This document shows, in pieces, positions 1-64,000 of a stretch of DNA of 64,000 nucleotides. This DNA is from an uncultured Alphaproteobacteria bacterium. GTDB lineage: Bacteria > Pseudomonadota > Alphaproteobacteria > Rickettsiales > JALZUV01. The notes beneath the pieces were generated by a model. That model saw only the letters and a program-made list of their open reading frames with translations. It was not told the DNA's origin and made no database searches. The DNA lies in NCBI GenBank assembly GCA_963837025.1, contig CAWILT010000001.1:273155-337154 (forward strand), in the 5' to 3' direction. The position numbers and the translations under genes were made by a program. How positions within the stretch are numbered: position 1 is the first letter of the stretch; each line of letters starts with the position of its first letter.

Positions 1-1029
1 TGCAATATCTAACGCTTTGCCCGCATTATTACGCTTGATGATTGAAATTGTTTCGGGAATTAATATTCCCTCATCCAACATACGCCCCACACGTAAACAT
101 GCTTGCAAACCTAAGGCAATTTCAGTTAGCATATCGGCCATCTTCTTTTGGGGTAGCTGGTTGGCGGCTAAAGGTCGGCCAAATTGTTCACGTTCTAATG
201 TATAGGTTCGTGCGGCTTGCAAACAAAATTCCGCTGCACCCATCGTGCCCCAACCAATTCCATAACGCGCTTTATTCAAGCAGCTAAACGGTCCTTTTAA
301 GCCGGTTACATTTAAGCGATTTTCTACCGGAACGTGCACATTATCCATTACAATTTCACCCGTAATAGATGCGCACAGTGATAATTTACCTTTCAACTCA
401 GGCGCAGTAAGCCCCTTCATCGATTTTTCAAGCACAAATCCGCTAATTGTACCATCTGCCACGTCGCTATCACCATATACTTTGCCCCAAACAACAAACA
501 CATCTGCAATAGGCGAGTTAGTAATCCAAATTTTATTGCCCGTTAGCGTGTAATGATCGCCTTTGCGTGTAGCGCGAGTTTTCATACTCCCAGGGTCTGA
601 TCCGTGGTCAGGCTCAGTTAAACCAAAGCAGCCAATCAACTCGCCTGTTGCAAGCTTGGGTAAATACTTATCCTTTAAAGCATCAGAGCCAAATTCATCA
701 ATCGGGTGCATTACTAAACTAGATTGCACCGAAAGGGCGGAGCGATATCCGCTATCTACCCATTCAATTTCACGCGCAATGAGTCCATAGGCCACATGGC
801 TAGCGCCAGCGCATCCATATCCGTTAATTGTGGAGCCTAGTAAGCCATGTTCGCCCATTTCGCGCATAATAGCGGGGTCGAAGTAATGATTGCGGTTAGC
901 TTCAATGATGTCTGGAAATAATTTGTTGCGAAAGTAGTTGCGCGCCGTATCGCGAATCATACGCTCTTCATCGGTTAGTTGATCTTCTAATAAAAAAGGA
1001 TCTTCCCAATTAACTGCCTGAATTTTCAT
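1..1029 (-). CDS. gcdH: glutaryl-CoA dehydrogenase (acyl-CoA dehydrogenase family); C-terminus cut by window edge
   Basis: Absent from the ORF track because it runs off the window. My translation from the ATG (complement of 1027-1029) is open for all 343 codons: [33 protein letters not shown]...[21 protein letters not shown]...[14 protein letters not shown]. These are typical ACAD/GCDH motifs. Confidence 0.8.
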
Positions 1030-1037
1030 AATGTGCC

Positions 1038-1304
1038 TTATACAATCAAATTAAGAATAGATCCGCGATCTAGGATTCTGCCTGCGGTTTGCGCATCTTG
1101 CGCGCGGCTGATGAGGCGGTCAAGCGCATCATCTGTAGGCACAATATTGAGTGGAGCCTTAGCATTATTAACACGTTGCGCATTGCTATTGGTATTTTGT
1201 GATTGGTTAAGCCGCTCTTGTTGCTGCCGATTATCCGGACGCTGTTGTTGCGTATCCGTCGGGCGGCTAATAGGAATGGGTAAGAAATTTGGAATATCAA
1301 CCAT
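1038..1304 (-). CDS. hypothetical Gln/Asn-rich small protein
   Basis: 88-aa ORF, co-oriented with gcdH and 9 nt upstream of it. It is more plausible than the Cys/Arg-rich antisense ORF 1033-1317. No recognisable domain. Confidence 0.35.
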
Positions 1305-1356
1305 GCTCTATATATAAGGCTAACCCAACGCTATAACAATGGGTTTTGACGAAAAA

Positions 1357-2214
1357 TTATGTATCTAACCAGTTTTTTACACTGATAACCTGTTCATTAT
1401 TCATAAAAGCAGGCGCATGAGCACAATTCTTAAACTCAATTAAACGAGCATTCGGTTTATTCTTCACCATTATCTGCGCCATTTCACGTGGTAAATAGGA
1501 TGAAAATTCACCGCGTATCAATAAAACGGGGCAGCTTATGGCTTCCCAATAAGGGCTTAAGCTAAAATCTTCTTTCATCGTTAATTCACCGGCTTTATCA
1601 CTTAATGGCGCTAATATTTGGGGGTCATAGAGCAAATCATACCCACCATTAACATTTGTCTTAAAGCTGTGATTAAAAAAATGTGCCCACTGCCATTCTT
1701 CAGTTAATCCAAAACCGGCGTAACATTTGCGCAAATACTGCATGGCCGCTTCTTTATTGGGATGATGCATATGATGGCCAACATAGTCTTTCAACCCCTG
1801 CATCATTTCGACACTTATCGTTATTCCAATATCATTAATCACTATTTTGCGAAAGAACTGCGGCACGGATGCGCCCAGCAAATTACCCAAAATACCGCCC
1901 ATGGATGTGCCAATCCAATCCATTTGCTTTAAACCAAAATGGTCAAATAAATACAGAATATCAGCAATATAGGTTTCATATTGGTACGATTGTTTATCAT
2001 CTAGCCAATCGCTATATCCGCGCCCCGCCATATCGGGTGCATATACATCACGATCATGGCATAAGGTTGATGCTATAACATCAAAATCGCGCCCATTGCG
2101 GGTTAATCCATGCACACAAAATACAGGTGGTTTACTCGGCTTTGCTGATTTCCAAACGGCACAAGATAGGTTACGCCCTGAAATAGTGATGGAATGTATC
2201 TCGGGCAGAATCAC
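1357..2214 (-). CDS. alpha/beta-fold hydrolase
   Basis: 285 aa. Has the HGLTRNGRDFD oxyanion region and the GTSMGG nucleophile elbow (GxSxG). Confidence 0.8.
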   Translation of the reverse strand: MILPEIHSITISGRNLSCAVWKSAKPSKPPVFCVHGLTRNGRDFDVIASTLCHDRDVYAPDMAGRGYSDWLDDKQSYQYETYIADILYLFDHFGLKQMDWIGTSMGGILGNLLGASVPQFFRKIVINDIGITISVEMMQGLKDYVGHHMHHPNKEAAMQYLRKCYAGFGLTEEWQWAHFFNHSFKTNVNGGYDLLYDPQILAPLSDKAGELTMKEDFSLSPYWEAISCPVLLIRGEFSSYLPREMAQIMVKNKPNARLIEFKNCAHAPAFMNNEQVISVKNWLDT

Positions 2215-3471
2215 CTATAAATAACGTGCTAAGTTTAACCCATCAAGGCTAATTTCGGTGGGCTTATGTTCCAGCGAATCTGCCAGCAAGTAGGCGCTGC
2301 CAGCAGCTTGTGTCCAGCCCAGCGTTCCGTGCCCAGTATTTAAATAAAGGTTAATTAATGGTGTTTTACCAATGATAGGTGGGCCATCGGGCGTCGAGGG
2401 GCGCAAACATGCCCATTCAGTCAACACGGCATCCTCGCCCTCAATTGCCTTGGGGAATAATTTTTGTACGGCGCGCTTTATAGCATCAACCCGCTTCATA
2501 TTTAAGGTATTATCATATCCTGCAAACTCAGCCGTTCCAGCAACGCGCAATCGCGTGCCTAGACCACTATAAACAATTTTTGCTTTTTGATCGGTCACGC
2601 TTATTTTTGGGGCATATTCATTGCTTTTAAAGGTAATACTATATCCCTTCATGGGATAGATAGGCACATTAATCCCAACATCTTTCAATAATAATGGGCT
2701 ATAAGAGCCAAGGGATAACACATAATTATCGGCTGTAAATTCGCCTTTATCCGTTTGAACCGCCACAATTTTGTCATTCTTTTTCACTAATCCAGTGATG
2801 GTCGTATTATAATGAAATTTTACACCCAAATCGCTTTGGCATAATGCCGCCAATTGCGATGTAAACTGAAAAATATCACCCGATTCATCTTGATGTGCAT
2901 GGATGCCTGCCACCAATTTATAATCACTATGATGTAGGGCGGGTTCTAATGCTAAGCACTCGTCGCGCGTTTTGAACGTTTCCTCGCAACCAAATTTTTC
3001 CTGAAAATGAGCCTGCTTTTTAGCCGCTTCAAAATCTTTTTCGTTACAAAAAATATGCAAAATGCCTTCGCGTTTATAGTCAAAACTTAAATTAGTTTCT
3101 GCATGTAATTTTTGCATCATTTTTCGGCTATAAAGGCCTAATTTCAACATAGTGACAGTATTAGCTTCAGCTTTGCTTGTCGTGCAGTTGCTTAAAAAAT
3201 TTAATCCCCATTTAAACATATCCAAATCCCAACGCGGGCGCATCACCAAGGGTGCTGTATCATCAAACATCCATTTAAATACTTTTGGCAAAGTGCCAGG
3301 ATTCGCCCAAGGTTCCGCATGGCTATAACTTAATTGCCCGCCATTTGCATAACTGGTTTCCGCAGCAGCATGCGGTGCGCGATCAATTACCTCAACATCA
3401 TATCCACGTTTAGCAAGTACATAAGCCGTAGTAACACCAATTACACCTGAACCTAAAATAAGAATTTTCAT
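2215..3471 (-). CDS. dadA: FAD-dependent D-amino-acid dehydrogenase
   Basis: 418 aa. N-terminal Rossmann motif MKILILGSGVIGVTTAYVLAKRGYDVEVIDR, DadA-like length and C-terminus. Abuts the preceding hydrolase gene. Confidence 0.75.
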   Translation of the reverse strand: MKILILGSGVIGVTTAYVLAKRGYDVEVIDRAPHAAAETSYANGGQLSYSHAEPWANPGTLPKVFKWMFDDTAPLVMRPRWDLDMFKWGLNFLSNCTTSKAEANTVTMLKLGLYSRKMMQKLHAETNLSFDYKREGILHIFCNEKDFEAAKKQAHFQEKFGCEETFKTRDECLALEPALHHSDYKLVAGIHAHQDESGDIFQFTSQLAALCQSDLGVKFHYNTTITGLVKKNDKIVAVQTDKGEFTADNYVLSLGSYSPLLLKDVGINVPIYPMKGYSITFKSNEYAPKISVTDQKAKIVYSGLGTRLRVAGTAEFAGYDNTLNMKRVDAIKRAVQKLFPKAIEGEDAVLTEWACLRPSTPDGPPIIGKTPLINLYLNTGHGTLGWTQAAGSAYLLADSLEHKPTEISLDGLNLARYL

Positions 3472-3513
3472 GCTATGTTAATGCCTCGTTGGTCAGCGGG
3501 TTGCAAGGGGAGT

Positions 3514-4020
3514 TTATAGAATTATTTTAGCCGCTTCAAGCACGTGGCGAGCGTGATCTTTAACCGAAACTTTAGGCCAGCTTTGTGCAATTTTACCTTC
3601 ACCATTAATAAGGAAGGTCGCGCGCTGGATGCCCATATATTTTTTTCCATACATTGATTTTTCTATCCAAACACCATAACGCTCACACACATCACCATAC
3701 TCATCCGATAATAAATCAAAATTAAAATCATATTTGCACGCAAACGTGTCATGTTTTTTTGTTGAGCATTTTGAAACGCCAATAATAACCGTATTAGCGT
3801 GATCAAACTCCTGTTTTAAATCACGAAAATCCTTGCCCTCAGTGGTGCAGCCTGGCGTATCATCTTTCGGATAAAAATAGAGCACCACATTCTTACCTTT
3901 AAAATCGGATAGCGATACGGTTTCGCCTTTAGCATTAGGTAATGAAAATTCCGGTGCCACATCGCCAACTTGAGGTTGTGGCTCTGCGTGGGTTACAGCA
4001 GCTTTATCTACAATACTCAT
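3514..4020 (-). CDS. bcp: thiol peroxidase / peroxiredoxin Bcp
   Basis: Peroxiredoxin motif [14 protein letters not shown] prefer the start at MSIVDK (ATG is the complement of 4018-4020), which overlaps the glnE stop as ATGA. The 189-aa track ORF carries a spurious N-terminal extension. Confidence 0.85.
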
Positions 4021-6857
4021 GTATAATCTCCAATTAATTGAACAAAGTAAGTATAACTTTGTTTCTGATGGTTTCGCAAACATTCTCTCACGGCATTAAA
4101 ATCTTTTAATCCTAAGCTTCGGGCAAAAATCAGTTTTAGTCCTCCTGAAAATTCTTGCTCTCTCGCCTCAACATGGCAAAGCCTTAAAATAAGTTGGATT
4201 GTTTGTTGAAAGTGTAAAGCCGCTATCAAATCACGCGCTACATCTTTTTCAATTATATTTAATATAGAGGCTTTTTTTATTATCACCTCTATATCCGCAT
4301 TCAAAAGTTCAGGATGTTTCTTGCTATGCAAAAGAGCTGAAACATGCGCAACAAAATTGATATCAATCAATCCGCCTTTGCCCTGTTTTACTTGCCATTC
4401 TTTTGACTGTGAATGTGCCTGCCAAAGTCTTTTGCGCATTTCCAGTGCATCATCAATTACTTTGTCAGGAGCAATTGGTTTTAGCGATAGTTTATGTAGC
4501 AATGCAGAGGTTTGTTCTGCGCTTTGGCTGTTTGTGGAAAATACGCAGCGATTTTTTAACAAAGCCATGCGCTCAAAAACCCAAGCATCTTGTTCGTAAT
4601 AGCGTTTAAATGCCGTAAAACTTATAGCCAGTGGACTATCTTTACCTGCAGGCCTCAAACGATCATCCACATCGTAAAGCCGGCCTTCCGATGTCATTGC
4701 CGTTAACTGACCAATAATACGTTGAGCTAAGCGATTATAATATCCCGACAGACCTAGCGATCGCTCGCCATTTGATTCGGCCATTGGATTGGGTGCGTCA
4801 TATAAAAACAATAAATCCAAATCAGAGCCGAAAGACAATTTTTGTGATCCTAACCGCCCTAAAGCAACAATGCTAAATTTTGCATCCTTAATCACACCAT
4901 ATTGTTCTTCAAACTTTTCAATTACTATAGAGCTTAACGCTTCAATCGCATTATCAGCAATTTTACTTAAAACCGGCATAGCCGCAAGCGGGTTAAACGT
5001 TCCAGCTAGAATTTGGCAGCCCATCACAAATTCATGCTCGCACCGATAACGCGCCAGCCAAGTTGCCGCTTCATCGGGACGATGGCTAGATATGCGGTAT
5101 TCCTTAATAGGTTGTAACGATTCTTTGGATAAATGCGTGTTTGCGCCTAGCGATAATAATGCGTCCATCCAATCAGGATGCTTATTTAAATAGCTCGCTA
5201 ATTGAGGCGCATTCCCAATTATCTGAATTAAAATCTGATGTAGTGAGAGATTATTGTAGAGCAGCGAAAGCAACATTACACCAGATGGCAATTCAGAGAA
5301 AAATTTACTAAACCTGTTAAATGTTTCATCCGCATCGGTTTGTTGCCCGATGGTTTTTAATAGTCGTGGAGTGAGTTCGGTTAATAATTCACGTGCACGG
5401 ACTGATCGCATAGCCGCGATAGATCCCCGATGCCATTGTTGAATCGTGTGGCTGACAAATTCAGGTTGCTTAAAACCCATTTCACGCAACGTATCAAGCG
5501 TGCCTTCATCATGGCTAACACCTGTAAAAGATAATTTACCATCTCCGGCTAGCGATTCACCCTCATTAAAACATTCGCTGTAAATCTGATGCGTTTGACG
5601 CGCAATCATGCTGATATTCTCGTCAAATTGCGCCAAAGTATCAAATCCGCTAAAGTAGGCTAATCGCGTGCGTTCGCCCTCATCATCTGGCAATTTATGT
5701 GTTTGGGCATCATAAAGCATTTGTAAACGGTGTTCATAATGGCGCAACAAGGTATAATTACGCTTTAATATGTTTGCTTCCTTATTCGTTAGCAATTTCA
5801 TTTCTGATAACGTATTGTAAGATTGTAGCGTTTGGCGTGATCGTAACTCTACGTGTCGGCCACCCCATATAAGCTGATGAATTTGCGCTAAAAATTCAAT
5901 TTCACGAATTCCACCAATCCCTTTTTTTAAATCAAATCCTGCAACTTTCAGTGTTTGGTTATCAAAAACCTTATCCATTTGCCTTTTGATAGATTGGATA
6001 TCGTTAATCGCCGCAAAATCGAGGCTTTTACGCCAAATAAAAGGTTTTAAATCCTTTAAAAAAGCCTCGCCAGCCATTAAATCTCCTGCAATTGCTCTCG
6101 CTTTAATAAAAGCTGCACGCTCCCAATTCTGGCCGACACTTTCATAATAACGGATGGCGGCATGCGTGTTGATAATGAGTGGTGTGCTGGAGGGGTCGGG
6201 TCGCAAGCGTAAATCTATCCGAAATACATAACCATCTTCGGTACGCTCTTGCATCAATCTTACTAAATCTTGTGCAAAGCGATTTAATAATTTGGGTAGC
6301 GGTTTATCATTGCCAATCGCTAGTTTTGAAGGGTCAAATAATAGCACCAAATCTACATCGCTCGAATAGTTGAGTTCATAACCGCCAAGCTTTCCTAAAG
6401 CTAAAATGATTATTCCCGATTCCTGTAATCCTTTTACAAACTGCAATTGATGTTGGTTTTCATAATGTTGCAAAAGATAATCTACACAAATGTTTAGTGT
6501 GTACTCAGCAACTTCACTCAATGCACTCGTGGTATGCTCTAAGTCCCACTCGCCTCGAATATCGGCTAATGCGATAATCAATGCAGCCTTGTTTTTATAA
6601 TTGCGCAATTGCTTCATTAGGTTTGCATCATCACTAGTGCCAATGGTGAGTTTTTCTAGCGCAGCAAAACAATTATCCGCACCCGTTTTGAAGAAATCGA
6701 AAACTAAATCAGCGTATTTTTCTATTAGCTTAGCAAGGTAAGGCGAGCAGCCTATGACATGCTGCAGAAAAACATACTGTTTTGCTTCTAAAGTTGAAAA
6801 TGCTGATGGCATTACGATTGGCGTAAAGCTTTGTGTCACAGGTGAGAGATGAATCAT
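4017..6857 (-). CDS. glnE: bifunctional glutamine synthetase adenylyltransferase / adenylyl-removing enzyme
   Basis: 946 aa with two nucleotidyltransferase halves ([20 protein letters not shown] and [21 protein letters not shown]), typical of GlnE. Confidence 0.9.
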
Positions 6858-6928
6858 AAGGCTTAGTAAGCATCCAATTGAGTTACGGCTTTAATTAGAG
6901 TAGTTAATCTACTACTACTCAAAATCTC

Positions 6929-9900
6929 ATGATTAAACAAATCTTCATCTGGTTTGACACGTTTTTAGCCACGCTTTTAGCGATTGTGCTATTGGCAATC
7001 ATTGGCGGTTATGCATGGCTTAGTTACAAACCTCGTGATATCTCGCAGCATGTGCCGCAAATTCTCAGCTATTTAAATATCGATACTAAAGAATATGGCA
7101 TTAAGATAGCTTATCAAAAAGTATTATTAAAAAATGCGGGGTTGTCAGCTCCTCTAATGCTACAGGTTGAAGGTTTTCAGGTTAAAAATCTTCAGGGTGC
7201 CAATGTTTTAAAAGTGCCAAAACTACGTTTAACGCCAAGCTTTCAGGGATTATTAAATGGGCGTTTAATAGCTGCAAATTTAGAAATTAGTGGTGCCAAG
7301 TTAGATATTAATCAAAATGAATTTGGCGAATATTTTTTGCAATCCAGCACAAATGCCGCCCCCTTAGCGCTGGCTGACCTTATGAATGATGAGCGCTCAA
7401 CAACTCCATCATCCAAAAGAAATGCATTTAACCTCAAGTCAATACTTGAATTAGGATTTGAGAACATCTCAGTAATTGACGCAAGAACGCATTATTCAAG
7501 TGCATTAAGTCAAACAAATTTCGTTATTCCTTCGCTATCATTCACTATAAATTCAGCGTTAATTAAACAAGAAGTTCGGGGCAATTTAATTGCTCGCTAT
7601 CAAAACTCCCTCAACCAGCGCGCGCTATTACAAGCGAATTTCACCTATCTTCATCGAACTCAGGAGCTTGAAGGTAATGTAAATCTTGTTCAGGTAATAT
7701 TATCAGAATATTCAACCCTAGCACCTCAGTTAGCTAATTTAAACGCATTAGCTTTTCCGTTAACCGGTCGAGCGGATATTTCCTTAACGTTACCCGAGCA
7801 AATAAGAGCGATTGATTTTGATTTGGTAAGCCCTGAGATGGCAAATCTATCCGTAGCGGGAACAATAAGCGGAACATTTAATGCAATATTTTCTGTCGTT
7901 AAAGGCTCACTAGAAACGTTTGATATTGAATTCCTAAAGAATCATTGGCCTACTAATGTAGCGCCAGATGCTTATGACTGGATAAAACGCTCTATAAAGA
8001 AAGCCATCGTTAGTAATGCCGAGTTTAATATTGATATTAAACCCGATAGTTTTTCACAGCCTGTCGTTTCTGCCGAAGTGGTTAAAGCCATTTTAGATGT
8101 TGAAGATGCGGAAATTGATTATGTTAAAGGTTTTCCATTAGCTAAAAAAGCGAGTGGCCGCGTCATCATGGCGGGGCAAAGTTTTAAAGCCGAAATTGAC
8201 GAAGTCTCGATGTTATCAGGCACACATTTAACGCCCAAAAGCCCACAAGCAACCATATTCATTCCCGATTTATTGATTGAAAATATTGAAATTATCATTG
8301 ATGTTCCACTCATATCTCCCTTGCGCGATGTAATTCGATTTTTAGAGTCCACCCCCTATAAAGTGCCTTCTGATTTCCCGCTTAATGCCGCAAAATTACA
8401 GGGTGAATTAGAGGGTAAATTGGTGATGAAAGTGCTTGATAGAATCTCCCCGGCTGAAGATGAGGTTGATTTTAAACTTGATGGAAATCTACGCGATGTA
8501 AGTTATTCTGCATTGGTTCCTGATGTGGATTTGACCCAGTTAAATGGCACCCTTCAAGCAAATAATCAGGGTGTTAAACTGGAAAGCCAAGGCCAGTGGA
8601 ATAAACGCAAATTTACTGCAAATGTTCATGCTGAACCCCATGTTACGCGCTACAAATATAAAGGAAACTTTCCTTATAAGTTAATGGGATTAGTTTCAAA
8701 TGATGCGGAAGAATATGCATCCGGCACAGCCGAAGTCGATGGTTCGCTGGTTTCCAATACATTACAGCTTGATGCTGATTTAACTGATTTAACTTACAAC
8801 CTGCCTTATGTGAATCTAACGAAAAACGCAGGCGTCAAATCTTCGCTTAGTTTAAAAGGTGATATTAGCAAATCGCAAATCAAACTTAATAAACTCGTAC
8901 TCTCAGATAATAACGTAACCTATGATGGATCGTTATCATTTAGCCGGTCGAGTGGCGATGTTCAAAAAGCTAGCTTCAACCCGCTTAAGTTAGGCAAAAC
9001 CACAGTTAGCGGCGATTATGCCAAACAAGCTGGGCAACATGTGCTTAACCTTAACGGGTCTAAACTTGATTTGGTGGCTTTAACAAAACTTAATGAGGAT
9101 ACAAAACAAGATGCTGACACAGGCATCTTTGATCAATTAGCTGACATTCCACCCGTAAAATTAGATATATCGCTCGATACAGTGTTGCTAGATGAAGGTG
9201 AATCGCTTAACGATGTGAAGCTCACCGCTAATTGCATAGCACAGCGTTGCAAAGCTTTCGATTTTTCGGGTTTATCAGCCGGTGTGCCCATTACCGCCAA
9301 AATTGGATCAATAAACGGAAAGCGCAACTTCACCGCTTCAATTCCAAATCTGGGTAGAGTTTTGCGCGATTTAGATATTTTTGATGATATGCGTAATGGC
9401 ATGCTTACGATAAACGCAGTCTATCAAGATGATCTTCCAAACCGCCCCATGGTAGGACGTTTACATATTGATAAATTCAACGTTCGCGATGTGCCGTTGC
9501 TAGCCCGATTATTAACCGTAGCTACCTTCACCGGCGTATTAGATAGTCTTTCAGGGGGTGGCATGTATTTTGAAGAATTAGAATTGCCATTCCGTTATGA
9601 CACCCAATCAATCGATATCACTAATGCTAAAGCAGTAGGCCCCTCGATTGGGGTAACTGCAAAGGGCAGTTATCAGGTCAAGGCCGATAAAATTGAAATG
9701 GATGGTGTGCTTATTCCCGCAAAATTATTTGACACCGTGCTAAGCGGCATCCCCATCATTGGCAATGTATATGATGCAATAACAGGCGGACAGGGGCTTA
9801 TTGCACTCAATTACTCAATGCGTGGCAAAAGTGATAATTTGAATGTAACAGTAAATCCACTTTCGGCGCTAACACCTGGTTTTCTGCGCGGGTTATTTAA

Positions 9901-10135
9901 TATGGGCGCTGAGCAATCCCAAGAATCTAAAGAAGGTGCGCAAGAGGCTAAAGAGGCGGTAAAGCAAGCGCAAGATGAGCTCGATAAAATGGAATCTATC
10001 AACGATGATAACGCTAAGACAACTCCCACAACCTTACCTCAATCAGAGTCGCCTATCGCAAATGATAATAACCTGCCAGACCGCTTCCAACCTAACGCAG
10101 ATACCCGTCGAAAACGCTCATTAAACAACAAATAA
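6929..10135 (+). CDS. AsmA/YhdP-like (DUF3971-type) large envelope protein
   Basis: 1068 aa with an N-terminal TM anchor (FLATLLAIVLLAIIGGYAWL) and a long beta-rich body. The C-terminal region (GVLIPAKLFDTVLSGIPIIGNV...LNYSMRG) resembles AsmA-family C-termini. Family assignment is from memory. Confidence 0.55.
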   Translation: MIKQIFIWFDTFLATLLAIVLLAIIGGYAWLSYKPRDISQHVPQILSYLNIDTKEYGIKIAYQKVLLKNAGLSAPLMLQVEGFQVKNLQGANVLKVPKLRLTPSFQGLLNGRLIAANLEISGAKLDINQNEFGEYFLQSSTNAAPLALADLMNDERSTTPSSKRNAFNLKSILELGFENISVIDARTHYSSALSQTNFVIPSLSFTINSALIKQEVRGNLIARYQNSLNQRALLQANFTYLHRTQELEGNVNLVQVILSEYSTLAPQLANLNALAFPLTGRADISLTLPEQIRAIDFDLVSPEMANLSVAGTISGTFNAIFSVVKGSLETFDIEFLKNHWPTNVAPDAYDWIKRSIKKAIVSNAEFNIDIKPDSFSQPVVSAEVVKAILDVEDAEIDYVKGFPLAKKASGRVIMAGQSFKAEIDEVSMLSGTHLTPKSPQATIFIPDLLIENIEIIIDVPLISPLRDVIRFLESTPYKVPSDFPLNAAKLQGELEGKLVMKVLDRISPAEDEVDFKLDGNLRDVSYSALVPDVDLTQLNGTLQANNQGVKLESQGQWNKRKFTANVHAEPHVTRYKYKGNFPYKLMGLVSNDAEEYASGTAEVDGSLVSNTLQLDADLTDLTYNLPYVNLTKNAGVKSSLSLKGDISKSQIKLNKLVLSDNNVTYDGSLSFSRSSGDVQKASFNPLKLGKTTVSGDYAKQAGQHVLNLNGSKLDLVALTKLNEDTKQDADTGIFDQLADIPPVKLDISLDTVLLDEGESLNDVKLTANCIAQRCKAFDFSGLSAGVPITAKIGSINGKRNFTASIPNLGRVLRDLDIFDDMRNGMLTINAVYQDDLPNRPMVGRLHIDKFNVRDVPLLARLLTVATFTGVLDSLSGGGMYFEELELPFRYDTQSIDITNAKAVGPSIGVTAKGSYQVKADKIEMDGVLIPAKLFDTVLSGIPIIGNVYDAITGGQGLIALNYSMRGKSDNLNVTVNPLSALTPGFLRGLFNMGAEQSQESKEGAQEAKEAVKQAQDELDKMESINDDNAKTTPTTLPQSESPIANDNNLPDRFQPNADTRRKRSLNNK

Positions 10136-10183
10136 TCGCTCTTTCGTCATCAAGCTGTAACAGATAGGCTGTAGGTTTAGTTT

Positions 10184-11035
10184 ATGCTACTCAAACTCTA
10201 TTCAGCGTTAGGTGCCGTCCAATACGCCGTTTCGCCCAAGTTGGAAGGGGTAGGATATTGGGAAAAAATGGCTTTACGCTCTATGGGCGCAAAAAGCTAT
10301 CGCATCGCTAGTGCTGATGGAGATGCCGAAATTCTCGGCCAAATTCAAAATATCTATAAACTTGAGGGCATGGATAAAAAGCCAAAGGTTATCCTCTATG
10401 AACAAGATACACCTAACGCTGCATTTATTCACACCGGCACTATCGTTATATCGACTGGATTACTAAAACTATTAGATAAAGATGAACGCGAAACAGTACT
10501 AGCCCATGAAATTACGCATCAACAACAAAATGGATGGAATCTTGCTGCATTAGGCGCTTACATTGCCGCAACATATGCCGCCACCACCGCACTGGTCAAT
10601 CAGGTAAAAAGGAAAGTGCCCGACAAATTTAATGGCACATTATTCACCGTCAGCTTATTTGGTTTAGTTGGCTCAGCCGTTTCATATATCACGCAAATTC
10701 CTTTGTTCGCCCACAAACGCGCACAAGAATTTGATGCTGATAGAGGTGCAGCTTGGATAACAGGTAAACCCGATAAACTAATATCTGCTTTGCAAAAACT
10801 GGAACGTTACAGCGCACAAATGCAAGATGAGCAGCAATCCGAAATCCCCCATACCGATAAGCGTGTACCCGTAATGGGCATTCACAGCAAAGCAAGCAAA
10901 TCAGACGGCTCATTCACTTCCATGGTTAGCGAACTTTACTCAAGTCACCCACCAACAGATAGTCGAGTAGAGCGCTTAGAGGCAATTCGAGCCGAGCAAG
11001 AGGCGATGGGTGTTCATCATTTGCAGCGCAGTTAA
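10184..11035 (+). CDS. M48-family zinc metalloprotease (HtpX-like)
   Basis: HEITH (HExxH) motif, TM segments, and a downstream EFDADRGAA ... SSHPPTDSRVERL signature typical of peptidase M48. Confidence 0.75.
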   Translation: MLLKLYSALGAVQYAVSPKLEGVGYWEKMALRSMGAKSYRIASADGDAEILGQIQNIYKLEGMDKKPKVILYEQDTPNAAFIHTGTIVISTGLLKLLDKDERETVLAHEITHQQQNGWNLAALGAYIAATYAATTALVNQVKRKVPDKFNGTLFTVSLFGLVGSAVSYITQIPLFAHKRAQEFDADRGAAWITGKPDKLISALQKLERYSAQMQDEQQSEIPHTDKRVPVMGIHSKASKSDGSFTSMVSELYSSHPPTDSRVERLEAIRAEQEAMGVHHLQRS

Positions 11036-12307
11036 TTAGCTAACTCTTAAAATGGCGTGCTTTTTCTTGCCCGCTGATAGTTTGGCATAGCCTTCAGCGT
11101 TGATACAATCATGGGTAATAAGTTGCGTTTCACTTTCAATCTTTTCATCATTCAGCTTTGCACCGCCGCCACTAATTAAACGCCGCGCTTCTTTACCCGA
11201 AGCGGCTAAGTCGGCCATCATCCACAATTTAAAGGCGGGGATACCCACATCTAATTCAGCTTGGCTCACAAAAAATTCAGGCAAATCTTCACCTGCGCCG
11301 CCTTGTTCAAATGTTGCCTGTGCTGTTTCATGGGCGAGCTTTGCCGCTTGCGCGCCATGAAGTAACGTGGTGGCTTCGTTAGCTAATCTAATTTTAGCTT
11401 CATTTATATTAGCCCCTTCCAAGGCTCCTAGTTTCGCGATAGACTCTAATGGTAAGTCGGTAAAGAAACGCAGAAAACGCCCCACATCCGCATCTTCCGT
11501 ATTACGCCAAAACTGCCAGTAATCATAAGGTGCTAACATGTCAGCATTTAACCAAACAGCCCCATCCGCAGTTTTGCCCATTTTAGCACCCGAAGATGTA
11601 GTTATTAGCGGGGTGGTAAGACCAAACAATGGCTCTGGCTCTTTATTCTCACGCGCTCTAATCCTGCGTTGAAGTTCCATGCCACCAATAATATTTGCCC
11701 ATTGATCAGAGCCACCCATCTGTAAACGACAATCATAATGATTATACAGTTCGAAAAAATCATACGATTGAAATATCAAATAGTTAAACTCTAAAAAGCT
11801 CATCTCTTGATCGCGTTCTAAGCGTCTCTGCACACTGGTATTTTGAAGCATGCGGTTGACCGAAAAATGCGGCCCAACAAGGCGCATCATTTCGATGAAA
11901 TTCAGGTCTTTCAACCATTCTTCATTATCCACCAAATCAGCATGATCAAAATTGATAAAGCTCTCAAAATTCTGGCGTATGCCTTGTTTATTGGCTTCGA
12001 TAGCTTCATCATCCAGCAATTTACGTGATTCATCTTTGCCACTCGGGTCGCCGATTTTCGTAGTGCCACCGCCCAATAAAATAATAGGCTTGTGGCCGCA
12101 TTGTTGAAACCAGCGCAATGTCATAATTTGTAGTAAACTACCCACATGCAGGCTCTTGGCCGTGCAATCGAACCCAATATAGGCAACACCACTGGTGCCA
12201 GCTTGTTCATGGGCGTGTAAATAGGCATCAAGGCCACTCTCATCGGTTTGTTGATGAATAAAACCGCGAGCTTGCAGCGTAAATAAGAATTTCGATTTGT
12301 AGGTCAT
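11036..12307 (-). CDS. tyrS: tyrosine--tRNA ligase
   Basis: Class I motifs (HVGSLL as a HIGH variant, KMGKTA as KMSKS) and a C-terminal S4-like domain. Start placed at MTYKSKF (ATG is the complement of 12305-12307); the longer track ORF overlaps anmK. Confidence 0.9.
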   Translation of the reverse strand: MTYKSKFLFTLQARGFIHQQTDESGLDAYLHAHEQAGTSGVAYIGFDCTAKSLHVGSLLQIMTLRWFQQCGHKPIILLGGGTTKIGDPSGKDESRKLLDDEAIEANKQGIRQNFESFINFDHADLVDNEEWLKDLNFIEMMRLVGPHFSVNRMLQNTSVQRRLERDQEMSFLEFNYLIFQSYDFFELYNHYDCRLQMGGSDQWANIIGGMELQRRIRARENKEPEPLFGLTTPLITTSSGAKMGKTADGAVWLNADMLAPYDYWQFWRNTEDADVGRFLRFFTDLPLESIAKLGALEGANINEAKIRLANEATTLLHGAQAAKLAHETAQATFEQGGAGEDLPEFFVSQAELDVGIPAFKLWMMADLAASGKEARRLISGGGAKLNDEKIESETQLITHDCINAEGYAKLSAGKKKHAILRVS

Positions 12308-12344
12308 AACGTATCGTTGTAGGCATATTAAAGGAGATTGCAAT

Positions 12345-13415
12345 ATGAACGATACGCCAATGTGGGCCATAGGCTTAATGAGCGGTAGCTCGCTGGATGG
12401 TATTGATGTGGCTGCCATCCTTACCGATGGCGAACAGGTGCTGGAACAAGGCCCATCGCTGACCATAGCTTATACATCTGAAATGCAAGGGCGGCTATTT
12501 CGTGCAGTACATCGCCAATCACCCGATAGGGCGTTATTAGAACATGATATTACGAAATTGCACGCTGAGGCGGTACTAAAGTTGCTGCCGCTTTGCAAAC
12601 ACCCAATTGAAGTAATTGGTTTTCACGGGCAAACGGTTGACCACCGCCCAAAAGAAGGTATCTCAATTCAAATAGGCGATGGAGCCTTATTAGCGCAATT
12701 AACAAACATTGCTGTAGTCAATGATTTCCGTCGAGCTGATATCGCTGCGGGCGGCGAGGGCGCACCATTAGTTCCGCTCTTTCACGCAGCATTAGCTAAA
12801 GGGCTGAAAAAACCTGTAGCAGTTATCAACATTGGCGGTATTGCAAATGTGAGTTGGCTAAGCCCTGATGGGCGCATCGCTGCATTTGATACTGGCCCCG
12901 GCAACGTGCTAATTAACGACTGGGTCAAACAACGTTGCGATGGCATGGAATGCGATTTAGATGGCAAACTGGCCGCTGCAGGCAAAGTAAACCAAGAAAT
13001 TCTCGATTATTATTTGCAGCATCCCTATTTTAGCCAGCCCTATCCCAAGTCGCTTGACCGAAATGCATTTTCGCTTTCACCCGTAGCAAATTTAAGCACC
13101 GAAGATGGCGCAGCAACTCTCACCATGCTCACCGCGCGCACCATTGCATTAGCCGAACAATATTTCCCGGAAAAACCTGAACATTGGATTTTTTGTGGTG
13201 GCGGATGTCATAATAAAACACTCGTAAAACATTTGCGAAATATTTTAACCAATATTTCTACTGCGGCGGAGCAGGGTTGGGATAATGATGGCCTAGAAGC
13301 GCAAGCGTTTGCTTATTTTGCCGTACGACGCTTACAGTTAAAGCCAATAACCTTTCCCGAAACTACCGGCACACCACGCCCCATAGTGGGCGGCGCATTA
13401 CATGTGCCAAGCTAA
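12345..13415 (+). CDS. anmK: anhydro-N-acetylmuramic acid kinase
   Basis: 356 aa. GLMSGSSLDGIDVA N-terminus and the ...NIGGIANV... motif are characteristic of AnmK. Confidence 0.9.
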   Translation: MNDTPMWAIGLMSGSSLDGIDVAAILTDGEQVLEQGPSLTIAYTSEMQGRLFRAVHRQSPDRALLEHDITKLHAEAVLKLLPLCKHPIEVIGFHGQTVDHRPKEGISIQIGDGALLAQLTNIAVVNDFRRADIAAGGEGAPLVPLFHAALAKGLKKPVAVINIGGIANVSWLSPDGRIAAFDTGPGNVLINDWVKQRCDGMECDLDGKLAAAGKVNQEILDYYLQHPYFSQPYPKSLDRNAFSLSPVANLSTEDGAATLTMLTARTIALAEQYFPEKPEHWIFCGGGCHNKTLVKHLRNILTNISTAAEQGWDNDGLEAQAFAYFAVRRLQLKPITFPETTGTPRPIVGGALHVPS

Positions 13416-13444
13416 GTTGCGGTTTAATTATTAGATTAAAAAAC

Positions 13445-14140
13445 CTATTCGCGTGGTAATTGACGGCGGCGCTTATCAGGGGGCTGGCGGCGGCCTGTAA
13501 ATTCAGGGCGGCGGCTTTCCAAATAATCGTAAACAACGCCATTCAGTTCATCGAGTTGATTGCGGAAATAATGATCAGCGCCATCCACTTCCACATAATC
13601 AATCTTCCGTCCTTTTTGCGTCACCACTTTGCCTTTCAACTTTTTAACGGCTTCATGTGGCACAATCTCATCGCGGTTGCCTTGCACAATTAAACCCGAT
13701 GACGGACAAGGCGCAAGGAATGTGAAGTCATATAAATTAGCAGGTGGTGCAACCGTCACAAAGCCTTCAATTTCAGGACGGCGCATTAGCAGTTGCATGG
13801 CAATCCATGCACCAAATGAAAATCCGCCAATCCAACAGGTTGATGCTTCAGGGTTTTGCTGTTGCATCCAATCGAGCGCTGAAGCAGCATCCGATAGCTC
13901 GCCAATGCCCTCATCATACTTACCTTGGCTGCGGCCAACACCCCGAAAGTTAAAGCGCATGACTGAAAAACCTTGCCGCACAAACGCGTGGTACAGATGG
14001 TAAACAATCTTGTTATTCATCGTGCCGCCATAAAGCGGGTGGGGGTGTAATACCAACGCAATAGGCGCGCCTGGTTGGTCAGAATGGTGGTAGCGGGCTT
14101 CAATGCGGCCTTCTGGGCCAGGGATGATAATATCGGGCAT
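13445..14140 (-). CDS. alpha/beta hydrolase (COG2945-like) with basic C-terminal tail
   Basis: 231 aa. HPHPLYGGTMNNK, nucleophile elbow GFSFGA, GADHYF. The tail is RRQPPDKRRRQLPRE. Confidence 0.7.
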   Translation of the reverse strand: MPDIIIPGPEGRIEARYHHSDQPGAPIALVLHPHPLYGGTMNNKIVYHLYHAFVRQGFSVMRFNFRGVGRSQGKYDEGIGELSDAASALDWMQQQNPEASTCWIGGFSFGAWIAMQLLMRRPEIEGFVTVAPPANLYDFTFLAPCPSSGLIVQGNRDEIVPHEAVKKLKGKVVTQKGRKIDYVEVDGADHYFRNQLDELNGVVYDYLESRRPEFTGRRQPPDKRRRQLPRE

Positions 14141-14292
14141 CGTTTTGTTTCAATCGCTTATGCAGTTATCGTTCTTTTTAAATGTTGAGCAAAACAGTAA
14201 GGTTTTGCTGGGAAAGTGGTCAAAAATATGCTATTTGGCCGCTTCAACATTTATTATGGCTTGCTAATTATAGGAAGCGGGAAGAATTTGCA

Positions 14293-15000
14293 ATGTTTAA
14301 GCGCATGAAATCAGATATCAATGCTATCTTCGATCGCGATCCTGCCGCTCGCTCAGCTTTTGAGATTATTTTATGTTACCCAGGCTTTCACGCGGTGCAA
14401 ATTCACCGCCTATCACATTGGTTGTGGAATAGCAGGTTGTATCTGCTAGGCCGTTTTATTTCGCATATTGGCCGTATGCTTACCGCCATTGAAATTCACC
14501 CCGCCGCTCAAATTGGCGAACGTCTATTTATTGATCACGGCTTTGGTGTAGTAATTGGCGAAACCGCAATCATTGGCGATAATGTTACCCTTTATCATGA
14601 TGTAACCTTGGGTGGAACCGCACCTGACAATAAACAAAAAGGCATCAAGCGCCACCCTACATTAGGCAATTATGTGATTGTTGGCGCGGGCGCGCAGTTG
14701 CTTGGCCCTATCACCATTGCTGATGGTGCGCGTATTGGCACCAATGCTGTAGTGGTTCGCGATGTAGAACCTAACGCCGTTATGGTGGGAGTTCCAGCCC
14801 GCCCCGTTAGTGCCGCGAAAGAAAAAGGTGATATGCCATTCGATGCTTACTGCGCAATGTCAGGTAAAGAAGACCCTATTACTAAATCCATACAAGAAAT
14901 GCATGTTGAGATGCGTAACTTACAAAAACGTTTGCAGTCGCTTGAGACCATGCTTGGCGATAGCGATATTGAATCACTCAGTCGCTGGGAAGTGCATTGA
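14293..15000 (+). CDS. cysE: serine O-acetyltransferase
   Basis: DRDPAARS N-terminal motif plus hexapeptide repeats ([29 protein letters not shown]). Start chosen at MFKRMKSD (ATG 14293). Confidence 0.85.
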
Positions 15001-15003
15001 TAG

Positions 15004-15447
15004 ATGATACTCACCACGAAAGCCCGATATGCCGTAATGGCCATGGTTGATTTAGCATTAGCCGACAGTGCAACACCGCAAAAACTCCCCGAAATAGCCG
15101 CTAGGCAGGAGCTTCCATTGGCGTATTTAGAGCAGTTATTTCCTAAATTGCGTAAAGCGGAGCTTGTAAAATCCGTGCGTGGCCCCAGTGGCGGCTATAT
15201 ATTAGCGCATGATGTGGCGCAAATCACTATCTTAGCTATCGTCGAAGCCGTAGATGAATCGCTCAAAATGACGCGATGTGATGGCGATGTAAAAAGTGGC
15301 TGTATGGTGAAATCATCACGCTGTTTAACCCATGCTTTATGGAAAGGCTTAGGTAAGCAAATTAGCGAATATTTAAGCAGTGTAACACTTGGTAGCTTAA
15401 CGCAAGGATCACGCGCGTTGCAGCAAATGGAAGAGATGAGTCTTTAA
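15004..15447 (+). CDS. iscR: Rrf2-family regulator, IscR-like
   Basis: 147 aa. MILTTKARYAVMAMVDLA wHTH, Cys cluster (C..C.....C), and position at the head of the isc cluster. Confidence 0.8.
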   Translation: MILTTKARYAVMAMVDLALADSATPQKLPEIAARQELPLAYLEQLFPKLRKAELVKSVRGPSGGYILAHDVAQITILAIVEAVDESLKMTRCDGDVKSGCMVKSSRCLTHALWKGLGKQISEYLSSVTLGSLTQGSRALQQMEEMSL

Positions 15448-15449
15448 AT

Positions 15450-16556
15450 ATGCACGCACCCATATATTTAGATTATAATGCAACATCGCCACTATTGCCT
15501 CTTGTAAAGCAAAGGATGAACGAGCTTGAAGGCTTGCCCCTCAATGCATCATCTGTGCATAATCATGGCCGTCAAGCTAAGCAAATTTTAGAAAATTCAC
15601 GCGGAACAATTGCCAATTTTATATCAGCATGGGCGGATGAAGTTATTTTTACCGCTAATGGAACCGAAGCCAACAATATGGCATTAAAAGGCATCCCCAA
15701 TCGCATATTAATGGTTGGCAACACGGAACATTCCTCTATCCACGAAATTGGTAAGAATACGCAAAATGCTATTCTGTTGCCCGTGTTAAATAACGGGTTG
15801 TTGGATATGAATGCGCTGGAAATGCATCTTAAACAACATAAAGGCAATGTGTTGGTATCTGTTATGTTGGTTAACAACGAAACAGGCGTAATTCAACCCA
15901 TACGCGAGATTGCAACTTTAGTGCATCAATATAATGGCTTAATGCATTGCGATGCCGTGCAAGCAATTGGCAAATTGCAATTTGACTTCACAACGCTAGG
16001 CGTTGATATGCTAACCATAGCCGCGCATAAAGTAGGCGGCCCAGTTGGGGTAGGGGCGCTCATTATTAAAAATTCCGTGCAGCTGAACCCATTCATGCAA
16101 GGAGGTGGCCAAGAAAAACGTCGTCGCGCGGGAACGGAAAATATTGCGGCAATAGCGGGCTTTGCTACGCTACTCGATAATCTACCGAATCTTAGTTTTT
16201 TACTGTCTTATCGTCAGCGCCTCGAAACCGAAATGAAGCAAATTTCACCATCTTCAATCATCGTTAGTGAGCATGCTGACCGTGTAGATAACACCACAAC
16301 ACTCATTACCGAAAATCTAACAAGCGAATTGCAGTTAATGCGACTGGATCTTGAAGGTATATGTGTGAGTGCAGGTTCTGCATGTTCATCTGGACGCATT
16401 GAGCCTAGTCATGTTTTGATGGCAATGGGTTTCAGCAAGCAGCAGGCTTCATGTGCATTACGCATTTCAATGGGGCATGCTACCCAAAGCTATGAAGTTG
16501 ATGCATTAATAAAAGCATGGCAAAAGCTAGTTGCGAACCAGTCGCAAGCCGCATAA
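15450..16556 (+). CDS. cysteine desulfurase, NifS-like paralogue
   Basis: 368 aa class V aminotransferase. Has AAHKVGGP (PLP lysine) and the SAGSACSSG active-site Cys loop. Confidence 0.85.
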   Translation: MHAPIYLDYNATSPLLPLVKQRMNELEGLPLNASSVHNHGRQAKQILENSRGTIANFISAWADEVIFTANGTEANNMALKGIPNRILMVGNTEHSSIHEIGKNTQNAILLPVLNNGLLDMNALEMHLKQHKGNVLVSVMLVNNETGVIQPIREIATLVHQYNGLMHCDAVQAIGKLQFDFTTLGVDMLTIAAHKVGGPVGVGALIIKNSVQLNPFMQGGGQEKRRRAGTENIAAIAGFATLLDNLPNLSFLLSYRQRLETEMKQISPSSIIVSEHADRVDNTTTLITENLTSELQLMRLDLEGICVSAGSACSSGRIEPSHVLMAMGFSKQQASCALRISMGHATQSYEVDALIKAWQKLVANQSQAA

Positions 16557-16642
16557 ATGCTGGATTTACCCTTGTAATCGCAAGTCAAAAACGCTATATG
16601 ATAGATAGAAGCTGACTAAATTAGTAAGGTATAGAAAATTTC

Positions 16643-17902
16643 ATGACTAACGTACTTAACATTGCACGTGAAATGCCCATCAAAGATGGCATCCGTTTTC
16701 CTATTTATTTGGACAATCAGGCCACTACGCCAATGGATGAGCGCGTGCTTGAAAAAATGATGCCTTATTTCACAGAAAAATTTGGTAACCCACACTCACG
16801 CAGCCATTCCTATGGCTGGGAAACTGAGGCAGCTATTGAATTGGCCCGCGAGCAAGTGGCCGAATTAATTGGCGCTAATCCAAAAGAAATCGTGTTTACT
16901 TCTGGCGCTACTGAAGCAAACAATATTGCAATCAAAGGCGTTGCCGAATTTTATGGTTCAAAGAAAAAACATATTATCACTCCACAAACCGAGCATAAAT
17001 GCGTGCTTGAAAGCTGCCGTTATTTAGAGCAGCAGGGTTTCGATATTACTTATCTACCCGTGCAAAAAGATGGGTTAGTAAATTTAGATGAACTAAAAGC
17101 TGCCATGCGCCCAGATACATTAATGGTTTCCATCATGATGGTGAATAATGAAATTGGCGTCATTCAACCCATGGCAGAAATTGGCCAAATGTGCCGCGAT
17201 AATGGCACATTCTTCCATACCGATGCAGCACAATCTTTCGGCAAAATGCCCATTGATGTTGAGGCCATGAATATCGATTTAATGAGTATTTCCGGTCATA
17301 AAATTTATGGCCCTAAAGGTATTGGAGCATTATTTGTGCGCCGTCGCCCACGTGTACGCATTAAATCTATTCTATCGGGTGGCGGGCAGGAGCGGGGCTT
17401 TCGTTCAGGCACCTTACCCACTCCAATGGTGGTGGGTTTAGGCGAAGCAGCGCGCATTGCAAAATTGGAAATGGAAAAAGATACTAAACACGTCAAGAAA
17501 ATTTCTGACTATTTTATGAAAGAAATTCTCGATAATGTGCCCGATGTTTACCTTAATGGTCATCGCGAAAAACGTATTGCTGGCAATTTAAATATAAGCT
17601 TCGCTTATATTGAAGGTGAAAGCATGATTATGGCACTTAAAGAGCTTGCTGTTTCATCCGGTTCGGCTTGTACTTCAGCTTCTTTAGAGCCATCCTATGT
17701 TTTACGTGCCATTGGGGTTGGCGAAGATTTAGCACATACTTCCATCCGTTTTGGCTTCGGGCGTTTTACTACCATGGCTGAGGTAGAATATGCGGTGGAA
17801 TTAATTAAGAACAGCATTAATCATTTGCGTGAAATGAGCCCGCTATGGGAAATGGCGCAAGAGGGAATCGACATTAACAGCATTGAGTGGGCAGCCCACT
17901 AA
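16643..17902 (+). CDS. iscS: cysteine desulfurase IscS
   Basis: 419 aa. [15 protein letters not shown] site, [19 protein letters not shown] active-site loop, and an IscS-type C-terminus. Confidence 0.9.
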
Positions 17903-17913
17903 GGAGAATTACC

Positions 17914-18309
17914 ATGGCTTATAGCGAAAAAGTAGTCGACCATTATGAAAACCCACGCAATGTGGGCGCAATGGATAAAGCTGATGCCTCAGTTGGCACG
18001 GGCTTAGTAGGCGCGCCAGCCTGTGGCGACGTAATGAAATTGCAAATCAAAGTAGGTGCTAATGGCATTATTGAAGATGCAAAATTTAAAACTTTTGGTT
18101 GTGGTTCGGCCATCGCATCCAGCTCACTCATTACTGAATGGGTAAAAGGCAAATCTCTGGATGATGCGGCAAAAATTAAAAATACTGAAATTGCCCAAGA
18201 ATTGGCCTTACCACCTGTTAAAATACATTGCTCCGTATTGGCGGAAGATGCAATTAAAGCAGCCGTGCATGACTACCGCGAGAAGAATACTAAAGGCGCT
18301 GCGGCTTAA
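17914..18309 (+). CDS. iscU: Fe-S cluster scaffold IscU
   Basis: MAYSEKVVDHYENPRNVG...GAPACGDVMKLQ...FKTFGCGSAIASSS...KIHCSVLAEDA. AAGGAG RBS lies 8 nt upstream of ATG 17914. Confidence 0.92.
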   Translation: MAYSEKVVDHYENPRNVGAMDKADASVGTGLVGAPACGDVMKLQIKVGANGIIEDAKFKTFGCGSAIASSSLITEWVKGKSLDDAAKIKNTEIAQELALPPVKIHCSVLAEDAIKAAVHDYREKNTKGAAA

Positions 18310-18321
18310 AGGCTTTATATT

Positions 18322-18660
18322 ATGGCGCTACCGGCTCCCATCACCATTACTCCCAAAGCGATTGAGCAAATTAAAGGTTTGCTGGCAGGTCGCGGCAAGC
18401 CATCAGCAGGAATCAAAATTGGCGTAAAAACAGCAGGGTGTTCTGGTTTATCTTATGCGCTAGAATTTGCTGATGAGGTTGGAAAGTTCGATGATGTAGT
18501 CGAGGCGGATGGTGTAAAAGTGTTGATTGACCCTAAAGCAATCATGTTTATTTTAGGTACTCAAATGGACTTTAAAGAAGATAAGCTAGAATCTGGCTTT
18601 ACCTTCACCAATCCCAACGAAAAGGGCCGCTGCGGCTGTGGCGAAAGCTTCCATGTCTAA
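18322..18660 (+). CDS. iscA: Fe-S cluster insertion protein IscA
   Basis: 112 aa. GCSGLSY ... and a C-terminal CGCGESF motif. Confidence 0.9.
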   Translation: MALPAPITITPKAIEQIKGLLAGRGKPSAGIKIGVKTAGCSGLSYALEFADEVGKFDDVVEADGVKVLIDPKAIMFILGTQMDFKEDKLESGFTFTNPNEKGRCGCGESFHV

Positions 18661-19189
18661 TCTTTCTACAATGCCAAAATCAGACTTTAAATCCTATCCC
18701 ATTCCTAGAAATGAAGAAGCGCGCTTAGCTTTTTTAAACAAAACAGGACTTCTATATGCTAAAGAAGAGCCTATTTTCAATCGTGTCATACGCCTAGCCA
18801 GCACGCATTTTGATGTGCCCGTGGTGTTGGTTACTGTTATTGGCAAAGATAAGCAATTTATAAAAGCTAAACGTGGCACCGACTATATTGAGATGCCACG
18901 TGAAGATGCGTTTTGTGCCCATGCCATTATAAATAATTCCAACATGGTTATTTTAGATGCCCGTAAAGATGAGCGGTTTAAAGATAATCCAATGGTGAGT
19001 GGTAGCGATAACATTCTATTCTACGCTGGCGCGCCCATTATTTTAGATGATCAAATAATTATCGGTACAGTTTGTTTAATAGACACTAAAGCGCATACTG
19101 AATTTTCGAAAACAGATGAGATGATGTTAAGAGATTTAGCTTCACTCACAGCAGATACTATTTTACTCAATTATCAAAACCAAGATTAA
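18638..19189 (+). CDS. GAF-domain protein
   Basis: 183 aa. FCAHAI...ILDARKDERFKDNPMVSG...ILFYAGAPI matches the common bacterial GAF pattern. The true start may be ATG 18653, which overlaps the iscA stop. Confidence 0.6.
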   Translation: MAKASMSNLSTMPKSDFKSYPIPRNEEARLAFLNKTGLLYAKEEPIFNRVIRLASTHFDVPVVLVTVIGKDKQFIKAKRGTDYIEMPREDAFCAHAIINNSNMVILDARKDERFKDNPMVSGSDNILFYAGAPIILDDQIIIGTVCLIDTKAHTEFSKTDEMMLRDLASLTADTILLNYQNQD

Positions 19190-19686
19190 TGCAAAATTAC
19201 TTTCACTTATTATCCCTGCCAATTCAATTCACTCTTGATAAAGCTGCTTTGCGTCAAGCTGCAATCAGCCAACAACAGTTTTTTCACCCCGACAAACAAA
19301 TCGGCAAATCAGATATTGAGCGCCAGAAGGCGGCATTACAGTCGGCTACAATCAACGATGCTCTTACTGTTTTAGAGGATGATTATTCACGCGCGGCACA
19401 TCTTTTAGCTTTAAAAGACATTTATATACATGGTGATAATGCCACCGTTAAACCAAATTCCTCGCTTTTAATGGAAGTGATGGAAATAAACGAATCGATA
19501 GAGCAGGGCGAAGTGCAAGATTTGCAAATTGAATTGCAGCAACAACAACAAAAAATAATTGAACAACTAACAGCTGATTTTAACCAATCTAATTTCTCCG
19601 CGGCGGCGCAGAATACATTGCGGTTGCGCTATTTTGAGAAATCTCTTGAACAAATCCAACAAAAACTTCGGTTAAAAGCCTCATGA
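19189..19686 (+). CDS. hscB: Fe-S co-chaperone HscB
   Basis: 165 aa. J-domain-like N-terminus with FHPDK, then a C-terminal helical domain. Position between iscA and hscA. Confidence 0.8.
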   Translation: MQNYFHLLSLPIQFTLDKAALRQAAISQQQFFHPDKQIGKSDIERQKAALQSATINDALTVLEDDYSRAAHLLALKDIYIHGDNATVKPNSSLLMEVMEINESIEQGEVQDLQIELQQQQQKIIEQLTADFNQSNFSAAAQNTLRLRYFEKSLEQIQQKLRLKAS

Positions 19687-21380
19687 GTCTATTACAAATA
19701 CATGAGCCTGGACAAACCCCAGCACCGCATGCCAATGATATAAAGTATGCTATTGGAATTGATTTAGGTACAACACACAGCGTGGTGTGCTATGTCGATA
19801 CGCATGATGAAATTCAATTTATTGCCGATGCACAAGGAGATGTCTTACACCCATCTGTAGTAGCATATAATGATGATATTACAGTTGGAAAAGCTGCAAT
19901 GCTTACACCCAATGCAATCCATTCTATAAAACGCCAAATGGCCGATAATGCCGGTGTAATGGTGGGCGATAGTAAAACTCCTGTTGAAATTTCGGCAGAT
20001 ATTCTAAGTCATTTGAAAAATTTAGCAGAAATTGAATTTGAATATGAAGTAACTCAAGCCGTAATTACCGTGCCTGCCTATTTTGATGATGCTGCACGCA
20101 CTGCCACGCGTGATGCGGCTAGGCTGGCCGGATTAGAAGTGCTTCGCTTAGTCAATGAACCTACCGCCGCAGCGCTCGCCTATGGTCTTGATGCCCAAGC
20201 TGAAGGTATCTATGCCATATATGATTTAGGTGGCGGCACATTCGACATTTCCATTCTGCGTATGCAAAAAGGCGTATTTCAGGTGCTCTCAACCCATGGT
20301 GATGTTGCATTAGGCGGCGATGATTTTGATGCAGCAATTGCACAAAAACTTTCTGTCTCTAAAACTAAAGCACGCGCAATTAAAGAGAGTCTTTCCATTA
20401 CATCAAACGCGCATGGGCTGAATATATCCGAATTTGAATCCCTTATAGAACCCTTAATTTCCAAAACGATTTCGGGCTGCGAACAAGCTGTAAGCGATGC
20501 AAAATTGAATTTGAGTGATATTAAAGGTGTAGTAATGGTAGGCGGATCTACGCGCGTGCCAGCAGTACAGCAAGCGGTAGCAAATTATTTTGGCACGCGC
20601 CCACTTACTAATATCGATCCCGATAAAGTAGTGGCAATGGGCGCAGGCCTGCAAGCTAAAGCACTAACCCAAGGCAGCGATACATTATTGCTAGATGTTA
20701 CTCCACTATCGCTTGGGCTAGAAACGATGGGCGGTTTAGTAGAAAAAGTAATTCACCGTAACAGCCCCATCCCTGTTTCAGCAAAGCAAGAATTTACTAC
20801 TTATCAAGATGGCCAAACCGCTATGCTTATTCATGTTCTGCAAGGCGAGCGTGAGATGGTGGATCAATGCCGATCATTGGCTAAATTTACATTAAATAAT
20901 ATTCCGCCCATGGCCGCAGGTTTAGCCCGCATTGACGTCACCTTTACGGTTGATGCGGATGGTTTATTAAGCGTGAGCGCTAAAGAACAAACTACAGGCA
21001 CCCATCAAACGATTGAAGTGAAACCAAGCTATGGTATGGCTCCTGAACAGATTGAGAAAATGCTCTATGATTCAATGCAACATGCGCGCGCCGATATTGG
21101 TTTGCGTCTGTTAGTTGAAGCAAAGGTTGAAGCAGAGCGCTTAATTTACGACCTAAATCTTGCCATTAAAAATTCAAATGATTTATTAACAGATTCTGAA
21201 AAAGCCGAACTCGATGATGCGATTAGTGCATTACAATCCACATTAAATGCTGACAATCGTGATGCGATTGATGCGGCGCATAAACAATTAGGGCAGCGCG
21301 CGCACCCTTTCGCGCAAAGAAGAATGGACAGTGCAATAGGCAATGCGCTAAAACACAAAAAAATTGATGAGTTAGGATAA
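19683..21380 (+). CDS. hscA: Fe-S chaperone HscA (Hsp70 family)
   Basis: 565 aa. [21 protein letters not shown] and VGGSTRVP are Hsp70 ATPase motifs. Confidence 0.9.
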
Positions 21381-21384
21381 GAAA

Positions 21385-21717
21385 ATGCCCAAAGTTACCT
21401 TCATATTAAGTGATGATACGGAAAAAACGATAGATGCCCCTAATGGCCAATCGGTTTTGGAAGTGGCACATCACAACCAAATTCCGCTAGAAGGCGCCTG
21501 TGAAGGCTCGCTGGCTTGCTCAACTTGCCATGTAATTGTGGATGATGCTTTTTTCGATGAGCTAAAAGAACCAACCGAAGATGAAGAAGATATGCTTGAC
21601 TTAGCCTTCGGTTTGACTGAAACTTCACGTTTAGGTTGTCAAATCATCATGTCAGATGCGCTAGATGGCTTACGCGTAAAAATCCCCAGTGGCACACGAA
21701 ATATGCAGGTATCTTAA
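21385..21717 (+). CDS. fdx: [2Fe-2S] ferredoxin (adrenodoxin type)
   Basis: 110 aa. [12 protein letters not shown] ... RLGCQI cysteine ligand pattern. Confidence 0.9.
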
Positions 21718-21719
21718 AT

Positions 21720-22088
21720 ATGAAAAAACTTACACTCCTTTCCTTACCCTTAATACTGGCCGCTTGTGCCACTACCCCCTACGCATTAGATGTGCACGCA
21801 ACGGATGGCGCATCTTACAGCGCAAAAGGCACTGTAATTTCAGTTGAACAAGATGGCGATTTTGTTTTGGAAACCCAAGGCAAGATGCTTTTCGTGGATG
21901 TAGAAAAAGGCACCCCGAGCGTAGAGCTTGGGGACAGACTTATCGTTTCAGGCGAAATTGATAACGATGATGAAAGCGAAGCTCCTGAGTTAGATGCAAA
22001 ACAGATTGAAGAATGGTCACACGGTCATGAAACCCACGGGCATGATGGGCATGATCCGCATTCTGAACATCCGCATCACAGCAAATAA
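21720..22088 (+). CDS. lipoprotein, YgiW/BOF-like OB-fold with His-rich tail
   Basis: Start at MKKLTLLSLPLILAAC (lipobox LAAC; ATG 21720 lies 2 nt after the fdx stop). The core DGDFVLETQGKMLFVDVEKG...GDRLIVSGEIDND resembles BOF/YgiW. The tail is HGHETHGHDGHDPHSEHPHH. Confidence 0.55.
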   Translation: MKKLTLLSLPLILAACATTPYALDVHATDGASYSAKGTVISVEQDGDFVLETQGKMLFVDVEKGTPSVELGDRLIVSGEIDNDDESEAPELDAKQIEEWSHGHETHGHDGHDPHSEHPHHSK

Positions 22089-22778
22089 TTAGGCTGGCAC
22101 GTCAATTAATAAAATTTCGCAATCGCTATTTGCGTGCAAATTAATTATTTCTTCGTTGGTAATTTCAGCCCCATCACCTTTGTTGAAAAGTATATCATTC
22201 ACACTGATTTGCCCTTTTGAAACGAGAAGATAAGCTTGCTGCTTAATGTGATGCGTTAAGCGTGTGTTCTTTCGCAAGTTTCCCCCGTAAATCCATGCAT
22301 CTTGGTTGATAAATAGCGGGGCTTTGCCATCACCTGAAACGAGCAAGGCCAGCGCATCACGTGTTTCGCTTTTAGGGAACGCGTGGCTATCCCATGCGGG
22401 CTTAACGGAAAGTTTTTTGGGTTCAATCCATAGCTGATAGATGTTGGTAGTAGTTTCTTCATCATTATATTCGGAGTGATAAATACCCGTTCCAGCACTC
22501 ATAACCTGCACATCGCCACTTTGGGTTTTGCCAGTATTACCCTTGTCATCACGGTGCGAAATAGCGCCTTCGCGCACAAAGGTAATAATCTCCATATCGC
22601 GGTGAGCATGCTTACCAAATCCCTTTTTAGCCGCAATTAAATCATCATTTATCACGCGCAATTTACCAAACCCCATGCGCAAAGGATCATAATAATTAGC
22701 AAAACTAAAATGATGCCTAGCATCCAGCCAGCCATGGTTTGCATGGCCTAACTTTTCATAGCGAATCGGCTTAATCAT
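22089..22778 (-). CDS. pirin-family protein
   Basis: 229 aa. HPHRDMEI-like motif (HAHRDMEIITFV), and MSAGTGIYHSEYN cupin motifs. Confidence 0.85.
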   Translation of the reverse strand: MIKPIRYEKLGHANHGWLDARHHFSFANYYDPLRMGFGKLRVINDDLIAAKKGFGKHAHRDMEIITFVREGAISHRDDKGNTGKTQSGDVQVMSAGTGIYHSEYNDEETTTNIYQLWIEPKKLSVKPAWDSHAFPKSETRDALALLVSGDGKAPLFINQDAWIYGGNLRKNTRLTHHIKQQAYLLVSKGQISVNDILFNKGDGAEITNEEIINLHANSDCEILLIDVPA

Positions 22779-23619
22779 GCTCTAAATCGTTTCGAATAGC
22801 TTTAAGTTCTGCAACACGTTGCTCGCTTTGATGGGGGTAGTGCATATCAAGCTCGCCAAAAGCATCGCATAATGTTTGTGCTATCAGTAATCGCGCATTC
22901 TTTTTATCATCCGCGGGGATGATGTTCCAGGGTGCGTGTGCGGTACTGGTTGCTCCAATCGCTTGCCCGTAAGCGGTTTGGTAATTATCCCAATAGCCGC
23001 GCTCTTGAATGTCAAATTTGCTAAACTTCCAGTTTTTATGGCTATTATCAATACGCGAAAGGAAACGTCTTTTCTGTTCATCTTTCGAAAGGTGCAAAAA
23101 GAATTTCACAATTTTAGTGCCGTTACGCGCTAGATGCTTTTCAAAATCATTGATTGATTCATAGCGTTCTTGCCAAATGGATTCGGTGATTAATTCAGGC
23201 GGTATATTGTGCGCTTTTAAAATTGCTTGATGCACTTTAACTACCAGCACTTCTTCATAATAGCTGCGGTTGAAAACTCCAAGCCTTCCGCGCTCTGGCA
23301 GCGCTTTTGTTGTGCGCCATAAAAAGTCATGGTCTAGCTCTTCATCGCTGGGTTTCTTGAAACTAAAAACTTGCACGCCTTGAGGATTGATTCCCGAAAA
23401 AACATGCCGAATTGCGCCATCTTTACCTGCAGCATCCATCGCCTGAAATATAACTAATACCGAGTAGCGATCATGCGCATATAGAAGCTGCTGATACTCT
23501 GCCAGCGTATCAATTTTCTGCCGTAACATTGTTTTATATTCATTTTTTGATGAATATATTGGTTCAATATTAGTTTTGAAATTAGCCAAATCTATCGGTG
23601 TTTTGGAATTTATTTTCAT
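22771..23619 (-). CDS. polyphosphate kinase 2 family (PPK2)
   Basis: 282 aa. VIFQAMDAAGKDGAI Walker-A-like motif, NRSYYE, and PPK2 lid motifs. Confidence 0.85.
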   Translation of the reverse strand: MKINSKTPIDLANFKTNIEPIYSSKNEYKTMLRQKIDTLAEYQQLLYAHDRYSVLVIFQAMDAAGKDGAIRHVFSGINPQGVQVFSFKKPSDEELDHDFLWRTTKALPERGRLGVFNRSYYEEVLVVKVHQAILKAHNIPPELITESIWQERYESINDFEKHLARNGTKIVKFFLHLSKDEQKRRFLSRIDNSHKNWKFSKFDIQERGYWDNYQTAYGQAIGATSTAHAPWNIIPADDKKNARLLIAQTLCDAFGELDMHYPHQSEQRVAELKAIRNDLEHD

Positions 23620-23748
23620 AAATTATTGTGCGCAATTTTCAAAAAATTGCAAGTATTTGGCTGCCTGTCCCAATTTAATACAGCGGGTGTTAAAACTATC
23701 CCAATCCAAATTGTTTATACCTAGTCTAAACAGACCAGAGAGAAAATT

Positions 23749-25011
23749 ATGGATAAAAATAATCAATTAGAAAGTGAGAATCTAGAGTTTTTGGCATTAC
23801 CCCCTCAACATAAACTAGATGCCGATGAATTTTATGCACTAGATAGTGATGGCAGCACTGAGGGAGTAATCAGCTCCGGCAGCTTAGGTTATGCAAGCTT
23901 ACAGGCCTCGCAAACCGATGCTGTGTTTAATTATACAGCGCAAATTGCCTATAGTGTAAGCGAACCCATGCTGACTGAAATGCCAATCGCAAAATCAACT
24001 TATTCTACGTATTATGAATCTGCGGCTGTAACAGCATCATCAGTGTCGCCAACTAAATTAGATTTTGGAGTTCAAAACTCACCGCAAAATATAACTGATA
24101 AAATAGGCTCAGATTCAATAAACTCACCAAATATAAGCCAACAAACATTAAATAACGCAAATGCAAATACTAATGCGCTAGCTGAAATAACCAGTGCTAG
24201 CACTAGTTTTGGCAACTCATCTTTCTTAAATCCTCAAGCTAGCAATAGCTTTGTTACCAATGAAGATAATTCAATGGGTGATACCATTAAAAATATCAAT
24301 ATAGAGCAAAATAACACCCTAAATATTGAACAAATTTTTCAGCAAATTGAAAATTTTGGGGATGTTATAAATACATTAAACCAAACGCTGATAACAATCA
24401 CTCAAAATACAACGCAAAATATTTACAACACGACTGATTTAACACAAATTAATCAAATCATTATCGACAATATTTATCTTGTTAATAATCAAATTAATAT
24501 ATTGAATAATTGGGTCAATAATTTCAGCTCTAATTATGGTGGTGAGGGTCTTACATTAGATCTATCAGTATTATTTGATCTTGATATTTTGAACGTCACC
24601 AATATAGATTTTGATACAGTAATTTCCTTAACCCAGAATAATTATTTAACTGAGAATTTTGAATTTATTGTAGACGGTAAATTTAATCTTAACTTGCCAA
24701 TAGAACAAATTATTAACGTTACTTATTCAGCATTTGATATAATTAAAACAGAGCTTCTTAATGAAATCACGAATATTAATCTTTTCCATTCTGACACTAA
24801 CGAAAATGATACTGATTTAGTAGTTTTAGCTGACATTGATCTACCACCTATTTTAGATGTAGATATCGATAAGGAAGTTAATCTCGATATTGTCGAGCAG
24901 TTATGCTCCCACAGCATAAGCTATATGTGTATGAATCTAGGTTGCAAGAGAACGATGTCGAAACTAAAGGCATGGTCAGCTCTGGTAGTCTTGTTATACA
25001 AGATCACATAA
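23749..25011 (+). CDS. hypothetical Asn/Ile/Thr/Gln-rich low-complexity protein
   Basis: 420-aa ORF with no recognisable domain. Low-complexity core (NIEQNNTLNIEQIFQQIENF..., NNQINILNNWVNN). The last ~35 codons may be read-through into a second gene (see 24903-25079). Confidence 0.5.
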   Translation: MDKNNQLESENLEFLALPPQHKLDADEFYALDSDGSTEGVISSGSLGYASLQASQTDAVFNYTAQIAYSVSEPMLTEMPIAKSTYSTYYESAAVTASSVSPTKLDFGVQNSPQNITDKIGSDSINSPNISQQTLNNANANTNALAEITSASTSFGNSSFLNPQASNSFVTNEDNSMGDTIKNINIEQNNTLNIEQIFQQIENFGDVINTLNQTLITITQNTTQNIYNTTDLTQINQIIIDNIYLVNNQINILNNWVNNFSSNYGGEGLTLDLSVLFDLDILNVTNIDFDTVISLTQNNYLTENFEFIVDGKFNLNLPIEQIINVTYSAFDIIKTELLNEITNINLFHSDTNENDTDLVVLADIDLPPILDVDIDKEVNLDIVEQLCSHSISYMCMNLGCKRTMSKLKAWSALVVLLYKIT

Positions 25012-25079
25012 TACGCAAAATGTTTCAGCATTATCATAAACAGGGCAGGGTCAAATTTACAGAATTTCTAGCGGAATAA
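24903..25079 (+). CDS. 58-aa ORF, truncated paralogue of the N-terminus of the preceding protein
   Basis: My own translation (below the track cutoff): MLPQHKLYVYESRLQENDVETKGMVSSGSLVIQDH... It aligns with residues 17-52 of the 420-aa protein (LPPQHKLDADEFYALDSDGSTEGVISSGSLGYASLQ). Confidence 0.3.
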   Translation: MLPQHKLYVYESRLQENDVETKGMVSSGSLVIQDHIIRKMFQHYHKQGRVKFTEFLAE

Positions 25080-25163
25080 AGAAACTAGCAAGATAATTGA
25101 TAATATTGCGACCATTACAACTTAATGAATGAGTGAATTTCCGATATTCTCACCAGCGCATTA

Positions 25164-25889
25164 CTAATCCATTGTAACTATAGTATTGCAATTATTAAAA
25201 TTACCAGAGAAGGTAAGATCATAATTATTCTCACCACCTGGCGCCAAACAGCCTGCTGAATTCCTTGAAGTCAAAATAACCCTCCCAGTGTGTGGCTTCC
25301 CATCATCCATTTTAACATCAATGAAATATGTTGCCTCCTCTAATAAATTGGCCGGCGCTAAGAAAATGAAAACATTATCTTCAATGATTCTTACTATTGC
25401 ACCAGTATTATCTACTAGCCCAGCCCCTCCTTCTGCATATATAGGGTCGTCTAAGACTAATGGCGTAGGAAATCCTGAAGTAACACTTCGTTCGTAATTA
25501 CCTTCAACTAATTCGGCGCGGGATAGATGGTCCCAAAAATAGTACCATTCATCATAATCTATAAGTCCATTACCATTCCCATCGCAAGAACTTTTAGGAG
25601 AACTAGTAGCATTATCGTAGTTAGTACCATTATCGTAGCAGCTAGGCCAATAAGAACTAGCATTTTTTAAGTCGGCTGGAACTGCATTATATTTTAATTT
25701 AAAAGTTTTCACAGCTAGCTTATATTTATTAATATCTGAAACAGCTCCATTATATTCTGCAGCACGAATTAAATCCGATCCAGCAGTTATCCCTCCTATA
25801 ATCAATCCAATAATTACCAATACAATTGATAATTCAAGAAGAGTAAAACCTTGTTGCATTTGTCTATCCATATTTATCCTCATCTCCAA
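25164..25889 (-). CDS. prepilin-type N-terminal cleavage/methylation domain protein (type IV pilin / T2SS pseudopilin-like)
   Basis: MQQGFTLLELSIVLVIIGLIIGG is a class III signal peptide (G|FTLLE). The real start is probably ATG 25859 or 25871. The globular domain contains an EF-hand-like loop, DGNGNGLIDYDE. Confidence 0.75.
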   Translation of the reverse strand: MEMRINMDRQMQQGFTLLELSIVLVIIGLIIGGITAGSDLIRAAEYNGAVSDINKYKLAVKTFKLKYNAVPADLKNASSYWPSCYDNGTNYDNATSSPKSSCDGNGNGLIDYDEWYYFWDHLSRAELVEGNYERSVTSGFPTPLVLDDPIYAEGGAGLVDNTGAIVRIIEDNVFIFLAPANLLEEATYFIDVKMDDGKPHTGRVILTSRNSAGCLAPGGENNYDLTFSGNFNNCNTIVTMD

Positions 25890-26195
25890 GTAATGTTACT
25901 ATAGGATCATTAACTAAAGGTTAATTTGCTGAGACTTGATTATTATAAGCAGAAGTATTTAACTTACGATAAGTACTTCTACTTATATAAGATTGGGCAA
26001 TTTGCCACAAACCTTCAACTGTAGATTAACAGGTGCCAGTATAGTGTTTCGGCTAAAAGCAGCGCAGCAGCTTTTAGCCTTTATTTGCGAAGAATTCTTC
26101 TATAGCTTTAATAATCATATTGCGGCTGGCTTAAACTTAACGAATGTTCGTATTTATAAACCGCAGCAAAATAACCCTTACTGAATTGAGAAATC

Positions 26196-27110
26196 ATGAA
26201 AATCGGAATCCTATCACGTAATCCAAAGCTATACTCAACCAGAAGACTTGTTGAAGCAGCCAAAGAGCGCGGGCATGAGGTGAAAGTGATTGATGTCTTG
26301 CGTTGCTATATGAAGATTACCTCTGATACCCCCACGGTTTATTACAAGTCGCGTGGTGTAAAAGAAAAGCTCGAATTTGATGCGGTTATTCCGCGCATCG
26401 GCGCTACCGTTACAAATTACGGAACGGCCGTATTGCGCCAATTTGAAGTAGGGAATGTCTATTCAATCAACGAATCCGTCGCCATTTCCCGCTCACGCGA
26501 TAAACTTCGCGCACATCAACTATTCGCAAATAAGAATATTGGTATGCCAACCACGGGCTATGCAAGTCGAGCCGATGCCACCAGCGATCTTATTAAGTTT
26601 GTTGGCGGTGCCCCGTTAATCGTAAAAGTGTTAAGCAGCACACAAGGCAAGGGTGTTTTACTCGCTGAAACCGGAAAGGCAGCTGAAAGCCTCATCAACG
26701 CATTCAGAGACTTAAATACGGAATTTCTGGTGCAAGAATTTATTCGTGAGGCCAATGGTGCAGATATTCGTTGTTTTGTCATTGGCGATAAAGTAGTTGC
26801 CGCCATGCAGCGCAGCGCAAAGGAGGGTGAATTCCGTTCAAACTTACATATGGGGGGTACTGCTACCGTTGTTAAGCTAAAGCCGGAAGAGCGCGCTTTG
26901 GCCGTAAAAGCCGCTAAAGCCCTGGGGTTAGATATGGCCGGCGTTGACATCATCCGCTCCGCTCGCGGCGCATTAGTGCTTGAAGTAAATTCATCTCCAG
27001 GGCTTGAAGGCATTGAAACTGCATCTGGTAGAGATATCGCCGGCAGTATTATCGACTACATTGAAAAAGACAGCCAAAAAGGCCCCAACAAAATGACCCG
27101 CAAAGGTTAA
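26196..27110 (+). CDS. rimK: ATP-grasp ribosomal protein S6 glutamate ligase RimK
   Basis: 304 aa. [29 protein letters not shown]..., ATP-grasp motifs, [13 protein letters not shown]. Confidence 0.88.
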
Positions 27111-27144
27111 AATGCCGAATAAACTACTTTATTAAGATTGTGAT

Positions 27145-27915
27145 ATGTTATTGATCATAGCGAGTACTGCCTTCTTTGCTTCTATTTTAACATTCTATTC
27201 TGGCTTTGGTTTAGGCACATTACTTATGCCAGTAATTGCTATTTTCTTTTCGCTAACAACTGCAATTGCATTAACTGCGGTGGTGCATTTAGCAAATAAT
27301 CTATTTAAGTTATTTATATTATGGCGTGAAGTTGACTGGCTAATTACAACTAAATTTGGCATTCCCGCTTTGCTAGCTGCCATTCCTGGTGCATGGCTTT
27401 TAGCTAATCTAGCTAATGAAAAAGTCTTATTCACATATCAGCTTTTTAACTTAGACTTTATCATCACGCCTATAAAACTAACAATTGGCCTATTGCTAAT
27501 TATTTTTGCGATAATCGAATGGTTCAGCATTGCAAGTCAGTTCAATTTTACTAAAAAACATATGGTATGGGGTGGGGCACTAAGCGGTTTTTTCGGTGGC
27601 TTATCAGGCCATCAAGGCGCATTTCGCAGCGGTTTTTTGCTACATGCCAACCTTTCAGCACGTCAGTTTATAGCTACCAATGCGGTCATAGCATCCTTAG
27701 TTGATGTCATGCGATTAGTCATTTATGGACTAAATATTACGCTGATTACAGCGAATATAGCGCCTTCATTAATCGCAACAACCACGATCGCGGCATTAGC
27801 AGGAGTTTTCATCGGCAAAATCTATATACAAAAAATAACCATCACCCTCATCCAAAAATTAGTAGCCATAATGCTACTTACAATAGGAATACTACTATCA
27901 GTGGGCGCCATCTAA
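27145..27915 (+). CDS. TauE/SafE-family anion exporter (membrane protein)
   Basis: 256 aa, about 8 hydrophobic helices, with an internal duplication typical of TauE/SafE. Confidence 0.75.
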   Translation: MLLIIASTAFFASILTFYSGFGLGTLLMPVIAIFFSLTTAIALTAVVHLANNLFKLFILWREVDWLITTKFGIPALLAAIPGAWLLANLANEKVLFTYQLFNLDFIITPIKLTIGLLLIIFAIIEWFSIASQFNFTKKHMVWGGALSGFFGGLSGHQGAFRSGFLLHANLSARQFIATNAVIASLVDVMRLVIYGLNITLITANIAPSLIATTTIAALAGVFIGKIYIQKITITLIQKLVAIMLLTIGILLSVGAI

Positions 27916-27922
27916 ACGAAAT

Positions 27923-27968
27923 TTGGTTGCGGGGGTAGGATTTGAACCTACGACCTTCAGGTTATGAG
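27923..27968 (-). repeat. att-site direct repeat: duplicated 3' half of tRNA-fMet (distal island junction)
   Basis: The 46 nt ttggttgcgggggtaggatttgaacctacgaccttcaggttatgag are identical to 36532-36577. On the minus strand this runs from the CCA end to the anticodon loop of the intact tRNA. Confidence 0.9.
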
Positions 27969-28437
27969 TCCTGAGTTATTAAGTAAACAGGAAAGACCAC
28001 AACAAACTATGGTAATAATAACAGGATCTTATGAAGATTTATGCTTCTTGAGTTGCTCTGATTTACTGTCACTTGTTACCCTTTAGTGCCCCATGAGTGC
28101 CCCATAACAAAACCTTAAAGGGTACCACACTTTTTTGAAGAAATCTTCGCTTCATGCTTGTAGGAGAGAGGCAGGAAATGGCTAGGTCTAATTTTGAAAA
28201 AGCCGATACAGCATAATTACATTCAATGAGCGGATGGCCATATAACTTTTTGTGCAGGGTATCTAATGACAGTGCAAGTTTCCAATTACACTACTCAGAT
28301 TCTGATTAAGAGGTAGCTTCCTACGAATATGTTATCGTTAAGTTATAGACACACATTGGAACAATTCAGAAACCAAACAAAGATATACTATTCTGTGACG
28401 CAGATAACCTCTAAATTTAAGCTGGTTTCTGTTTGGT

Positions 28438-29808
28438 CTAAGTTGAGTTTTTACTTTTTGATATTAACAGCATAAGCTTTGCGTGTAGTGTTTCCATCTC
28501 TTCGTAAGCAGTCTGATATTTGGAAGATGAAATAGGAACAGGTTCTGTAAGCAAATTTACCTTGAGCATTGGCATATTAACGTTATCAATTAGAATTTTA
28601 AAGTTGAAGGCTGTCACTTCTGCTTTCGGTGGCAAGTCGTTAACACTTAATGCGCCTACAACAGCTCCTGCGCCTCCGAACATGAGCCCCCCAAGTGCAC
28701 CTGCGCCAAGTTTATCAGTGCTAAATTTGTCATTTTTCATATTTGTTTGTTCTGTGAACTCAACATTTATAATTTCAGAAAAAAGAACTTTATGCTCTTT
28801 TTTTATTGTTATAAATACCAAGCTTTTTTTCATTTCATCAAGAATAATTGCGCCATTACTCCCAACATAAGTATTACAGAGTGATAGGTTCTCAGCTATT
28901 CGCAAATTCTCAGTTTTTGATTTTAGAGTTTGTTGATGAGCTTCAAGAGTTTGTCTTACTTCTTTCTCCTCAGAGTGTTTATCAATGTTTCTGCCTATTG
29001 CAAAAACTATTACTCCTATGAATAGCAACCCTGCGCCAAATGTACCAGTTGCATCAAAGAACATTAGAAAGAAGCCTAATACTATAGCAACAGTCCCTAA
29101 AGATGTTACTACTCCAAAGATATTTTCAGTTTCTTCGCTCGACAAAGGCTTGGTACGAGCTTCAGTATTAAGTTGTTCTAGAGCTGTAAAAATAAACTCT
29201 TCATTATGTCCTTTGCGTCGTAAATACCCTTCATAAGATAGAAGAGAATTATTGCGTTCCCCCATCGGAATTATGCCGTCTTTAAGTTTAGATTTAAAAT
29301 CTTTCTTAGGTTTGCTAAAAAGTAATTTAACTAAAACTTCATCTGGTAAAACTGCAATTCTCATCCCCCAATTTGCAAAACTATATTGCTCCCCTGAAGG
29401 AAGAATAGAGGGAGGGGCGACTACATAGCTTTCCTCTGCCCTTACAACAACACCTTGGCCTAGAACATTAGCTCCTGATTTGATAAATTCATCGGATTTG
29501 AAATATAAATGAAAGCCTCCGTTGCTTGTATTTACTCGCAGAGTCTCAGGTAAATATTCTTTGATCTCTTCATAGCTTTCAAGTCCACCATTACGAGGAT
29601 CAAAGTCGATAACCAAGAGGCCATTACCAGTTCGAACCCCTATATTACTATCAGTACCCATAAACCAAGTTGCTAGTTGCTCAGGTTTTTGAGAGGCATC
29701 CTTATATCCATTACGGCTAGCAGGTGCCTTGCTATTTGGTTTGAGCGGATGAACTTTCAGTCCTAGTGCTGAAAGTTTGAGAGCCTCTTTATAAAGTTTT
29801 TCACTCAT
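28438..29808 (-). CDS. PrimPol-PriCT N-terminal module fused to 2 TM helices and a glycine-zipper C-terminal domain
   Basis: 456 aa. Residues 1-~231 are colinear with the first ~233 aa of the island primase and visibly highly similar (VIDFD, GGFHLY, YVVAPPSI.PSGEQYSFANWG, MGERNNSLLSY.G.LRRKGH). Then come TM segments VAIVLGFFLMFF / GLLFIGVIVFAIG, and later LGAGALGGLMFGGAGAVVGAL. GAGGGGG RBS lies upstream of ATG 29808. Confidence 0.7.
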   Translation of the reverse strand: MSEKLYKEALKLSALGLKVHPLKPNSKAPASRNGYKDASQKPEQLATWFMGTDSNIGVRTGNGLLVIDFDPRNGGLESYEEIKEYLPETLRVNTSNGGFHLYFKSDEFIKSGANVLGQGVVVRAEESYVVAPPSILPSGEQYSFANWGMRIAVLPDEVLVKLLFSKPKKDFKSKLKDGIIPMGERNNSLLSYEGYLRRKGHNEEFIFTALEQLNTEARTKPLSSEETENIFGVVTSLGTVAIVLGFFLMFFDATGTFGAGLLFIGVIVFAIGRNIDKHSEEKEVRQTLEAHQQTLKSKTENLRIAENLSLCNTYVGSNGAIILDEMKKSLVFITIKKEHKVLFSEIINVEFTEQTNMKNDKFSTDKLGAGALGGLMFGGAGAVVGALSVNDLPPKAEVTAFNFKILIDNVNMPMLKVNLLTEPVPISSSKYQTAYEEMETLHAKLMLLISKSKNST

Positions 29809-29919
29809 GATGAGGCCCCCTCTTCAATATTATGTCTTTCAACCCACGCGAGCCGCTTCCGACAATCCAAGTATAGTCTTCGCCCTAGACGTACAACTTC
29901 TGAATTGGTTGATTCCATA

Positions 29920-30114
29920 TCACATCCCACATTTCTCTACCGCTACATACGTGCAGTATTCGTTTACCGACATATCATTTCGACTTTCGCTCGACTTACT
30001 AGCTTGTTGCCTACTACATTGAGAGTATGCTTCCTTTTGGCAGGTGCTTAATGCGTAGACTGCAGAGCTTGCTAACATTGTAGCTGCGCTAATAACTAAA
30101 ACTATTTTTTCCAT
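29920..30114 (-). CDS. small secreted Cys-rich protein (hypothetical)
   Basis: 64 aa. Signal-peptide-like MEKIVLVISAATMLASSAVYA, 4 Cys in the mature part, and an AGGA RBS 8 nt upstream. Confidence 0.45.
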   Translation of the reverse strand: MEKIVLVISAATMLASSAVYALSTCQKEAYSQCSRQQASKSSESRNDMSVNEYCTYVAVEKCGM

Positions 30115-30487
30115 ATTAATTCCTAAATTAAACTTCTGACCGGGGAGTTTATAAAATCTACTTTGTGAGCGGTTCCTACTGACCTTCAGCCCGAAAGCCT
30201 GTTCTATACGTCAGTAGCTCCCCGACCTAAAGTCGAGGAGTGCTGTTGCGGTTGCACAAAACCGCACAAAGTAAGAGGTTATAAAGCCCCTGAGCAATTG
30301 ATCAGATTGCAACAGAACAGGATTGTTAATTATAGTCAATGGATAAGGAGTACAAAATGGAGTCAAAGGTTTTAAATTTTATATAGGTTGTTTGGACAGG
30401 CTGGACACTTCACTAAGAAGTATATAAAATAAGTCTTCTAAGATAAGTATTTTAACTAGTTATTGTCCAACCTGTCCAAAAAAACCA

Positions 30488-32578
30488 CTAAGGCGTAGCC
30501 CATCTAATTTTATACTTATCATCAATCTGCTCTCTAGGTTTTATTGATAAGCCAATTCGACCACGGTTACCTTGCTGTTTATCGCTACAATAGCCACGCT
30601 TTCCAAACTCTTTTCCTAAATTTGTATCTGTTAAATATGGTGCATCATAACTATGATCGGAATAATATTTATAAAATTTCTGAAGTGCGTAGTTTGGGAG
30701 AAAACCATTTGAACTTTGAATAAAAAACTCCTCAATAAAATGCAAAAAGTAATCACTATCACTACGATATTCCCGACTTGCCTTTGTAATGATTTCTGGC
30801 TCCTTGACTCCCCCATTCTCCAAAACACGCTTTAAACCTTCCAACATCCAATTTAGGATACCTGAAAGTTCTTTTGGTTGACTTAGCTTTTCAAGTAAAC
30901 GATTGTCACGCTGTGCTTCAGTAATTTTTACAGGAAAGTTAATTACCTTAACTCGGCGCCAAATACCATCATCCACCCCACTAATAGCAATATGATGATT
31001 AGCCGAGATAAAAACTTTGTATTTTGGTGTATATTCAAAATGTTCTTTATAGAGCTGACGAGCCACAATCTTCTCCCCCCCAGTAATAGTTTTCACTATG
31101 GACTCATCCAACGCTCGATCCTTATTTGGTTCGGAAGTACTTACAAAGCGCTTACCTGAGAGTCGTGCTATATCATTACGAACCCTATCTGAGCTGCTTT
31201 GTAATAACGTACTAGCCTCCATGTGCGCCGCATACTCACCGAGAACCGCAAAAATAGTCTCAGTCAAAACAGATTTACCATTTCCACCGTTACCATAGAG
31301 AGTATAAAAAGCCTGTTCACTAATATCACCTGTCAAACAAAGCCCTAAAATCTCTTGTAGATAGTCTCGTACCTCCCAAGAAGGTAAAATAGTTACCAAA
31401 AATTTATCAAATTCCGAGCATTTTGCCTTTAAATCGTAGATTACAGAAGAAAGCATTGTCGTTTTTAACTTTGGATCATGCGGTAACAAACTAAAATTTT
31501 TCAAATCTAGTAAGCCATTTTGAACATTCAAAAGGTAATCGTTGCAATCTAACTCTCCATATTCTACGGCCAAAGCAGAAGAAGAGAGCTTAATTGTCGC
31601 ATCAATTCGTGTTTTAGCTTGTGAACTTTTTGCGTGTTTGACGAGTTCTTTCTTATAATTCTCATCTGTATCAACTGCTTTTGCCTCTTCATACATTCGC
31701 AAAGCTAATTCTTTAGCTAACTCTTGAACCTTATTCAGCGTATCAAGTTTAAAACGCTTCCCATCCCATACGTACCAACTTCCATTCACATAAATAAGTT
31801 GTTCTGAATAAGCTTTTACAAAACGCTGCGAGTTCCCCAAATCACTAAGCAGCTCATCACTAGGATCATAGCGCATAACGCTATTAACGATATTTTCAAC
31901 TTCTTCATCTGATAAAGGTTCAGTGCAAGCTTCTGTATTGAGTTGCTCTAGAGCCGCCAGAATAAAGTCTTCATCATGCCCTTTGCGCCGCAAAAAACCT
32001 GCATATGATAAGAGCGAATTATTACGTTCTCCCATTGAAATTTTACCATCTTTAAGTTTCGCTTTAGAAGGCTTCTTAACTTTATTGGAGATTAATTTTT
32101 CTAAGATTTCATCTGGCAAAATTGCAATTTCTACTCCCCAATTTGCGAAACTGTATTGCTCTCCTGAAGGATGTATAGAAGGGGGCGCTACAACATAGCC
32201 TCCATCTGCTTTAACATCGACGCCCTTTCCTAAAACATTGACTCCACACTTCACAGTCTGATTGCATTGATAATAAAGATGAAAACCACCATCACTAGTG
32301 TTCACCTTCAAAGTTTCTGGTAAAGTCGCTTTAATCTCATCAAATGTTTCCAAACCACCATTCCTAGCATCGAAGTCAATAACTACTAATTCGCCGCCAG
32401 TTCTCACCCCAACATTGTTCTCAGTATTACAAAACCATTGATTAAGTTTAACTGGGTTATTTGATGCATCTTTAAAACCATGCTGGCTTGATGGAACTTT
32501 TAGCCTAGGTTTAAGTGGATGAAGCTTTAAGCCAAACTTTTGTAATTTAATAATATCTCCGTGAAGTTTACTAATCAT
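30488..32578 (-). CDS. bifunctional primase-polymerase / D5-P4-family replicative helicase
   Basis: 696 aa. N-terminal PrimPol (VIDFD, GGFHLY) + PriCT-like (GERNNSLLSYAGFLRRKG), then a D5_N-like middle region. Walker A is YGNGGNGKS and Walker B-like is FVSTSEP. Confidence 0.85.
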   Translation of the reverse strand: MISKLHGDIIKLQKFGLKLHPLKPRLKVPSSQHGFKDASNNPVKLNQWFCNTENNVGVRTGGELVVIDFDARNGGLETFDEIKATLPETLKVNTSDGGFHLYYQCNQTVKCGVNVLGKGVDVKADGGYVVAPPSIHPSGEQYSFANWGVEIAILPDEILEKLISNKVKKPSKAKLKDGKISMGERNNSLLSYAGFLRRKGHDEDFILAALEQLNTEACTEPLSDEEVENIVNSVMRYDPSDELLSDLGNSQRFVKAYSEQLIYVNGSWYVWDGKRFKLDTLNKVQELAKELALRMYEEAKAVDTDENYKKELVKHAKSSQAKTRIDATIKLSSSALAVEYGELDCNDYLLNVQNGLLDLKNFSLLPHDPKLKTTMLSSVIYDLKAKCSEFDKFLVTILPSWEVRDYLQEILGLCLTGDISEQAFYTLYGNGGNGKSVLTETIFAVLGEYAAHMEASTLLQSSSDRVRNDIARLSGKRFVSTSEPNKDRALDESIVKTITGGEKIVARQLYKEHFEYTPKYKVFISANHHIAISGVDDGIWRRVKVINFPVKITEAQRDNRLLEKLSQPKELSGILNWMLEGLKRVLENGGVKEPEIITKASREYRSDSDYFLHFIEEFFIQSSNGFLPNYALQKFYKYYSDHSYDAPYLTDTNLGKEFGKRGYCSDKQQGNRGRIGLSIKPREQIDDKYKIRWATP

Positions 32579-32801
32579 TATTGCCCCCTAGAAAATCTTT
32601 TCCATTACTTGCAATAATCCAATCAAACCATTTTTGTGGATCGATATAAATGCGCCTGCCAAGCCTTAGTAAAGCACCAGATTCCTTTAAGCCATTTTCA
32701 GATTCATTGAAAATCAGATGTCTAATTGCTCCTTCAGTAAATGCCGTTTGCGTTGCTGCGAACTGCCTAATAGTCACAAGTTGGTTTTTAACTTCAATCA
32801 T
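32571..32801 (-). CDS. excisionase/AlpA-like HTH DNA-binding protein
   Basis: 76 aa. VTIRQFAATQTAFTEGAIRHLI...LLRLGRRIYIDPQKWFDWI resembles the HTH_17/AlpA pattern. Overlaps the primase start by 8 nt. Confidence 0.6.
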   Translation of the reverse strand: MIEVKNQLVTIRQFAATQTAFTEGAIRHLIFNESENGLKESGALLRLGRRIYIDPQKWFDWIIASNGKDFLGGNND

Positions 32802-32903
32802 TGTTGATTCCTCTCATTGCCGCTTAATTGCGATAGAGAAAAGAATGACAGTTAAATAAAGAGGACAAATAGTAAATATAGGAATCCTAAAAAATTGAAT
32901 TGT

Positions 32904-33512
32904 CTACTCTTTAAAGTCGACACTTTTATATAGTGTTTTTATTTTAAGAAACTTTCTAACAGTTTCGATGTACTTATCTTTTTCAGCACTATTACTTAAA
33001 TGAGCTAAAGTATGTTTAGTGAGCTCTTCTTTAAGAACTTTTCTTTTTTCTTTATTCCAAATTTTTTGCAAGTATTCGATTGCGAACTTATTTGCGCTCT
33101 CTTTTTTTCTATCAGTAAGCCAAGATTTAGTGTTTTTGGGTAAAGTAAAGTTTATAACAGCTCTAAATTTATTAGAGATTTTGCTATGGACTTCAAACTG
33201 ATTCTCAATAGCCCAAGAAACAAAAACAGCAGGGTCTAAAACAAATTCAAATTTTTTAGGGCGCACTGAAACTAAAAACTTTTTTAAGATTCTCAGTTTT
33301 TTTGACTTTATATGAAGTTCTGCAATCTCTAATTCAGATTGTAAAATCGTAAGACTGCAAATTTCTCCATCATCACTTAGGCTATAGGGGCAAGTTCCCT
33401 TAATTATAGAGAATGCCTCGGAAATAGTCCATTCCGGTAATGATAGCCAGTACTCAAGCCCTTTTATTTTGTCGAACTCGTGTTTAATGTAAGCGTCACG
33501 AACTCTAATCAT
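32904..33512 (-). CDS. hypothetical protein (island, between int and alpA-like)
   Basis: 202-aa Lys-rich ORF. Its start overlaps the integrase stop (ATGA at 33509-33512). No recognisable domain. Confidence 0.5.
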   Translation of the reverse strand: MIRVRDAYIKHEFDKIKGLEYWLSLPEWTISEAFSIIKGTCPYSLSDDGEICSLTILQSELEIAELHIKSKKLRILKKFLVSVRPKKFEFVLDPAVFVSWAIENQFEVHSKISNKFRAVINFTLPKNTKSWLTDRKKESANKFAIEYLQKIWNKEKRKVLKEELTKHTLAHLSNSAEKDKYIETVRKFLKIKTLYKSVDFKE

Positions 33513-34570
33513 ACCCCAAATACTTTCTCATTCATACGACTCACAACTGAAGCAGTATGAGATTCGGATAGATGGGCGTAGCGTTTGACCATCTGCAGCG
33601 TTTTATGACCTAACACCTCTGCAATTTCAGCCAGTGTTGCACCATTCATTGCTAAATATGAGGCGCAAGTGTGGCGTAAGTCGTGAAAACGAAAATCTTC
33701 AATCTCAGATTTCTCTACAGCGTTCTCCCATGCGGTTCGAATATCCATTGGCTGGCACTTGCTACTTGCAGGGAATACAAACGAACAATCTAATCTTCTT
33801 ACTTTAGAGTGTGTTTGCATTAACTCTAAAGCATGACCGCGCAAGGGAAGGGAGCGGCGTTCATTGTTCTTTGTTTCAAGCAGTGTTATCATACCGCGAG
33901 TTAAATCTACTTGCTTCCATTCCAAACTAAGGAGTTCGTTTTTTCGCGCCCCTGTGCTGATGGCAAGAATAGTGATCATGTATAGATAAGGGTTTTCGCT
34001 TTGCTTGCAGGTTTCGAGTAGCGCGTTGCGCTCTTCTTCAGATAAAAAGCGAACTCGACCTCTTGATTCAGGGTATTTCTTGATTTTGCGGATTGGATTG
34101 GCTTCTGTCCATTCCCACTCATTTACTGCGATTGTGAATACATGACCTAAAGCGGTAGTGTAGCGATTGGCGGTGGTTGCACCAATCTCTTTACCATATT
34201 GGTTTTTGGCACCTACGAGCTTGTTGCGGTATTCTGTAACAAGAGCAGCACTAACATCAGCTAAAGTGTACTCACCTAGCTTCTCTTTCCAGTATTTGAG
34301 ATAGTGGCGTTGGTTGGCTGTGCTTTTCTGTTTTAGTGCCAGCACCTCCTCACCATAGCGGTCAATCAACTCGCCTAAAGTGTGCCTCTTAGCTTCAGCA
34401 GTTTTAAAGTGCCTGCCTTCTCGAATAGCTGATTCAGTAGATTGTGCCCATTTCTTCGCATCCGTAAGGCGTTTGAAGCTCGCGCTTTGGCTAGGATAAC
34501 CTTTAAGCCGAATTTTTACACGATATGACGTGGAGCCATCGTCTAATTTGCGCTTTTCTATTGATGCCAA
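33509..34570 (-). CDS. int: tyrosine-type site-specific integrase
   Basis: 353 aa. SAM-like N-domain; catalytic region with R (TGARKNELLSL), HDLRHT, LGH and the nucleophile Tyr in VKRYAHL. Confidence 0.9.
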   Translation of the reverse strand: MASIEKRKLDDGSTSYRVKIRLKGYPSQSASFKRLTDAKKWAQSTESAIREGRHFKTAEAKRHTLGELIDRYGEEVLALKQKSTANQRHYLKYWKEKLGEYTLADVSAALVTEYRNKLVGAKNQYGKEIGATTANRYTTALGHVFTIAVNEWEWTEANPIRKIKKYPESRGRVRFLSEEERNALLETCKQSENPYLYMITILAISTGARKNELLSLEWKQVDLTRGMITLLETKNNERRSLPLRGHALELMQTHSKVRRLDCSFVFPASSKCQPMDIRTAWENAVEKSEIEDFRFHDLRHTCASYLAMNGATLAEIAEVLGHKTLQMVKRYAHLSESHTASVVSRMNEKVFGV

Positions 34571-34712
34571 AATATCTCCTCACTTTTATAAATGATAGAC
34601 TAAAATAATCAAAGATAAAGGGCAACGAAATACTAAACACTGAGGTATTTACCTTATAAGCTTATAATATTTCTATTATAAGTTTATTTTTATTAAGATG
34701 GGACAGTGAAAA

Positions 34713-35210
34713 CTATGTTTTTTCATTAAGATTCTTACTAAATTCATTCTGTACTGCAATCAACTGGCTAGTCTCTTCCCAAAAATTTTTCATTGAGTCG
34801 ATACCTTTTGTGGAGTCAATTATATTAACCACATCCTTTAACTCTTTGGAGTATTCTTCAAGCAGTGCTTTCTTATTCTTCAAAATGTCAATTGGCAGCT
34901 TCTTCATAGCTTGTCGTTGAGATACCAGATTTTCTCTAAGGGTTTGCTGTGTAGTAAAGCTTGCTTCCCCTCTGTTCAAAAGTTCCATTGAGAATGCCGT
35001 AGCGTAAATATGAAAATCAGAATTAGTCTGCAAAAATAGTTCAATACTTTTTTGACGTTTCTCTGAGTTAGAGTTGATTGAGTGCGACAAAATTTCTACG
35101 GTGAAATTGAAAACTATGGTTAAAACGAACAATGCCAAAATCTGCCAGCGCGGCGTTTCAGTAGTTTTCCAAAAAACGGTTTTGGATTCTTGCTGTGAGC
35201 CTGCTTCCAT
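34713..35210 (-). CDS. hypothetical single-pass membrane / coiled-coil protein (cargo gene B)
   Basis: 165 aa. One TM helix (WQILALFVLTIVFNFTVEIL) followed by a helical Lys/Glu-rich region. Starts 5 nt after the stop of the 378-aa ORF. Confidence 0.55.
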   Translation of the reverse strand: MEAGSQQESKTVFWKTTETPRWQILALFVLTIVFNFTVEILSHSINSNSEKRQKSIELFLQTNSDFHIYATAFSMELLNRGEASFTTQQTLRENLVSQRQAMKKLPIDILKNKKALLEEYSKELKDVVNIIDSTKGIDSMKNFWEETSQLIAVQNEFSKNLNEKT

Positions 35211-35215
35211 GTTAT

Positions 35216-36352
35216 CTAAGATCCTTCGCTAATTTCAATTTTTGAGTTTAAACCAGTAGAATTAGTAACGCTATTCTTAATGATACATAATTCTTTCCAT
35301 TTTTGGTAGCCCATCATTTTTAAATCCTCGAGCACCTCTTGCTTTATATCGGCGTTACAGGTTTTAGCTATAGTGCTGTTATCCAATGAATTTATAATCT
35401 CAATATCATCTAACACCCCATCTTCAGCAAAACCCCACTCTGGTGCTAACGCAAAAAATATTGCTAAAGCTAGTGGTATAAGGTTTTGACCATATAAGAT
35501 AATTCTGCCGGGAGATTGTATTTCGATTCTTTGGTCTGGGGCATCACTCGAATGAGTTACTTCCGAAACAATGCTCAATATAGTTTTGTCATTTAAATCT
35601 AAAGCGTTACTTGTATTATGATTTCCGTGAAGAGCTGTAATAAACAGAATAAATAAGTTGAAATTGAAGCTATCTACGGCTGAAAAATCATCGGACGTGG
35701 AATTAAATTTAGAAACAAAATGCTCTTTATAGAAGTACCTATCGAACATTATATCAAGTACATGACTGTAGTGATTATTCTCAATTTGTTGAATAGTTGT
35801 AGGAGTTGAAAACTTTCTTTGAAGCCAAGTCGGAACAGTGTGTCGGGGAACCTTTTTCACCCACTTCACTTTTCTGGCTGGAATTGTATCGTTTTTGTAC
35901 TCATCTGATAGCACATCTAGTGAATATCCATCATCCTCCACGATCCCAAATAGAACGGCTTCATCATAGCTTTTGCTGGGCGCGACTATGATGTCTCCTT
36001 TTTTTATTTCATAGAAAAAATTTCTGATTTTTCCAGCTAATTGTATTTTTCTCTTGGTTGCGCGATAATCCTTTATCCCGCTAATGTTGCGTTCTGGCAG
36101 ATCGTCTGCTTTTGCCCCCTCTAAATACCATTCTTTGATTCGTTCAGACATTGTGACATGCTTAACAAAATCTATATCATTTTGTTTCTTGCCTTTAGGC
36201 AATGAAAAGCCAGGCATATCGAAAAACACAGCGGATTGAGTTTCAAAGTCTGCGTGAAACTTATAACCTTGTCCAGGAAACATGACAAAAATCTTTGTCG
36301 AATCCTCGAAAAATTTAGTTTGAATATCAATAGTTAGTTTGTTTGGACTCAT
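35216..36352 (-). CDS. hypothetical protein (cargo gene A)
   Basis: 378 aa with no family I can name. The central segment FFYEIKKGDIIVAPSKSYDEAVLFGIVEDD...ARKVKWVKKV resembles PUA/EVE-like beta-barrel motifs (weak). Two hydrophobic stretches: FNFNLFILFITAL and LIPLALAIFFALAP. Confidence 0.6.
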   Translation of the reverse strand: MSPNKLTIDIQTKFFEDSTKIFVMFPGQGYKFHADFETQSAVFFDMPGFSLPKGKKQNDIDFVKHVTMSERIKEWYLEGAKADDLPERNISGIKDYRATKRKIQLAGKIRNFFYEIKKGDIIVAPSKSYDEAVLFGIVEDDGYSLDVLSDEYKNDTIPARKVKWVKKVPRHTVPTWLQRKFSTPTTIQQIENNHYSHVLDIMFDRYFYKEHFVSKFNSTSDDFSAVDSFNFNLFILFITALHGNHNTSNALDLNDKTILSIVSEVTHSSDAPDQRIEIQSPGRIILYGQNLIPLALAIFFALAPEWGFAEDGVLDDIEIINSLDNSTIAKTCNADIKQEVLEDLKMMGYQKWKELCIIKNSVTNSTGLNSKIEISEGS

Positions 36353-36532
36353 TTAAATCTCGTTGATACTTGCTATTATTAAGTAAGGCTTAAATAGCCT
36401 GCATATTGTCGTTTGTCGAGATTAGTTGTGTTTTGTTGTCCTCAACTGCCCCATAAGTGCCCCACGGAGGTAAGTCGCCCCATGCCCCGAACCTAAGCCA
36501 TCCTATAAGTTATTGTATTATAGAGGAAAAGT

Positions 36533-36609
<77 letters not shown>

Positions 36610-36731
36610 TTACCTAAAAATGCAAAATAATTGCATACTGACGATGTAATTCTGTCAGGACAGGGTTATAGGGTTAATCATTACGTTAAGCAAGGGGGAA
36701 AGTTTACAATTTTTTAAAACTAGATTTGGTT

Positions 36732-37523
36732 TTACTCAATTTCCCAATGCAGGCAAAAGCGATAGGGGGAATGCGAATTTCCTATACTGATGGTATTATC
36801 ACCTGGAGTGAGGAGCGCTGAGTCTTTATTGCACATGGTGCCAATATGCACATTATTAACAATTGTACCGCTTCGGCTGCCTCTATCCACCACTTGCAGG
36901 CCTTCCGCGGTTTTTTGGATACAGAAATGATTGCGCGATAAGACGGAATCGTCAAATGGATAAATTTCCAGATTATTCATATTTAATGAATCGCCATCGC
37001 TAACACCGCTATTTTGCGCGCCCACGCGATAAGGCAGCTGAATCACCATGCCTTTACCGAGCTGTTGCTTTAACTCTGCCGAAAGCGGAATGAGGGACAA
37101 TCGTTTAACAGCAGGAGGCTCCATAGAAGAAAGCTGAAACTGACTTTGCTTATTAATTAAGCGCGATATTTTTTGATTGCTCTCTTGCAGACGCTCCATA
37201 AGAGCACGCAGCATTTGATTTATTTCAGGCGGGCTTTGACTGAAAAGTTCTTGCATCGCTGCACGAGAAATTTGTTTAACCGTTAACGGACCATCTGCTG
37301 CGGCAGAAGCGGAGCGGGGGCTATCATTAATAAGCCCCATTTCTCCAAACAGCTCACCCGTGCCTAAATTGCTAAGCAAAACAGTGCCTTTTTCGGTACG
37401 TTTAAAAATTTCAACATTGCCAGATACGACTAAATAAGCGAAGTCGCTTTCTTCGCCTTCACGGAAAATAAGCTCGCCATGTTTAAAATTTTGCTGTTCT
37501 AACATGGTACAGCTATAACGCAT
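36732..37523 (-). CDS. cyclic-nucleotide-binding domain + FHA domain protein
   Basis: 263 aa. N-terminal cNMP-binding motifs (FREGEESDFAYLVVSGNVEIF...GELFGEMGLI...RSASA). C-terminal FHA-like region (SRNHFCIQKTAEGLQVVDRGSRSGTIVNN). Confidence 0.7.
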   Translation of the reverse strand: MRYSCTMLEQQNFKHGELIFREGEESDFAYLVVSGNVEIFKRTEKGTVLLSNLGTGELFGEMGLINDSPRSASAAADGPLTVKQISRAAMQELFSQSPPEINQMLRALMERLQESNQKISRLINKQSQFQLSSMEPPAVKRLSLIPLSAELKQQLGKGMVIQLPYRVGAQNSGVSDGDSLNMNNLEIYPFDDSVLSRNHFCIQKTAEGLQVVDRGSRSGTIVNNVHIGTMCNKDSALLTPGDNTISIGNSHSPYRFCLHWEIE

Positions 37524-37600
37524 GAGAGTTAAGAATTAGTAAATTTTAAAATAGGAATAGCGTTAGATTACTAAACAATCACGTTTATTAAACTAAGATA

Positions 37601-37678
37601 TGGGGCGAGTGACCGGTTTCGAACCGGCGGCCTCCAGAACCACAAACTGGCGCTCTAACCAACTGAGCTACACCCGCC
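37601..37678 (-). tRNA. tRNA-His (GUG) with encoded G-1
   Basis: Reverse complement G-GCGGGTGTAGCTCAGTTGGTTAGAGCGCCAGTTTGTGGTTCTGGAGGCCGCCGGTTCGAAACCGGTCACTCGCCCCA. Anticodon loop TTGTGGT; G-1 lies opposite C73. Confidence 0.85.
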
Positions 37679-37843
37679 ACATAAGAAGCGGTAATAAATT
37701 GATTCCCCCAAAAGGTCAAGGCGCTAGAATGCATTTGCAAAAAAAATAAATAGGGGTTTTAGCGCAAATATCCTTGCACGAAATCAGGGTTGCTGCCATA
37801 TCTTTCAACCGCACTATCAAGCAATTAACATGAAAAAGCATGA

Positions 37844-38191
<348 letters not shown>

Positions 38192-38198
38192 AATTTAA

Positions 38199-38222
38199 GG
38201 CGGCTTAAAGCCGCCTTTTTTT
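38199..38222 (+). terminator. rho-independent terminator / attenuator after glnB
   Basis: ggcggc-ttaaa-gccgcc hairpin followed by a T7 run. Confidence 0.7.
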
Positions 38223-38254
38223 AAGTCACCTAATTAATAACTTAGAGGAAAATT

Positions 38255-39658
38255 ATGGGCAATAAAGTATTAGATTTAGTTAAAGAACATGATGCACAAT
38301 TTGTGGAGTTTCGCTTCACTGATCCTAAAGGCAAGTGGCAACACACAGGCTATTATGCCAAAGAAGTGGATGCTGATTTATTAGAAGATGGCATCATGTT
38401 TGACGGCTCGTCAATCCAAGGCTGGAAGGCCATTAACGAATCAGATATGATTTTAATGCCCGATGCAGATAGCGCATTCATGGATCCATTCTCTGCGCAA
38501 ACTACTGTGGTTGTTTTCTGCGATATTATTGAGCCTAGCACTGGCCAAGATTATGACCGCGATCCACGCTCAACTGCAAAACGCGCTGAAGCTTATTTGA
38601 AAAATTCCGGCATTGGCGAAAAGGCTTTCTTTGGCCCTGAACTTGAATTTTTCATTTTTGATGATGCGCGCTGGAATTTAGATGGCGGCAGCAGCTTCCA
38701 CTCATTAGATTCTGAAGAAATGCCGAGCAACTCAGGCACACCTTACGATATGGGAAATATGGGGCATCGCCCCGGTGTAAAAGGTGGCTATTTTCCGGTA
38801 GCGCCTGTGGATTCATTACAGGATATTCGTGCGGAGATGCTTTCTGTGTTAGAAACAGTCGGTATTTCACCTATCTTGCATCATCACGAAGTTGCACCAG
38901 GCCAATGCGAATTAGGCACTAAGTTTGATACATTAGTTAAATGCGCGGATAACGTGCAAAAATACAAATATGTAGTGCACAATGTGGCTGATTCTTACGG
39001 TAAAACGGCTACTTTTATGCCAAAACCAATCTCAGGCGATAATGGGTCAGGCATGCATGTGCATCAATCTATTTGGAAAGGTGACTCGCCTTTATTTGCA
39101 GGTAACGGCTATGCTGACTTATCTGACATGTGCCTGTTTTATATTGGTGGTATTATCAAACATGCTAAAGCGCTTAATGCATTCACCAATGCATCAACCA
39201 ACAGCTACAAACGTTTAATTCCGGGTTTTGAAGCACCCGTATTGTTAGCGTATAGCTCACGTAATCGCTCAGCCTCTATTCGTATTCCTTATGTGTCTAG
39301 TGCAAAAGCAAAACGTATTGAAACACGTTTTCCTGATCCAACAGCCAACCCTTACTTCGCGTTTAGTGCGCTGCTAATGGCCGGTCTTGATGGGATTGAG
39401 AATAAAATTCACCCTGGCGATGCAATGGATAAAAACCTGTATGATTTGCCCGCTGAAGAGTTAAAAGACATTCCAACCGTATGTGGTTCATTGCGCGAAG
39501 CGTTAGAATCACTCGATAAAGACCGTGAGTTTTTAAAACGCGGCGATGTATTTAGCGATGATCAGATTGATGCCTATATCGCGTTAAAAATGGAAGAAGT
39601 TTATGCGGTTGATCACACCCCATGCCCCATTGAATTTAAGATGTATTATTCAGTGTAA
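38255..39658 (+). CDS. glnA: glutamine synthetase type I
   Basis: 467 aa. [17 protein letters not shown] and NSYKRL motifs. The adenylylation-site region NLYDLP is present. Confidence 0.95.
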
Positions 39659-39672
39659 TTAGCTAAAACCAA

Positions 39673-39712
39673 AGCCCCCTTAGCAAATTCATATTGCTAA
39701 GGGGGCTTTTTT
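39673..39712. terminator. rho-independent terminator between convergent glnA and hemB
   Basis: 13-bp stem agcccccttagca / tgctaagggggct, 9-nt loop, then TTTTTT. Confidence 0.75.
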
Positions 39713-39736
39713 AATTTTCAAACTTGCGGTTAAAAT

Positions 39737-40786
39737 CTATTCCCAAATGCGGCAACGGCCTAGGCTGTGCTGCATCAAAATACGCGCCACATCAACGGCA
39801 GCATACGTAAAAATACCAGTAGCCCCCGCACGTTTAAACGCCATTAGATGCTCCATCATAACAGCGTTTTCATTTATCCAGCCTTTTTCAGCGGCAGCTT
39901 TAACCATCGCATATTCTCCTGAAACCTGATAGGCAAATACTGGGATAGAAAAATTCTCATGCACCCGGCGTACTACATCTAAATAGGGCAGGCCGGGCTT
40001 GACCATAATCATATCAGCACCTTCGGAAATATCGAGTGACACTTCTTTCAGAGCTTCATCGCCATTTGCCGGATCCATCTGATAATCGCGTTTATTAGCA
40101 CTACCCAAGTTGCCTTTTGAACCAACCGCATCGCGAAATGGGCCATAGCAGCTTGAGGCATATTTGGCGGCATAAGATAAAATACTCACATTCTCAAAAC
40201 CCGCTTCATCAAGCGCCTGGCGAATAAAACCAATACGGCCATCCATCATGTCAGATGGCGCAATAATATCAACGCCGGCTTTAGCTTGCGTAATGGCCTG
40301 CTTGGCTAAAATTTCAAGTGTAGAATCATTATGCACTTTACCATTTTCAATCAACCCATCTTGGCCGTGGGTGGTGTAGGGATCGAGTGCAACATCACCA
40401 ATAATACCTATATTGGGCACTTCTTTTTTAATCGCCGCAATGGCGCGACACATTAAGTTATCCTCATTAAAAGCTTCATCGCCTTTTTCAGATTTCTTAT
40501 CTTGCGTAATCACGGGAAATAACGCAATAGCGGGAATTCCCAGCTCGCGCGCTTCAAAAACTTGTGGAATCAGTTCATCAATCGTAGAACGAAAAACGCC
40601 GGGCATAGACTCAACGGGAGTGCGTGTTTTTTCACCCTCTTGCACAAAAACCGGCCACACTAAATCATGCACTGTAATATGGCTTTCAGCCACCATTGCA
40701 CGCATCCAGCCATGTTGACGGTTGCGGCGCATACGCACTTGGGGGAACTGGCCTTGTCGGCGATTGTATTTTTGGCTAGTCATCAT
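39737..40786 (-). CDS. hemB: porphobilinogen synthase (delta-aminolevulinate dehydratase)
   Basis: 349 aa. RMRRNR N-terminal motif, active-site lysine region MVKPG, and PVFAYQVSGEYAM. Confidence 0.9.
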   Translation of the reverse strand: MMTSQKYNRRQGQFPQVRMRRNRQHGWMRAMVAESHITVHDLVWPVFVQEGEKTRTPVESMPGVFRSTIDELIPQVFEARELGIPAIALFPVITQDKKSEKGDEAFNEDNLMCRAIAAIKKEVPNIGIIGDVALDPYTTHGQDGLIENGKVHNDSTLEILAKQAITQAKAGVDIIAPSDMMDGRIGFIRQALDEAGFENVSILSYAAKYASSCYGPFRDAVGSKGNLGSANKRDYQMDPANGDEALKEVSLDISEGADMIMVKPGLPYLDVVRRVHENFSIPVFAYQVSGEYAMVKAAAEKGWINENAVMMEHLMAFKRAGATGIFTYAAVDVARILMQHSLGRCRIWE

Positions 40787-41437
40787 TTATTGCAAATAGG
40801 TGTGCAGGAAATTTGCCGCAATGTCTAGTCCTGTTGGGTCAATTCCATGGGCTAAATTTGGCCGTGTATGTGTTTCAACCGATACACCTGCCGCAGTTAA
40901 TGCGCGCTCCGCTATGCCCATCGCGCCATAAGGCACAACCGTATCCGCCTGACCATGAATCAAACATACAGGTGGTTTAGATTTTATTTCGCGTGGAAGC
41001 TTGGCCGCCGATACCATTGCGCCTGAGAAACCCACAATCGCCGCCACTGAATCTTCGCGGCGCAATGCGGTATAGAGCGATGTCATTGTGCCTTGTGAAA
41101 AGCCTAATATAGCTAATTTGGAAGCAGGCAGGCCAAACTCTTTCAACATCACATCAATATAAGCATTCAGCAGAGGTTCTGCTTTTTTCACTTCACGTTC
41201 TAAATCAGCTTCAATACGGCTTTGTAAACTAAACCATTGGCGACCATAAGGCGCCATATCGCAAGGGAAGGGCGCATCTGGCGAAACGAACGCTGTGTTA
41301 GGCAGCTTATCCGAAAGCTCATCAGCCAGCCCAATTAAATCTCGTCCATCGGCGCCTAATCCGTGGGCGAGAATCACGAGTGATTGTGTATCACCCGAGG
41401 GCGCAGGATAGGTATAGGTATTTAAATTGCTCATCAC
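40787..41437 (-). CDS. phospholipase/carboxylesterase-family alpha/beta hydrolase
   Basis: 216 aa. GFSQGT nucleophile elbow, HG..D and AHGI catalytic His region. Confidence 0.75.
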   Translation of the reverse strand: MMSNLNTYTYPAPSGDTQSLVILAHGLGADGRDLIGLADELSDKLPNTAFVSPDAPFPCDMAPYGRQWFSLQSRIEADLEREVKKAEPLLNAYIDVMLKEFGLPASKLAILGFSQGTMTSLYTALRREDSVAAIVGFSGAMVSAAKLPREIKSKPPVCLIHGQADTVVPYGAMGIAERALTAAGVSVETHTRPNLAHGIDPTGLDIAANFLHTYLQ

Positions 41438-41496
41438 ACGTTGATAACCATGTTCAAGCAGATTGCAATCGAAACTGCGGGCGCTATGCTGCGCAT

Positions 41497-44232
41497 ATGT
41501 CAGCTCCTAAACGTCTTACTCTCATTGATGGCAGTGGATTTATCTTCCGCGCCTTTTTCGCTATGCCTAACCTTACCAATAAAGAGGGCACGCCAACAGG
41601 CGCTGTATATGGCTTTGTCAACATGATGCAAAAGCTATTGCGTGATGCGCAAAATAACGAATTTGACGATTACATAGCCGTGATATTCGATGCAGGGCGC
41701 TTCACTTTCCGCAACGAAATGTACGATCAATATAAAGCTAACCGCGATGAACCACCAGAAGAATTGAAACCCCAATTTGCGCTGGTGCGCGAGGCAACTG
41801 CCGCACTAAATCTCCCCGCCATAGAGCTTGCTGGTTTTGAAGCTGACGATCTAATTGCCAGCTACACCCGTCAAGCCAAGTGTGATGGATTTGATGAGGT
41901 TATCATCGTTTCGTCCGATAAAGATTTAATGCAACTCGTTGATGATAATGCCGGCATTCATATGTTTGATGCTATGAAAAGCAAAGTCATTAATGAAGCT
42001 ATGGTAGATGAAAAGTTCGGCGTACCCCCTTACAAAGTGCGCGATGTGCTGGCTCTCATGGGCGATAGCTCTGATAATATCCCCGGCATTGCGGGTATCG
42101 GCCCCAAAACCGCTGCGCAACTTATCAATCATTTCGGCGATTTAGAAAGCTTACTTAACCGTGCGGAAGAAGAAGTGCCGCAGAAAAAACGGCGTGAGTC
42201 GCTGATTGAATTTGCCGATGATGCGCGCCTTTCCTATCAGCTCGTTACACTTAAAAACGATTGCGAATTGCCTGTTCCATTGAGTGATTGCGGCGAGCGT
42301 GACTGGGACACACCCATTCTACGCGAGTTTTTACAATCTATGGGCTTTAGGAAATTACAAGAACAGCTTGATAGCATCTCTGGTATAGCTTCCGATGAAA
42401 CACCCGCTGCACCAGAATCTAAACCTGAAGAGATTAAGAAAATATCTTATTTACAAGCAGATGAGGCTTTACTCACAAACATGCTAACCCAAGCAAAAGC
42501 GCAAGGTAAACTTGCTATCATATACGAAGAATCGGGCATGGGGCTTTGCGTTGAAAGTGGCTCAGCGATATATTTTCCATTTCCATTAGAATCTACTCAA
42601 AATGCAAGCAAAGCTCAGGCAACGCTTTTTGCTGAAGAAAACGCAGAAAACTTAAAGCCTATGATTCCAGCAGTCATTATCGAAATTTTGGCTGATAAAA
42701 CGGTGTTAAAAATTGGCTATCATATAAAAGCGGCTATCCGCTCAATTGGAACTATTAGCCCAGTAGATGATGTAACTTTACTATCCTATGTACTTGAAGC
42801 AGGTTTAGAAAATCACGATTTTGACGGTTTGGTAAAACGGCAGTTGCAACTAGAACCCCCATCTGATGAAGCCGCACTAGGCAAGGGTAGGGCTAAAAAG
42901 CGGTGGGTTCATGCTGATGCGCAAGACATTACGCCTATTCTAGCAGCGCGCGCTGATTACACGATGCGTTTATGGAATTTACAACATCCGCAGCTTCCAC
43001 ACGCTAATGTGGCATCAGTTTATGAGAAAATTGAGCGCCCCTTATTGCCTATTATGGCTGAAATGGAGCGCAAAGGCGTATTACTTGACCGCACCTATCT
43101 CGCTAATCTTTCTACCGAATTTAAAAATTTAATCGCAGGCTTAGAAAAAGAAATTTACACGTTAGCGGGTGAGGAATTCCTCATCGGATCACCCAAACAA
43201 TTAGGTGAAGTGTTATTTGATAAATTAGGTATTGAAGGAGGCAAAAAAAGCAAAAAAAGTGGGCAATATTCCACAGGAATCGAAGTGCTCGAAGAACTCG
43301 CCGCACAAGGCCACATCATTGCTGAAAAAGTCGTAAGTTGGCGACAATATGAAAAGTTACGTTCCACCTACACCGATGCGTTGCAAAATCAAATCGAAGA
43401 TGATGGCCGAGTGCATACCACTTTACAACAAACCGTAGCTGCAACAGGCCGCTTAAGTTCCACCGACCCGAATTTACAAAATATTCCCATCCGCACCGAC
43501 GAAGGTAAACGGATTCGCCAAGCATTCATCGCCAAATCAGGCTATCGATTAGTAGCGGCTGATTATTCGCAAATTGAGTTGCGCTTACTTGCTGAGATGG
43601 CCGATATGAATGAGCTTAAAGAGGCCTTTCGTAAAGGCCAAGATATCCACGCCGCAACGGCCAGTCAGATGTTCAACATTCCGTTAGATGAAATGACGTT
43701 CGAGTATCGCCGTCGCGCAAAAACGATTAATTTTGGTATTATCTATGGTATCTCTGCCCATGGTTTAGCAGTTCGTTTAGGCATTGAACGTTCCGATGCG
43801 GCCAAATTCATTGATGCCTATTTTGAACTTTATCCCGGCATCCGCGCTTATATGGAGGCCAAAAAAATGGAGGCCAAAGAATATGGTTTTATCACCACGC
43901 TTTATGGCCGTAAGGTACATATAAAAGGCATAAATGATAAAAATTATAACATGCGCGCATTTGCCGAGCGCCAAGCTATCAACGCACCCTTGCAAGGCAC
44001 GGCCGCAGATATCATTAAACGTGCAATGATTGCGATAGATGGGGAATATGGCAATAATGAGGATGTGCGGATGTTATTACAAGTGCATGATGAGTTACTA
44101 TTCGAGATTGCAGATAATAAAGCGGAAAAAATAACGGCAAACATCGTGCAAATCATGCAAAATGCAGCCCATCTATCTTTACCATTAGTGGTTGAAGCGG
44201 GCATTGGAAATAATTGGGGCGAAATCCACTAG
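41497..44232 (+). CDS. polA: DNA polymerase I
   Basis: Start at MSAPKRLTLIDGSGFIFRAFFA (ATG 41497); the track ORF has a spurious 39-aa extension. Has 5'-nuclease, 3'-5' exo-like and Pol A motifs (DYSQIELR, RRRAKTINFGIIYG, QVHDEL). Confidence 0.95.
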   Translation: MSAPKRLTLIDGSGFIFRAFFAMPNLTNKEGTPTGAVYGFVNMMQKLLRDAQNNEFDDYIAVIFDAGRFTFRNEMYDQYKANRDEPPEELKPQFALVREATAALNLPAIELAGFEADDLIASYTRQAKCDGFDEVIIVSSDKDLMQLVDDNAGIHMFDAMKSKVINEAMVDEKFGVPPYKVRDVLALMGDSSDNIPGIAGIGPKTAAQLINHFGDLESLLNRAEEEVPQKKRRESLIEFADDARLSYQLVTLKNDCELPVPLSDCGERDWDTPILREFLQSMGFRKLQEQLDSISGIASDETPAAPESKPEEIKKISYLQADEALLTNMLTQAKAQGKLAIIYEESGMGLCVESGSAIYFPFPLESTQNASKAQATLFAEENAENLKPMIPAVIIEILADKTVLKIGYHIKAAIRSIGTISPVDDVTLLSYVLEAGLENHDFDGLVKRQLQLEPPSDEAALGKGRAKKRWVHADAQDITPILAARADYTMRLWNLQHPQLPHANVASVYEKIERPLLPIMAEMERKGVLLDRTYLANLSTEFKNLIAGLEKEIYTLAGEEFLIGSPKQLGEVLFDKLGIEGGKKSKKSGQYSTGIEVLEELAAQGHIIAEKVVSWRQYEKLRSTYTDALQNQIEDDGRVHTTLQQTVAATGRLSSTDPNLQNIPIRTDEGKRIRQAFIAKSGYRLVAADYSQIELRLLAEMADMNELKEAFRKGQDIHAATASQMFNIPLDEMTFEYRRRAKTINFGIIYGISAHGLAVRLGIERSDAAKFIDAYFELYPGIRAYMEAKKMEAKEYGFITTLYGRKVHIKGINDKNYNMRAFAERQAINAPLQGTAADIIKRAMIAIDGEYGNNEDVRMLLQVHDELLFEIADNKAEKITANIVQIMQNAAHLSLPLVVEAGIGNNWGEIH

Positions 44233-44278
44233 GAAAGCGCTAGTAATTGCAGCAATTCTTCTTTATATAATTTCGAAC

Positions 44279-45694
44279 ATGACAGACGATTTCAAAACAA
44301 AATTCAAGCCCATTCTCATTTCTGGCAAAGAATGCTACCCCATAATTGAGGGTGGCAAAGGCGTAGCCGCATCCGATGGCGCAACTTCGGGTGCATTTGC
44401 AGCGGCAGGTGCTGTAGGCACATTTTCAGGCGTTAATGCAGTCGCTTATGATGAACAAGGCAATCGCATTCCTTACATTTATAAAGAGACGACTCGCCGT
44501 GGCCGCCATGCAGAGCTGATTGATTTAAGCGTCCGCGGTGGCATTGCCCAAGCGAAACGCGCACATGAAATTGCCAATGGTAATGGCCGTATCCACATGA
44601 ATGTATTGTGGGAAATGGGCGCCGCAGAAGAAATTCTTACCAAAGTGCTTGAAGGCACTAAAGGCATGGTAAATGGCATTACATGTGGTGCAGGCATGCC
44701 TTATAAGTTAGGCGAAATTGCAGAACATTATAATGTTTATTACTATCCTATCGTTTCATCCATGCGAGCATTCCGTGCATTATGGAAACGCTCTTATAAT
44801 AAAACAGCGCCGTTTCTAGGGGGCGTGGTTTATGAAGATCCGTGGCTAGCGGGAGGTCATAATGGCCTATCAAACAGTGAAGATCCTAAAATACCTGAGG
44901 ATCCTTATCCACGCGTGGCTGAACTTCGTTCCTTCATGAATCTGGTCGGTTTAAACGAAGTGCCAATTGTGATGGCAGGCGGTGTCTGGCATCTAAAAGA
45001 GTGGGAGCATTGGCTTGATAATCCAGAAATCGGACCCATTGCATTTCAATTCGGTACCCGCCCACTTCTCACACAAGAAAGCCCAATTCCACTGCATTGG
45101 AAGCAAAAGCTTCTTAAATTACAGCCCGGCGATGTGTTTTTGAATAAATTTAGCCCTACAGGATTTTATTCATCAGCCGTAAATAACGATTTTATACAAG
45201 AACTTCGTGCGCGCTCTGATCGTCAAGTTGAATATCGCACCGAGCAAGAAGGTTATTTTGCCGAACCTTATGGTTTTGGCCCTCGCAAGCGTCCGCATTA
45301 TGTTACGCCTGAAGATATGGCGCGTATTCGTAAATGGGAAGAAGACGGCTATGATGTTGCGATGAAAACGCCCGATGATACGCTCATATTTACCTCAAAA
45401 AATAAAGCGGATGAAATCACAACCGACCAAATCGAATGTATGGGCTGCCTATCACATTGTCGTTTTTCCAACTGGAAAGATCATGATGATTATTCCACAG
45501 GCAAAAAAGCGGATCCACGCAGCTTCTGCATTCAAAAAACGTTGCAGCGCATTGTGCATAATGAGGGCAATATCAATAATGAGCTCATGTTTAGCGGGCA
45601 TAATGCCTTCAAGTTTGGAGATGATCCTTTTTATGAAAACGGCATTATTCCAACCGTCGGACAATTGGTTGAGCGCATTCGCGAAGGGCGTTAA
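44279..45694 (+). CDS. nitronate monooxygenase-family flavin oxidoreductase
   Basis: About 471 aa from ATG 44279. TIM-barrel FMN motifs (ITCGAGMP, VMAGGVW). Family call is from memory. Confidence 0.6.
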   Translation: MTDDFKTKFKPILISGKECYPIIEGGKGVAASDGATSGAFAAAGAVGTFSGVNAVAYDEQGNRIPYIYKETTRRGRHAELIDLSVRGGIAQAKRAHEIANGNGRIHMNVLWEMGAAEEILTKVLEGTKGMVNGITCGAGMPYKLGEIAEHYNVYYYPIVSSMRAFRALWKRSYNKTAPFLGGVVYEDPWLAGGHNGLSNSEDPKIPEDPYPRVAELRSFMNLVGLNEVPIVMAGGVWHLKEWEHWLDNPEIGPIAFQFGTRPLLTQESPIPLHWKQKLLKLQPGDVFLNKFSPTGFYSSAVNNDFIQELRARSDRQVEYRTEQEGYFAEPYGFGPRKRPHYVTPEDMARIRKWEEDGYDVAMKTPDDTLIFTSKNKADEITTDQIECMGCLSHCRFSNWKDHDDYSTGKKADPRSFCIQKTLQRIVHNEGNINNELMFSGHNAFKFGDDPFYENGIIPTVGQLVERIREGR

Positions 45695-45700
45695 TAAGCT

Positions 45701-46165
45701 TTAGTCAAGCTTAACACCCCATAATAAGCTTAGCGGAACCCAGCCATCTTTCTCGGCCACCTCAATCTCGCACCAGTCAGCTCGGCAAGTTTCTAGTTGC
45801 ACGACTACTTTGGGCATTAATCGCACAATAGGGTCAGCATTATCTTCTGGCTTTTCACGCAGCACGGTTTCATCTTTTACAAGCGCTGTTCGCACGCCTG
45901 ATAGCATTGAATGGTGCATCCACCCTTTAATACCGTCACTATCTTCAACCTGACGCCAATGCTCATATTCATTAACGATCTTAAGTGGTAATCCGCGTTG
46001 CGTATAATTCCACCTAACGGGGTAGCGCTTGCCAGGGCCAACACGCATAAATGCTTCACTACTTTTTAGCGATACAAAACGTGGAATCGGCAAACCCGTT
46101 TCGCTGTAAGGTTGAGCAAAAACAGGCGTAGATGCAAACATTAAAAATATTAAAAACCATTTCAT
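45701..46165 (-). CDS. secreted SH3-like domain protein (COG3807-type)
   Basis: 154 aa. Signal peptide MKWFLIFLMFASTPVFA, then PRFVSLKSSEAFMRVGPGKRYPVRW...GWMHHSML, two SH3-like halves. Confidence 0.7.
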   Translation of the reverse strand: MKWFLIFLMFASTPVFAQPYSETGLPIPRFVSLKSSEAFMRVGPGKRYPVRWNYTQRGLPLKIVNEYEHWRQVEDSDGIKGWMHHSMLSGVRTALVKDETVLREKPEDNADPIVRLMPKVVVQLETCRADWCEIEVAEKDGWVPLSLLWGVKLD

Positions 46166-46204
46166 TAAATTAGCCTAAGCAAATCTAACGATGCCTGCAA
46201 CTAA

Positions 46205-47209
46205 TCAGCCATCAAATCCGGCAAAAAGGTCTGTTGAAATGTAACGCTCTGCTGTTGATGCAACAATCACCACAATGCGTTTACCTTTCATATCGTCACG
46301 CGCCGCAACCTCAAGCGCCGCAGCGATTGTAGCACCTGAAGAAATACCAACAGGAATACCTTCAACCGAAGCCATCTCACGCGCGGTGCGAAACGCCGTT
46401 TCATTACCAATCGTAATCACCTCATCAATCATAGATATGTCCAACACATCAGGCACAAAGCCAGCGCCAATGCCTTGAATTTTATGAGGACCTGGCGCGC
46501 CACCCGATAATATTTGAGAATCTTCAGGCTCAACTGCCATCACTTTTATGGCTGAATTTTTTGCCTTCAAAGCACTACCGATTCCAGTCAAAGAACCGCC
46601 CGTTCCCACACCTGTGATAAACACATCAAGTTGCCCCTTTGTATCTGCCCAAATCTCTTCAGCCGTTGTGATACGATGCACTTGCGGATTAGCAGAATTT
46701 TGAAACTGCTGTAACATCACCGCTTTGGGGTTTTCATCTACAATTTTTTGAGCTGCTTCTATCGCGCCTTTCATTCCGCCTGCTGCAGGCGTTAGCTCTA
46801 ACTCTGCACCCAAAATCTTCAACATCTTGCGACGTTCAATCGACATGCTTTCCGGCATGGTTAAAATAATTTTATAACCTTTTGATGCTGCAACAAATGC
46901 TAGTGCAATACCGGTATTGCCCGAAGTTGGCTCAACCAAAATCGTATCTTGACTAAGTTTACCTGATTGCTCAGCCGCTTCGATCATCGATAAAGCAATA
47001 CGGTCTTTAATACTTGAAAGCGGGTTGAAAAATTCCAATTTAGCTAAAATTTCTGCTTTAGCACCGGCTTGTTTTGCTATTCGATTCAACCGCACGAGAG
47101 GCGTATTGCCTAAAGTTTCTAAAATTGAATTATAAATATGTCCACGACCGGGCTTATCGAGTTGAGTCGTTAAAACGGAGGGTTCAGTTTTTAAAGCAGT
47201 TTGGTTCAT
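46205..47209 (-). CDS. cysK: cysteine synthase A (O-acetylserine sulfhydrylase)
   Basis: 334 aa. PLP-lysine motif FNPLSSIKDR, TSGNTG, GVGTGGSLTG. Confidence 0.9.
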   Translation of the reverse strand: MNQTALKTEPSVLTTQLDKPGRGHIYNSILETLGNTPLVRLNRIAKQAGAKAEILAKLEFFNPLSSIKDRIALSMIEAAEQSGKLSQDTILVEPTSGNTGIALAFVAASKGYKIILTMPESMSIERRKMLKILGAELELTPAAGGMKGAIEAAQKIVDENPKAVMLQQFQNSANPQVHRITTAEEIWADTKGQLDVFITGVGTGGSLTGIGSALKAKNSAIKVMAVEPEDSQILSGGAPGPHKIQGIGAGFVPDVLDISMIDEVITIGNETAFRTAREMASVEGIPVGISSGATIAAALEVAARDDMKGKRIVVIVASTAERYISTDLFAGFDG

Positions 47210-47221
47210 AAAAAATCCTTT

Positions 47222-47638
47222 TTAAATAGCAAAATCAGACGTGCGTTTTACTTTTTCACGCGTCGGTATAAGTTGTTGTAAATTGATGGAACGTAATTTT
47301 TCATTAATATCAGCATGAATATCTTCCAACAAAAACCGTAACTTTTTTGATTCAGTTGAAATTTCATCATCATCGTTAGCGGTTGATGTTACCTCTAAAA
47401 TATCAGCAATTGAAATGCGCCGTTTTTCGCGTGCCAGCACATAACCACCACGCGGCCCCCGCACGCCACGCAGCAAATCACCACGCACCAAATGCTGCAA
47501 CATTTGCTCTAAATAGCGCGGTGATAAATCATGCATTGCGGCTATTTCCTTACAGCTAATAGGCTGCACACCATTATGGCTGGCTACGGTTAACATCGCT
47601 TCAACGGCTTGAAGATCTTTTTTATCTAACTTTAACAT
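47222..47638 (-). CDS. Rrf2-family transcriptional regulator
   Basis: 138 aa. wHTH signature [32 protein letters not shown]. Confidence 0.8.
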
Positions 47639-48093
47639 GCTGCCACAATTCCCGATCCGGTTGAACCAAATCCACCAGCACCTCTGGAAGTTTCTTCAAG
47701 ATTTTCAACCGCATTAAATTGCGCGCGTGTATAGGGGGCAATCACCATTTGCGCAATGCGCATGCCGCGCTCAATCACAAAGTCTTTTTTACCATGGTTG
47801 ATTAAAATAATACCAATCTCACCACGATAATCCGCATCAATGGTGCCTGGAGTATTCAACACCGTAACCGCCGATTTATAAGCCAAACCCGAACGCGGGC
47901 GAATTTGTGCCTCATATCCTTTAGGTAATGCAATCGATAATCCCGTTTTTATCATTGCTGATTCACCGGCTGCCAACACATATGGCTCATCAATCGCAGC
48001 GGTTAAATCCAAGCCTGCCGCATCTTCTGTTGCATAAAAGGGTAGATCTAAACCTTCAGCATGGGGTAGTTGTTTGATTGGAATCGTAACCAT
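47632..48093 (-). CDS. dut: dUTP diphosphatase
   Basis: 153 aa. [23 protein letters not shown] and [10 protein letters not shown] motifs. Confidence 0.92.
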
Positions 48094-49314
48094 TTACGCA
48101 CTCACTTTCGTTTTGGATTGTTCAAAATATGCTATTATTTTCTGGGTCAGATTCGTTGCAATTTGTTTTTTGCTACCCACCCAATGCTCTTTTGATGGGA
48201 GCACATAAATTTCGGTATGATCTGCCCCAAATATCTGACCATTTGAAACATCATTTGCTAATAACCAATCGCATTGCTTTCGCTGCAGCTTATCCGCAGC
48301 ATTTTGTAACACATTTTGTGTTTCGGCAGCAAATCCAATCACTAAAGAAGGGCGAGGCGTAGCTGACTGAGAAATCCACTGCAAAATATCTGGGTTTTCA
48401 GTTAGGTGTAAAACGGGATTTCGCCCACTGTTTGATTTCTTCATTTTATCAGGCAAGGCAGCCACTTTCCAATCGGCAATAGCTGCAGCGCAAATAACAA
48501 CATCAGCGGGTAGGGCAGCTTGCGTAGCAGCAAACATCTCATCTGCTGATGTCACAAATTGCGTGTCAATGACACCCATCGCGCGAAAAGGGGTTGAGCC
48601 TAATATTAAGTTAACCTCGGCTCCCGCATGGTGCAAACTTTCAGCAATAGCGATACCTTGTTTGCCAGATGAAAGATTGCCCAAATAGCGCACAGGATCA
48701 ATCATTTCATGCGTTGGGCCTGCCAAAACTAACACGCGCTTACCCGTTAGTTGGTGCTGATGATTCTCCAAAAGCTTGAGTGGCGATTGATTCAACGCGG
48801 CGATAATTGTGTCATTATCAGCAAATCGACCCACACCATATTCGCCACACGCCATTTCGCCTTCGCTTGGCGCAATAAGTTGCACACCATCTTCTATTAA
48901 CTGCGCAATATTGCGCTGAGTAGCCGGATGACTCCACATATGATGATTCATAGCAGGAGCAACAAATACAGGTTTATTGGTAGCTAATAACGTTGTTGTT
49001 GCCAAATCGGCGCATTGACCTTGCGCCATTTTGGCCAAGGTGTCAGCGCTTGCGGGTGCCACTAAAATAGCATCGGCTTTTCGTGAGAGTTGAATATGCC
49101 CCATTTCCACTTCATCTTTAAGTGAAAATAAGTCGGTATAGGTTTCCGTTCCCGTTAATGAGGAAACCATGAGCGGAGTAATAAATTCTTGCCCGCCCTT
49201 CGTTAAAATAGCATCGACCTGAATATGATTTCGCTTTAATTCCCGAATCAATTCGAGCGCTTTATAAGCCGCAACACTGCCTGAGATAATTAATAGTACT
49301 GATTTAATACGCAT
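48094..49314 (-). CDS. coaBC: bifunctional phosphopantothenoylcysteine decarboxylase / phosphopantothenate-cysteine ligase
   Basis: 406 aa. N-terminal flavoprotein (ISGSVAAYKA, PAMNHHMW) and C-terminal CoaB (GPTHEMIDPVRYLGNLSSGKQG). Confidence 0.9.
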   Translation of the reverse strand: MRIKSVLLIISGSVAAYKALELIRELKRNHIQVDAILTKGGQEFITPLMVSSLTGTETYTDLFSLKDEVEMGHIQLSRKADAILVAPASADTLAKMAQGQCADLATTTLLATNKPVFVAPAMNHHMWSHPATQRNIAQLIEDGVQLIAPSEGEMACGEYGVGRFADNDTIIAALNQSPLKLLENHQHQLTGKRVLVLAGPTHEMIDPVRYLGNLSSGKQGIAIAESLHHAGAEVNLILGSTPFRAMGVIDTQFVTSADEMFAATQAALPADVVICAAAIADWKVAALPDKMKKSNSGRNPVLHLTENPDILQWISQSATPRPSLVIGFAAETQNVLQNAADKLQRKQCDWLLANDVSNGQIFGADHTEIYVLPSKEHWVGSKKQIATNLTQKIIAYFEQSKTKVSA

Positions 49315-49363
49315 ATATTCTGTAGATTATAAATATTCTACAGTAACGCAAATGTTATTTAAC

Positions 49364-50896
49364 TTATTTTAGTATTATTAGAATGATAGTGCTGATTAAA
49401 GCAACCCATCCCAATAAAATATAGTGAGCATGGTATCGTCTACGTTCGCGCACAAAAGCTGATAGGGTATCAGGATGCAATTTAATTCCGCCACTATCAA
49501 TTTTTCTTAATACATTTTCAGCATGTCTAATTGCAACGGGTATACGTTCTGCTGCATCTTTAACTTGCTCAGCCGCATATTTAAGCCGCGCCTTGGGCCC
49601 TAAATTTTCTATAGCCCATTCCATTACAAGCGGTTCGGATAGCTTCCACATATTAATATTCGGCATCAACATACGTCCTACGCCTTCTGCCACCATCATC
49701 GTTTTTTGAAGCAATAAAAGCTGAGGCTGAGTTTGCATCTCAAAAGTAGCAGCAACCTCAAATAATTGTTCTAGTAATTTTGCAACGGAAATTTCTTCTA
49801 AGGGGAGCCCTAAAATAGGCTCACCAATCGCGCGACAAGCTGTGGTAAAGTGATCCACATTTTTATGCGCTGGTACATAACCCGCATCAAAATGCATTTG
49901 CGCCACTTTACGATAATCGCTTTGTAAAAACCCTCGCAGGATTTCAACCAAATACATGCGCTCTTGCCAGCTAACGCGCCCCATTATGCCAAAATCAACC
50001 ACGGCGATACGGCCATCATCTAACACAAATAAATTACCCGGATGCAAATCGGCATGAAAATACCCATCGCGGAAAACCTGATTAAAAAATCCTTCCGCAG
50101 CAATTTTTACCAAAGCAGTAAAATCATGCCCCTTAGCGCGAAGCGTATCAAGATCGCTAATTTTAGTGCCGTTCAATCGCTCAAGCACTAAAACACTATT
50201 GGAGGTTAGTGGCCAATAAATATGCGGCACATAGAACATTTCATCATGCTGCATATTCTCTCGCAACTCAGCAGCCGCTGAAGCTTCAAACCTTAAATCA
50301 AGTTCCATCTTTACCGACTCAGCAAAGGTTTGCACCACTTGAACTGGCTTAAATCGTGCTAAATCGGGGCGGTTAGCAAGCAAGCTGGCTATCCACGTGA
50401 AAAGTGCAATATCGCGTGCAAATTCAGCGCGCACGTTAGGGCGCACCACTTTAACGGCAACTTCTTCATCTTTTTGTGTGGTGGCAAAATGCACTTGTGC
50501 GATAGATGCGGCTGCCACGGGAACTTCATTAAATGATTTGAATAATACATGTGTAGGCACGCCAAAATCATGCTGAATAATCTCATGCACTTTGGCAACG
50601 GGGAAGGGGGGAAGTTTATCGCGCAAATTAGCCAAATCTTTCGCTAATTCATCGCCAATAATATCGGAGCGAGTGGATAAAGTTTGTCCAAGTTTAATGT
50701 AAGTCGGCCCCAGCGACTGCAATGCTAACGCTAACCTTTCACCCTGCCTTAAATTACTTCGTTTACGAAAAATTTTACACAATAAAGTAGTTACGGGAGC
50801 AAGCCGGGTCTGTTGCAGCGGAAACAACGCATCATGCCGCGCTAACACCCATCCAATGCGTAAAACTTCAAGCGAATAGCGAAGATGTCTAAGCAT
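49364..50896 (-). CDS. ubiB: ubiquinone biosynthesis kinase-like protein UbiB
   Basis: 510 aa. ABC1/ADCK motifs (AAASIAQVH, HADLHPGNLFV, DFGIMG) and C-terminal TM helices. Confidence 0.9.
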   Translation of the reverse strand: MLRHLRYSLEVLRIGWVLARHDALFPLQQTRLAPVTTLLCKIFRKRSNLRQGERLALALQSLGPTYIKLGQTLSTRSDIIGDELAKDLANLRDKLPPFPVAKVHEIIQHDFGVPTHVLFKSFNEVPVAAASIAQVHFATTQKDEEVAVKVVRPNVRAEFARDIALFTWIASLLANRPDLARFKPVQVVQTFAESVKMELDLRFEASAAAELRENMQHDEMFYVPHIYWPLTSNSVLVLERLNGTKISDLDTLRAKGHDFTALVKIAAEGFFNQVFRDGYFHADLHPGNLFVLDDGRIAVVDFGIMGRVSWQERMYLVEILRGFLQSDYRKVAQMHFDAGYVPAHKNVDHFTTACRAIGEPILGLPLEEISVAKLLEQLFEVAATFEMQTQPQLLLLQKTMMVAEGVGRMLMPNINMWKLSEPLVMEWAIENLGPKARLKYAAEQVKDAAERIPVAIRHAENVLRKIDSGGIKLHPDTLSAFVRERRRYHAHYILLGWVALISTIILIILK

Positions 50897-51660
50897 TATA
50901 TTTTCCAGCCTTTATGAATACACACCACACCTTGCGTTAATTTTTCATAGCTTGCGCGCTCAAAGCCAGCGTCGCTAATCATCGCTTGAAACGCATCCGC
51001 TGGCGGAAATTGACGAATTGATTCCACGAGATATTGATAGGAAGCCTCATCACCCGTAATTAACTTCCCAAATTTAGGGATAAAATTAAACGAATAAGCA
51101 TCATAAAGCTGCTTCATTATAGGGGTGTTTATTGGGCTAAATTCCAAACAATAAAAAGGTGCCCCAGGTTTCAATACACGATAAATTTCACTTAAAGCTT
51201 GGTCAATATGGGTAACATTGCGAATACCAAAAGCAATCGTTACAGCATCAAAACGGTTATCCTCAAAGGGTATCACTTCAGCATTAACCGTTTTCCATTC
51301 CACCTTACCAAAATGTGCAATATTTTCGTCGATACTGCGTTTAACCCCTTCCGCTAACATCGATTCATTGATATCTGTAATGGTAGCCTTAGCGTTTAAA
51401 CCTTTTGCATAAGCGCGTTTAAGATAACGAAAACTTATATCACCCGTACCCCCAGCTAAGTCGAGCAGATGCGCACCTTCATAAAGCGGAAGCTGCGCGA
51501 CAAAATGATTTTTCCACAATCGGTGTAAACCCGCACTCATGACATCATTCATTATGTCATATTTAGTAGCAACTGACTCAAACACACCGCGCACGCGGCC
51601 TTGTTTTTCATCGGTCGCAATTTGTTCAAAACCAAAATGGGTGGTAGAATTCTGTTTCAT
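50896..51660 (-). CDS. ubiE: ubiquinone/menaquinone C-methyltransferase
   Basis: 254 aa. YDIMNDVMSAGLHRLWK and the SAM motif LDLAGGTGD. Confidence 0.9.
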   Translation of the reverse strand: MKQNSTTHFGFEQIATDEKQGRVRGVFESVATKYDIMNDVMSAGLHRLWKNHFVAQLPLYEGAHLLDLAGGTGDISFRYLKRAYAKGLNAKATITDINESMLAEGVKRSIDENIAHFGKVEWKTVNAEVIPFEDNRFDAVTIAFGIRNVTHIDQALSEIYRVLKPGAPFYCLEFSPINTPIMKQLYDAYSFNFIPKFGKLITGDEASYQYLVESIRQFPPADAFQAMISDAGFERASYEKLTQGVVCIHKGWKI

Positions 51661-51716
51661 AGCGCCCTAAATATAAGCAGTTTGAAATAAAAAGAAAGGT
51701 GCTCAATCGCGCTTTT

Positions 51717-52544
51717 ATGCCTGAATTACCCGAAGTTGAAACTGCCCGTCGCGGATTAGAGCAAGCCCTTTCCAACAAAAAGATAGAATTGGTTGAGGTT
51801 CGCCGCCGCGATTTGCGCTGGCCTATACCCGATGATTTTGAAGAAATTGCACACGGGCAAACCATTCAAAATTTCGGCCGTATTGGTAAATATTTGCATC
51901 TTGATCTTACCAATAGCTATAGCATTTTAGGCCATCTTGGCATGTCGGGAACGTTCCGTGTGGAGCCAAGTTATCCACAGCAGTTACGCACACATGATCA
52001 TATAGTTATCCAGTTTGAAAGCAAAGAAACGGCGATATTTAACGATGCAAGGCGCTTTGGCTTTCTATTACTAAGTAAAACTGAGGCTCTTAGACAACAT
52101 CCACGCCTTATTCACATGGGGCCAGATCCCTTTGATAAAGCGAATTTCAACGTTTCATATTTGACAAAAGCGTTAAGCCGAAGAAGTGGCGCAATTAAAC
52201 CGATTTTATTAAATCAAAACGTAGTCTCCGGCATCGGAAATATCTATGCGAGTGAGGCATTATTTAGCGCGAAAATCCATCCGAATAGGCCGGCTGATTC
52301 ATTATCAAAATCAGAAATATCCCTTTTAATCAAATCGGTTAGAGTTGTTTTAACTGCAGCGATAGCATCAGGTGGTTCAACTTTGCGCGACTTTTCAGGC
52401 ACGTCAGGTCAAGCCGGCTATTTTCAGCATTCTTTCAATGTTTATGGGCACGCTAATCAACCTTGCCGGGTATGCAAAAATCCACTTAAGGTTGCAAAGT
52501 TAGCCGGTCGTAGTACTTTTTTTTGTGAAATCTGTCAGAAATAA
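51717..52544 (+). CDS. mutM: formamidopyrimidine-DNA glycosylase
   Basis: Start at MPELPEVE (ATG 51717). C-terminal zinc finger CRVC...FFCEICQ. Confidence 0.9.
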   Translation: MPELPEVETARRGLEQALSNKKIELVEVRRRDLRWPIPDDFEEIAHGQTIQNFGRIGKYLHLDLTNSYSILGHLGMSGTFRVEPSYPQQLRTHDHIVIQFESKETAIFNDARRFGFLLLSKTEALRQHPRLIHMGPDPFDKANFNVSYLTKALSRRSGAIKPILLNQNVVSGIGNIYASEALFSAKIHPNRPADSLSKSEISLLIKSVRVVLTAAIASGGSTLRDFSGTSGQAGYFQHSFNVYGHANQPCRVCKNPLKVAKLAGRSTFFCEICQK

Positions 52545-52684
52545 CGGACTGTTACTTACTAACACCCCTAAATTTAACACTTTATTTTTGTGGAAAACTT
52601 CGTTAAACGCGCTTGACGTAAAAGCCACAGATGGGTAGTTTGCGTGAATTGAAACAGTAAATTTTTAAGAATTGGTTAACACAG

Positions 52685-52957
52685 ATGGCACAACATCAAT
52701 CAGCTAAAAAGCGTATTCGTCAAACCGAAACGCGTGAAGCAATTAACAAAGCTCGTCGTAGCCGTATCCGCACGTTCATTAAACGTATTGATACCGCTAT
52801 CGAAGCAGGCGACGCCGCAAAGGCTGACACTGCATTTCGTGATGCTCAACGCGAAATTGCGCGTGGTGTTACCCGTGGCGTGATGAAAGCAGAAACTGCT
52901 TCTCGCAAAACAAGTCGTCTTAGCGCTCGCGTTAAGGCATTTAAACAAGCTGCCTAA
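52685..52957 (+). CDS. rpsT: 30S ribosomal protein S20
   Basis: 90 aa. MAQHQSAKKRIRQTETR... Confidence 0.92.
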   Translation: MAQHQSAKKRIRQTETREAINKARRSRIRTFIKRIDTAIEAGDAAKADTAFRDAQREIARGVTRGVMKAETASRKTSRLSARVKAFKQAA

Positions 52958-53029
52958 CACAGCTTTTTAAAAACCTAATTTAGTTTAACTTTAAGATCGG
53001 TGTAAAGCCGGCACAGGGAGTCTTTTACT

Positions 53030-53464
53030 ATGTCCAACCATGCGGAGGATACACACCAGCCTAATGCGATTGCATCGAATGAAGCGGTAAAAGAAATTAC
53101 ATCTTCTCAAGCATGGCAGCTATTACAGGATAAAAAGACATTATTGATTGATGTGCGTACAGAGCAAGAATTGCCAGATGCAGGTCAACCAACATTACCA
53201 AATGAAGGTGGGGAATATCATCTTATCTCTTGGCGTTTAGCGCCAAACTTTCAAGCAAATCCGCACTTTATTGAAAGCCTTAAACAAACGGTAAATAAGA
53301 GTCAGGCCGAAAAACTGCTCTTTATCTGTCGCTCAGGCGGTCGCTCATATGAAGCCGCCCAAGCAGCAATGGCAGAAGGTTTTACGGAAAGTTACAATGT
53401 AACGGACGGTATGGATGGTGAACAAGGCTGGAAAGCGTCAAATATGGCATGGAGCGTCAAATAA
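53030..53464 (+). CDS. rhodanese-like domain protein
   Basis: 144 aa. LIDVRT...ICRSGGRS active-site loop (CRxGxR). Confidence 0.75.
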   Translation: MSNHAEDTHQPNAIASNEAVKEITSSQAWQLLQDKKTLLIDVRTEQELPDAGQPTLPNEGGEYHLISWRLAPNFQANPHFIESLKQTVNKSQAEKLLFICRSGGRSYEAAQAAMAEGFTESYNVTDGMDGEQGWKASNMAWSVK

Positions 53465-54871
53465 ATGGTATCACAGCGCAACGCTTCATCATCTAACACT
53501 CCAGCAATCAGTGCCGAGTCTGAGCGTGTATGGCTACGAGTACGCGATCGTTTACGCGAAGAGCTGGGCGAAACTACCTATCGCAGCTGGTTACTTCCGC
53601 TACAATTGCAAAGTGCTTCGGACACATCAATTTTCTTAGCAGTTCCTACACGCTTCATGCGTGAATGGGTGCAATCACATTATGCAGAACATTTAGAGCG
53701 CATCTGGAGCGAGGAATTACCAAGCCTTAACCAGTTTAGTATTGTGGTGGATAGAAGCGCAGTAGCCGCTGCACCCAGCAATAAAGAAGCGATTAAAGCT
53801 GAAGCTACGCAAATGGATGAAGATGATAAACTCCAATCCATATCTTCACCCTTAGACCCCCGATTCACGTTTGAAAATTTTGTTACGGGCCACCCCAACG
53901 AGCTAGCCTATGCAGCAGCTATGCGTGTAGCCAATGGCGATAAAGTGTTAACAGGGTGTAATCCACTCTTTTTATATGGTGGAGTAGGGTTAGGCAAAAC
54001 GCATTTAATGCATGCTATTGCATGGCAAATTCGCCAAAAAGACCCTGAACGCCGCGTGATTTATTTATCAGCCGAAAAATTTATGTATCAATTTATCCGC
54101 GCTTTACGCAGTAAAGAAGCCTTCGCATTCAAAGAACTTTTCCGCTCTGTTGATGTTTTGATGATTGACGATGTGCAGTTTATGGCTGGCAAAGAAAGCA
54201 CGCAGGAAGAATTTTTCCACACTTTTAATTCGCTAGTCGATCAAAATAAGCAAATCGTCATTAGTGGCGATCGCTCACCATCTGAGATGGAAGGGCTTGA
54301 AGAGCGTATTCGATCGCGTTTAGGCTGGGGTTTAGTGGCTGATATTCATTCGACTACTTACGAGCTACGTTTGGGCATTTTACAATCCAAGTTGGAGCAA
54401 ATGCCATCCGTGCAAGTGCCGAGCAAAGTGATTGAATTCTTGGCGCATAAAATTACCTCAAACATTCGTGAGCTTGAAGGGGCCTTGAACCGTGTGGTTG
54501 CGCATTCAACCCTAGTAGGACACGCTATAACACTAGAAACCACGCAAGATGTACTTTCAGACTTGTTGCGTGCCAATGACAAACGTACCACGATTGAAGA
54601 TATTCAGAAAAAAGTAACTCAGCATTTCAATATCAAAATGGCCGATATGCAATCCGCCCGCCGCTCGCGCGTTATTGCTCGCCCGCGTCAAATTGCAATG
54701 TTTTTAGCCAAAAGACTCACCTCGCGCAGCCTGCCTGAAATTGGCCGCAAATTTGGTGGGCGCGATCATACCACGGTTATTCACGCGGTAAAACGTATTG
54801 AGCAATTATGCAAACAAGATAACAGTGTTGCCGAAGATGTTGAATTATTGATGAGAATGTTGCGCGGATAG
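53465..54871 (+). CDS. dnaA: chromosomal replication initiator DnaA
   Basis: 468 aa. GGVGLGKTHL Walker A, IDDVQF, SNIRELEGAL, and the C-terminal DNA-binding motif GGRDHTTVIHA. Confidence 0.95.
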   Translation: MVSQRNASSSNTPAISAESERVWLRVRDRLREELGETTYRSWLLPLQLQSASDTSIFLAVPTRFMREWVQSHYAEHLERIWSEELPSLNQFSIVVDRSAVAAAPSNKEAIKAEATQMDEDDKLQSISSPLDPRFTFENFVTGHPNELAYAAAMRVANGDKVLTGCNPLFLYGGVGLGKTHLMHAIAWQIRQKDPERRVIYLSAEKFMYQFIRALRSKEAFAFKELFRSVDVLMIDDVQFMAGKESTQEEFFHTFNSLVDQNKQIVISGDRSPSEMEGLEERIRSRLGWGLVADIHSTTYELRLGILQSKLEQMPSVQVPSKVIEFLAHKITSNIRELEGALNRVVAHSTLVGHAITLETTQDVLSDLLRANDKRTTIEDIQKKVTQHFNIKMADMQSARRSRVIARPRQIAMFLAKRLTSRSLPEIGRKFGGRDHTTVIHAVKRIEQLCKQDNSVAEDVELLMRMLRG

Positions 54872-54881
54872 TTATATTATC

Positions 54882-54890
54882 TGTGGATAA
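54882..54890 (-). promoter_or_regulatory. consensus DnaA box (TTATCCACA on minus strand) in the dnaA-dnaN spacer
   Basis: The plus strand reads TGTGGATAA, 11 nt after the dnaA stop, and is followed by AT-rich sequence. Confidence 0.55.
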
Positions 54891-54976
54891 CTCACTTTAA
54901 ACATTGCTTCACAACGGCTTCAACCCTATATTTTTTGAAATAATTAAGAATATTTTATGGATTAAGGGAGTTTACT

Positions 54977-56140
54977 ATGTCCGCATTGGAAAAACAAAGC
55001 GCACCAGAAGTTGCCGCGGCATTGCACGCAGAAATTAAACGCGCTGATTTATTAAAGTCGCTAAACTACACTCAGTCAGTAGTTGAGCGTCGTGGCACCA
55101 TTCCTATTCTTTCAAACATTCGTATTGAAGCGGCAGATGGCGGCATCAAACTTACTGCAACGGATATGGACATCTCAGTCGAAGATAAAGCTGAAGCTTC
55201 ACTGAAGACAGAAGGTGCAACCACTGTTCCAGCCCACACTTTTTTCGATATTATCCGTAAACTACCCGATGCGAAGATGATAACGTTGAATAAAGCAGCC
55301 GATGATAATAAACTTATCATTCGCAGCGGCTCATCACGTTTCTCACTTTCAACTCTGCCCGTTAACGACTTTCCCGTGATGGATGAGGGCGATTTAACGC
55401 ATCACTTTTCTCTACCTGCAGCAGAATTGCATAATTTAATTGAAAAAACTCGCTTTGCAGTTTCAACCGAAGAAACCCGCTATTATTTAAACGGCGTTTA
55501 TATGCATACAACGGAAGAAAACGGCAATAAAGTGTTGCGCACCGTTGCTACAGACGGCCATCGTCTAGCGCGCTTAGAAACCTCCGTTCCCGATGGTGCA
55601 GCAGGTATGCCAGGCGTAATTATTCCACGTAAAACAATCGGCGAGTTGCGTAAACTAACCGAAGTAACCGATGGAAACATCGACATTTCCCTTTCTGAAA
55701 CAAAAATCCGCTTTAAATCAGGCGATACCGTACTGATTTCAAAGTTAATCGATGGCACTTTCCCCGACTACACGCGCGTTATCCCCGCCAATAATGACAA
55801 AATTTTAGAAGTGAACTGCAAAGATTTAGCCAATTCGGTTGATAGGGTTTCGGTCATCGCTACTGAAAAATCGCGCGGAATTAAACTACACCTCACACAA
55901 GGCAATCTCAAGCTATCTGCTAATAGCCCCGAACATGGTAACGCGTCTGAAGATTTAGAAGTAACCTTCTCAGCCGATGAAATTGAAATAGGTTTCAATT
56001 CTCGCTATCTGCTTGATATGCTCGCGCAAATTGAGGGCGAAACGGTTCAGTTTGTGCTCGCCGAATCGACTGCGCCTGCATTAGTGCGCGATCCGGGTGA
56101 TGTGGGTGCTATCTATGTTATCATGCCGATGCGAGTCTAG
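54977..56140 (+). CDS. dnaN: DNA polymerase III beta sliding clamp
   Basis: 387 aa, three-domain clamp. ATDGHRLA motif and a ...YVIMPMRV C-terminus. Confidence 0.95.
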   Translation: MSALEKQSAPEVAAALHAEIKRADLLKSLNYTQSVVERRGTIPILSNIRIEAADGGIKLTATDMDISVEDKAEASLKTEGATTVPAHTFFDIIRKLPDAKMITLNKAADDNKLIIRSGSSRFSLSTLPVNDFPVMDEGDLTHHFSLPAAELHNLIEKTRFAVSTEETRYYLNGVYMHTTEENGNKVLRTVATDGHRLARLETSVPDGAAGMPGVIIPRKTIGELRKLTEVTDGNIDISLSETKIRFKSGDTVLISKLIDGTFPDYTRVIPANNDKILEVNCKDLANSVDRVSVIATEKSRGIKLHLTQGNLKLSANSPEHGNASEDLEVTFSADEIEIGFNSRYLLDMLAQIEGETVQFVLAESTAPALVRDPGDVGAIYVIMPMRV

Positions 56141-56169
56141 TCGCAGCTATCTGCGAGAAACTTCCCTCT

Positions 56170-57312
56170 ATGGCGCATCGCATCAGTGTTCAAACACTAA
56201 CCCTTAGTCATTTCCGAAATTATCCTTCGTTAATGGTTGAAACCGAGGGTAAATCGATGGTGATTACTGGCGCAAATGGAGCAGGAAAAACCAATCTACT
56301 CGAAGCAATTTCACTCTTAGCAGCCGGCAGGGGGCTGCGCGGCGCGAAGCTTTCACAATTTCAATATCAGCCTATTTCGCATGATAATGGCTGGGGTGTG
56401 GCCGCGGAAATTATCACGGGCTCGCAAAGCGTTTCATTCGGCACAGGCCAACAACAAGGCAAAAAAGATAAGCGTATTATCCGCATAGATGGCGAAACCA
56501 TGCGTGGTCAATCATGTTTAGCGGAGCATTTTGCAGTTTTGTGGCAAACCCCACAAATGGACGGCCTTTTTAGCCAAGGCCAAAGCGAAAGGCGTATGTA
56601 TTTCGATCGCATCTGCAGCGCATTTACGCCAGAACATTCCTCACTAATTGCTAAATTTGATTATTTGCGCCGTGAAAGAGCCAAGCTTTTAAGCGCAATG
56701 CGTAACGATACACAGTGGCTCAACTCGCTCGAATTAAAAATGGCCGAAACAAGCATGGCCATCGCTGCTTCACGCATCGAGCTGCTAAACGCGCTCAACC
56801 ACGCACTTGCTGAACTAAACCACATTTTTCCAAAAGCTATCTTATCGTTCAACAGCACAATTGAAGCCGAATTATTAGCTGAAGAAACGCCCGCCATTCA
56901 GGTTGAGGAGCGGATTATTAGCCAATTAGCACAAAGCCGTGCGGCCGATGCTGTCACAGGCAGAGCCAGCTTCGGTGCGCATAAAATGGAGCTTGAAGTT
57001 ATATTCGCACCCAAAGGCGTAGAAGCCGCCTATTGCTCTACGGGTGAGCAAAAGGCGCTCATGCTTTCATTATTATTGGCGCAAGCACAATCCATTCGCC
57101 AACGTCAAAAACGCTTACCCATTTTGTTGCTCGATGAAGTAGTCGCGCATTTAGATAACAACCGTCGCGCTGCTTTATTTGAAACATTGGATGATTTAAA
57201 CTGCCAATGCTGGATGACCGGAACCGATACCACGCTTTTCTCACAGCTAAAAAATGTGCAATTTGCAACTGCACAAGAAGGCAAATTATCACTTAACGCC
57301 ACAGCAAATTAG
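56170..57312 (+). CDS. recF: DNA replication/repair protein RecF
   Basis: 380 aa. [13 protein letters not shown] Walker A, SMC-like signature STGEQKAL, and LLLDEV Walker B. Confidence 0.9.
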
Positions 57313-57331
57313 TGCTAAACCCCAAGCCAGT

Positions 57332-57421
57332 GGACAGGTGGCCGAGTGGCTGAAGGCGCACGCTTGGAAAGCGTGTTTACGTGCAAGCGTAACGCGGGTT
57401 CGAATCCCGCCCTGTCCGCCA
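57332..57421 (+). tRNA. tRNA-Ser (GGA)
   Basis: GGACAGGTGGCCGAGTGG...CACGC-TTGGAAA-GCGTG...long variable arm...GGGTTCGAATCCCGCCCTGTCCGCCA. Acceptor pairs as GGACAGG/CCTGTCC. Confidence 0.9.
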
Positions 57422-57584
57422 CATAGTCCACTCTTACACCTCTATCAAAGAATCTAGCGCGTGGTGCGCCGCTACAGGCGGTGTTCACGTATGCATCCCG
57501 TTTGACCATTCTCAGAGAATCATCAATTCACCCTCATTTCGCCCCATTCTCTTTCTCGTAAATAAGCCGGAAGGTCAAACCCAC

Positions 57585-57763
57585 AATTCCCTGTTAAACA
57601 GGGAATTAACAGGGAATATTTTTATTTCCTGTTCTTGGTTCTAATATCGAGTTAGCTGTGTAGAAGAGTATGCCTAGATTTCAGAAGATTATAATGGAAA
57701 TCACCCCAAAATTAACAGGGAATTAAATGCCGATAACAGAGCGTTTAAAATCAATTACAGAGA
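57585..57763. repeat. cluster of TAACAGGG-type motifs, including a perfect 23-bp palindrome
   Basis: aattccctgtt-a-aacagggaatt (57585-57607). Further copies are ttaacagggaat (57606-57617), attaacagggaatt (57711-57724), and degenerate ataacagag / attacagag just downstream. Confidence 0.6.
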
Positions 57764-57778
57764 GTTTTTTTGCTTTAT

Positions 57779-58250
57779 TTAATGACTTAAAAAGGTAAGG
57801 CTTTCTTGGATGCATCGATTAACATAGTTCTCACCATGATGATTACGAGTTGCAATATCAGATAACGTCTCGCCCGCAAAATGCTGGTCTCGCCAAACGA
57901 TGCCTTTCACAATACGCGCAAGCTGGTCGCTAGGTATATCCAGAAAATCCGCATTATCAGTAGATTTGGCTTGAATTACAACGGCACCGTTTTTTGTACG
58001 TCTAGCGTTATAAGGTAAGACGATATTCAACTTTGTGAGGGAGGGGCTCTCCAACTTAATGTCAAGCGTGGCTGTAAGATATTGATGCAGTTTAACGGGA
58101 TCAAATTGTAGCGTCATCTTATCTGACTCAATGATTGCCATGCTCAATATAGATTGCAGATCATCGTGCTGAATAGCCGCGAGGCTTGGACATGCATTGC
58201 CGCCTCCCGGACATAAAGTCGGAAAACGGCATCATTTGTGGTTGATGCCA
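57779..58250 (-). pseudogene. C-terminal remnant of a serine-recombinase-like protein
   Basis: The 122-aa ORF (57779-58147) has only a TTG start. The frame stays open upstream to a TGA, reading ...LCPGGGNACPSLAAIQHDDLQ (a zinc-ribbon-like pair of Cys motifs). The C-terminal HTH-like ETLSDIATRNHHGENYVNRCIQ resembles tails of alphaproteobacterial recombinase-family proteins (from memory). No catalytic domain is present. Confidence 0.35.
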
Positions 58251-58596
58251 ACCACCCAGACGAGGTTTGAAGCCCCGGCAAGCACAAACTATGCTCGCAG
58301 AAAAACATTAGCTCTCGTAGAGGAGTTATTCAAATGATTAGTGCTGACTGCATTAGTTTGGGGAATTTATGGTCGCTTAACAAACTGCTTGTGTAGCAAA
58401 GCACAGTTCCACTAGTATTTATCAAAAAAAATTACCACCCCTAATGTTAACGAAATTACTGATGGGAAGGGCAGCAGGTACTTTGGAGTTATCGGAACCT
58501 CATATAGCACAAGTAAAGGAATCCAAAAAATAGTAGCAATACCAATTATTAGGCCAATAGGTTACTTAGTTAGCACTTTATTATCACCTCAGGATA

Positions 58597-59997
58597 TCAA
58601 CTAGATTTTCGTAGATTAACAAATGAAGGGCGTGATATTGGATTTCTTCGCGGCATTACTACGCCAGCGATAGTTATTGGAACGCGCTTGAAGGCTATTA
58701 TACTTCCAAAACGTCTAACTATGCAGTCCATGTGGTGTGTGCCCACATAGGCAGAGTACTCATTTGCTTTATTTGAATTTACACTCACCCTATGCCTCAT
58801 ATTATTAACATACTCAACTTCACCACCTTGATTACGTACAGTCCAATTAATTTGCGAACCTGCAGGTAGAATCTCTGAGTTGGTAATTTCAAAGTATATA
58901 TCACAGTCTTTTGGGACAGAAGATAGCTTGTTAGTTCCTTTGTATACCTTATTAGGGTTATTTCTAGGAATTGCGCGGACATCAATATTAAGGCTTACTT
59001 GTGGCACCATTACATTAGATTTTGTTTCAAGCACTATTTCTTGCGGCATAGGGAAATAATGATCGAATGCTTCGTTCCATTTATCAGCAGCATCTATTTT
59101 AGTATCGGCTGCCAAAGCCTCCTGTGCAATTAAACTAAATGAATTAAGATCTGTTATAAAATGATCGAAAGCCTCTTCACTAATTCGGCTGGCCAAATCT
59201 TCTGTATTTTCATTTTCGACTGGATTAAAAACTTCTTTATTGTCATCTAAACGCTCAGCCATTTTTCTCAGCACGGCTGCGAGAGCATCATCGTCTGCGG
59301 CCACTTTAGCATCTGGCAAACCTTTAAATGCTTCAGCAATTAGAACTGTAAGCAAAATTGAAGATGGACGCTCGTCATCTTTAAATCTTAAAGCTGCCCA
59401 GCACTTAACAAATTGCACCACTCGCCGAACTTTACTTCTACGGTAGTCATCAAACTCATTCTTAAACCATAAGTTAAAAGCTTTTGGATCACTTGTTTCC
59501 CATTTAACATCAGTTGCCAGGTTTCGTTTATCCAAGGATGGACGAAGATGATAGCATGGAACATCAATGTGAAATTGGCCTTCAAATCTTATCCGCGAAC
59601 AACGAGCTTTTGCAGGCGATATTATTTCCAGAATATCCTCAGAACCATCTGTTTTATATTCAAAAAGTGATTCCTGAACAAATTCTCTCAGGCGTTTTGG
59701 GCTGTATTCACCATCATCTGATTTGGCTTCCCAAGAAAAAATAATTCCAAGATCTATATCAAACTCTTTCATATAACCAATCGGTTTGATTTGAGTAAAT
59801 GTTTGATAAGACCCTTGCAGACGACTAGTAACTGGATAGCCTGTTTCATCTTTCAGAATTGGCCTTAAAAAGTCCGCCAAGTCGTTCCAACGCTGCTTCT
59901 GCTCTTCAAATTGTTCGTCAGTTGGCACAATTCGTTTGTACAGTGTTTCTTCGCTGCTATCGTTTGAATTGTAAAATAACGATGATGTTAACCCCAT
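58597..59997 (-). CDS. CBASS cyclic oligonucleotide synthase (CD-NTase / SMODS) with ~130-aa C-terminal extension
   Basis: 466 aa. Pol-beta NTase motifs: QGSY (GS), EFDIDLG ([DE]hD) and a third acidic residue in FHIDVPCY. It is immediately downstream of, and co-oriented with, a patatin gene. The extension may be an AGS-C-type sensor domain (inference). Confidence 0.8.
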   Translation of the reverse strand: MGLTSSLFYNSNDSSEETLYKRIVPTDEQFEEQKQRWNDLADFLRPILKDETGYPVTSRLQGSYQTFTQIKPIGYMKEFDIDLGIIFSWEAKSDDGEYSPKRLREFVQESLFEYKTDGSEDILEIISPAKARCSRIRFEGQFHIDVPCYHLRPSLDKRNLATDVKWETSDPKAFNLWFKNEFDDYRRSKVRRVVQFVKCWAALRFKDDERPSSILLTVLIAEAFKGLPDAKVAADDDALAAVLRKMAERLDDNKEVFNPVENENTEDLASRISEEAFDHFITDLNSFSLIAQEALAADTKIDAADKWNEAFDHYFPMPQEIVLETKSNVMVPQVSLNIDVRAIPRNNPNKVYKGTNKLSSVPKDCDIYFEITNSEILPAGSQINWTVRNQGGEVEYVNNMRHRVSVNSNKANEYSAYVGTHHMDCIVRRFGSIIAFKRVPITIAGVVMPRRNPISRPSFVNLRKSS

Positions 59998-60033
59998 ATT
60001 TTCCTCAACTGAACTCCCTATATAATTAGGGTA

Positions 60034-61032
60034 TTATGCTTTTGAATCATAGAATACTGGATTAGGTGCTTGATGTCGAAGCATTTCAAGCAGTAGTTTG
60101 TCGCCAACATATTGTTGATAAGATGTATCTGTAACGCCCAAGATAGTCTTTATTGCTTCGGGGGTAGCAACATCAAGAGCTAAATGGCTTTCCTGTTGTG
60201 CTGATTGCAAATAATCAATTATGAGGTAATTATCATCTAACTTATGTTTGATAATATTTTCTGTATGCATTTGCTGAGAAGCCATTACTACACGTATTAG
60301 CTTTTGGTCTTTTGCCCAGTTAATTAGCCCAAGTTTATCACCTTGTGCATGTGCCAATGAGAAGCTTGATGTGGTTGTGCCGATGCTCAACATCCGTATA
60401 TCTCTACTGGCTATGTCAAAAAAATGTTCGGCTTCATGCATAGCTGCCAAATCTGGCGCATTGGCATATAATCCGCCATCGGCAAATAAGGAATTATTGA
60501 TACGTGCTAACGGAAAGTAAATTGGTGCTGCAGAAGTTGCTAACGCAACATTCAGCGCGTTAATGTAGAGATCGCGCTTAAAGCTGGGGTGGTGTGGAGT
60601 TTTGAAAAACTGAGGACTGCCTTTAGTCAAGTTTACTGTAGGTATGATGACTGGGTGCTTTAAATCACCTAAGGTAGTTTCTTTACCTAGTAATGATACG
60701 ATAGTCTCTCGTAACGCTTTATATGAATATTTTGGTTTTGTTAGAAAACGCAGAATATCATAATATCCCTTAATGCCAGACTGCCTAGCGCGAGGTGAAA
60801 AAATCTTTGCCCCATTCTCTTCAAACTGCTCTCGTATAGTTTTTGCCGGTACTTCTGCCGCTAACCCTAAAGCTATTATTCCGCCTATTGACGTTCCAGC
60901 TATTAAATCAAAACTGCGAGCAATTGGCTGCCCGAGCTGTTCTTCAATTTTTTCAATGATAGATATAGTGTAAAGCCCTAAAAACCCACCACCGCTCAGA
61001 CTTAATATTTGAAATGTCATTGCTGCTCCCAT
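60034..61032 (-). CDS. capV: patatin-like phospholipase, CBASS effector CapV-like
   Basis: 332 aa. Oxyanion SGGGFLGLY, nucleophile GTSIGG (GxSxG) and catalytic ADGG (DGG/A). Confidence 0.85.
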   Translation of the reverse strand: MGAAMTFQILSLSGGGFLGLYTISIIEKIEEQLGQPIARSFDLIAGTSIGGIIALGLAAEVPAKTIREQFEENGAKIFSPRARQSGIKGYYDILRFLTKPKYSYKALRETIVSLLGKETTLGDLKHPVIIPTVNLTKGSPQFFKTPHHPSFKRDLYINALNVALATSAAPIYFPLARINNSLFADGGLYANAPDLAAMHEAEHFFDIASRDIRMLSIGTTTSSFSLAHAQGDKLGLINWAKDQKLIRVVMASQQMHTENIIKHKLDDNYLIIDYLQSAQQESHLALDVATPEAIKTILGVTDTSYQQYVGDKLLLEMLRHQAPNPVFYDSKA

Positions 61033-61078
61033 CCACTCTAGTTTGACAGTACCTAAAATTTACAACCCAACAAGCTAT

Positions 61079-61776
61079 TTACTTCATAATAGGACTGACG
61101 TAAGTGCTATGAAGTTCACCTGCCTCGCGAGAAACAGGAATCACAAGCAATATTAATAATGGGCAATTAAGTAGCTCGTTATCTCGATCTCTAATTGCAT
61201 TGAGAGCCTCAATTAATTGATTGAGAAACTCATATTCAAGCTTAGAGCAGAGTTTTTGTAACTCTTTTAAATTTCCAGGAGCATAGTGCAGCCTGCCGTG
61301 AGTCTGCATGGGTAAATGCATGATGATAGGTGCAAAAACTCCTTTTTCTCATCATTATATTCGCGTGAGAATAGGTAATTTTTATCATCATATGCAAAAA
61401 TTGATATAGGTTTATCATAGGTGGGTACAAGTAATTCTATCGGAGTGATAAGATGAAAATCCTCCCCCCCCCAGAAGTAGCGGGTCTAACGGTTGCATGT
61501 CGCCATGCAACTCGCCATAGGCATTTTACGCAACCATCAGCGAATGCGCTCTAAAAAGGATAATGCAGTCCAGCTTCGTCTTGTTTCGTACCAAGGTCCA
61601 TTATAAAGGCATAAATAGCGTGGAATTGATTGTGGTGTCGCGTAAAGATGCGGAACGGCTGGAAAATCATTTCTTAGTAACGCAACGTAAGGAGGGGTAC
61701 TTCTGTTGCTGGAGGTTATGATTGCCAGTTCTTCCGGCGTTTGGATATCATGAATAAGGGGTTTTTGCCCCAACAA
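61079..61776 (-). pseudogene. fragmented ORFs (three frames, no good start); probable decayed gene
   Basis: The track shows 79-, 62- and 80-aa pieces in different frames on the same strand. The first has only a TTG start two codons after a TGA. A G9 tract and a hairpin lie between the pieces. Confidence 0.3.
61464..61472. repeat. homopolymeric C9 (G9 on the coding-sense minus strand) tract
   Basis: cct-ccccccccc-agaag; conspicuous in otherwise AT-rich DNA. Confidence 0.9.
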
Positions 61777-61979
61777 GAATCAATTTTAGTATAAGTCTTT
61801 GATTGCTTACCTTTTCTCAGAATCCATTAGATACGAATCGAAGCTTATATCTACTCCAAATGTAGACAAATCCATCGGAACTGGGCAAATAAACATAAAA
61901 TATTCATTAACAAAAAATTAAATATTATAAACTATCTTAAAATAAATACGGCTAAATTAATTTAGAATAGAGAAAAACT

Positions 61980-62954
61980 ATGTTTGTAGAATCAATGCCA
62001 CTGACAGCAATAGAGAAAGAACAAAAATTTACTAGCGCTGAGTCACTTTTTGCAGCTGATTTAGAAGGTGTAAAAGTTTTAGATATTTCAAATTTAGATT
62101 TAAAACGTCTACCTAAACTTCCAGAAGGCTTAGAGGTTTTAATTATGAAGCATAATCCACAAATTTACGTGGGTGATGGTGAGTTGCCAAATAGCCTTAC
62201 AAAGCTTTTTGCTTGTGCGCGTCCAGGAAGGGATCCATACGCTTCACCTGATGAACCAGTGAGGTATATTCCAACACCGCGACCTGCTCCTCCTCGAAAA
62301 GCAGAGCCTAGTATTACCCCAAAACCGCCAATTATACCCGAAAAAGAAGCTAGTAATCAGGTAAGTGCTGAGGCCTTTGAAAAAAAAGGCTTAGATATTA
62401 CAAAATGGCCAAAAAATCTTGAAATTTGCTATTTATGTGGTGCAAATATTAAAAGGTTACCGCGTGCACTGCCTTCTACAATGCGCGAATTTTTTGTCGA
62501 AAGAACAAATTTGAATGAACTTCCTTTACTTAATGAGGGCCTTCTTCATTTGCGAGTTTCCGGGTCAAAATTAAAAGAAATTCCTAAATTGCCAACGACA
62601 CTAGAGCGCCTTTATGCAGAAGATTGTGGCTTAACTTCGCTTCCTAAAATATCGCATACACATTTAAAAGAATTGTATGCACAAAATAACAAACTTTATG
62701 AAGTTGGGGATTTACCTGAAACAATAGAAGAAATTTATATTGATGGTAATGAGTTAACAGCTTTGCCGAAAATTAGTGACAAACATAACCTACGAGAGCT
62801 TTATGCAAGTAACAATAAAATTACTGAGAAACCCGTTTTACCCAAACAAATTGAAGAAGTTCTATTAAGTAATAACCGTATGCCGGATTTTGAATATGTT
62901 AACAAAAAAGCCAATTTCATAAAAATCCAACCTCAATATTATTCGTTGAATTAG
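61980..62954 (+). CDS. leucine-rich repeat protein (YopM/IpaH LPX-type repeats) with Pro-rich linker
   Basis: 324 aa. Consecutive ~20-22-aa repeats of the form L.ELP.LP..L..L.....N.L (e.g. LKEIPKLPTTLERLYAEDCGLTSLPKISHTHLKELYAQNNKL). The linker is PDEPVRYIPTPRPAPPRKAEPSITPKPPIIPE. Confidence 0.8.
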   Translation: MFVESMPLTAIEKEQKFTSAESLFAADLEGVKVLDISNLDLKRLPKLPEGLEVLIMKHNPQIYVGDGELPNSLTKLFACARPGRDPYASPDEPVRYIPTPRPAPPRKAEPSITPKPPIIPEKEASNQVSAEAFEKKGLDITKWPKNLEICYLCGANIKRLPRALPSTMREFFVERTNLNELPLLNEGLLHLRVSGSKLKEIPKLPTTLERLYAEDCGLTSLPKISHTHLKELYAQNNKLYEVGDLPETIEEIYIDGNELTALPKISDKHNLRELYASNNKITEKPVLPKQIEEVLLSNNRMPDFEYVNKKANFIKIQPQYYSLN

Positions 62955-63031
62955 TGATGTTTAAAAATTCAATTACTTTAACAAATTTGTAATGTTTTTT
63001 TGTTATTATTTATGAAAATGAAAGTGTGACT

Positions 63032-64000
63032 ATGGCTGATCCAATCGAAAACGGTTTATTTAAAAAATCTTATGAAGTGTTGGGTGACTTGCCAGCTTTT
63101 GCGAAGGCTCCTGAAATAGTAAAAGCACTAAAAGAAGGTAAAGGATTCGTATTTAGCTCAGAGACCGGATCTGGTAAAACGTTAACTGTTGCACCGTATT
63201 TAGCTGACTCTTTTGATGGTTTAACCATCGTTATAGTTCCAAAACGTATCCTAGCTCAAAATGCTGCAGAAACAATTGCGAAAATCTCGGGTCTTCAAGT
63301 TGGAAATGAAGTTGGCTATGCGGTTGGAAGTAGAGGTGGTGAAAACATTTCATTATTTAATGATCAAACAAAACTAATATTTACAACACCTGCAATGGCC
63401 ACGGCATCAGGTTTAATAAACGAGGCATCAAACATATTTATTGACGAAGCTCATGAAACGCATTTGACAGTATCAATTGCTAAAGCGTTAATTCACAATC
63501 GTTTATCTAAAGGCCATAAAATCCGATTTGGCGAACTCTCAGCTACAATCGATACGAAAGAAAATGCAAAATACTGGGAAGATCAATCTGAAGTTGCCTT
63601 GTTTCACTCAGAAGGAAAAACTTTTTCATGTAATTTTACTTATCAAGAAGCATATCAAAACTCACATGGATATTCACAGGATAAAGCAAAGGCAGTATTT
63701 GATTTGCTCAAAAAAGGCAAAAAAGGAATTGTAATTTTTGAACCAGGAAAACGTGAAATTGCAAATACAATAAATGCTATAAATGCATTAGCTGAAAAAG
63801 AAGGATTGAAGAATCTTGAGGTAAAATCGATTCATGGACAAACGAGTCAATCAGAACAAAATAGTGCAAAGGCCCCACCTTTAAAAGGAAATGCTAAAAT
63901 TATTGTTGGAACAGATGTAATTGAATCCGGGGTAAATATTCCGTGGTTGGATTCTGGCATTAGTAGTGGGTTAGCACGTATTCCACAATATGATGACTTA
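63032..64000 (+). CDS. DEAH-box (HrpA/HrpB-like) helicase, N-terminal 323 codons; continues past window
   Basis: Absent from the track (no stop in window). My translation from ATG 63032 is MADPIENGLF...SSETGSGKT (motif I)...FIDEAHE (motif II DEAH)...LSATID (motif III)...VGTDVIESGVNIP (motif V), open to position 64000. Confidence 0.75.
   Translation, partial: MADPIENGLFKKSYEVLGDLPAFAKAPEIVKALKEGKGFVFSSETGSGKTLTVAPYLADSFDGLTIVIVPKRILAQNAAETIAKISGLQVGNEVGYAVGSRGGENISLFNDQTKLIFTTPAMATASGLINEASNIFIDEAHETHLTVSIAKALIHNRLSKGHKIRFGELSATIDTKENAKYWEDQSEVALFHSEGKTFSCNFTYQEAYQNSHGYSQDKAKAVFDLLKKGKKGIVIFEPGKREIANTINAINALAEKEGLKNLEVKSIHGQTSQSEQNSAKAPPLKGNAKIIVGTDVIESGVNIPWLDSGISSGLARIPQYDDL

Follow-up and report, generated by a model that had tools for sequence, protein, structure and literature searches.

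The window analyzed here, a stretch of 64,000 nt from an uncultured member of the Rickettsiales, contains an integrative island of 8.6 kb (approximately 27969-36577) located at a tRNA-Met gene (36533-36609, minus strand). The island is bounded by direct repeats of 50 nt that are 98% identical. The proximal att repeat (36528..36577) lies in the tRNA-Met gene, and the distal att repeat (27919..27968) is a copy of the 3' part of this gene. The 24-nt att core is found exactly twice in the window, compared with 0 occurrences expected by chance. Besides the tRNAs, no RNA family was detected in the island with Rfam. The island encodes a full-length primase-helicase of 696 aa with the domain order PrimPol-PriCT_1-D5_N-DUF5906 (30488..32578, minus strand), which serves as comparator and is referred to as the long copy. 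An inverted-repeat region is present at 30388-30483. A PDC-S02-like candidate defence gene is located at one end of the island. At the opposite end, the ORF list contains a chimeric ORF of 456 aa (28438..29808, minus strand), the short copy, the stop codon of which lies 470 nt from the distal att repeat; its placement at the distal cargo end in a preliminary description of this DNA is thereby confirmed. In the same description, the element was called satellite-like. An integrase, the PrimPol/D5 replicase, and the att repeats are present, but no Pfam or PHROG function indicating a capsid or packaging interference was found in the remaining island ORFs of 76, 202, 165, 378, and 64 aa. The label integrative island is supported, and the label satellite is tentative.

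The ATG start codon of the 456-aa ORF is preceded by the G-rich Shine-Dalgarno sequence GAAGAGGGGG. The frame extends over 456 codons without a stop or frameshift in DNA with 36-39% GC; only 42% of the 17-codon windows in the 64-kb window are free of stops. Positions 27941-36557 are reproduced with 0 mismatches in an independent Logan assembly of run ERR12040027. The junction within the ORF is thus also present in this assembly and cannot be ascribed to one particular assembler. The encoded protein consists of a PrimPol-PriCT region, two TM helices, and a β-rich domain with a Gly-zipper. An AlphaFold2 model based on an alignment of 85 sequences reached a pLDDT of 82 (whole model) and comprises a hairpin of helices followed by five strands, a helix inserted at the Gly-zipper, two further strands, and a C-terminal helix; single-sequence AlphaFold prediction of the whole 456-aa protein yielded a pLDDT of only 34. 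The two hydrophobic helices described earlier are evident from hydropathy (residues ~230-251 and 254-273), and the β-rich segment and Gly-zipper that were said to follow them correspond to the modelled strands and to the Gly-rich stretch at residues 367-389. The existence of the 456-residue gene, of the two hydrophobic helices, and of the Gly-zipper is confirmed.

The N-terminal region contains a Prim-Pol (AEP) domain at residues 9-156 (29341..29784, minus strand; PF09250, 112.4 bits with a cutoff of 22.8), followed by a PriCT_1 domain at residues 176-230 (29119..29283, minus strand; PF08708, 21.8 bits with a cutoff of 21.1). The colinearity previously noted between the first ~231 residues and the N-terminus of the 696-aa protein is borne out by a gapless alignment of residues 1-234 of both proteins with 65% identity (E 3e-106). 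The underlying DNA is also similar, as had been seen by eye. A 300-nt repeat (29116-29415 and 31886-32185) is 76% identical; between the short and long copies, the identity amounts to 61% in codons 5-125 and to 76% in codons 126-231. No homology to the long copy extends past codon 230 (about 29119), where DNA identity drops to chance level. In the long copy, the PriCT_1 match covers profile positions 4-66 of 67, whereas it covers positions 4-57 in the short copy. The PriCT_1 domain of the short copy is thus ~10 profile positions short, and its last helix gives way to the first TM helix.

The Prim-Pol signature is common to the 456-aa ORF, to PrimPol-PriCT-D5 primase-helicases found in phages and integrative elements and represented by the 696-aa neighbour and PHROGs 1156 and 695, and to ORF904 of pRN1. 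Shared features are the DxD of motif I, the GGxH of motif II, the PPS strand, and a PriCT_1 helix bundle, which is cut short in the 456-aa ORF; a small upstream gene overlapping the start codon is shared with the PrimPol-PriCT-D5 loci. The short copy retains VIDFD as motif I and GGFHLY as motif II. D68 and D70 of motif I are present, as in 50 of 50 homologues, and so is H100 of motif II, which is found in 48 of 50. The four signature strings listed in the preliminary description indeed occur in both copies, but a third catalytic motif that was not listed there is lost in the short copy. Codon 121 (29446..29448, minus strand), at the column of the motif III Asp, is GTT (Val), and the corresponding codon of the long copy is GAT. 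Of 50 aligned homologues, the short copy alone has Val in this column, and the other 49 have Asp. The column aligns with D171 of pRN1 ORF904 (1RNI), which is a residue of the catalytic center (PMC2965215). Further changes at conserved PrimPol columns are G127S and H136L, and 27 of 31 conserved columns are kept. D5_N and DUF5906, both present in the 696-aa neighbour, have no Pfam match in the 456-aa ORF, and a tblastn search revealed no helicase remnant elsewhere in the island. Since the D5_N/helicase part is missing, PriCT_1 is shortened, and the motif III Asp is replaced by Val, the protein cannot act as the replicase of the element. Judged from its sequence, the primase stub is presumably catalytically dead.

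The hydrophobic helix 1 (residues ~230-251; 29056..29121, minus strand) starts at the breakpoint, and helix 2 (residues ~254-273; 28990..29049, minus strand) is continued by a long linker helix up to residue ~305; both are found by hydropathy and in the AlphaFold2 model. Across all six frames of the window, a hydrophobicity as high as that of residues 232-248 is reached by only 0.3% of the 17-mers without a stop; these residues are thus too hydrophobic for translated junk. Helix 1 probably belonged to an ancestral two-TM PH_gly_zipper gene. The C-terminal PH_gly_zipper domain (PF27000; residues ~311-456; 28441..28878, minus strand) is composed of a PH-like sandwich and a C-terminal helix. With the C-terminal half alone, nothing significant was found in NCBIfam, PADLOC, or a Pfam copy that lacks the PF27000 model; the family was found via two weak matches labelled PF27000 and a subsequent profile search. 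PF27000 is also the precomputed Pfam label on exactly this 456-aa protein. An HMM built from 149 other PH_gly_zipper members matches the C-terminal part with 90.3 bits (E 3.6e-26), and PHROG 888 is matched with an E value of 2.5e-13. In the PH-like sandwich, the pLDDT of the AlphaFold2 model is above 90. The top Foldseek matches in the PDB are all PH folds, but they are weak (E ≥ 0.09), and matches in BFVD are phage 'Short C-terminal domain' proteins (E 6e-7). The Gly-zipper insert LGAGALGGLMFGGAGAVVGALSV (residues 367-389; 28642..28710, minus strand) is modelled as a helix with a low pLDDT of ~50, and the family-invariant glycines G373, G378, G381, and G385 are all kept. The distance between the end of TM helix 2 (~273) and the start of the zipper (~367) is ~95 aa, with a family norm of 85-100 aa. 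A SHOCT motif, which is common but optional in the family, was not matched at the C-terminus. All architectural elements of a two-TM PH_gly_zipper member are found in residues ~229-456. Among the 85 aligned members, none diverges more than this C-terminal domain. Of 29 columns with a conservation of at least 80%, it deviates at 15, compared with a median of 2 and at most 11 among the others. This strongest deviation from the family consensus indicates that even the membrane module may be decaying. In PHROGs, GP16.7-like proteins are additionally matched weakly by the TM and linker region (E 0.0025-0.008).

The PH_gly_zipper family is large. The profile search at E ≤ 1e-3 retrieved 5561 cluster representatives (clusters at 50% identity), and among the matches listed the members are small stand-alone membrane proteins of bacteria and phages, mostly of 180-290 aa. 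One or two N-terminal TM helices are located ~90 aa ahead of the Gly-zipper; among 149 members, 81 have one TM helix and 35 have an N-terminal two-TM hairpin. Most members are annotated as 'SHOCT domain-containing protein', and several lack SHOCT, e.g., P0064. Phage examples include a 'putative immunity protein' of Geobacillus virus E3, gp21 of Clostridium phage CDMH1, and the proteins of PHROGs 888 and 27819. With the family, the 456-aa protein shares the N-terminal TM hairpin, the helical linker of ~90 aa, the PH-like sandwich, the GxxxG-rich insert, and the C-terminal helix. Unlike the family, it carries a 230-residue PrimPol-PriCT stub at its N-terminus, which was found in no other member inspected. 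In four neighbourhoods inspected, most PH_gly_zipper genes are located among housekeeping genes and not in defence islands; one member in another genome adjoins PIN7 and SduA_C genes. Searches with the C-terminal half of the 456-aa protein gave no match in viral contigs and, by tblastn, none in phage records, where a typical family member did match. A PDB sequence search with the family profile returned nothing relevant.

The primase fragment had been regarded as a partial copy of the island's own primase. This view cannot be maintained. Relative to the neighbouring long copy, dS is 1.2 or saturated, while it is 0.82 relative to the closest relative, P0003. Over residues 5-125, the short copy is 75% identical to P0003 and 58% identical to the long copy. 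With the long copy as outgroup, 9 unique residue changes are found in the short copy and 2 in P0003. The fragment is also preceded by its own 37-codon stub (29805..29918, minus strand), which represents an upstream deletion scar. In its last 23 residues, EVVRLGRRLYLDCRKRLAWVERHN, the stub matches the C-terminal end encoded by the 76-aa gene that precedes the long primase (tblastn E 0.003 within the window), and the position is co-linear. The stop codon of the stub overlaps the ATG of the primase (ATGA), so that the arrangement of the upstream small gene is kept. The saturated synonymous sites, the closer relative in another genome, and the separate stub together identify the fragment as the remnant of a second, related element. 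Residues 1-230 are homologous to the resident primase-helicase, but they diverged from it long ago and are not a recent copy. A third, internal att site was not found with the 24-nt core and up to 3 mismatches, so that the tandem-element model is supported by the gene remnants and by no att scar.

P0003 is a chimeric SIR2_2-PrimPol ORF in a Rickettsiales MAG (GCA_029252805.1) and, with 75-76% identity, the closest PrimPol relative. As in the 456-aa ORF, its PrimPol is truncated and fused in frame with an unrelated domain, which is partial in P0003. P0003 is itself part of a decay chimera located in a mobile or defence-gene region with an adjoining type I R-M system. Unlike the 456-aa ORF, its PrimPol is C-terminal and cut at residue ~127, and the partner is a partial SIR2_2 domain.

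A PrimPol with such a membrane tail had been described as unprecedented, and none was found among the proteins inspected. In a search of 5.8 billion proteins with the whole protein, the only matches besides the query were the primase next to it and PrimPols ending in ordinary helicase tails, and none of these covered more than 52% of the query. About 300 PH_gly_zipper proteins were inspected without finding a PrimPol domain, and no PH_gly_zipper was found among 50 PrimPol matches. Around 84 related PrimPol loci, there was likewise none at a distance of up to 10 kb. On metagenome contigs, 80 PrimPol loci were found, all with at most 43% identity and none with a PH_gly_zipper ORF. A first scan of genome contigs gave no match, and a second one only two distant PrimPols. 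Neither the unfused ancestral arrangement nor an orthologue of the fusion was thus found on genome, viral, or metagenome contigs. At 90% identity, all housekeeping proteins checked from the window are singletons. As the databases hold no close relative of this genome, the absence of fusion homologues is weak evidence. It had been stated earlier that a C-terminal part consisting of a fragment of an unrelated gene, joined by a recent deletion and lacking conserved homologues of the fusion, would speak against a dedicated protein. The C-terminal family is indeed unrelated, the junction lies inside the last PriCT_1 helix, and no homologue of the fusion was found, but the C-terminal part is essentially a whole gene.

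The explanation we favour, with a probability of about 0.58, is that deletions accompanying the decay of a second, older integrative element, located in the same tRNA-Met island, produced the ORF as a chimera. The best reading of the island is a composite in which two related PrimPol/D5 elements are combined at a single tRNA-Met site and the older one has been reduced. The helicase part of the old primase and the start codon of a downstream cargo gene would have been lost in one deletion, which would also have fused the primase remnant and the membrane-protein gene in frame. Scars are found on both sides of the fragment, i.e., the stub of the small gene upstream and the PriCT_1 match ending at position 57 of 67 downstream. 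If produced, the protein would form a helical hairpin with both termini inside, and the primase stub and the PH_gly_zipper domain would both be cytoplasmic. The remaining activity would then be that of the membrane module, and the primase stub may mainly provide a promoter, ribosome binding site, and start codon, which would explain why the frame has remained open despite the lost catalytic residue. The intact AT-rich frame with a good Shine-Dalgarno sequence and the low dN/dS of the PrimPol part (0.12-0.20) are counterpoints to a chimera. The latter value cannot date the fusion because nearly all divergence predates it, and it mostly reflects the history before the fusion. The hairpin makes the fusion topologically coherent and also fits a selected architecture.

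An unlikely alternative, which still deserves some weight, is that the entire ORF is a relic, either silent or without function, in which both halves are decaying, neither the primase stub nor the membrane module has any activity, and the frame is open only as a result of recent deletions. This would agree with the changes D121V, G127S, and H136L, with a C-terminal domain that is further from the family consensus than any of the 84 other members, and with the only close PrimPol relative being located in a likewise broken chimeric ORF. Furthermore, no promoter was identified upstream of the stub, which is accounted for by the deletion of the stub's own upstream region. Such a relic is difficult to reconcile with 456 codons free of stops and frameshifts in a window in which 42% of the 17-codon windows are stop-free, and with a confident fold in which the PH core and the four invariant Gly-zipper columns are kept. 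It is highly improbable that the PH_gly_zipper module is produced alone, with one TM helix, from an internal promoter and Met249, leaving the primase stub as an untranslated or separately translated pseudogene. A promoter-like site (29081..29109, minus strand; GTAACA and TATAGT, spaced by 17 nt with an extended TG) directly past the breakpoint, 17 nt before the ATG of Met249 (29062-29064), provides a weak lead for this, and a start at Met249 would yield the commonest family architecture with one TM helix beginning near residue 5. However, the site has only 9 of 12 consensus matches, 11 such sites were found in the region with 6.4 expected, and there is no clear Shine-Dalgarno sequence before Met249. 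If residues 232-248 are a genuine coding TM helix, as they seem to be, the 'promoter' would also lie in ancestral coding sequence. The reading of Met249 as the ancestral start, combined with an internal promoter, was downgraded because residues 232-248 are far too hydrophobic for chance read-through and two-TM family members are common.

Somewhat less probable than a relic is an exapted fusion, in which an inactive PrimPol-PriCT at the inner membrane senses DNA or a replication protein of a phage or competitor and signals to the PH_gly_zipper domain as an effector of abortive infection or exclusion, or in which it acts as a decoy that is dominant-negative against primases of the same family. 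The intact ORF with its strong Shine-Dalgarno sequence, the coherent topology with both termini inside (hydropathy and AlphaFold2), and the retention of motifs I and II and 27 of 31 conserved PrimPol columns would fit such a protein. So would the position at the cargo end of a mobile island with a PDC-S02-like candidate defence gene at its other end, the family member next to PIN7 and SduA_C genes, and the phage homologues annotated as 'putative immunity protein'. The p16.7 protein of phage phi29 is a membrane-anchored organizer of phage DNA replication. A precedent for a membrane-tethered nucleic-acid enzyme in defence is SNIPE, a membrane-bound anti-phage nuclease, the homologues of which have N-terminal TM, PH, or DUF4428 regions (bioRxiv 10.1101/2025.11.03.685801). 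Both proteins have nucleic-acid-handling domains at the inner membrane and are analogies for the sensor reading only; neither has a PrimPol or a PH_gly_zipper domain, and the likeness is limited to the composition of TM and coiled-coil segments. Against an exapted fusion stand its occurrence as a singleton, a junction that cuts a PriCT_1 helix and not a domain boundary, the deletion scars on both sides of the primase fragment, and the lack of any match in PADLOC-DB 2.0 for the full ORF, its C-terminal half, or two typical family members. The location of most PH_gly_zipper genes inspected among housekeeping genes and outside defence islands also speaks against an exapted fusion. For the sensor/effector role in abortive infection or superinfection exclusion suggested in the preliminary description, no positive evidence was found, and the unrelated C-terminal family, the junction, the missing fusion homologues, and the lost motif III Asp largely argue against it. 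That selection has shaped the fusion into a working sensor or decoy of a new kind, derived from a replication protein, in which a catalytically dead PrimPol-PriCT domain at the inner membrane binds DNA or a replication factor of an invader and triggers the PH_gly_zipper module or is localized by it, is doubtful and, if anything, slightly less probable again.

If the fusion is a selected sensor or decoy, it would represent a new wiring of a replication-protein fold to the membrane and the first functional handle for PH_gly_zipper. If the ORF is a deletion-made chimera, it would represent ordinary island decay and a caution that unique fusions in unsampled lineages with small genomes can be products of deletion. 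The locus draws attention to PF27000, with more than 5000 clusters of bacterial and phage membrane proteins, and it provides a natural test of whether the membrane module can tolerate or exploit a large cytoplasmic N-terminal passenger.

The 456-aa ORF at 28438..29808 on the (-) strand starts with an ATG preceded by a G-rich Shine-Dalgarno sequence. Its residues 1-234 align without gaps with the N-terminus of the 696-aa primase-helicase encoded in the same island (65% identity, E 3e-106, protein alignment), and Pfam assigns Prim-Pol to residues 9-156 and PriCT_1 to residues 176-230. The 696-aa neighbour (30488..32578, (-)) is a normal primase-helicase with the Pfam domains Prim-Pol, PriCT_1, D5_N, and DUF5906. 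Hydropathy analysis of the 456-aa protein indicates hydrophobic helices at residues ~230-251 and ~254-273 and a Gly-rich stretch at residues 367-389. Positions 27941-36557 were recovered with 0 mismatches in an independent Logan assembly of run ERR12040027. Alignment, Pfam domains, hydropathy, and the agreement with Logan thus confirm that a PrimPol module is followed by two helices and a Gly-zipper, as the preliminary description had it, and an assembly artefact can be dismissed to the extent that two assemblies, probably of one data set, permit.

The surrounding 8.6-kb island is bounded by a 50-nt direct repeat (27919-27968 and 36528-36577) copying the 3' part of a tRNA-Met gene (36533-36609, (-)), and the 24-nt core of this repeat occurs exactly twice in the window. 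From the tRNA, the order is a 378-aa ORF (35216-36352, (-)), a 165-aa ORF (34713-35210, (-)), a tyrosine integrase, a 202-aa and a 76-aa ORF, the primase-helicase, a 373-nt spacer, a 64-aa ORF, the 456-aa ORF, and 470 nt of non-coding DNA. The evidence supports an integrative island but does not reach as far as a satellite; none of its ORFs was recognised as a capsid or packaging gene. The 378-aa ORF beside the att site matches the PADLOC candidate defence family PDC-S02 (E 3.7e-11) and PHROG 10226 and has the precomputed label DUF8426; together with the 165-aa ORF it occupies an unusual place between tRNA and integrase, and both may be defence cargo. Directly 3' of the primase-helicase stop, a 20-nt inverted repeat (TTGTTTGGACAGGCTGGACA / TGTCCAACCTGTCCAAAAAA, 30388-30483) with two TGGACA half-sites per arm flanks a 56-nt AT-rich spacer; this motif has no other occurrence within the window and may be the origin of the island or a terminator. 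The 373-nt spacer (30115-30487, (-)) has a folding energy of -113 kcal/mol (z -5.8 versus shuffled sequence), with several GC-rich hairpins at ~30140-30260 and no Rfam match. The 64-aa ORF (29920-30114, (-)) encodes a signal-peptide-like N-terminus and four Cys, and no family match was found for it. The Logan contig ERR12040027_89632 (8617 bp) is exactly the island, with both ends inside the att repeats and its first 8 nt identical to its last 8 nt. De Bruijn assemblers behave in this way at a repeat, but an excised island circle could also be hidden here. Just outside the island, an Asn/Ile/Thr-rich 420-aa ORF (23749-25011, (+)) lies in a stretch of 31% GC and adjoins a 241-aa ORF (25164-25889, (-)) with a type IV pilin-like N-terminus (GFTLLELSIVLVIIG).

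The suggestion that the PrimPol fragment is a copy of the island's own primase is contradicted by its divergence. Between the two copies, codons 5-125 are 61% identical at the nucleotide level and saturated at synonymous sites (pS 0.81), and codons 126-231 are 76% identical with a dS of 1.2. This mosaic divergence (29116-29808 versus 31886-32578) points to recombination or gene conversion between lineages of primases in the past. The closest relative of residues 5-125 among 5.8 billion proteins is P0003, an ORF from the Rickettsiales MAG GCA_029252805.1, with 75-76% identity, whereas the long copy reaches only 58% there. Directly upstream of the short copy, positions 29829-29897 encode EVVRLGRRLYLDCRKRLAWVERHN, which corresponds to the C-terminal end (ALLRLGRRIYIDPQKWFDWIIASN) of the 76-aa gene ahead of the long primase. 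The stop of this stub overlaps the primase ATG as it does at the long copy, but the N-terminal two-thirds of the small gene are missing and same-frame stops lie further upstream; the 64-aa ORF is positioned exactly at this deletion scar. Divergence, the closer P0003, and the separate upstream stub therefore identify the short copy as the remnant of a second, related element with its upstream part deleted.

Downstream, similarity between the copies ends at both protein and DNA level after codon 230 (~29119). The short copy matches the PriCT_1 profile up to position 57/67 and the long copy up to 66/67, which places the break within the domain's last helix. No D5_N or helicase remnant was found elsewhere in the island.

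The primase signature strings named in the preliminary description are retained, whereas the third catalytic motif is not. An alignment of 50 PrimPol domains, that of the 456-aa protein and those of 49 homologues, shows that the short copy retains motif I (D68, D70) and motif II (H100), but it alone has Val at position 121, where all 49 homologues have Asp. In a profile alignment to the solved domain, this column corresponds to residue 132 of the pRN1 prim/pol chain, which is D171 of ORF904; the catalytic centre of pRN1 ORF904 consists of D111, E113, H145, and D171 (PMC2965215). Further lineage-specific changes at columns at least 80% conserved are G127S and H136L. When the long copy serves as outgroup, 9 residue changes are unique to the short copy and 2 to P0003 (Tajima's test, chi-square ~4.5, computed from these counts). 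Judged by its sequence, the Prim-Pol domain is probably catalytically dead and, together with the loss of the helicase, this means that the short copy could not be a replicase.

The C-terminal part belongs to the membrane-protein family PH_gly_zipper (PF27000), which is also its precomputed Pfam label. A profile search of 1.84 billion representatives yielded 5561 proteins at E <= 1e-3, the best 150 of which have 124-505 aa, mostly 180-290 aa. When 149 of these, excluding the query, were used to build an HMM, it scored the 456-aa ORF at 90 bits (E 3.6e-26). Members typically have one (81/149) or two (35/149) N-terminal TM helices, ~85-100 residues between the last TM helix and the Gly-zipper, and often a C-terminal SHOCT motif, whose function is reported as unknown (PMC3581485). 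The 456-aa ORF has the same layout, with a hairpin at ~229-275 and a zipper starting at ~367. An AlphaFold2 model of residues 232-456 (85-sequence alignment, pLDDT 82) predicts a TM hairpin that leads through a long linker helix into five strands, followed by a helix inserted at the Gly-zipper (modelled with low confidence), two more strands, and a terminal helix. The best Foldseek matches in the PDB are all PH folds (Pob3/Spt16, Rtt106, FERM, and the bacterial PH 3b77), albeit weak, with E values of at least 0.09. In a viral structure library, phage 'Short C-terminal domain' proteins match the module with E 6e-7. PHROGs 888 and 27819, annotated as function unknown, match as well, and phage homologues of a typical member carry the annotation 'putative immunity protein' (Geobacillus virus E3) or SHOCT-domain protein (CDMH1). 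Three of four genomic neighbourhoods of family members lie amid housekeeping genes, and one adjoins PIN7 and SduA_C genes.

No second example of the fusion was found among the other proteins of 50 PrimPol hits, whose tails are D5, AAA_25, DUF3631, PriCT_2, or none, in the precomputed or locally computed Pfam content of ~300 PH_gly_zipper proteins, or at 84 related-PrimPol loci with <=10 kb flank each. The window proteins looked up, including the RimK-like protein, a 1068-aa ORF, and the integrase, are all singleton clusters at 90% identity from one 1.1-Mb contig; with the host lineage essentially unsampled, the absence of orthologues of the fusion says little. P0003, the one close PrimPol relative, is itself a chimeric ORF of 405 aa (638-1855 of locus L002, JAQXAR010000051.1), in which a partial SIR2_2 (profile positions 3-98 of 141) precedes a PrimPol truncated at ~residue 127. 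It runs up to the beginning of a type I R-M hsdR gene, itself truncated and of convergent orientation, and has a resolvase fragment on its upstream side. As P0003 is thus a broken chimera too, primase stubs fused to neighbours do arise in these elements.

The 456-aa ORF is best explained, with a probability of about 0.58 for the whole series of events, as a deletion-made chimera from the decay of a second element. Two related int/PrimPol-D5 elements would have come to lie at one tRNA-Met site, and the older, att-distal one would have lost its proximal part by a deletion ending inside the small upstream gene. Subsequently, the helicase part of the primase and the start of a downstream cargo gene would have been lost and the remainders joined in frame. 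The product, if made, would be a hairpin membrane protein with an N-in/C-in topology. The primase stub would provide the translation start, and any remaining activity, whatever its kind, would reside in the PH_gly_zipper module; it is proposed that the frame has stayed open despite the lost catalytic Asp because the stub serves the module in this way. The sequence comparisons establish the deletions, the loss of D121, and the family membership; the order of the events, the membrane topology, and the benefit of the open stub to the module are inferred. Residues 232-248 (GVVTSLGTVAIVLGFFL) have a hydrophobicity matched by only 0.3% of stop-free 17-mers in six frames of the window. Translated non-coding DNA is an unlikely source of this segment; more likely, it served as TM1 in an ancestral PH_gly_zipper gene with two TM helices, from which the deletion took the start codon. 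Internal initiation at Met249, giving a one-TM product, ranks below such a two-TM gene and is very improbable, since the promoter-like site ahead of it (29109-29081) is a weak match and no clear SD precedes Met249.

A fully dead relic is rather unlikely; it is supported by the C-terminal domain, which diverges more than that of any other of the 85 members compared. Still somewhat less probable is an exapted sensor or decoy fusion. The sensor/effector reading of the preliminary description is improbable, though it would be interesting, if true. While the observation made there stands, its interpretation is supported in part. The fusion is unique in the searches but marked by decay, not design; both halves come from known families.
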